From assembly GCF_003334765.1 (NCBI RefSeq), contig NZ_QOWT01000047.1: DNA of 21,426 bases. One strand, given 5' to 3'. The translations under genes and the position numbers were made by a program. The stretch's first letter is position 1. The number at the start of each line of letters is the position of its first letter. The notes below the pieces were generated by a model. That model was not told where the DNA came from, searched no databases, and saw only the letters and a list, made by a program, of their open reading frames with translations. Below, piece by piece: positions 1 through 21,426 of the stretch. The DNA comes from Escherichia coli (GTDB lineage: Bacteria; Pseudomonadota; Gammaproteobacteria; Enterobacterales; Enterobacteriaceae).

Positions 1-77
1 ATGACTCATGATGAACCCTGTTCCATGGCTCCAGATGACAAACATGATCTCATATCAGGGACTTGTTCGCACCTTCC
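1..77 (-). mobile_element. IS5 left end (terminal inverted repeat plus first three codons of the transposase); the element extends leftwards out of the window
   Basis: Bases 1-77 are the exact reverse complement of 21350-21426. On the minus strand they read GGAAGGTGCGAACAAGTCCCTGATATGAGATCATGTTTGTC...ATGAGTCAT. I recognise this as the IS5 IRL followed by the ATG AGT CAT start of the IS5 transposase. Only 77 nt are visible. Confidence 0.85.
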
Positions 78-1009
78 TTAAAGGTATAATCAGGAATGAT
101 ATCGATACCAAATTTTTTAGCATCTTTAACCAATGCAATAAAATCCTGCAAATCTCCCATTGGATTATGGATGGTACAAAGATCTTCGGGTTGATAAGCA
201 TGAAACCAGTAACCCTTTTCTTCTTCGGGAGTTTCTGGTCCGTCGGCGCGGAAAGTTGTCACTGGAGGGATTTGTATATACCCATAATGGCAACGTGCAA
301 ATTCAGACATATTTTCTCTGATCTGCTGGTAGGTGGCATTAAAAGCATGAAGAATCGCTTCGCCAGGTTTTTTGGGGGTGATGATTTCACATTGTGATTT
401 CTGAACAGCAGTAAGAGATTTACGCTCAAGTGTTTGCCGTAGATGTTCTAGATTGATTAATATTTTAAATGTTTCTTGCTGTCCGGAAGGTGACGTCACG
501 TTAATATTATATACATCGGCTGCCAGCTCATAGTCAGGAATGTTAATAGCATATGCAACATATTTATCTTTTGGGGAAGGTTTGTCAGATATAATGTGGG
601 TGAAATGTTCAGCACGACCATACTGATAAACACCGCTGTTATCACCTCTTTCAATCATTGTATCTCGTTGATAAACCTATGTTTTTCTTTCTCCTATCCT
701 GTCTGGCGCTGTAATGCTACGCTGTGCTGCTTTATTCAACTCTCGGTAAGTTGTATCTGGAGAAAGGGAAATTTTATAATCGTTTTTTAACAGATCATTA
801 ATAACTTTTTCTGCGTGAAAAGTTGATATAATTTCTCTGTCTTTTAATCCTTGAGGGTAAACTCCACAAGAATTAATAATATTTGTTATACAGTTTAGAT
901 ATTCTAATGTATTTAATTTGGAATTTAGATCCCCGTCAGTAATGTTCCATGATAACAATGTGGGGTTGTCGATAGGTAAATTTCTGGGTCCTGGTTTTAT
1001 AGAAAACAT
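78..1009 (-). pseudogene. ygaQ: alpha-amylase-family pseudogene (ygaQ-like), interrupted by an in-frame amber codon and truncated at its 3-prime end by IS5
   Basis: ORFs 677..1009 and 50..658 share one minus-strand frame, separated by a TAG (cta at 677-679) and a few codons. The frame runs into the IS5 end at 77/78, so the last residues (..KEGANKSLI) are IS-derived. The position next to ileY and the motif ..KKFGIDIIPDYTF.. (GH13 region-I-like) fit my recollection of the K-12 ygaQ pseudogene. The family call is not verifiable here. Confidence 0.5.
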
Positions 1010-1568
1010 AATAAAGTTCCTCTAATGGTAGAGTAATATGATGTATACGGAAACATAAAAATGTTTAATTGTTGTGAAAGTAATTGCAAACAGATGTCCT
1101 ACTTTTATCCAATATTTATATGGAAAAGGATAATGCTTAAATCTGTTTTATTAATTATCGATGTGGTCTGGAGAGGCAACTGTCAAAAATCGCTCATACG
1201 AAACTAATGATTAGCAGAATAAGATCTATGAAAGAATATATTGCTATACGAAGTTTATTTTTATGGAGTGAAAAGTAACAGATATCATAATGATGCGAAA
1301 ACTCTTCAGCTAATGTAATAAAGTTATATTATTAGATACAAAATCATTACAAAGTATCATTGAATCGATGATAACTATAGATAGTGCTAATTATTAACAT
1401 TTGCTTGTTGACTGCGAGTATCGACTTTGCGAATGGAGGCGGTGTCGGGTTTTATGTCGCGTGTAATCACGACCCAAGGTGAATGGGAACGCATAAAAAT
1501 CTGTTATTTACATCATATGATCATCATGTTTATTGCGTGGTTTATAAGTATTGTTATTGCACACTCAA

Positions 1569-1644
1569 GGCCCTTTAGCTCAGTGGTTAGAGCAGGCGAC
1601 TCATAATCGCTTGGTCGCTGGTTCAAGTCCAGCAAGGGCCACCA
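1569..1644 (+). tRNA. ileY: tRNA-Ile2 (anticodon CAU, read as lysidine-AU), ileX/ileY type
   Basis: The gene is 76 nt: GGCCCTTTAGCTCAGTGGTTAGAGCAGGCGACTCATAATCGCTTGGTCGCTGGTTCAAGTCCAGCAAGGGCCACCA. It has acceptor stem GGCCCTT/AAGGGCC, anticodon loop CT-CAT-AA, T-arm GGTTCAAGTCC and an encoded CCA. The sequence matches the E. coli minor Ile tRNA as I remember it. Synteny with ypjA, pinH and ygaQ points to ileY. Confidence 0.9.
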
Positions 1645-1659
1645 AATCATTATTTACGT

Positions 1660-1880
1660 ATCAGGAAGAGTTAAGGGTACAAGGGGTACTCGATGGCGGT
1701 CTATATTTCATGACTAACGCCATTTCAAGGAAGAAGTGCGGTGGGTGGTTTCGAATGAGGGCTGGTGTTTTGGTACGTGGCACGCCACTGCAATGTATTT
1801 ATCCATCAGTACTCATTCAAAAGTACCTGGAAAAAATGCCTGCTATGCCAAGCGGGCAAATTGCTTACATGTGGAATTAA
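1660..1880 (+). pseudogene. possible remnant of the N-terminal arm-binding domain of a P4-family tyrosine integrase
   Basis: The frame of ORF 1551..1880, directly 3-prime of the tRNA, reads ..VLDGGLYFMTNAISRKKCGGWFRMRAGVLVRGTPLQCIYPSV... This keeps landmarks of the P4-type integrase N-termini (DGGGLYL..W.RYR..G.YP.VSL). No catalytic domain follows. The support is motif-level only. Confidence 0.35.
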
Positions 1881-2394
1881 GTAATTAACGATAAAGCCAG
1901 AGTATTATCATTTATTATACCCCTTCATTTAATCAGGTTAATTACTCAAATCACTGAACTATTCTCTGTTCGCTCACTGATGATAAGTGAGTACCACAAC
2001 CAATGTATGTAGAACAATGCCGTAGAGTAAGGATGAAATGTCTCTGCCACGCCTTAAACATCTACTACTGACCAGAACACCCGCCGCAGGCAGATGAGTT
2101 TTGTGAGCGTTACAGGAGCGTGGCTATGCTCATTAACCAACGCTATTGAGATATAAATTTCTAACACTTGAAAAACGATTTTCACTAATAAATTATAACG
2201 GTTTTTTTTATCATACAGCGAAATAACCTTTTGTTTATTAAATTTAACATTCCTGTGCTAATTTAATTAAAAGTTCCATGCGTAGCAAGTGAAGCAGTTA
2301 ATGTCAGTAATTGTCTCAAATGAGCGTTTTTTTATAGTGACAAACAGTAATAACATTAAAAATAGCCATGTAGACATTAATTGAGGAATAGACA

Positions 2395-3767
2395 ATGTTA
2401 GTTAGTAAAAGCAACGGATTTAACGCTAGCGCAGTTTTGGGTAGTGGAAGTTATAATGAAAATAAATCTTCTAAACACATGGAGCTACTAGCTCATAGTA
2501 TTTTAAAATTAATTTGTAAGGAAGCTGCATCAGAGACGTATCGCGGTGCTCTTGAAACTTTACAAAAAATGATGTCTGAATGTATATATCAAGAAGGCAA
2601 CGCCTTTGTCATTATGGGAGCTGGAGAACAATTAAAACGTATTAAATATGAAGTTGGTGAAAATAACTTAAAGGTATTCAACGTACACTTTAATAATAAT
2701 CACGAGTTAGTTAGTTCTGGTGAGCCTGACGTAATATGTTTAAGCAAGCAGGTCTGGGAAAATCTTCTCATTAAACTAAAGCTGGAAAACAATGAAAATG
2801 TGTTTTCTGAAACTAAAAAATTATCGAATAAAAATAATGCCGATCAGTTTTTTGAATGCGCTAAAAGAAATGAATAGAACCTTTTCGATAATATAAGAAA
2901 AAGTGATTTTCATGTTGGTTTACTTAAGCCAAGTAGTACGCGTAGTGTTATTTTAGAAACGCCGCCAAATGTCTGTATGGAATCACGTAATTCATATGAA
3001 AACAAAATAGATGAGATTTCATCTTTGTCAGAGTCAAAGGAACACCCCATAGATATTCAAGAAAAAAAGATGCGTTTGTGAATGAGTTCAAGGGGGTATT
3101 ATTTGATAAAAATACAAGGTCTTCAGAGCTTCTGTTTAATTTTTATGAGTGTTGCTATAAGTTTTTACCAAGAGCTCAGCCTCAAGATAAAATCGATAGC
3201 TATAATTCAGCACTGCAAGCTTTTTCCATTTTTTGTTCATCTACGTTGACACATAATAATATAGGCTTTGATTTCAAATTATTTCCTGAAGTCAAGCTGT
3301 CTGGAGAACATCTTGAAACGGTATTCAAATACAAAAATGGCGATGATGTCCGGGAGATAGCCAAAATTAACATTACTCTCCAAAAAGAAGAGGGTGGTTT
3401 ATATAATTTACGTGGATTGGATTTTAAGGGGTGCTTCTTTTCTGGACAGAACTTCAGTAACTATGATATTCAATATGTGAACTGGGGAACGTCATTGTTT
3501 GATGTTGATACTCCGTGTATTTTTAATGCGCCTGCTTACAACAAGAGTAATGAAAAATCATTAAAACCTGTGAGCGAAAACGGTTTAAGTGGAGTATTGA
3601 CTGATCGTAATAATAAAATAAAACTCATCACGGGCGTGGCACCATTCGATGATATTTTATTTATGGATGATGACTTTGATGATAGTTCCTCTGAGGATGA
3701 TCCCGTTGAGAATAGTCCTGTTGTGACTAGTCCCGTTGTATCAAGTTCTAAAAGCAGTTTTCAATGA
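2395..3767 (+). pseudogene. one ancestral 458-codon ORF (pentapeptide-repeat-containing hypothetical protein, in the position of ypjC) broken by an in-frame TAG and a frameshift in an A7 run
   Basis: ORF 2395..2877 ends at TAG 2875-2877. The same frame stays open for 67 more codons, to TGA 3079-3081. ORF 3078..3767 is in another frame that is open back to 3015. Adding one A to the A7 run at 3062-3068 fuses everything into a single frame 2395..3767. The segment LRGLDFKGCFFSGQNFSNYDIQYVNWGTSLFDVD has the 5-residue periodicity of pentapeptide repeats. The C-terminus is acidic and Ser-rich, and the DNA is AT-rich. Confidence 0.55.
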
Positions 3768-4017
3768 TTAATAAATGGCAATTTTTACAAAGAGATAATA
3801 ACGTAGATTGAAACAATATGTATTATTGATTGAGTAAACGGGATTATTCTTCACACTACATCCATTTTAGTGTCACTACCAAAGAAAAAGGGGCTACGTT
3901 TTCATGTAACCCCTTGATTTATTTGGTGGGCTGGCAGTGACTGAATTGGTGCTGTAATTGGTTGAAATATTTCATCTAATGTCTGGTTCAACTTTCCTTA
4001 GCTGCCTGAAAGTTTTT

Positions 4018-4108
4018 TGATCTTACCCAGCAATAACAGCGTTACGGTGCACCACGCCTGACTGAAGAACTGCGTGCTCAGGGTTACCACTTCAACGTAA
4101 AACCGTGG
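4018..4108 (+). mobile_element. internally deleted IS3 remnant (left inverted repeat joined to a short OrfB fragment)
   Basis: TGATCTTACCCAGCAATA (4018-4035) matches the IS3 left end as I remember it. Bases 4040-4108 translate to [21 protein letters not shown].., resembling IS3 OrfB (..[23 protein letters not shown]..). The sequence normally lying between these two parts is absent. Confidence 0.6.
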
Positions 4109-4109
4109 C

Positions 4110-4340
4110 AGGAGGTCCGGACTGAAAAAACTGGTCAGGACATCATCGGCAGGGAACGCACTGCTAGTCTGTAAACTGAACCGACTGGGGCGCAGTATGT
4201 GGCATCTTGTCGTGCTGTTGGAGGAGCTGTGCGAACGTGGTATTAACTTTCGTGCTCTGGCCCAATCTATATTTGCCCAACAATGGGGGGACGAATGCTG
4301 TAAAAGTAAAACAATCTGCGATCTCAAAGTTATTGTGTGA
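4110..4340 (+). pseudogene. pinH: serine DNA invertase fragment (Pin/Hin/Gin family) lacking the N-terminal catalytic region
   Basis: The frame reads [54 protein letters not shown]... It is colinear with Pin (..RPGLKRAL..GDTLVVWKLDRLGRSMKHL..L.ERGINFRSLTDSI..). The N-terminus is replaced by the IS3 remnant. Similarity is lost or frameshifted after about 4275 (an MGGR fragment appears in another frame). This is the same position as pinH in K-12. Confidence 0.65.
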
Positions 4341-4678
4341 TTTTTATGTGAGCAGAAGATATTCATCAGAAACGATTATGTAAATCATTTTATTTTGCCA
4401 ACGGCCTCATTGTCGAAAGAAAAGAATACGCCCGTATTTCCTGAATGGATTGACTTTTTTATCCAACCACACTTCAGCGCACTGCGTTTAAAAAATGCCT
4501 CATTCTTATGCGGAATATCATCATTTCATCATGATGTCTTTGATGAGCGGTGAACACAATACACTTGCGCTGTCTCTTCAGGATGAATCCCCTGGTCTGG
4601 TGCCTGTGGGCTGATGTTGCAGCAAAGCTAAGGTCGCTTAAACGCTACTCAGTATTCACTTTTCAGAGGATGAAATTT

Positions 4679-7600
4679 ATGAACAGGACCAGTCCCTATT
4701 ATTGTCGCCGCTCAGTACTTTCCTTATTGATATCTGCCTTGATATATGCCCCGCCCGGGATGGCTGCCTTCACTACTAATGTTATTGGTGTGGTAAACGA
4801 TGAGACTGTAGATGGCAACCAAAAAGTGAATGAACGAGGTACAACAAATAACACTCATATTATCAACCATGGCCAGCAGAATGTTCATGGCGGGGTATCT
4901 AATGGAAGTCTTATTGAATCTGGTGGATATCAAGATATAGGAAGTCATAACAATTTTGTGGGGCAGGCTAATAATACAACCATTAACGGTGGCAGACAGT
5001 CAATTCATGACGGGGGTATTTCCACAGGTACGACAATCGAGAGTGGCAATCAGGACGTTTATAAAGGGGGTATCAGCAATGGAACGACAATTAAGGGCGG
5101 TGCTTCACGCGTAGAGGGAGGGAGTGCGAATGGAATACTCATTGATGGTGGTAGCCAGATAGTAAAAGTTCAAGGGCATGCTGATGGTACAACGATAAAT
5201 AAGTCTGGCTCTCAGGACGTAGTACAAGGAAGTCTGGCAACGAACACAACCATAAATGGTGGTCGACAGTATGTTGAACAGAGCACAGTAGAAACAACAA
5301 CCATTAAAAATGGCGGTGAGCAAAGAGTATATGAGAGCCGTGCGCTGGACACGACGATTGAAGGCGGAACTCAGTCTCTGAATAGTAAGTCAACGGCAAA
5401 AAATACGCATATCTATTCTGGTGGCACGCAAATTGTTGATAACACCAGCACCTCGGATGTTATTGAAGTTTATTCTGGTGGCGTGCTTGATGTTAGTGGT
5501 GGTACGGCAACAAATGTTACCCAGCACGATGGTGCAATTTTAAAAACTAACACTAACGGTACGACGGTGAGCGGTACGAATAGTGAAGGTGCATTCTCCA
5601 TCCACAATCACGTGGCAGACAATGTGTTGCTGGAAAACGGTGGTCATTTAGACATAAACGCATATGGTTCGGCAAACAAGACGATTATTAAAGATAAAGG
5701 AACAATGTCAGTTTTAACCAATGCTAAAGCTGATGCGACCCGAATAGATAATGGCGGGGTTATGGATGTTGCAGGAAACGCGACAAATACCATAATTAAT
5801 GGTGGCACACAGAATATTAATAATTATGGCATAGCCACAGGCACCAATATCAACAGCGGAACGCAAAATATCAAAAGCGGCGGGAAAGCTGACACAACAA
5901 TTATATCCTCCGGGAGCCGGCAGGTTGTTGAGAAAGATGGTACGGCAATTGGCAGCAATATTAGCGCCGGAGGCTCGCTGATTGTCTATACCGGCGGTAT
6001 TGCACATGGGGTTAACCAGGAGACGGGCAGTGCTTTAGTTGCCAACACGGGTGCAGGGACTGATATCGAAGGATACAACAAGCTCTCTCACTTCACTATT
6101 ACCGGAGGGGAGGCTAATTATGTTGTGCTGGAAAATACCGGCGAACTGACGGTAGTGGCTAAAACCTCGGCGAAAAATACTACCATTGATACTGGCGGTA
6201 AGCTGATTGTCCAGAAGGAGGCTAAAACAGATAGCACCAGACTTAATAATGGCGGCGTTCTGGAGGTTCAGGACGGTGGTGAGGCTAAGCATGTTGAGCA
6301 ACAATCCGGCGGCGCATTAATTGCTTCCACGACCTCCGGAACACTTATCGAAGGAACCAACAGTTATGGTGATGCTTTCTACATCAGGAATTCAGAAGCT
6401 AAAAATGTAGTGCTGGAAAACGCTGGCTCATTAACAGTCGTCACTGGTTCCCGCGCAGTTGACACGATTATTAATGCCAACGGCAAAATGGATGTTTATG
6501 GAAAAGATGTTGGCACTGTACTCAATAGTGCTGGCACCCAAACAATATATGCCAGTGCCACTTCTGATAAAGCAAATATCAAAGGTGGCAAGCAAACGGT
6601 ATATGGTTTAGCCACTGAAGCAAATATCGAAAGTGGTGAACAAATTGTTGATGGTGGGTCAACAGAGAAAACACACATCAATGGTGGCACGCAAACCGTT
6701 CAGAATTATGGTAAGGCAATCAATACCGATATCGTCTCTGGCCTACAACAAATTATGGCAAACGGGACAGCGGAAGGTTCCATTATTAATGGGGGTTCAC
6801 AGGTAGTTAATGAGGGCGGTCTGGCTGAAAACTCGGTGCTTAATGACGGCGGCACACTCGATGTGCGGGAGAAAGGCAGCGCAACGGGGATACAGCAGAG
6901 TAGCCAGGGCGCTTTGGTTGCAACCACCAGGGCGACGCGGGTCACAGGAACACGCGCGGATGGCGTCGCGTTCAGCATCGAGCAGGGTGCGGCGAACAAT
7001 ATCCTGCTGGCAAATGGCGGCGTGTTAACCGTGGAGTCAGACACCTCTTCTGACAAAACACAGGTCAATATGGGCGGACGGGAGATCGTCAAAACAAAAG
7101 CCACTGCGACAGGCACGACGCTCACCGGCGGTGAACAAATTGTCGAGGGTGTGGCGAATGAGACAACAATTAACGACGGCGGAATACAAACAGTTTCAGC
7201 TAACGGAGAGGCAATAAAAACAAAGATCAATGAAGGCGGTACGCTGACAGTCAACGATAATGGCAAAGCGACAGATATCGTCCAGAACAGCGGTGCCGCT
7301 CTCCAGACGAGCACGGCTAACGGTATTGAAATCAGCGGTACTCACCAGTACGGTACTTTTTCCATTTCCGGCAATTTAGCGACCAATATGTTGCTGGAAA
7401 ATGGCGGTAATTTATTGGTATTAGCAGGTACCGAAGCTCGCGACTCCACGGTTGGCAAGGGTGGGGCAATGCAAAACCTGGGTCAGGACTCCGCCACAAA
7501 GGTTAACTCTGGCGGGCAATATACCCTTGGGCGGTCAAAAGATGAGTTTCAGGCTCTGGCCCGGGCAGAAGATCTCCAGGTCGCTGGCGGTACGGCAATC

Positions 7601-9259
7601 GTCTACGCAGGTACGCTGGCGGATGCATCGGTCAGTGGCGCGACAGGAAGCCTGTCGTTAATGACGCCACGGGATAATGTTACGCCAGTTAAACTCGAAG
7701 GGGCGGTCCGGATTACCGATAGCGCGACATTGACTCTGGGAAATGGCGTCGATACCACGCTTGCCGACCTGACGGCTGCCAGCCGGGGCAGTGTCTGGCT
7801 TAACAGCAATAATTCCTGTGCAGGTACCAGCAACTGCGAATATAGAGTAAACAGTTTGCTACTCAACGACGGTGATGTTTATTTGTCAGCACAAACAGCA
7901 GCGCCTGCCACAACTAACGGTATCTACAATACGCTGACAACCAATGAACTTTCCGGTAGCGGTAATTTCTACCTGCATACCAACGTTGCAGGCTCCCGGG
8001 GCGATCAACTGGTCGTCAACAACAACGCCACTGGTAATTTTAAAATCTTTGTTCAGGATACCGGCGTCAGCCCACAGTCTGACGACGCGATGACGCTGGT
8101 GAAAACAGGGGGAGGGGATGCTTCGTTTACGCTGGGCAATACCGGCGGTTTCGTTGATCTTGGGACCTATGAGTATGTCCTGAAAAGTGACGGCAACAGC
8201 AACTGGAACCTGACCAATGATGTCAAACCCAACCCGGACCCCATCCCAAATCCAAAGCCAGACCCAAAACCCGATCCAAAGCCAGACCCAAATCCAAAAC
8301 CAGACCCTACTCCCGATCCAACGCCGACACCCGTTCCGGAGAAACGCATTACGCCTTCTACGGCAGCCGTACTCAATATGGCAGCAACATTACCGTTGGT
8401 ATTTGATGCTGAGCTAAACAGTATTCGCGAGCGGTTGAACATAATGAAAGCGAGTCCACACAACAATAATGTCTGGGGGGCGACGTATAACACCCGTAAT
8501 AATGTCACCACCGATGCGGGTGCCGGGTTTGAGCAGACGCTGACCGGAATGACAGTGGGGATCGACAGCCGTAATGATATTCCTGAAGGAATTACCACGC
8601 TAGGCGCTTTTATGGGCTATTCCCATTCACATATCGGTTTTGATCGCGGAGGACATGGCAGTGTGGGCAGTTATTCTCTGGGCGGCTATGCCAGTTGGGA
8701 ACATGAAAGTGGTTTCTATCTGGACGGTGTCGTGAAGCTGAACCGTTTTAAAAGTAACGTAGCAGGTAAAATGAGCAGCGGTGGAGCCGCCAATGGCAGT
8801 TACCACAGCAACGGGCTGGGCGGTCACATTGAAACCGGGATGCGATTTACCGATGGTAACTGGAACCTGACGCCGTATGCATCGTTAACGGGGTTCACCG
8901 CTGATAACCCCGAATATCATTTATCCAATGGCATGAAATCGAAATCAGTCGATACCCGCAGTATATATCGTGAACTGGGCGCAACGCTGAGTTACAACAT
9001 GCGTCTGGGGAACGGTATGGAAGTTGAGCCGTGGCTGAAGGCGGCTGTGCGCAAAGAATTTGTCGATGATAACCGGGTGAAAGTGAATAGTGACGGTAAT
9101 TTCGTCAATTATTTGTCGGGCAGACGTGGAATATACCAGGCAGGTATTAAAGCCTCATTCAGCAGTACGTTAAGCGGGCATCTTGGGGTGGGGTATAGCC
9201 ATAGTGCCGGTGTGGAATCCCCGTGGAACGCGGTAGCTGGTGTGAACTGGTCGTTCTGA
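4679..9259 (+). CDS. ypjA: AIDA-I-type adhesin-like autotransporter, 1526 aa
   Basis: The start is placed at ATG 4679, with AGAGGA 9 nt upstream. This gives a MNRTSPYYCRRSVLSLLISALIYAPPGMAAF signal peptide. More than 1000 aa of degenerate GG-x-Q/T-x-V/I beta-helix repeats follow, then a Pro-rich PNPKPDPKPDP linker and a C-terminal beta-barrel ending ..AGVNWSF. Length, N-terminus and synteny match K-12 YpjA as I recall it. The upstream 43 codons of ORF 4550.. lack an RBS and a signal peptide. Confidence 0.9.
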   Translation: MNRTSPYYCRRSVLSLLISALIYAPPGMAAFTTNVIGVVNDETVDGNQKVNERGTTNNTHIINHGQQNVHGGVSNGSLIESGGYQDIGSHNNFVGQANNTTINGGRQSIHDGGISTGTTIESGNQDVYKGGISNGTTIKGGASRVEGGSANGILIDGGSQIVKVQGHADGTTINKSGSQDVVQGSLATNTTINGGRQYVEQSTVETTTIKNGGEQRVYESRALDTTIEGGTQSLNSKSTAKNTHIYSGGTQIVDNTSTSDVIEVYSGGVLDVSGGTATNVTQHDGAILKTNTNGTTVSGTNSEGAFSIHNHVADNVLLENGGHLDINAYGSANKTIIKDKGTMSVLTNAKADATRIDNGGVMDVAGNATNTIINGGTQNINNYGIATGTNINSGTQNIKSGGKADTTIISSGSRQVVEKDGTAIGSNISAGGSLIVYTGGIAHGVNQETGSALVANTGAGTDIEGYNKLSHFTITGGEANYVVLENTGELTVVAKTSAKNTTIDTGGKLIVQKEAKTDSTRLNNGGVLEVQDGGEAKHVEQQSGGALIASTTSGTLIEGTNSYGDAFYIRNSEAKNVVLENAGSLTVVTGSRAVDTIINANGKMDVYGKDVGTVLNSAGTQTIYASATSDKANIKGGKQTVYGLATEANIESGEQIVDGGSTEKTHINGGTQTVQNYGKAINTDIVSGLQQIMANGTAEGSIINGGSQVVNEGGLAENSVLNDGGTLDVREKGSATGIQQSSQGALVATTRATRVTGTRADGVAFSIEQGAANNILLANGGVLTVESDTSSDKTQVNMGGREIVKTKATATGTTLTGGEQIVEGVANETTINDGGIQTVSANGEAIKTKINEGGTLTVNDNGKATDIVQNSGAALQTSTANGIEISGTHQYGTFSISGNLATNMLLENGGNLLVLAGTEARDSTVGKGGAMQNLGQDSATKVNSGGQYTLGRSKDEFQALARAEDLQVAGGTAIVYAGTLADASVSGATGSLSLMTPRDNVTPVKLEGAVRITDSATLTLGNGVDTTLADLTAASRGSVWLNSNNSCAGTSNCEYRVNSLLLNDGDVYLSAQTAAPATTNGIYNTLTTNELSGSGNFYLHTNVAGSRGDQLVVNNNATGNFKIFVQDTGVSPQSDDAMTLVKTGGGDASFTLGNTGGFVDLGTYEYVLKSDGNSNWNLTNDVKPNPDPIPNPKPDPKPDPKPDPNPKPDPTPDPTPTPVPEKRITPSTAAVLNMAATLPLVFDAELNSIRERLNIMKASPHNNNVWGATYNTRNNVTTDAGAGFEQTLTGMTVGIDSRNDIPEGITTLGAFMGYSHSHIGFDRGGHGSVGSYSLGGYASWEHESGFYLDGVVKLNRFKSNVAGKMSSGGAANGSYHSNGLGGHIETGMRFTDGNWNLTPYASLTGFTADNPEYHLSNGMKSKSVDTRSIYRELGATLSYNMRLGNGMEVEPWLKAAVRKEFVDDNRVKVNSDGNFVNYLSGRRGIYQAGIKASFSSTLSGHLGVGYSHSAGVESPWNAVAGVNWSF
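8227..8336 (+). repeat. imperfect proline-rich (P-N/D/K/T-P) low-complexity repeat encoding the passenger-to-barrel linker of the autotransporter
   Basis: The translation is PNPDPIPNPKPDPKPDPKPDPNPKPDPTPDPTPTPVP. The DNA shows reiterated ccaaagccagaccc/ccaaaaccagaccc units. Confidence 0.8.
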
Positions 9260-9270
9260 CCATCAACGAA

Positions 9271-9296
9271 AAAGCCCACATCTGTGGGCTTTCATG
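9271..9296 (+). terminator. hairpin terminator downstream of ypjA
   Basis: AAAGCCCAC-atct-GTGGGCTTT (9271-9292) is a perfect 9-bp stem 12 nt after the stop codon. The U-tract is short (TTT within or after the stem). Confidence 0.5.
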
Positions 9297-9707
9297 TTAC
9301 CAGGAGCCGCGGCTCCTTTGCGTATCCTTTTATGTCTCCTCACCGTCTGGTCGGTGTTTTGCTGAGACTTCTAACTTCCTGTTTTTGTTGGTGTTGTCCT
9401 TACACCGTCCAATCATGATTGGTGGGCTGGCGTCCCTGTAAATAACTATTCATGACATTGATTTTTAGGTTTATTTTAAATTTATATGTGGTCCTAAAAA
9501 GGAACCATAAATCTTAACGGTATGAGTTCTCACGAATAGCCGATTTGCAAATTGTATCAAAAGACAACAAATTTCTCAGTTCAACTCCCTATTGGTAACT
9601 GAACTCATAGATAAGGTCCGTTATGCTTTTCATAGGTAGACGAATACGGTAACTTTTCTCAATAGCACGATTCTATCCGCAGTACCAGCATAGGTGGAGA
9701 ATGGATT

Positions 9708-10553
9708 TTGAACAATTGGTCACCAGAGCATACAAAAGTCATCAAGAGCTGGTTTAAGATTGATACATATCGCAAATTTGAAGACCTCTCATTGATTCAG
9801 TTCTACCATGAGATATGGGCCCGTAAATTGTTCTTTAAGGAGTATCGGGAAGAGTTTGAGAGCAGAGCACTTGCGGGTTACTTCTCAAAAATTTTTAGTG
9901 GCAATCCTTTTTTAATTGAAGAAGGACAACTGGGATACATGACTCCTGCCAACAAACTTTTTCAACCTCCCCATTTCTTTCTCACAACTCTTGATCGCCT
10001 TGCTGAAACGAGCATTATTGCAATGCAACGTGGAGGTTTTCTTTGGCATGAAGGTGATAATTATTCTATAAACGCAGAGCTTCGAGAAGAATCACTTTCA
10101 GACATTATGCCAGATCAGTTTACACGAACGATCATGTTCGAGATTGATCTGGCAAGTGGCACAGACGAAGAGATTGCAGAGTCGCTTAAAGCTGCATTAC
10201 CGCAGTGGCGTAAAGTTAAGGGTATTGATGAAAACCCATTGGAATCTGTTCGTTTTGGATACGGAACTATCAAGAAACTCATCAGTTATCGTGTAATACC
10301 TATGCTTGATATCCTGGTGTGGGCAGCCGTTAAAAAAATCCGTGTCTCTGACGACAGGTTATCCAGACTACTATATACAGACGATGACGAAGAAAGCGAA
10401 ATGAGACAGTCCAGCCAAATCAAAGATACCGACAGGCCTTTGGCTCTTAAATCCTGCACAACTGACTTTATCCGACAATTCCATTACTTCATGAACAAAA
10501 ACAGCCATTTAAAGCAAATGAAAGTCTCTGATGTAATGAAACTATCGGATTAA
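9708..10553 (+). CDS. hypothetical protein, 281 aa, no recognisable motif
   Basis: The ORF is 846 nt and has no competing frame. It has a TTG start with GGAGA at 9696-9700, 7 nt upstream. A terminator follows it and an AlpA-family gene comes next. I cannot assign a function from the sequence. Confidence 0.6.
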   Translation: MNNWSPEHTKVIKSWFKIDTYRKFEDLSLIQFYHEIWARKLFFKEYREEFESRALAGYFSKIFSGNPFLIEEGQLGYMTPANKLFQPPHFFLTTLDRLAETSIIAMQRGGFLWHEGDNYSINAELREESLSDIMPDQFTRTIMFEIDLASGTDEEIAESLKAALPQWRKVKGIDENPLESVRFGYGTIKKLISYRVIPMLDILVWAAVKKIRVSDDRLSRLLYTDDDEESEMRQSSQIKDTDRPLALKSCTTDFIRQFHYFMNKNSHLKQMKVSDVMKLSD

Positions 10554-10597
10554 GAGTTAATTAATAACTGTCTGTTTTTTTATTATAAAAATAAACT

Positions 10598-10628
10598 AAA
10601 AGCACTACTGTAAATGGTGCTTTTTTTT
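10598..10628 (+). terminator. Rho-independent terminator after the 281-aa ORF
   Basis: The stem is AAAAGCAC (10598-10605) paired with GTGCTTTT (10617-10624), with an 11-nt loop and a T-run extending to 10628. Confidence 0.65.
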
Positions 10629-10835
10629 GCGATTTTTACTTTAAACCGGCCATTTTTACACTTGCTATAAAACAGGGGAATTTCAGCTACTCTCAAGTTC
10701 CCTTGTTCTGTACTGCACCAACTTCGAGAAAACCATCCTGCACAGCAGCGAAGAACCTCCGCTTCAGGAGCTTCGCTCCTTTCTTTTCCCAACTGCTCGT
10801 ATAGTGACTTCACCGCAACGACAAGGGATAACGAA

Positions 10836-11042
10836 ATGAAAAATCAAGCAACCCGCCTCATACGCTTACCAGAAGTTCTCGAACGAACTGGCTACGGAAA
10901 AGCCTGGATCTATCGTCTGATCAACGATGGCAAGTTTCCTGCTCCTGTCAAAATTGGAAGTCGTGCAATAGCTTTCGTTGAAAGTGAGATTGATAGCTGG
11001 ATTCAGTCTGTTATCGAAACAAGTCGAAATAATGTTGCTTAA
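10836..11042 (+). CDS. AlpA-family (MerR-like HTH) phage/island regulatory protein or excisionase-like protein, 68 aa
   Basis: ..RLIRLPEVLERTGYGKAWIYRLINDGKFPAPVKIGSRAIAFVESEIDSWI.. is the typical AlpA/Phage_AlpA signature: R-L-x-E-V-x-x-x-T-G-x-S-x-x-x-I-Y-x-x-x-x-x-G-x-F-P-x-P-x-K-x-G, then W-x-x-x-E-I-x-x-W. Confidence 0.85.
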   Translation: MKNQATRLIRLPEVLERTGYGKAWIYRLINDGKFPAPVKIGSRAIAFVESEIDSWIQSVIETSRNNVA

Positions 11043-11062
11043 TTGAATTTAGGAGAGATTTT

Positions 11063-11362
11063 ATGACTATCGAAGAATTTGTGAATGAAGAAAACCATAT
11101 GTGTAATCTGGGCCAGGAACTATTCTTTAAAATTTTCGAGCCTGAATCGATTTATAATTTACCCAATAACGAGTTTAATAAAGAAATAATATATTGGCTC
11201 AGTCAGTATCTTGTCGGAAATTTGATACAACCTTTAGACGCGATCTCAGAGCTTAATGCTTCCAAACAAATATATGTTTACGAGACTTGGTTTTCGCTAA
11301 TTAAATGCCCTGATGAAATGAAACTCTTGGCGAAGCGGATAATTGAATATTTATTGGATTAA
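11063..11362 (+). CDS. hypothetical protein, 99 aa
   Basis: An ATG is preceded by AGGAGA 6-7 nt upstream, and the ORF begins 20 nt after the AlpA-family gene stop. No motif is recognisable. Confidence 0.6.
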   Translation: MTIEEFVNEENHMCNLGQELFFKIFEPESIYNLPNNEFNKEIIYWLSQYLVGNLIQPLDAISELNASKQIYVYETWFSLIKCPDEMKLLAKRIIEYLLD

Positions 11363-11610
11363 GAAATTCATATGGCAATGCAAAGTTTTGCTGCATATTT
11401 TAGATTAAAACGTTAAAGAATAACTTGCATTATTTTTATGACCGTTCTTTTGCAAGGCAGTGAGATGGTTTTAGGTGGGTTGGGTGTGCATAATATTAAT
11501 AGTGTTAGGACGGTTTTTAGTATTAAGAAGTAATAATAATAGCCATTGGTGAAAATTATGACGGGATTTTTACCATGACATTTCATATTAATAAGTATAG
11601 GAAAGTTAAA

Positions 11611-11886
11611 ATGAATAATTCAATCATAGTACCAGAAGATAAAGATTTTGTATGTGCGTTTGCGACTTCACCGAATAGCTTTTATGAGGCTATTGAATCC
11701 TATCGTAATTATGTAGATCTAGTCCAAGAGATAGAGTTCGAGCACGTCTTTCTTTATTTATTGTTTTCTATAGTGGTCAATGGTAGTACAGATATTACGA
11801 TTAATGATGAAGTACGAATGTGTATTGAGCAGCTTGTCTATGAAAAAAATAGTATCAGAAATAATAATGCAGATAAAAAGATGTAA
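11611..11886 (+). CDS. hypothetical protein, 91 aa (the ORF track starts it at 11575)
   Basis: The internal ATG at 11611 has AGGAAA about 8 nt upstream, whereas ATG 11575 has no SD. A strong terminator follows at 11908. No motif is recognisable. Confidence 0.5.
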   Translation: MNNSIIVPEDKDFVCAFATSPNSFYEAIESYRNYVDLVQEIEFEHVFLYLLFSIVVNGSTDITINDEVRMCIEQLVYEKNSIRNNNADKKM

Positions 11887-11907
11887 AGGCTGTAATAAAT
11901 TATCATG

Positions 11908-11942
11908 GGTACAGACAGCACAAGTCTGTACCTTCTTATTTT
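11908..11942 (+). terminator. Rho-independent terminator
   Basis: GGTACAGAC-agcacaa-GTCTGTACC is a perfect 9-bp stem, followed by TTCTTATTTT. Confidence 0.75.
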
Positions 11943-12057
11943 AATTCAACAGATAATGATACATGAAAATTATGTGCTTTTGATAGTGGTCATCTGGTTT
12001 TCTATAGTAAACATTATAGGATATAGGTTATCCTGAATTTTAATATTATGCTCTTTT

Positions 12058-12363
12058 TTATTTAAAAGAGCTGAAAAATACAGGATTTAAATGGTGTTGG
12101 TATTTAAACTCAGTAGGTATAGTAACACTCGCATCAATCAGTTCTGTGATAGCCTGATAAAATTGAGTGGGTGTAATATGTATCCCTTCTTGCTGTGCTA
12201 TGGGCGTAACACGATGAAAAATTAGGTAAACAATGCTCTTATCTGGCTTATACGACGCGATTAATGTAAGCAACCAGAATACATTGTGAATAGTAGTGTT
12301 AAGATTATGACTTTCAACTGATGATTGATTATTTTGAAAGTAAGTGGAGAGTCTTTTTTGCAT
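12058..12363 (-). CDS. hypothetical protein, 101 aa, downstream of the RepL-like gene
   Basis: The ORF has an ATG start but no obvious SD. A GCGTGG/CCACGC hairpin lies between it and the upstream gene. It is called on length and operon position only. Confidence 0.4.
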   Translation of the reverse strand: MQKRLSTYFQNNQSSVESHNLNTTIHNVFWLLTLIASYKPDKSIVYLIFHRVTPIAQQEGIHITPTQFYQAITELIDASVTIPTEFKYQHHLNPVFFSSFK

Positions 12364-12427
12364 AAAGGTATCGTTTTTTTGTTAATGTTATCACTCGCGT
12401 GGAGAAAATTACCACGCTGTAATGTTT

Positions 12428-12991
12428 TTAAAATGGAATGCCGTCTGCAGGATTTCGTCTTCTGGAGTTTTTAACTGATTTTGTTTTACTCCAGGCACGA
12501 TAAAAATTAAACGAATTGGCAAAATCTTCTGTCTCCAGTCTGGATTTTCTGAATTTATCCATCAGATCTTCATTGAAACGACGAGGAATTCCCTTAACGC
12601 ACAAGTTTGAATTCAGATATACCTGATTATCTATGGTGTCACGAATAAGTATTTTTTTTCCAAATAACTCTTTGAATGCACGTGAAACATTTGATTTATT
12701 CAGCCCAAGCTCTTTGGCAGTACGTGACTGTGAAAAATCAGGAATAATATTACCGTAATCAATGGCTGAGAAGAGATAAATCACAATTCTAAATGCTGTA
12801 GGCGTCAAATCCATTCTGGCGAGTGTCGCCATATTACCTTTAAATACCATTGAGAAATCGTCCTTGAAGGACGTCTTTTTATAGCTGGTTGCTTTAATTT
12901 TTATTTCTTCTAGATCTTCGGGCATAACCTCTAATGCTTCTGCAATAATGGATTTTTGTTCTTTAGTTAATACAACACTTGTGATTGACAT
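12428..12991 (-). CDS. RepL-like winged-helix replication initiator candidate, 187 aa
   Basis: The ATG has GGAG 7 nt upstream. The core ..LTPTAFRIVIYLFSAIDYGNIIPDFSQSRTAKELGLNKSNVSRAFKELFGKKILIRDT..VYLNSNLCVKG follows the RepL (PF05732-type) pattern as I recall it. That pattern is: name-list helix, 'N-x-I/V' segment, then an HTH 'eiAeeLGisrstVsrai..L.ekglI', then 'y.iNP.i..kG'. An iteron array and an AT-rich tract lie immediately upstream. The C-terminus is ...NPADGIPF. Confidence 0.65.
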   Translation of the reverse strand: MSITSVVLTKEQKSIIAEALEVMPEDLEEIKIKATSYKKTSFKDDFSMVFKGNMATLARMDLTPTAFRIVIYLFSAIDYGNIIPDFSQSRTAKELGLNKSNVSRAFKELFGKKILIRDTIDNQVYLNSNLCVKGIPRRFNEDLMDKFRKSRLETEDFANSFNFYRAWSKTKSVKNSRRRNPADGIPF

Positions 12992-13020
12992 AATGGCTCC
13001 TTTTTTATTGTTGTGATTAC

Positions 13021-13049
13021 AGATATGGCATATTTAATTTATTTGTCAA
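13021..13049 (-). promoter_or_regulatory. candidate sigma70 promoter for the RepL-like gene
   Basis: On the minus strand the sequence is TTGACA (13049-13044), a 17-nt spacer, then ATATCT (13026-13021). This lies about 30 nt upstream of the ATG at 12991. The -35 is a perfect match and the -10 is weak. Confidence 0.35.
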
Positions 13050-13444
13050 TGGTTTTGATGATATTATTTTAATTATATCTTATTTGAATTTTTTATCCGT
13101 TCTTTGGTGGTGGTAATAGGTTGTAAAATTTGAAACGAGGGGTGCTAAATTTAACCATCACCTGTTATGTGATTGATAATTTTTGGTGCTGAAATTAACA
13201 ACGGCATATTTTGTATAATCATATGATTTTATTAGATAATTTTTGATTTTGATCTGCAAGATAAAAGAGTGATAAAGAAATAAGAAACCACAGTTTTGCA
13301 TTTGATCGATACTCAAGGCCTTGGTGTACCTGATGAAAACATTTTTATTATTGCTTTTCTTAAATAATATCATTTGTAAATTGAAGCCTGCGCAACTGTG
13401 TGTTACGCCCCATTGGGCTTCAGAACATCACTATAGTGTTTTCA

Positions 13445-13580
13445 GTCAGTATAAATACGCTTCGCGCACGAGTTCACAGTATTTAGGTTTACTGTCATTA
13501 AAAATACGCTTCGTGCAGAAGTTCAGAAAAATGGGGTTAGCTGTCAGCACAAATACGCTTCGCGCAAAAAAAAATCAGGA
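13445..13580. repeat. three direct iterons with a 49-bp period (candidate replication origin)
   Basis: The 16-nt core AAATACGCTTCG[C/T]GCA occurs at 13453-13468, 13502-13517 and 13551-13566, so the spacing is exactly 49 bp. Flanking positions are also shared (GTCA upstream, rAGTTCA downstream). The array sits between a very AT-rich tract (13000-13400) and a GC-rich patch, about 450 bp upstream of the RepL-like gene. Confidence 0.7.
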
Positions 13581-14030
13581 GGCTAAGTTGATCGAGAAAG
13601 CGAACACAGATACATGATTTACCCGTTTGCTGACTACGGCTCACGCCGGGACCCTTCGGAAAAACCCTTTCTGCTTCAGCGAGTGAGTGCTGCGGGCACT
13701 CAGAGGCGCTGCCAGGGAGACAAAATTAAGTTTTTCAACTGTTTGGTAAAAATAATTAACATTTATAGGTAGTCGGGGCGTAAGCCAGTGCGTAGCACGC
13801 TCTCAAAAAATATTCCTGTGGGTTTCTTATCTGCAATAGGGAAATAACTCAGATAATTGATATATGAAAAAACAATACAATCGGGAAGACACAACTTTAG
13901 CACAGTAAAAGCTATTTGTATTTATGAGGAATAAAATATATATGAATAATAAAATATTTTTATTTTGCTATTGATTTTAATTTTTAAGATGATAGTACTT
14001 AATTATAAAAACAAAATAATGGAGGAAATT

Positions 14031-14456
14031 ATGAGTGCTATTAATGTGTTATCTCAGGAGGAAAAATTTATACATGTTGTTGATAAATTTATAACCCATA
14101 ATCACAACGGCGTTAATAACAATGTCTTTTATAAAAAACTTTATGTTCTCTTCGCCGGATATCATCTGAAGTATTTTTATTCACGGGCGCAATATCGCAA
14201 TTCGTGTTATCACGTTGATAATATCATGCAGATGTTTATGGGTGTCGTTTCTACCCTGAAGACCCCTCTGCTCAGGCAACTCGCAAACAGTGACACATTG
14301 CTGCATTGCCTGAATTCGCTCGTGAATTATATTTCAGGCAATCTGGATGAAGCAGAGCACATTTATGCTGATTTACTGGCACAGTATGAAAAGAAACGCA
14401 TTGCACGTTCTCTGGCTTATACACCACCAGGATCCGTGGTCAGGAAAAGACTGTGA
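14031..14456 (+). CDS. hypothetical protein, 141 aa, C-terminus ..PPGSVVRKRL
   Basis: ATG 14031 has GGAGG (14021-14025) 5 nt upstream, while the ORF-track start at 13965 has no SD. No motif is recognisable. The C-terminal tail resembles that of the ankyrin protein. Confidence 0.6.
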   Translation: MSAINVLSQEEKFIHVVDKFITHNHNGVNNNVFYKKLYVLFAGYHLKYFYSRAQYRNSCYHVDNIMQMFMGVVSTLKTPLLRQLANSDTLLHCLNSLVNYISGNLDEAEHIYADLLAQYEKKRIARSLAYTPPGSVVRKRL

Positions 14457-14544
14457 GACATCGGAAATGCGCCGGACAAGGCAGAGTATGGCAGAGTGAC
14501 ATAAAAGCAGTCGTTTCCCGCAAGATATTACCGGGCATTAAAAA

Positions 14545-14573
14545 GGCAGGATCCACCGATTTGGTGTCCTGCC
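14545..14573 (-). terminator. strong hairpin terminator between convergent genes (best U-tract for the minus-strand lipoprotein operon)
   Basis: The hairpin is GGCAGGA..CACC-gattt-GGTG-TCCTGCC: 7 bp, a 2-nt bulge, then 4 bp. On the plus strand it is preceded by AAAAA, which gives a U5 tract after the hairpin on the minus-strand transcript. Confidence 0.6.
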
Positions 14574-14597
14574 TGGCGGGATTATTTTATTGTGGTC

Positions 14598-14918
14598 TTA
14601 CTTATCAACGACCTGCCAGCCATCATCTGTTTTGACCAGCTTGACAGCCGCTGTGCGTTTTTCGTTATCGACAACAGCTGTTACATTGCATTTATAGCTT
14701 TTATCCGATAGTTTTTCGCAGTCGTGTTTTTTGACTGATTTTAACTTCCGCAGCATGTCAGGCGTGATATCGTTTCTCGCTATGGATTTAACGATGGCAT
14801 TCGTCTGCTCCACGACCTTATTCATCGCAGTGTAAATATCCTGCTCAGACGGTTCACTGGTGCAGCCGGTCAGCAAAAAAATGGACGCAATGAGTGTGGT
14901 AAATGCATATGTTTTCAT
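14598..14918 (-). CDS. small lipoprotein, 106 aa
   Basis: MKTYAFTTLIASIFLLTGC is a signal peptide with lipobox L-T-G-C. The mature part ends ..AAVKLVKTDDGWQVVDK, typical of small periplasmic or lipoprotein beta-sheet domains. The function is unknown. Confidence 0.8.
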   Translation of the reverse strand: MKTYAFTTLIASIFLLTGCTSEPSEQDIYTAMNKVVEQTNAIVKSIARNDITPDMLRKLKSVKKHDCEKLSDKSYKCNVTAVVDNEKRTAAVKLVKTDDGWQVVDK

Positions 14919-14944
14919 AAAATAATCCCAGACGGTAGAGTACG

Positions 14945-15343
14945 TTATTGAAAAAGGCCGGTTTTCATCTTGCTGTTGTTTTCAGAGAACGTCCACTTGC
15001 TGACGGTTTCGCCTTTAAATTCGATTTCCAGCGTTTTGGCCTGCGTCTGTGAACCCCCGGTCAGCAGTCCAATCACGGGAATGAATGTGGTGGCATCAAA
15101 CTGATTGTTGTCCATCGAATAAGTCCATTGTTCATTGCCACTATCAAGTGTAGTTTTGGTTTCGGGCTGACCGAATGCGGTAATGATTTCTGATTTCGTT
15201 GTTTTATTTTTGATGATTTTCGACTGCAGACTTTGTGATGTTTCTTTTTTTAGATGCTGGTTGCCTGATGTTGAACAGCCAGAAATAAGTAAAGAAGAAA
15301 TAAAAAACACAGAAATCATGAATCTGTTCATAAGTTTTCTCAT
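14945..15343 (-). CDS. lipoprotein, 132 aa (weak BamE/SmpA-OmlA-like pattern)
   Basis: MRKLMNRFMISVFFISSLLISGC is a signal peptide with lipobox I-S-G-C. ..KSEIITAFGQPETKTTLDSGNEQWTYS.. resembles the 'v...lG.P......g...W.Y' pattern of OmlA-type domains. That similarity is weak. Confidence 0.8.
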   Translation of the reverse strand: MRKLMNRFMISVFFISSLLISGCSTSGNQHLKKETSQSLQSKIIKNKTTKSEIITAFGQPETKTTLDSGNEQWTYSMDNNQFDATTFIPVIGLLTGGSQTQAKTLEIEFKGETVSKWTFSENNSKMKTGLFQ

Positions 15344-15380
15344 ATTAATTTTTTATGTTTGCGGTGGTGTGAAATTAATA

Positions 15381-15656
15381 TCATCTTATAAAAACAACTC
15401 TGTCTGCATATTTCTTTTTAATAATGCAGATAAGAATAATGACGCTGGCAAAAAACGTAATGACTGAGGCAGGAGTGCTGCCGGTCAATGAAAACACTAA
15501 CCAGGCGAGAGCTAATGCCACGAATTGAAACAGGAATGCCACACTGAGTGGACTTTCACCATAGGCCACTTTTGCATGGCAACCTTTGCAAACCCGCACA
15601 CCGTGTGGGCTTTGTGTAAAGCAGAAAGGGCAGCTAATCGTTTTATTATCCATCAT
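15381..15656 (-). CDS. zinc-ribbon membrane protein, 91 aa (N-terminal 4-Cys ribbon plus two predicted TM helices)
   Basis: The four Cys are CPFC-x12-CKGC. Two hydrophobic stretches follow: LSVAFLFQFVALALAWLVFSL and ASVITFFASVIILICII. It is the first gene of a three-gene minus-strand cluster with the two lipoproteins. Confidence 0.7.
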   Translation of the reverse strand: MMDNKTISCPFCFTQSPHGVRVCKGCHAKVAYGESPLSVAFLFQFVALALAWLVFSLTGSTPASVITFFASVIILICIIKKKYADRVVFIR

Positions 15657-15841
15657 GACTCCGTAGCCTGATTTAAGGTGATGTATTTTTGAACATTTTC
15701 GATGAATGAACTGCTTTAGTAAAATTGCTTGTACCGATCGATGGATCTCAGGCGATAGGTTATATCTATTATAACTAGATTATCGATATATAAAAACGAT
15801 CGATATCTTATTGACTATCACTAAAGTATGGACTAGCTAAC

Positions 15842-17077
15842 TTATGGTGCAGGATGGTTGTTGTTTTTAAATGATTGTTCTTTATTGGTATTTGTTGTCA
15901 TGGGATGACAGGGTGTCAGAATATGTAGGTGGAGGATTTGGTGGAAAGGATGTGCAGTGGCATGTAACAGAGACATGCCTCTGCGCCTGAGAAGTGCCAC
16001 AATATGGACGAGCAATACAAGCCATGAATACAGACGACGCTGGCGGGGTATCTGACGAGCTGTATTGTGCAGATTGCTCCTGAGCTGGATGATACCCACT
16101 GTCTCCTGTTGTCTTTCCAGACGAATTTTTTCTTCAAGCTGATGGATTTTCTCCAGAATCGTTTCCCGGTTTGCAGCCTGCTCTTCAGACTCGCATGATG
16201 GCACTGGCACTGGCACTGGCACTGGCACTGGCACTGGCACTGGCGCGGTTGTAGGTTCTATTGGCCTCTGGGCTTCTTTCAGTAAACTCAGATGCTCAGG
16301 CGTAAAATCAATCAGTGCTTGCAGGGAAGACCAGCCATATTTTTTACCCAACTGAGATGCTTTAAAGGCAATACCCTGGTATTGAAATGAAAATCCACTC
16401 ATTTTACCCGTAGTGGCGATATTGGGTTTGCAGGTCACTCCTTCCTGTTCCAGTAAGCGAACAAAGGTTAGTAAATCGGGATGGTGTGTTAATGCATTGT
16501 CGAGCAGGGCCTGCAACAGTGACTTAGGGCAGGGAGCTGCTGTGCGTTCTGCCATCATCAGTTCATTACGGGAAGGCTTCCTTTTATCCTGGCGGCTACT
16601 GCCGGTTACACCCGTAGTTTCGGTGAGGCCGTGTACTCTCTCCAGCTCACTGATAATCCGTGTGCCGATAAGATTTTCATTTTTCCCCAGGTACAGTTTT
16701 CCACCGACCATGTTAATACGACTTGCAATGATATGAATATGCTGCCCATCCGGATCATCGTGCATGATATAGCAGCGAAGATGGGTGTCAGTGAAGCCCA
16801 TTCGGGCCATATAATCGTCAGCGAATGCTGCCCACTGTCTGTTTGACAGTTTCTCACCCTTTGGCAGGCGAAGTGAATTATGCCAGACAGGTTTGGCGAC
16901 ATCGGGACGCAGCAGTCGGGTGCCTTCAAATTCACTTATAAGCTCAGCAGCAGTGCTACCCGTCATGTTGCCACCGATGACATAAGGCGTGATTTTGTGG
17001 TGAGAACCTGACTTCAGGCTATAAATAACCACACCTGTGAATTGTTTACCCCTTTTTATTTTCTGCATGCCTTTCAT
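15842..17077 (-). CDS. MOBP-type relaxase (MobA/VirD2/TraI-RP4 family, relaxase/mobilisation nuclease domain), 411 aa
   Basis: There is an N-terminal candidate catalytic Tyr (..GVVIYSLK..). The motif HDDPDGQHIHI has exactly the HxDxDxxHxH spacing of RP4 TraI (HTDTDNLHIHI) and VirD2. The start overlaps the MobC stop (ATGA). The C-terminal half contains a (PV)7 linker and a hydrophobic segment. Confidence 0.9.
   Translation of the reverse strand: MKGMQKIKRGKQFTGVVIYSLKSGSHHKITPYVIGGNMTGSTAAELISEFEGTRLLRPDVAKPVWHNSLRLPKGEKLSNRQWAAFADDYMARMGFTDTHLRCYIMHDDPDGQHIHIIASRINMVGGKLYLGKNENLIGTRIISELERVHGLTETTGVTGSSRQDKRKPSRNELMMAERTAAPCPKSLLQALLDNALTHHPDLLTFVRLLEQEGVTCKPNIATTGKMSGFSFQYQGIAFKASQLGKKYGWSSLQALIDFTPEHLSLLKEAQRPIEPTTAPVPVPVPVPVPVPVPSCESEEQAANRETILEKIHQLEEKIRLERQQETVGIIQLRSNLHNTARQIPRQRRLYSWLVLLVHIVALLRRRGMSLLHATAHPFHQILHLHILTPCHPMTTNTNKEQSFKNNNHPAP
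16201..16242. repeat. perfect hexanucleotide tandem repeat (GCACTG)x7 inside the relaxase gene, encoding (PV)7
   Basis: Seven perfect units were read directly at 16201-16242. On the coding strand they are CCA GTG codons, giving PVPVPVPVPVPVPV. Confidence 0.95.

Positions 17078-21426: not shown

Follow-up and report, generated by a model that had tools for sequence, protein, structure and literature searches.

A conserved array of 49-bp repeats in the putative replication-origin region of an integrated mobilizable island of Escherichia coli

The stretch of Escherichia coli DNA analysed here (21,426 nucleotides, hereafter the window) contains, in the control region that separates the gene for a plasmid-type initiator protein (Rep) from the transfer genes, three direct repeats with a 49-bp period which are real, non-coding and under strong selection. 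Comparison with plasmid families gives good support to the view that the surrounding region is the replication-origin region of a Rep-dependent replicon free of DnaA boxes. In sequence, period and position, the 49-bp repeats are not the canonical iterons of the pHW126-type family to which Rep belongs; we tentatively favour their interpretation as accessory Rep-binding sites of the origin of the island, a reading to which we give somewhat less than even odds.

Sequence and conservation of the repeat array

A preliminary description of this DNA reported AAATACGCTTCG[C/T]GCA at positions 13453, 13502 and 13551. Direct reading of the sequence and Tandem Repeats Finder agree with it, the period being exactly 49 bp and the 16-nt core copies being AAATACGCTTCGCGCA (13453-13468), AAATACGCTTCGTGCA (13502-13517) and again AAATACGCTTCGCGCA (13551-13566). 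Tandem Repeats Finder delimits the array to 13438-13566 with 2.6 copies, 76% matches, no indels and a score of 139, and a repeat search returned a three-copy family of 36 nt whose copies are 75-81% identical to the reference copy. With up to three mismatches allowed, the three array sites are the only matches to the core in the 21.4-kb window, while shuffled sequences contain 0.21 matches on average and three matches were reached in none of 100 shuffles. Each unit consists of an imperfect dyad of about 39 bp (CTGTC...AAATACGC-T-T-C-GCGCA...GACAG) with a GC-rich core and a linker of about 10 bp. The spacing corresponds to 4.7 helical turns, and the constrained part spans about 39 bp. Single-strand folding of the units gave nothing significant (z about 0), by which hairpins were rejected and duplex sites are suggested; the units look like putative dyad-symmetric protein-binding sites in duplex DNA.

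Other identities were also considered for the array. DnaA boxes were rejected by a DnaA-box scan and promoters by the lack of any predicted sigma-70-like promoter inside or adjoining the array. The RefSeq annotation has no CDS over the array, and an Rfam scan of the whole window matched a tRNA alone, with no known RNA family over the array region. Two open reading frames, 13158-13373 on the minus strand and 13321-13617 on the plus strand, had been regarded as artefacts in the preliminary description, and this view holds: among 16 related loci the second is open in the window alone and the first is missing in 10, neither is annotated, and a Pfam search with both gave no match.

The core is nearly invariant in more than 10 genera, whereas the spacers have diverged with the 49-bp period held. 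Information content, taken over 41 distinct units of 22 loci, is 1.86 bits per position in the core but 1.05 and 0.65 in the flanks. Between the window and a Salmonella locus (L033), 45 of 48 core positions are identical compared with 50 of 99 non-core positions, at a synonymous divergence of rep of about 1.5. The 49-bp period is kept in 18 of 21 tabulated multi-copy loci, again from more than 10 genera; it is 39-40 bp in L022, L023 and L025. Copy number ranges from 1 to 3 and changes by whole units. It is conceivable that such an array is a functionless slippage duplication or part of one of the small genes, given the whole-unit changes in copy number and the program-made reading frames which overlap the region. 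The conservation data contradict this explanation and make it highly improbable: the core has hardly changed between genera whose synonymous divergence is saturating, the spacers diverge around a constant period, and the reading frames are without homologues and are broken by copy-number steps of 49 bp, a length not divisible by 3.

The preliminary description had proposed a search for the core beside homologous rep genes. The core is missing from one island clade (L029, L030, L031 and L036), whose elements are otherwise intact. In addition, a single array copy is present in L027 and L028. Since Rep is intact with one copy or none, the array is not essential to the module. Beyond the islands, megablast of 12300-14000 against plasmids and phages and a distant blastn of 13380-13870 against plasmids gave no match, so that no plasmid with this cis region was found; nor was there a nucleotide match in 72,556 plasmids. 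A metagenome scan with the 14-mer AATACGCTTCGCGC, a single-core query, returned 120 single matches on unrelated contigs, evidently by chance.

Rep and the cis elements of the origin region

The features of the region are listed in Table 1. As had been described, rep diverges from an AT-rich tract of about 400 bp.

Table 1. Features of the island segment discussed in the text
Feature	Position	Strand	Description
rep	12428..12991	-	187-aa winged-helix protein, homologue of pHW126-like initiators; reads away from AT-rich tract
AT-rich tract	13001..13400		27.8% GC; includes rep promoter region, degenerate repeats and polypyrimidine block
rep promoter -35	13044-13049	-	TTGACA, inside AT-rich tract
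Degenerate direct repeats	13119..13196	-	GGTTGTAAAATT (13119-13130), GGTGCTAAATTT (13141-13152), GGTGCTGAAATT (13185-13196)
Polypyrimidine block	13254..13289	-	rep strand GGTTTCTTATTTCTTTATCACTCTTTTATCTTGCAG; starts about 298 nt upstream of rep ATG
Hairpin H	13383..13421		GAAGCC-..-GCGCAAC-loop-GTTGCGC-..-GGCTTC
49-bp array	13438..13566		three units, each with a 16-nt core
GC-rich conserved block	13638..13711		compound hairpin CAGCG-AGT-GAGTGC-TGCGG-GCACTC-AGAGG-CGCTG at 13677-13711
Candidate oriT nick region	13777..13826	+	hairpin GTGC-GTA-GCAC (13788-13798), then ATTCCTG (13812-13818)
Relaxase	15842..17077	-	MobA/VirD2 nuclease type (MOBP-type); Pfam PF03432, 1.6e-22
Putative relaxosome accessory protein	17074..17481	-	135 aa; ribbon-helix-helix-like motif VSVRLNEEEL..ILDSKRG..GEWLRMA (alignment A4)

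A tblastn search of Rep against plasmids showed 45-47% identity over 91% of its length to the sole or main ORF of plasmids of 2.67-2.83 kb, 40% identity to RepM of pIGMS31 (1e-21) and 30% identity to Rep of pHW126 (2e-7). The latter two are experimentally proven initiators (bioRxiv 10.1101/2022.12.05.519187; PMC6854812; PMC2831885), of which the window Rep is, on sequence grounds, a true homologue. The recognition helix SNVSRAFKELF is identical in the island Rep and in the Reps of plasmids L003, L004 and L037, and it is also invariant in the island clade that lacks the core. Purifying selection on rep is indicated by dN/dS values of 0.10-0.13 (four pairs with estimable dS); the gene is intact in all loci examined. 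The protein had been labelled RepL-like in the preliminary description. The label applies to some homologues, as RepL (PF05732) is matched by 4 of 9 members of the Rep alignment A3 (best 1.7e-5) and is precomputed for three Yersinia homologues, but the window Rep itself does not match the RepL profile even at E<=1, and its tie to that family appears to be only indirect. Its other Pfam matches (HTH_36, Phage_rep_O and Rep3_N) are all below threshold. The predicted model is poor (mean pLDDT 51) and shows an H-H-H-beta-beta arrangement at residues 64-126; a fold search with it gave weak matches to MarR-type winged helices, none at E<=0.001.

Members of the pHW126 family have their origin upstream of rep, and it includes direct repeats that Rep binds and that are themselves dyads; this plan of the REP module has been described for its plasmids (bioRxiv 10.1101/2022.12.05.519187; PMC6854812). 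The island resembles pHW126, pIGRK, pIGMS31 and unnamed enterobacterial plasmids of 2.7-3.1 kb in having a homologous Rep (central winged helix, identical recognition helix), an origin region upstream of rep with internally dyad direct repeats, a polypyrimidine block about 290-300 nt from the rep ATG, a hairpin-rich GC segment further upstream, and AT-rich DNA without a DnaA box. Unlike these plasmids of 2-3 kb, it is a chromosomally integrated element of more than 20 kb. The repeats differ as well. The plasmids carry three to four dyad repeats of about 20 bp (TTAT..ATAA) with a 22-bp period, 130-220 bp upstream of rep, whereas the 49-bp array is found about 450-575 bp upstream, on the far side of hairpin H and of the polypyrimidine block as seen from rep. 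It differs from the roughly four repeats of the plasmid module in its period and sequence as well as in its position. The core AAATACGCTTCGCGCA bears no resemblance to the iterons ATTATGAAAATCATAAT (L004/L037) and GTTATAGATTCCTATAAC (pIGMS31) of the closest plasmids. Directly before their repeats the plasmids also carry the CR motif CCnTTGATATTACTCA, which we deduced from a comparison of six plasmids and not from the published papers; it was not found in the island, nor was any other clear CR.

These differences bear on the preliminary description, which had seen in the region a candidate replication origin with the classic layout of iteron control. A candidate origin is upheld by the homology of Rep, the AT-rich DNA and the lack of DnaA boxes, with the reservation that the array is not the iteron set of the family and the element is not a plasmid. 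The classic layout is not borne out. Tandem direct repeats upstream of rep and AT-rich DNA (13001-13400, by composition) are present as in a theta-type iteron origin, but the period of 49 bp does not agree with units of about 17-22 bp, usually spaced by about 22 bp and so helically phased, and the array has one to three copies and is absent in one clade. There is also no perfect DnaA box (TTATCCACA), as the earlier description had noted; matches to TTATNCACA with at most one mismatch are not enriched (25 found against 30 expected) and occur in the intergenic region at 13210 and 13941 only.

Better positional counterparts of the 22-bp iterons may be the degenerate repeats at 13119-13196, which are candidates for this role by sequence and position. 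Allowing up to three mismatches to AAATTTAGCACC, three distinct sites (four overlapping matches) with spacings of 22 and 44 bp are found, while shuffled sequences contain 0.41 matches on average and four were reached in none of 2000 shuffles. The copy at -161 can be recognised in most clades, with Yersinia L031 as an exception. The polypyrimidine block is invariant in alignment A1, its 18-mer GGTTTCTTATTTCTTTAT is exact in 19 loci, Yersinia included, and its counterpart in plasmids L003 and L004 is GGTTTCTTCTTTCTTATT, about as far from rep. Of the CR and its upstream DNA, this block is all that the island shares with the plasmids. Its assignment as the CR of the family was withdrawn, since the six-plasmid comparison shows the CR to be a different motif.

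Hairpin H is present in 27 of 27 loci examined, array-less clades included, with a compensatory change (GAAGTC/GACTTC) in L029, L030 and L036 and a DNA folding energy of -9.5 kcal/mol (z = -2.2). The sequence CA(A/G)GTTG at its loop and 3' arm resembles, by eye, the mapped nick region GGCAAGT^TCTG of pIGMS31 (bioRxiv 10.1101/2022.12.05.519187), which makes hairpin H a candidate nick or double-strand-origin hairpin. The GC-rich block on the far side of the array is conserved in every clade (fold of 13630-13720, -18.4 kcal/mol, z = -1.6), and a frame-breaking 1-nt indel in L006 argues that it is not coding. It could be a single-strand initiation site (ssi) or part of an oriT. The plasmid module has an ssi-like palindrome upstream of its origin core; the island has conserved hairpins at 13383-13421 and 13677-13711, for which no sequence similarity to the plasmid ssi was established.

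Possible functions of the array

In our model, the intergenic region 12992-14030 would serve as the cis-acting hub of the integrated mobilizable element. Once the element has excised, Rep would initiate replication of the circle in the manner of its plasmid relatives, from the DNA upstream of its own gene, with hairpin H, the polypyrimidine block and the degenerate repeats as putative core parts of the origin and the 49-bp units as accessory Rep-binding sites directly distal to the hairpin. The array could then be a 'bind' locus, as in rolling-circle replicons, or a copy-control or incompatibility array beside the nick hairpin. The homology of Rep, the constraint on the array and its distance of only about 30 nt from hairpin H argue for Rep sites. 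Moreover, AlpA, DUF6387 and three small ORFs are missing from the array-bearing loci L007, L011, L013, L015 and L017, which excludes them as binders and leaves Rep among the few conserved candidates. In pMV158, the origin combines a nick hairpin with separate direct repeats of 11 bp for binding of the initiator RepB, an HUH nuclease. The island is similar in that its candidate nick hairpin has a separate group of direct repeats beside it; unlike pMV158, its units are 49 bp long, its Rep is a winged-helix protein without HUH motifs, and binding of the array by Rep is putative.

Several observations speak against Rep sites. The core is unlike the iterons of plasmids whose Reps share an identical recognition helix, and that helix is equally invariant where the core is missing. 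The period, the distance from rep and the order relative to the polypyrimidine block all depart from the plan of the family, Rep stays intact with a single array copy or none, and no plasmid form of the element was seen in 5426 complete E. coli genomes. The array also borders a probable oriT, with a gene for a ribbon-helix-helix-like accessory protein nearby. Relaxosome proteins are equally plausible binders of the array because the same 1-kb intergenic region probably, as far as sequence comparison tells, holds the oriT. No conservation is seen upstream of the relaxase operon, which points to an oriT elsewhere, and the conserved hairpin of the candidate nick region (stem variants GGTGC/GCACC in L027 and GGC/GCC in L031) is followed by ATTCCTG, a possible counterpart of ATCCTG, the nick core of IncP/IncI systems.

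The array may therefore consist of accessory sites of the relaxosome, the cores being bound by the 135-aa protein or the relaxase and serving mobilization instead of replication; we consider this possible, on balance doubtful. The bound protein would shape the DNA beside a nick at about 13812-13819. In F and R64, the TraM/TraY sites and the NikA repeat are repeated or dyad sites near the nick, bound by small ribbon-helix-helix proteins encoded beside the relaxase, and ribbon-helix-helix proteins typically bind repeat arrays. The island array is likewise made of repeated dyads within a few hundred bp of a candidate nick (250-380 bp from the conserved hairpin and ATTCCTG), and a MOBP-type relaxase together with a NikA-like accessory protein is conserved in every array-bearing locus. 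Presence of the core also tracks identity to the window relaxase (at least 67% where present, at most 59% where absent), while Rep identity is about 70% whether the core is there (L033) or not (L029, L030 and L036). However, the loci lacking the core group in a single clade in the Rep tree as well as in the relaxase tree, so this co-variation is not independent evidence. In addition, the array has no sequence similarity to those of F and R64, it lies nearer to hairpin H and rep than to the candidate nick, whose motif was picked out by eye, and a 49-bp tandem array of 39-bp dyads is not known as an oriT layout.

The transfer proteins themselves add limited detail. NCBIfam matches of the relaxase to TraI_MobP and Bacteroid_MobB are below cut-off; the corresponding relaxase region of the IncQ2-type plasmid pBRST7.6, which PLSDB types as MOBP, shows 43% identity to it. 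The ribbon-helix-helix call for the 135-aa protein is weak: its Pfam match is NikA-like at E = 0.042, one homologue has a precomputed PF21983, and its model is poor (pLDDT 56), the motif part too poor to help. Among the matches listed, relaxase homologues are at least 82% and accessory-protein homologues at least 80% identical, and none of these stands in a context lacking Rep or the relaxase. The 10-mer TACGCTTCGC is common to the window and the mobC upstream region of pBRST7.6; as it is not kept in pWES-1 or pGXY040, it is probably a chance match and was set aside.

It is unlikely, though worth considering, that the array is an operator or enhancer for another protein (the 141-aa or 91-aa protein or a host factor) which controls intergenic transcription, for example of origin-activating or antisense transcripts as in pIGMS31. 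Operators typically show dyad symmetry such as that of about 39 bp in each unit, all array-bearing loci have kept the 141-aa and 91-aa genes, and the pIGMS31 origin has Rep-regulated promoters inside it (bioRxiv 10.1101/2022.12.05.519187). Against it, the lack of predicted sigma-70-like promoters extends to the DNA beside the array, and some 450 bp separate the array from either flanking gene start; the two proteins have no DNA-binding domain save a weak zinc-ribbon match in the 91-aa protein, and their identity levels do not track the presence of the core. Rather improbable, though a little less so, is a broader scenario combining replication and transfer: the islands, as a widespread enterobacterial family not described so far, would have taken over a pHW126-type initiator otherwise known from plasmids of 2-3 kb alone, and 39-bp dyads with a 49-bp period between the hairpin and the oriT would replace or supplement the 22-bp iterons, possibly coupling both processes by serving Rep and the relaxosome.

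The island and comparable elements

The window derives from a mobilizable island integrated at the ileY/ssrA (CP4-57) position of E. coli. The island was found in about 150 of the 5426 complete genomes (149-156 places), always in the chromosome and not as the small autonomous plasmid typical of the pHW126 family. In a near-identical region of strain H3, the DNA from tRNA-Ile to ssrA has an integrase, the relaxase and no annotated T4SS gene, and the same module is present at mutS and tRNA-Leu sites with other integrases. From its genes the element is an integrative mobilizable element: a tRNA/tmRNA site, an integrase and a relaxase without a conjugation apparatus. Some apparent autonomous forms were rejected, namely the 9-kb contigs among the homologues, which are broken chromosomal pieces, and the PLSDB 'plasmids' OX345049 and OX345050, which are short linear contigs with island genes. 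No experiments on this element were found in the literature.

Mobilizable elements that excise and then replicate by means of a rep gene and iterons are documented in PIMEs (bioRxiv 10.64898/2026.01.12.698999) and SGI1 (PMC7433901, PMC7826253); in both, a helper plasmid triggers excision, and replication is confined to the excised form. The island is like them in being integrated and in having an integrase, AlpA, a relaxase, its own putative origin region of rep plus repeats and defence cargo. Their Reps are of the RepA/RepC type and unrelated to the island Rep, and no member of the PIME and SGI1 families compared matches the gene set of the island. The oriV of PIMEs has four iterons, a DnaA box and an AT-rich region downstream of repA, and their oriT is clearly IncP-like (bioRxiv 10.64898/2026.01.12.698999).

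About 3% of complete E. coli genomes carry the module, as do many other Enterobacteriaceae. If Rep and its upstream region, with the array as a compact cis element, drive replication after excision, this would explain the persistence and spread of the island and would extend the pHW126 initiator family, whose mixed rolling-circle and theta behaviour is poorly understood, from tiny plasmids to islands. Current concepts would not be overturned, as mobilizable islands that replicate and repeats bound by Rep have both been described before. The cargo of the island is variable and includes adhesins and defence genes such as Kiwa and SIR2.

Replication gene and the island that carries it

Sequence comparison indicates that 13000–13600, proposed in the preliminary description as a replication origin, very probably belongs to the region controlling replication of an integrated mobilizable element whose initiator is of the pHW126 type, while the repeats found there are not standard iterons. 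The AT-rich tract described beside the repeats is present, and the rep-like gene diverges from it as reported. Pfam gave only sub-threshold winged-helix matches for its 187-aa product (HTH_36, Phage_rep_O, Rep3_N and Cro). A translated plasmid search was decisive in placing the protein, at the sequence level, among relatives of the pHW126-like family: identity is 45–47%, with 91% of the protein aligned, to the sole or principal ORF of 2.67–2.83-kb plasmids from Klebsiella, Enterobacter and E. coli, 40% to pIGMS31 RepM (1e-21) and 30% to pHW126 Rep. In this family Rep is needed in trans for replication; it is a DNA-nicking protein of the MarR-like winged-helix type, lacks HUH motifs and is no more than a distant relative of pSN2 RepL (bioRxiv 10.1101/2022.12.05.519187; PMC6854812; PMC2831885). 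The earlier label 'RepL-like' was thus right in spirit but imprecise, as the RepL profile matches four of nine aligned relatives and not the window's protein. A low-confidence structure model suggests a helix-helix-helix-wing fold at residues 64–126, with weak MarR-type matches. The gene is intact in every locus, with dN/dS of 0.10–0.13 in the four pairs with estimable dS.

The 1.7 kb around the array is 99.9% identical to chromosomes of many E. coli strains, and the array region occurs in 146–152 of 5426 complete E. coli genomes, always chromosomal and annotated in none. Plasmid and phage collections gave no nucleotide match to it. The window is not a plasmid. Two short linear 'plasmid' records in PLSDB (OX345049.1 and OX345050.1) carry homologues of the island rep (67% identity) and relaxase (66% identity) among other genes, and are apparently pieces of chromosomal contigs that were deposited as plasmids.

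Strain H3 has the region between tRNA-Ile and ssrA, at the CP4-57 position of E. coli, where the window also lies. It contains the 187-aa gene, a 1-kb gene-free stretch, the 141-aa gene and small lipoprotein-like genes in that order, together with the YpjA/EhaD autotransporter, a DUF6387 protein, an AlpA-type regulator, a MobA/VirD2-type relaxase, ankyrin proteins and, further along, integrase genes. The core module (187-aa gene, 1-kb spacer, 141-aa gene and relaxase) is also present beside other integrases at mutS and tRNA-Leu sites and in at least 12 other enterobacterial genera; therefore the element is an integrative mobilizable element. Replicating mobilizable islands are already known from SGI1 (PMC7433901, PMC7826253) and PIMEs (bioRxiv 10.64898/2026.01.12.698999); our literature search found no description of islands with the pHW126-type Rep family or of the 49-bp array. 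Ankyrin-repeat genes are a constant component of the module. Cargo beside it varies by strain (L001, L006, L009, L034 and L035) and includes defence-type genes, for example Kiwa KwaAB, a SIR2 protein, a RelA/SpoT-domain protein and a DEAD/DEAH-box helicase.

Features of the window discussed in the text
Feature	Position	Strand	Remarks
tRNA-Ile	1569-1641		
DUF5507/DUF5508 (ypjC/ypjB-like) genes	within 1-9260		
YpjA/EhaD autotransporter	4550-9259		1569 aa; internal repeats 8245-8325
rep	12428-12991	minus	187 codons
AT-rich tract	13001-13400		27.8% GC
Degenerate repeats GGTTGTAAAATT, GGTGCTAAATTT, GGTGCTGAAATT	13119, 13141, 13185		spacings 22 and 44 bp
Polypyrimidine block	13254-13289		between array and rep; invariant, in every clade
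Hairpin	13383-13421		between array and rep; every clade; DNA fold z = -2.2; one compensatory change
Tandem array	13438-13566		period 49, 2.6 copies, no indels, score 139 (Tandem Repeats Finder)
Cores AAATACGCTTCGCGCA, AAATACGCTTCGTGCA, AAATACGCTTCGCGCA	13453, 13502, 13551		direct reading
AGGAGG and 9-codon TTG ORF	13578-13616		directly after third repeat
Inverted repeat GGCTCACGCC / GGCGTAAGCC	13638-13647 / 13777-13786		flanks GC-rich block and candidate nick hairpin
Small conserved hairpin, then ATTCCTG	13788-13818		in 1-kb spacer; GC-rich compound hairpin nearby
TGATAGTACTTAATTATAAAAAC	13990-14012		upstream of 141-aa gene (start 14031)
Relaxase	15842-17077	minus	
TGGCAC x 7.7	16199-16244		within relaxase ORF; 100% matches
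135-aa protein	17074-17481	minus	

The 49-bp array and its conservation

The three repeats at exact 49-bp spacing were confirmed by direct reading, by Tandem Repeats Finder, where they form a single array, and by shuffling: the 16-mer with up to three mismatches occurs only at these sites in the whole window, and 0 of 100 shuffles gave three matches. The ORFs predicted in this region, suspected of being artefacts, are not conserved, and the array is not coding. The units are imperfect dyads of about 39 bp with the core in the middle; single-strand folding of the units is not above chance (z about 0), and no promoter-like sites were found inside them.

Over 25 related loci, three copies at 49 bp are present in the window, L008, L009, L012, L013, L015, L016 and Salmonella L033–L035, two at 49 bp in eleven loci, two at 39–40 bp in L022, L023 and L025, and one in L027 and L028. 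The clade of L029, L030, L031 and L036 has zero copies. Information content over 41 distinct units is 1.86 bits per position in the core but 1.05 and 0.65 in the flanks. When the window is compared with Salmonella, 45/48 core positions are identical as against 50/99 other array positions, and the period is still exactly 49 despite a rep synonymous divergence of about 1.5. The array is functional DNA, and the most likely role of its units is to bind, as duplex DNA, a dimeric or oligomeric protein.

An extra degenerate core with right flank (AAATACCTCTCGCGCAgaagtta) is seen about 1290 bp to the rep side of the array in L007, L011, L013, L015, L017 and L018, in L007 inside a 191-aa gene adjoining the integrase of mutS-site elements; this could be either a coincidence or an additional binding site. 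The 9-codon ORF after the third repeat is probably not a gene, because its Shine-Dalgarno sequence is lost in L006 and L009 and its start codon in L006.

Comparison with plasmid origins

The origins of pIGRK and pIGMS31 run from an ssi palindrome through a conserved region, four iteron-like 20-bp repeats (22-bp period) and operator repeats to rep; the minimal origin consists of the conserved region and the iterons, and incompatibility is due to the iterons (bioRxiv 10.1101/2022.12.05.519187; PMC6854812). The closest plasmids follow this plan: L003 and L004 have four ATTATGAAAATCATAAT repeats at a 22-bp period 130–220 bp upstream of rep, L037, its record broken across the array, has the same repeat and period, and pIGMS31 has three AGTTATAGATTCCTATAACC repeats. 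The island array differs in period, in its GC-rich core and in position (cores 461–575 nt upstream of the rep ATG). The 'classic layout of an iteron-controlled origin' of the preliminary description is therefore not upheld, and the three repeats are conserved putative protein-binding sites rather than classic or family-typical iterons. Where the canonical iterons would lie, the island carries degenerate repeats alone, which score above all 2000 shuffles. The island polypyrimidine block, an 18-mer of which is conserved without mismatch in 19 loci, Yersinia among them, resembles a block of L003 and L004 that is equally far from rep.

Candidate binders of the array and the transfer side

AlpA, DUF6387 and three small ORFs were excluded as array binders because array-bearing mutS-site elements lack them. 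The remaining candidates are Rep, the relaxase, the 141-aa and 91-aa proteins and the 135-aa protein, which has a ribbon-helix-helix-like motif and a weak NikA-like match. Our preferred reading, held tentatively, is that the array serves Rep. Rep-bound dyad repeats in the origin have a precedent within the pHW126-like family, several unrelated sequences have been reported as bound by RepM, and the array directly adjoins the conserved hairpin, which by eye has a loop region similar to the nick region mapped in pIGMS31. Speaking against Rep, plasmids with quite different iterons share its recognition helix without change, and the helix is also unaltered in the core-less clade.

The main rival reading, somewhat less favoured, is that the array instead serves the relaxosome. 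Consistent with it, there is no conservation upstream of the relaxase operon, the 1-kb spacer holds the candidate nick hairpin with ATTCCTG, which we take to resemble the IncP/IncI nick core, and the compound hairpin, and core presence tracks relaxase identity, not Rep identity. However, the core-less loci form one single clade in both Rep and relaxase trees, so this co-variation is not independent evidence.

The long-range inverted repeat around the GC-rich block and the candidate nick hairpin has a perfect complement in L006 (GGCGTGAGCC). The element upstream of the 141-aa gene is near-invariant in closer clades and mostly retained in distant ones, and probably serves that gene as promoter or operator. 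Relaxase homologues range from 399 to 413 aa, which could come from changes in TGGCAC copy number.

Follow-up and report, generated by a model that had tools for sequence, protein, structure and literature searches.

A conserved cassette of small envelope-protein genes beside the relaxase gene of mobilizable enterobacterial islands, with a possible role in exclusion

An island in Escherichia coli carries, downstream of its relaxase gene, a conserved cassette of three small genes, which encode a zinc-ribbon protein with two transmembrane (TM) segments (ZnR-2TM) and two lipoproteins (lipoA and lipoB). The cassette may be an accessory envelope module of a family of integrative mobilizable elements (ROD21/EARL-like, chromosomal and without a T4SS of their own) that acts as a barrier to incoming DNA. 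This reading is tentative, and is put forward as possible rather than probable. We infer the function from the comparisons given here, and exclusion is our best guess. The DNA analysed, referred to as the window, is a stretch of 21,426 nucleotides (NCBI RefSeq assembly GCF_003334765.1, contig NZ_QOWT01000047.1). It contains the following features.

14031..14456, plus strand: orf163, a convergent conserved gene (141 aa in RefSeq) that bounds the cassette
14539..14574, minus strand: intrinsic terminator of the cassette, from RNA folding (hairpin 14574..14544, then UUUUU)
14918-14598, minus strand: lipoB gene, 106 aa, WP_000860556
15343-14945, minus strand: lipoA gene, a 132-aa ORF (128 aa from 15331 in RefSeq, WP_001079017)
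15656-15381, minus strand: ZnR-2TM gene, a 91-aa ORF (RefSeq start at the second ATG, 15653, giving 90 aa, WP_000369203)
15706..15825, minus strand: conserved non-coding element in the spacer between the relaxase and ZnR-2TM genes, from alignment blocks
17077..15842, minus strand: relaxase gene, MobA/VirD2-type with a Pro-Val repeat linker (PF03432, E=1.6e-22)
17074..17481, minus strand: 135-aa ORF overlapping the relaxase start, a MobC-like candidate by position

An earlier note on this DNA described three co-directional genes between the relaxase gene and a strong terminator, and its coordinates, shared gene direction and terminator are all confirmed. The three ORFs lie on the minus strand in the same direction as the relaxase gene, and the terminator folds at -18.9 kcal/mol (z=-3.7), a stability reached by none of 200 shuffled sequences. 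The terminators of the cassette and of orf163 share one convergent gap, with terminator-like sites on both strands. Placement next to the relaxase gene stands as regards strand and downstream position, but the two are separated by a conserved spacer of 167–251 nt (492 nt in locus L030); gaps within the cassette are mostly 17–37 nt. The start of ZnR-2TM is likely to be the ATG at 15653, giving 90 aa, and that of lipoA is likely to be 15331, giving 128 aa. The cassette is probably transcribed from a spacer promoter, through transcription that continues out of the mob genes, or by both routes.

The three small genes are genuine and conserved, and are more than chance ORFs, because all have homologue clusters (ZnR-2TM 53, lipoA 350, lipoB 112), all are under purifying selection (dN/dS 0.05–0.49 across the three) and synteny is kept in 27 of 27 loci in a scan of species-representative genomes. 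The recurring order in about 25 enterobacterial species is a mobC-like gene, the relaxase gene, the spacer, ZnR-2TM, lipoA, lipoB and convergent orf163. The earlier note had named a lack of joint conservation in other genomes as a ground for abandoning its proposal; this ground is removed, since the three genes are found together, and in one order, in these species. More than 35 loci, in about 25 species, have the slot at this same place after the relaxase gene. orf163 is present in nearly all loci of the family, including L032, L040, L041 and L049, and tblastn found none in L028. The islands occur in E. coli, Salmonella, Klebsiella, Citrobacter, Enterobacter, Pectobacterium and Photorhabdus. 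The cassette slot is found in 272 of 5426 E. coli genomes (about 5% of complete genomes), and all E. coli copies are chromosomal. The plasmid match OX345050.1 is not a plasmid but a linear contig of 3.6 kb that comes from an island of this kind.

The cassette is part of a mobile element, as had been supposed, but it is not an obligate three-gene unit. Most loci have all three genes, yet there are also variants with ZnR-2TM and lipoB (L032), ZnR-2TM alone (L041) and lipoB alone (L049). In addition, the allele types of the cassette are mosaic, and their reassortment is independent of the relaxase type: ZnR-2TM proteins of 80–82% identity are paired with relaxases at 51%, and those of 51–53% with relaxases at 78–86%. 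Values of dS are unequal between neighbouring cassette genes, and in two genomes with two copies of the module each, the cassette alleles have diverged. Island backbones differ widely around the fixed slot by the relaxase gene, and ordinary cargo varies between islands; relatives of the island bear other cargo beside the mob genes, and related islands have defence systems nearby.

On its upstream side the cassette always has the relaxase gene as neighbour; matches of the relaxase to the NCBIfam models MobB, TraI_MobP and MbpB are under the cut-offs. The 135-aa ORF lies upstream of the relaxase gene in every locus with enough flanking sequence; it has no match in Pfam, and by position it is a candidate MobC-like relaxosome accessory. 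The non-coding element in the spacer contains an invariant 30-mer, CATCGATCGGTACAAGCAATTTTACTAAAG, at 15743..15714, together with repeated GATCG/ATCGAT motifs and a -10-like TATAAT at 15773..15768. Its mean pairwise identity is 0.70–0.80, versus 0.41–0.63 in the adjoining relaxase coding DNA. A 14-mer from the spacer is present as a single copy in each of 37 loci of this relaxase type, and loci with other relaxases lack it. Since the invariant 30-mer tracks the relaxase, the element is a candidate oriT; it may be an oriT/nic region, an operator or promoter of the cassette, or both. A full-text literature search for the invariant sequence returned irrelevant matches only. An RNA or structured ssDNA element in the spacer was rejected, as there was no Rfam match, no covariation and no significant ssDNA hairpin promoter (fold z=-1.2 and -1.8). 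An oriT upstream of the mobC-like gene was also rejected, as that region is conserved within one relaxase type only; a short nic motif is possible there.

If the spacer element is oriT and the relaxase gene is the last to be transferred, a new host would receive the cassette first, and its early expression could aid establishment in the manner of leading-region genes. The invariant element, linked to the relaxase type and placed right before the cassette, is consistent with this. So is the setting of ZnR-2TM homologues on 31–33-kb plasmids with pilin and DotA genes, where they lie amid small ORFs and orphan methylases in a typical leading-region layout. However, both the oriT and the polarity of transfer are putative, the spacer has no significant hairpin promoter, and the cassette encodes lipoproteins, whereas known leading-region genes encode cytoplasmic anti-defence proteins and not lipoproteins. 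A role in establishment is therefore considered highly improbable.

The two TM helices and, as a prediction, the four-cysteine zinc ribbon that the first reading assigned to ZnR-2TM are borne out. There are two CxxC pairs (CPFC and CKGC), two hydrophobic segments (approximately residues 39–57 and 65–79) and, last, a basic tail. The protein is predicted to reside in the inner membrane with the zinc ribbon and a conserved basic C-terminal motif on the cytoplasmic side, and would be unable to contact the lipoproteins because its periplasmic exposure is near zero. A profile search identified 113 representatives of the same architecture. Residues C8, P9, C11, G18, C22, Y31, G32 and F88 are invariant family-wide, and in 27 distant members CPFC and CKGC show little or no variation. 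The ribbon is predicted from sequence, with the Pfam DZR model (PF12773) scoring 17.4 bits against a cut-off of 27.3 bits. The zinc ribbon and the C-terminal cytoplasmic motif are the only parts conserved family-wide, the TM segments being the least conserved, and dN/dS is 0.05–0.12. Relatives are present on 3.9-kb plasmids carrying little beyond Rep and Mob, distant family members are in non-mobile chromosomal contexts, and no full-length homologue was found in the phage collection searched.

The small Mob plasmids, and the confinement of family-wide conservation to the cytoplasmic parts, would also suit a donor-side accessory to mobilization, in which ZnR-2TM would link the relaxosome, or the relaxase itself, to either the inner membrane or a helper coupling protein, and the lipoproteins would adapt the helper mating channel. 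Among the neighbours of the relaxase, ZnR-2TM is the most constant, lying directly 3' of the putative oriT in all variants but one. MobB of R1162/RSF1010, which inserts into the membrane, offers an analogy, being also small and encoded with the relaxase; it differs in having no zinc ribbon and no homology to ZnR-2TM, whose alleles do not co-vary with the relaxase. MobB is required for transport of the R1162 relaxase (PMC3912908, referring to Parker and Meyer 2007). The independent reassortment of ZnR-2TM and relaxase types counts against such an accessory, and L049 retains the relaxase gene and spacer without ZnR-2TM. In addition, the ROD21/CFT073 gene lies several genes from the relaxase gene on the opposite strand, and lipoA is present in phages too. 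On balance, a donor-side role seems unlikely.

A membrane toxin or abortive-infection effector is a further alternative, in which ZnR-2TM would oligomerize into a membrane lesion when its ribbon senses an invader, with the lipoproteins modulating or neutralizing it. ZnR-2TM is small, its TM hairpin is of the N-in/C-in type and its C-terminal tail is charged, as in some holins and membrane effectors, and defence systems lie near the modules of related islands. This is nevertheless a very unlikely explanation: the TM segments are the least conserved part of the protein, ZnR-2TM is found alone without a partner, selection is strongly purifying with no signs of an antitoxin, periplasmic lipoproteins cannot reach a cytoplasmic ribbon, and PADLOC gave no match. 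The earlier suggestions of abortive infection and of a sensor–effector arrangement find no support. On the reading preferred here, the cassette would be neither an abortive-infection system nor an obligate three-protein complex.

The lipobox of lipoA is LISGC followed by S, and Ser at +2 predicts sorting to the outer membrane. lipoA is a member of the SEN1984 family: several RefSeq genomes list the same protein, WP_001079017.1, as 'SEN1984 family lipoprotein', and lipoA has 34% identity to the frameshifted SEN1984 homologue of CFT073. The SEN1984-family model gave no match to lipoA in the NCBIfam scan. The description of lipoA as OmlA-like survives at the level of fold but not of sequence. The predicted structure is BamE/OmlA/BLIP-like, with the two helices and three strands of the BamE fold, and a T6SS immunity protein ranks second among its structural matches. 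The match to Pfam BamE/SmpA_OmlA (PF04355), at 12.9 bits (E=0.097), is under the gathering threshold of 23.2 bits; PF04355 is present in a few lipoA homologues. lipoA further differs from BamE in its location on mobile elements and in an extra low-confidence loop (residues 86–98 of the model), and BLAST found no similarity to BamE of E. coli K-12.

lipoA also matches phrog_3135 (E=5e-24). In two lambdoid phage types, PhiR26_1 and the Salmonella phages S107, S135 and S137 (context from S107 only), its homologues lie just downstream of cI and co-directional with it, in a slot expressed in lysogens. This position is equivalent to that of lambda rexAB; full-length ZnR-2TM homologues and lipoB are absent from the phages searched. 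Homologues of lipoA also fill moron slots in phage tail regions, and are on 133 plasmid records, 97 of which are typed conjugative. The phage lipoproteins Cor and Llp have no homology to lipoA.

The second lipoprotein, lipoB, has 106 aa, as first described, and is predicted to be periplasmic; its lipobox is LLTGC followed by T. Thr is at +2, and Asp takes this position in some orthologues. C67 and C77 are invariant in the alignment, in which the motif DCxKxSDKSYKCN is found, and probably form a periplasmic disulfide. The AlphaFold model (pLDDT 83) has a single helix and a four-stranded sheet, a predicted NTF2/cystatin-like fold that resembles cystatin, IseA and colicin M immunity folds; Pfam gave weak matches to Lumazine_bd_2 and DUF4878, and a BFVD fold search nothing significant. 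lipoB had no matches in the phage or plasmid collections and is confined to these islands. Homology with Cor over the mature domain was rejected, as the match to phrog_1119 (E=1.4e-4) covers residues 7–40 alone, that is, the signal peptide and lipobox. A PHROG spanin match was likewise discarded as a signal-peptide match.

The folds of the two lipoproteins, with the T6SS and colicin M immunity resemblances, raise the alternative that the cassette is host-fitness or virulence cargo of the lysogenic-conversion type, which would alter outer-membrane or periplasmic physiology (for example, protection against stress, serum, bacteriocins or T6SS effectors) with no role in DNA traffic. lipoA is a phage moron, relatives of the island bear other cargo beside the mob genes, and in ROD21 the lipoprotein gene SEN1982 has been tied to virulence and not to DNA traffic (PMC10655114); attenuation of a SEN1982 mutant in mice is cited in the same work. 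Unlike ordinary cargo, however, the slot by the relaxase gene is fixed across very different backbones, and lipoB was never found outside these elements in the phage and plasmid collections. Fitness cargo is again an unlikely reading.

The nearest relatives of the cassette are in the ROD21/EARL islands. ZnR-2TM is homologous to a 91-aa CFT073 protein (39% identity, E=1.5e-14), the counterpart of the membrane protein SEN1981A, and lipoA is a SEN1984-family lipoprotein. In CFT073, a ROD21-like island with an unrelated MobQ relaxase has the ZnR-2TM homologue 10 nt from a lipoprotein gene, with a SEN1984-family gene nearby (PMC10655114; PMC3198454). Both ROD21/EARL islands and the window island are mobilizable and lack a T4SS, both have the ZnR-2TM gene abutting a lipoprotein gene, and in both one end carries a DUF6387 gene together with an HTH gene. 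They differ in the relaxase (MobQ, MobA/MobL, versus PF03432 MobA/VirD2 in the window), in how the genes are ordered and oriented with respect to the relaxase gene, and in integration site (tRNA-Asn in ROD21, ssrA in the window island); lipoB has no detectable homology to SEN1982. EARL islands have in common an excision/integration module and conserved genes (P4-like integrase, RDF, type IV pilin, TraD and a MobA/MobL relaxase), and the window lacks genes for pilin, TraD and a MobQ relaxase; the relaxase is of another type in a few EARL islands (PMC6035254). Neither the ROD21 transfer paper nor the ICEKp258.2 paper mentions the cassette genes. The ypjK-yfjS-yfjT genes of K-12 CP4-57, in the same chromosomal region, encode a small membrane protein, a lipoprotein and an exported protein, but were rejected as relatives since BLASTP found no similarity and the layout alone is alike.

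Exclusion by the cassette remains a reasonable reading. Its parts would act independently, in a cell already carrying the element, against further incoming DNA. lipoA and lipoB, with folds of the binder, inhibitor or immunity type in structure comparison, may mask or block an envelope component needed by an incoming T4SS or phage, with surface exclusion or superinfection exclusion as the outcome. From the cytoplasmic side of the inner membrane, ZnR-2TM could hinder the translocated DNA–protein complex in a manner similar to entry exclusion. TraS/TraT (F), Eex (SXT/R391), TrbK (RP4), Sfx (IncC and integrative mobilizable elements) and MbeD (ColE1) are likewise small inner-membrane proteins and/or lipoproteins encoded beside transfer genes, and conjugative exclusion proteins form allelic exclusion groups. 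No exclusion protein is known to have a zinc ribbon on the cytoplasmic side. Documented cases in which mobilizable elements exert exclusion are scarce, Sfx being the precedent for orphan surface-exclusion lipoproteins on integrative mobilizable elements (PMC11493245); ColE1 mbeD is discussed there as a further precedent. No cognate target for exclusion is evident, because the element has no T4SS of its own.

The likeness to TraS/TraT and Eex modules drawn in the earlier note does not extend to homology. None of the three proteins matched TraS/TraT, Eex/TrbK or MbeD models in Pfam or NCBIfam (E<=1), and conjugative exclusion proteins have no sequence or profile similarity to the cassette; nor is there homology to Cor. 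PADLOC-DB v2 returned no defence families for any of the three at E<=1, and Pfam, NCBIfam and PADLOC gave nothing above threshold. A PDB sequence search with profiles also returned nothing, as did a literature search combining zinc ribbon with superinfection exclusion. A more far-reaching form of the exclusion reading, which we hold to be quite improbable, is that ZnR-2TM is a new class of inner-membrane DNA-entry gatekeeper of mobilizable elements and small Mob plasmids, its cytoplasmic ribbon capturing incoming relaxase–DNA. The upstream element would then be oriT, the cassette would enter a new host first and confer immediate exclusion, and the lipoproteins would be add-on outer barriers reassorting as exclusion groups.

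Enterobacteria commonly carry mobilizable islands of this type, which ferry defence and virulence cargo and whose mobilization modules are poorly described. The current study defines a conserved uncharacterized cassette within them, ties it to the unstudied ROD21 genes SEN1981A and SEN1984, and indicates a candidate oriT. If exclusion does not hold, the cassette would be ordinary island cargo; if it does, the cassette would join the handful of cases in which a mobilizable element exerts exclusion, and would operate via a type of protein new to that role.

Three small genes follow the relaxase gene (15842..17077, minus strand; MobA/VirD2-type, PF03432):

15656..15381, minus strand, ZnR-2TM, ORF of 91 aa (RefSeq start 15653)
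15343..14945, minus strand, lipoA, ORF with lipobox LISGC followed by S
14918..14598, minus strand, lipoB, ORF with lipobox LLTGC followed by T

All three are co-directional with the relaxase gene upstream, and are separated by 37 nt (ZnR-2TM/lipoA) and 26 nt (lipoA/lipoB). The relaxase stop codon lies 185–188 nt from ZnR-2TM, and a scan of this interval for terminator-like sites found none; 3' of lipoB there is a hairpin with a U-tract (−18.9 kcal/mol, z=−3.7). These ORFs and this hairpin confirm the earlier note's description of three co-directional small genes between the relaxase and a strong terminator, and the same three CDSs are annotated by RefSeq in identical E. coli chromosomes. The products had been described as a four-cysteine zinc-ribbon protein with two transmembrane (TM) helices and two lipoproteins, which agrees with the CxxC pairs, hydrophobic stretches and lipoboxes present. 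Their predicted envelope locations follow from sequence rules. A rival explanation for such products is that they are envelope fitness, virulence or immunity cargo.

In the E. coli chromosome, the island that makes up the window lies between tRNA-Ile/ypjA and ssrA, a site occupied in K-12 by CP4-57. Of 5426 complete E. coli genomes, 272 contain window-like DNA, on the chromosome in every case. The cassette genes are real. They have homologue clusters (ZnR-2TM 53, lipoA 350, lipoB 112; Enterobacterales throughout among the matches listed), and pairwise dN/dS is 0.05–0.12 for ZnR-2TM, 0.17–0.34 for lipoA and 0.14–0.49 for lipoB.

Comparison of the lipoA alignment with one genome per species returned 27 loci, in Citrobacter, Enterobacter, Lelliottia, Kluyvera, Atlantibacter, Pseudocitrobacter, Superficieibacter, Leclercia, Phytobacter, Rosenbergiella, Erwinia and Photorhabdus. 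The order orf135 (a 135-aa ORF overlapping the relaxase start), relaxase, non-coding spacer, ZnR-2TM, lipoA, lipoB is kept in all loci with enough flank. It persists where identity to the window is as low as 51% for the relaxase, 42–53% for ZnR-2TM and 40–45% for lipoB. The three genes are thus conserved together in other genomes, the opposite of what the earlier note named as refuting its proposal. The cassette keeps a fixed position beside the relaxase, and a donor-side, MobB-like Mob accessory is a rival explanation for genes so placed. The convergent gene orf163 is next after lipoB in all these loci except L028, in which a tblastn search did not find it. In the window, orf163 (14031–14456, plus strand; 141 aa in RefSeq) has no Pfam match; it is present in every module variant checked but L028, including those without the lipoproteins, and may be a regulator or Mob accessory. 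Between orf163 and the HTH-like orf187 lies a region of approximately 970 nt with few ORFs (12992–13964), for which an Rfam search gave no match.

The cassette is modular and mosaic. Locus L032 has ZnR-2TM and lipoB, 14 nt apart, without lipoA; ZnR-2TM is the sole cassette gene in E. coli D8 (L041), as is lipoB in Pectobacterium versatile (L049), where it lies directly 3' of the spacer. At a 70% identity threshold, ZnR-2TM types (A/B/C), lipoB types (A/B/C) and relaxase types (A/B) occur in mosaic combinations. Within a single locus, neighbouring genes differ several-fold in dS (L016: ZnR-2TM 0.13, lipoA 0.54 and lipoB 0.86), which indicates recombination inside the cassette. Two module copies per genome are found in Superficieibacter electus (L015/L018) and Citrobacter meridianamericanus (L004/L020). 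The cassette alleles have diverged between co-resident copies, to 56% for ZnR-2TM in one of these genomes and to 75% for lipoA and 71% for lipoB in the second; with two genomes, this is weakly compatible with exclusion or incompatibility groups.

ZnR-2TM has the layout M-DNKTISCPFCFTQSPHGVRVCKGCHAKVAYGESPLS, two hydrophobic stretches about seven residues apart, then KKKYADRVVFIR. Its four cysteines are arranged as a pair of CxxC knuckles, and the N- and C-termini are both basic; a direct reading of the positive-inside rule thus predicts an N-in/C-in hairpin with a cytoplasmic zinc ribbon. A profile search among 1.84 billion representatives identified 113 proteins (E≤1e-3), most of 90–105 aa with the same architecture. 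Amongst 27 distant members, C8, P9, C11, G18, C22, Y31, G32 and F88 are invariant, C25 is nearly so and a C-terminal motif, [YF]xxRVxF, is conserved, with no conservation of the TM segments. This places the conserved business end of the protein on the predicted cytoplasmic side. Relatives are encoded on 3.9-kb plasmids whose content is limited to Rep, two small genes and a MobA_MobL relaxase. Larger plasmids of 31–33 kb from Klebsiella and Citrobacter also encode relatives; these carry orphan methylases besides type 4 pilins, DotA/TraY, H-NS and ankyrin proteins. The surroundings of at least one distant member are non-mobile, and a search of 50,697 phage records gave no full-length homologue.

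A protein identical to LipoA is named 'SEN1984 family lipoprotein' in RefSeq. LipoA matches phrog_3135 (E=5e-24) and, weakly, Pfam BamE. Homologues with 31–44% identity are encoded co-directionally just downstream of cI in Escherichia phage PhiR26_1 and Salmonella phage S107, the two in which this context was read; near-identical matches occur in S135 and S137. Others are found in Klebsiella phage elements, in moron slots of the tail region. Plasmid records with homologues number 133, mostly from Burkholderia, and 97 of these are typed as conjugative. LipoA is a phage moron.

The LipoB model (pLDDT 83) is a single helix packed on a four-stranded sheet. Pfam matches to Lumazine_bd_2 and DUF4878, both sub-threshold, agree with an NTF2-like origin. 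Two cysteines are invariant in the alignment. The residue at +2 from the lipid-modified cysteine is Thr or Asn in most orthologues and Asp (CDS...) in divergent types, e.g. L032 (5294–5608). The types may thus be sorted to different membranes: inner-membrane retention is predicted for the Asp forms and outer-membrane sorting for the window copy. No homologues were found in phage and plasmid collections, and the family seems confined to these islands.

Alignment of relaxase-to-ZnR-2TM spacers from 12 divergent loci reveals invariant blocks, TAGTCAA..GATCGTT..AGATCGATAAT and the 30-mer CATCGATCGGTACAAGCAATTTTACTAAAG (15743..15714, minus strand). Mean pairwise identity is 0.70–0.80 over 15706–15825 compared with 0.41–0.63 in the relaxase 3' coding region; the element is thus conserved above its flanking genes, across relaxases only ~50% identical. 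Each of 37 loci with this relaxase type, among them L049, which lacks ZnR-2TM, has a single copy of the 14-mer ATCGATCGGTACAA, which is absent from loci pairing ZnR-2TM homologues with other relaxases. It therefore tracks relaxase type rather than the downstream gene, which makes the element a candidate oriT/nic region. The region upstream of orf135 (17074..17481, minus strand) has no conservation between relaxase types. A further rival reading takes the cassette genes as leading-region establishment genes. The spacer has a −10-like TATAAT (15773..15768), and may therefore also hold an operator or promoter. Within 15706–15825 there are repeated GATCG/ATCGAT motifs, including Dam sites; searches of the spacer for an RNA family, for covariation and for significant ssDNA structure were negative. 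In the relaxase itself, a Pro-Val repeat (PVPVPV...; residues ~283–297; Pro-Ala in L032) varies in length between near-identical proteins (411 aa in the window, 423 aa in the related locus L002).

The ROD21-like island of CFT073 (L054) encodes a 91-aa protein 39% identical to ZnR-2TM (E=1.5e-14). A gene for a 176-aa lipoprotein is 10 nt away, and a MobQ relaxase and a frameshifted homologue of SEN1984 are close by. The 91-aa protein, the lipoprotein and the SEN1984 homologue correspond to ROD21 SEN1981A, SEN1982 and SEN1984, respectively (PMC3198454, PMC10655114). The cassette is homologous to the uncharacterised SEN1981A/SEN1984 region of ROD21, whose genes appear in the ROD21/EARL literature examined just as 'membrane protein' and 'lipoprotein', without discussion beyond those labels (PMC3198454, PMC10655114). 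The island end is marked by a DUF6387 gene paired with a small HTH gene in both the window (9708–10553) and CFT073 (37727–38563), with 28% identity. This suggests an excision module common to the window's island and EARL islands, despite the different relaxase.

Defence-type cargo adjoins the mob module in relatives (L044–L048, L040, L049 and L041), comprising Kiwa KwaAB, a TIR protein, a type IIG RM system and DUF4209. The window itself encodes a protein with ankyrin repeats and one with an NA-iREase2 domain (17683–18636 and 20776–21372). A hairpin with a 13-bp stem and a trailing T-run (17580–17608, minus strand) separates the ankyrin gene from orf135 and is probably the terminator of the former; a comparable hairpin of different sequence is present in relatives with the same relaxase type.

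The cassette parts may work independently, in the resident cell, as barriers to incoming DNA. Exclusion factors are usually small inner-membrane proteins and lipoproteins beside transfer genes, and integrative mobilizable elements can bear orphan surface-exclusion lipoproteins, such as Sfx (PMC11493245). A barrier role is also suggested by the position of lipoA in a prophage slot for lysogen-expressed protective genes, the binder/inhibitor-type folds of both lipoproteins, the reassortment of cassette alleles like specificity groups and, weakly, the allelic differences in both two-copy genomes. Against it, there is little evidence for exclusion by mobilizable elements (PMC11493245), the cassette proteins match no known exclusion or defence family, and an element without a T4SS has no obvious target. 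The absence of a defence-family match also counts against the abortive-infection module put forward in the earlier note; a membrane toxin or abortive-infection effector is the least supported of the rival readings.

This conserved and modular cassette, not described before, is an accessory unit of a widespread mobilizable-island family. It is best filed, in a putative role, with the envelope or exclusion-type proteins that MGEs encode next to transfer genes. The leads most open to testing are the ZnR-2TM family and the putative oriT.
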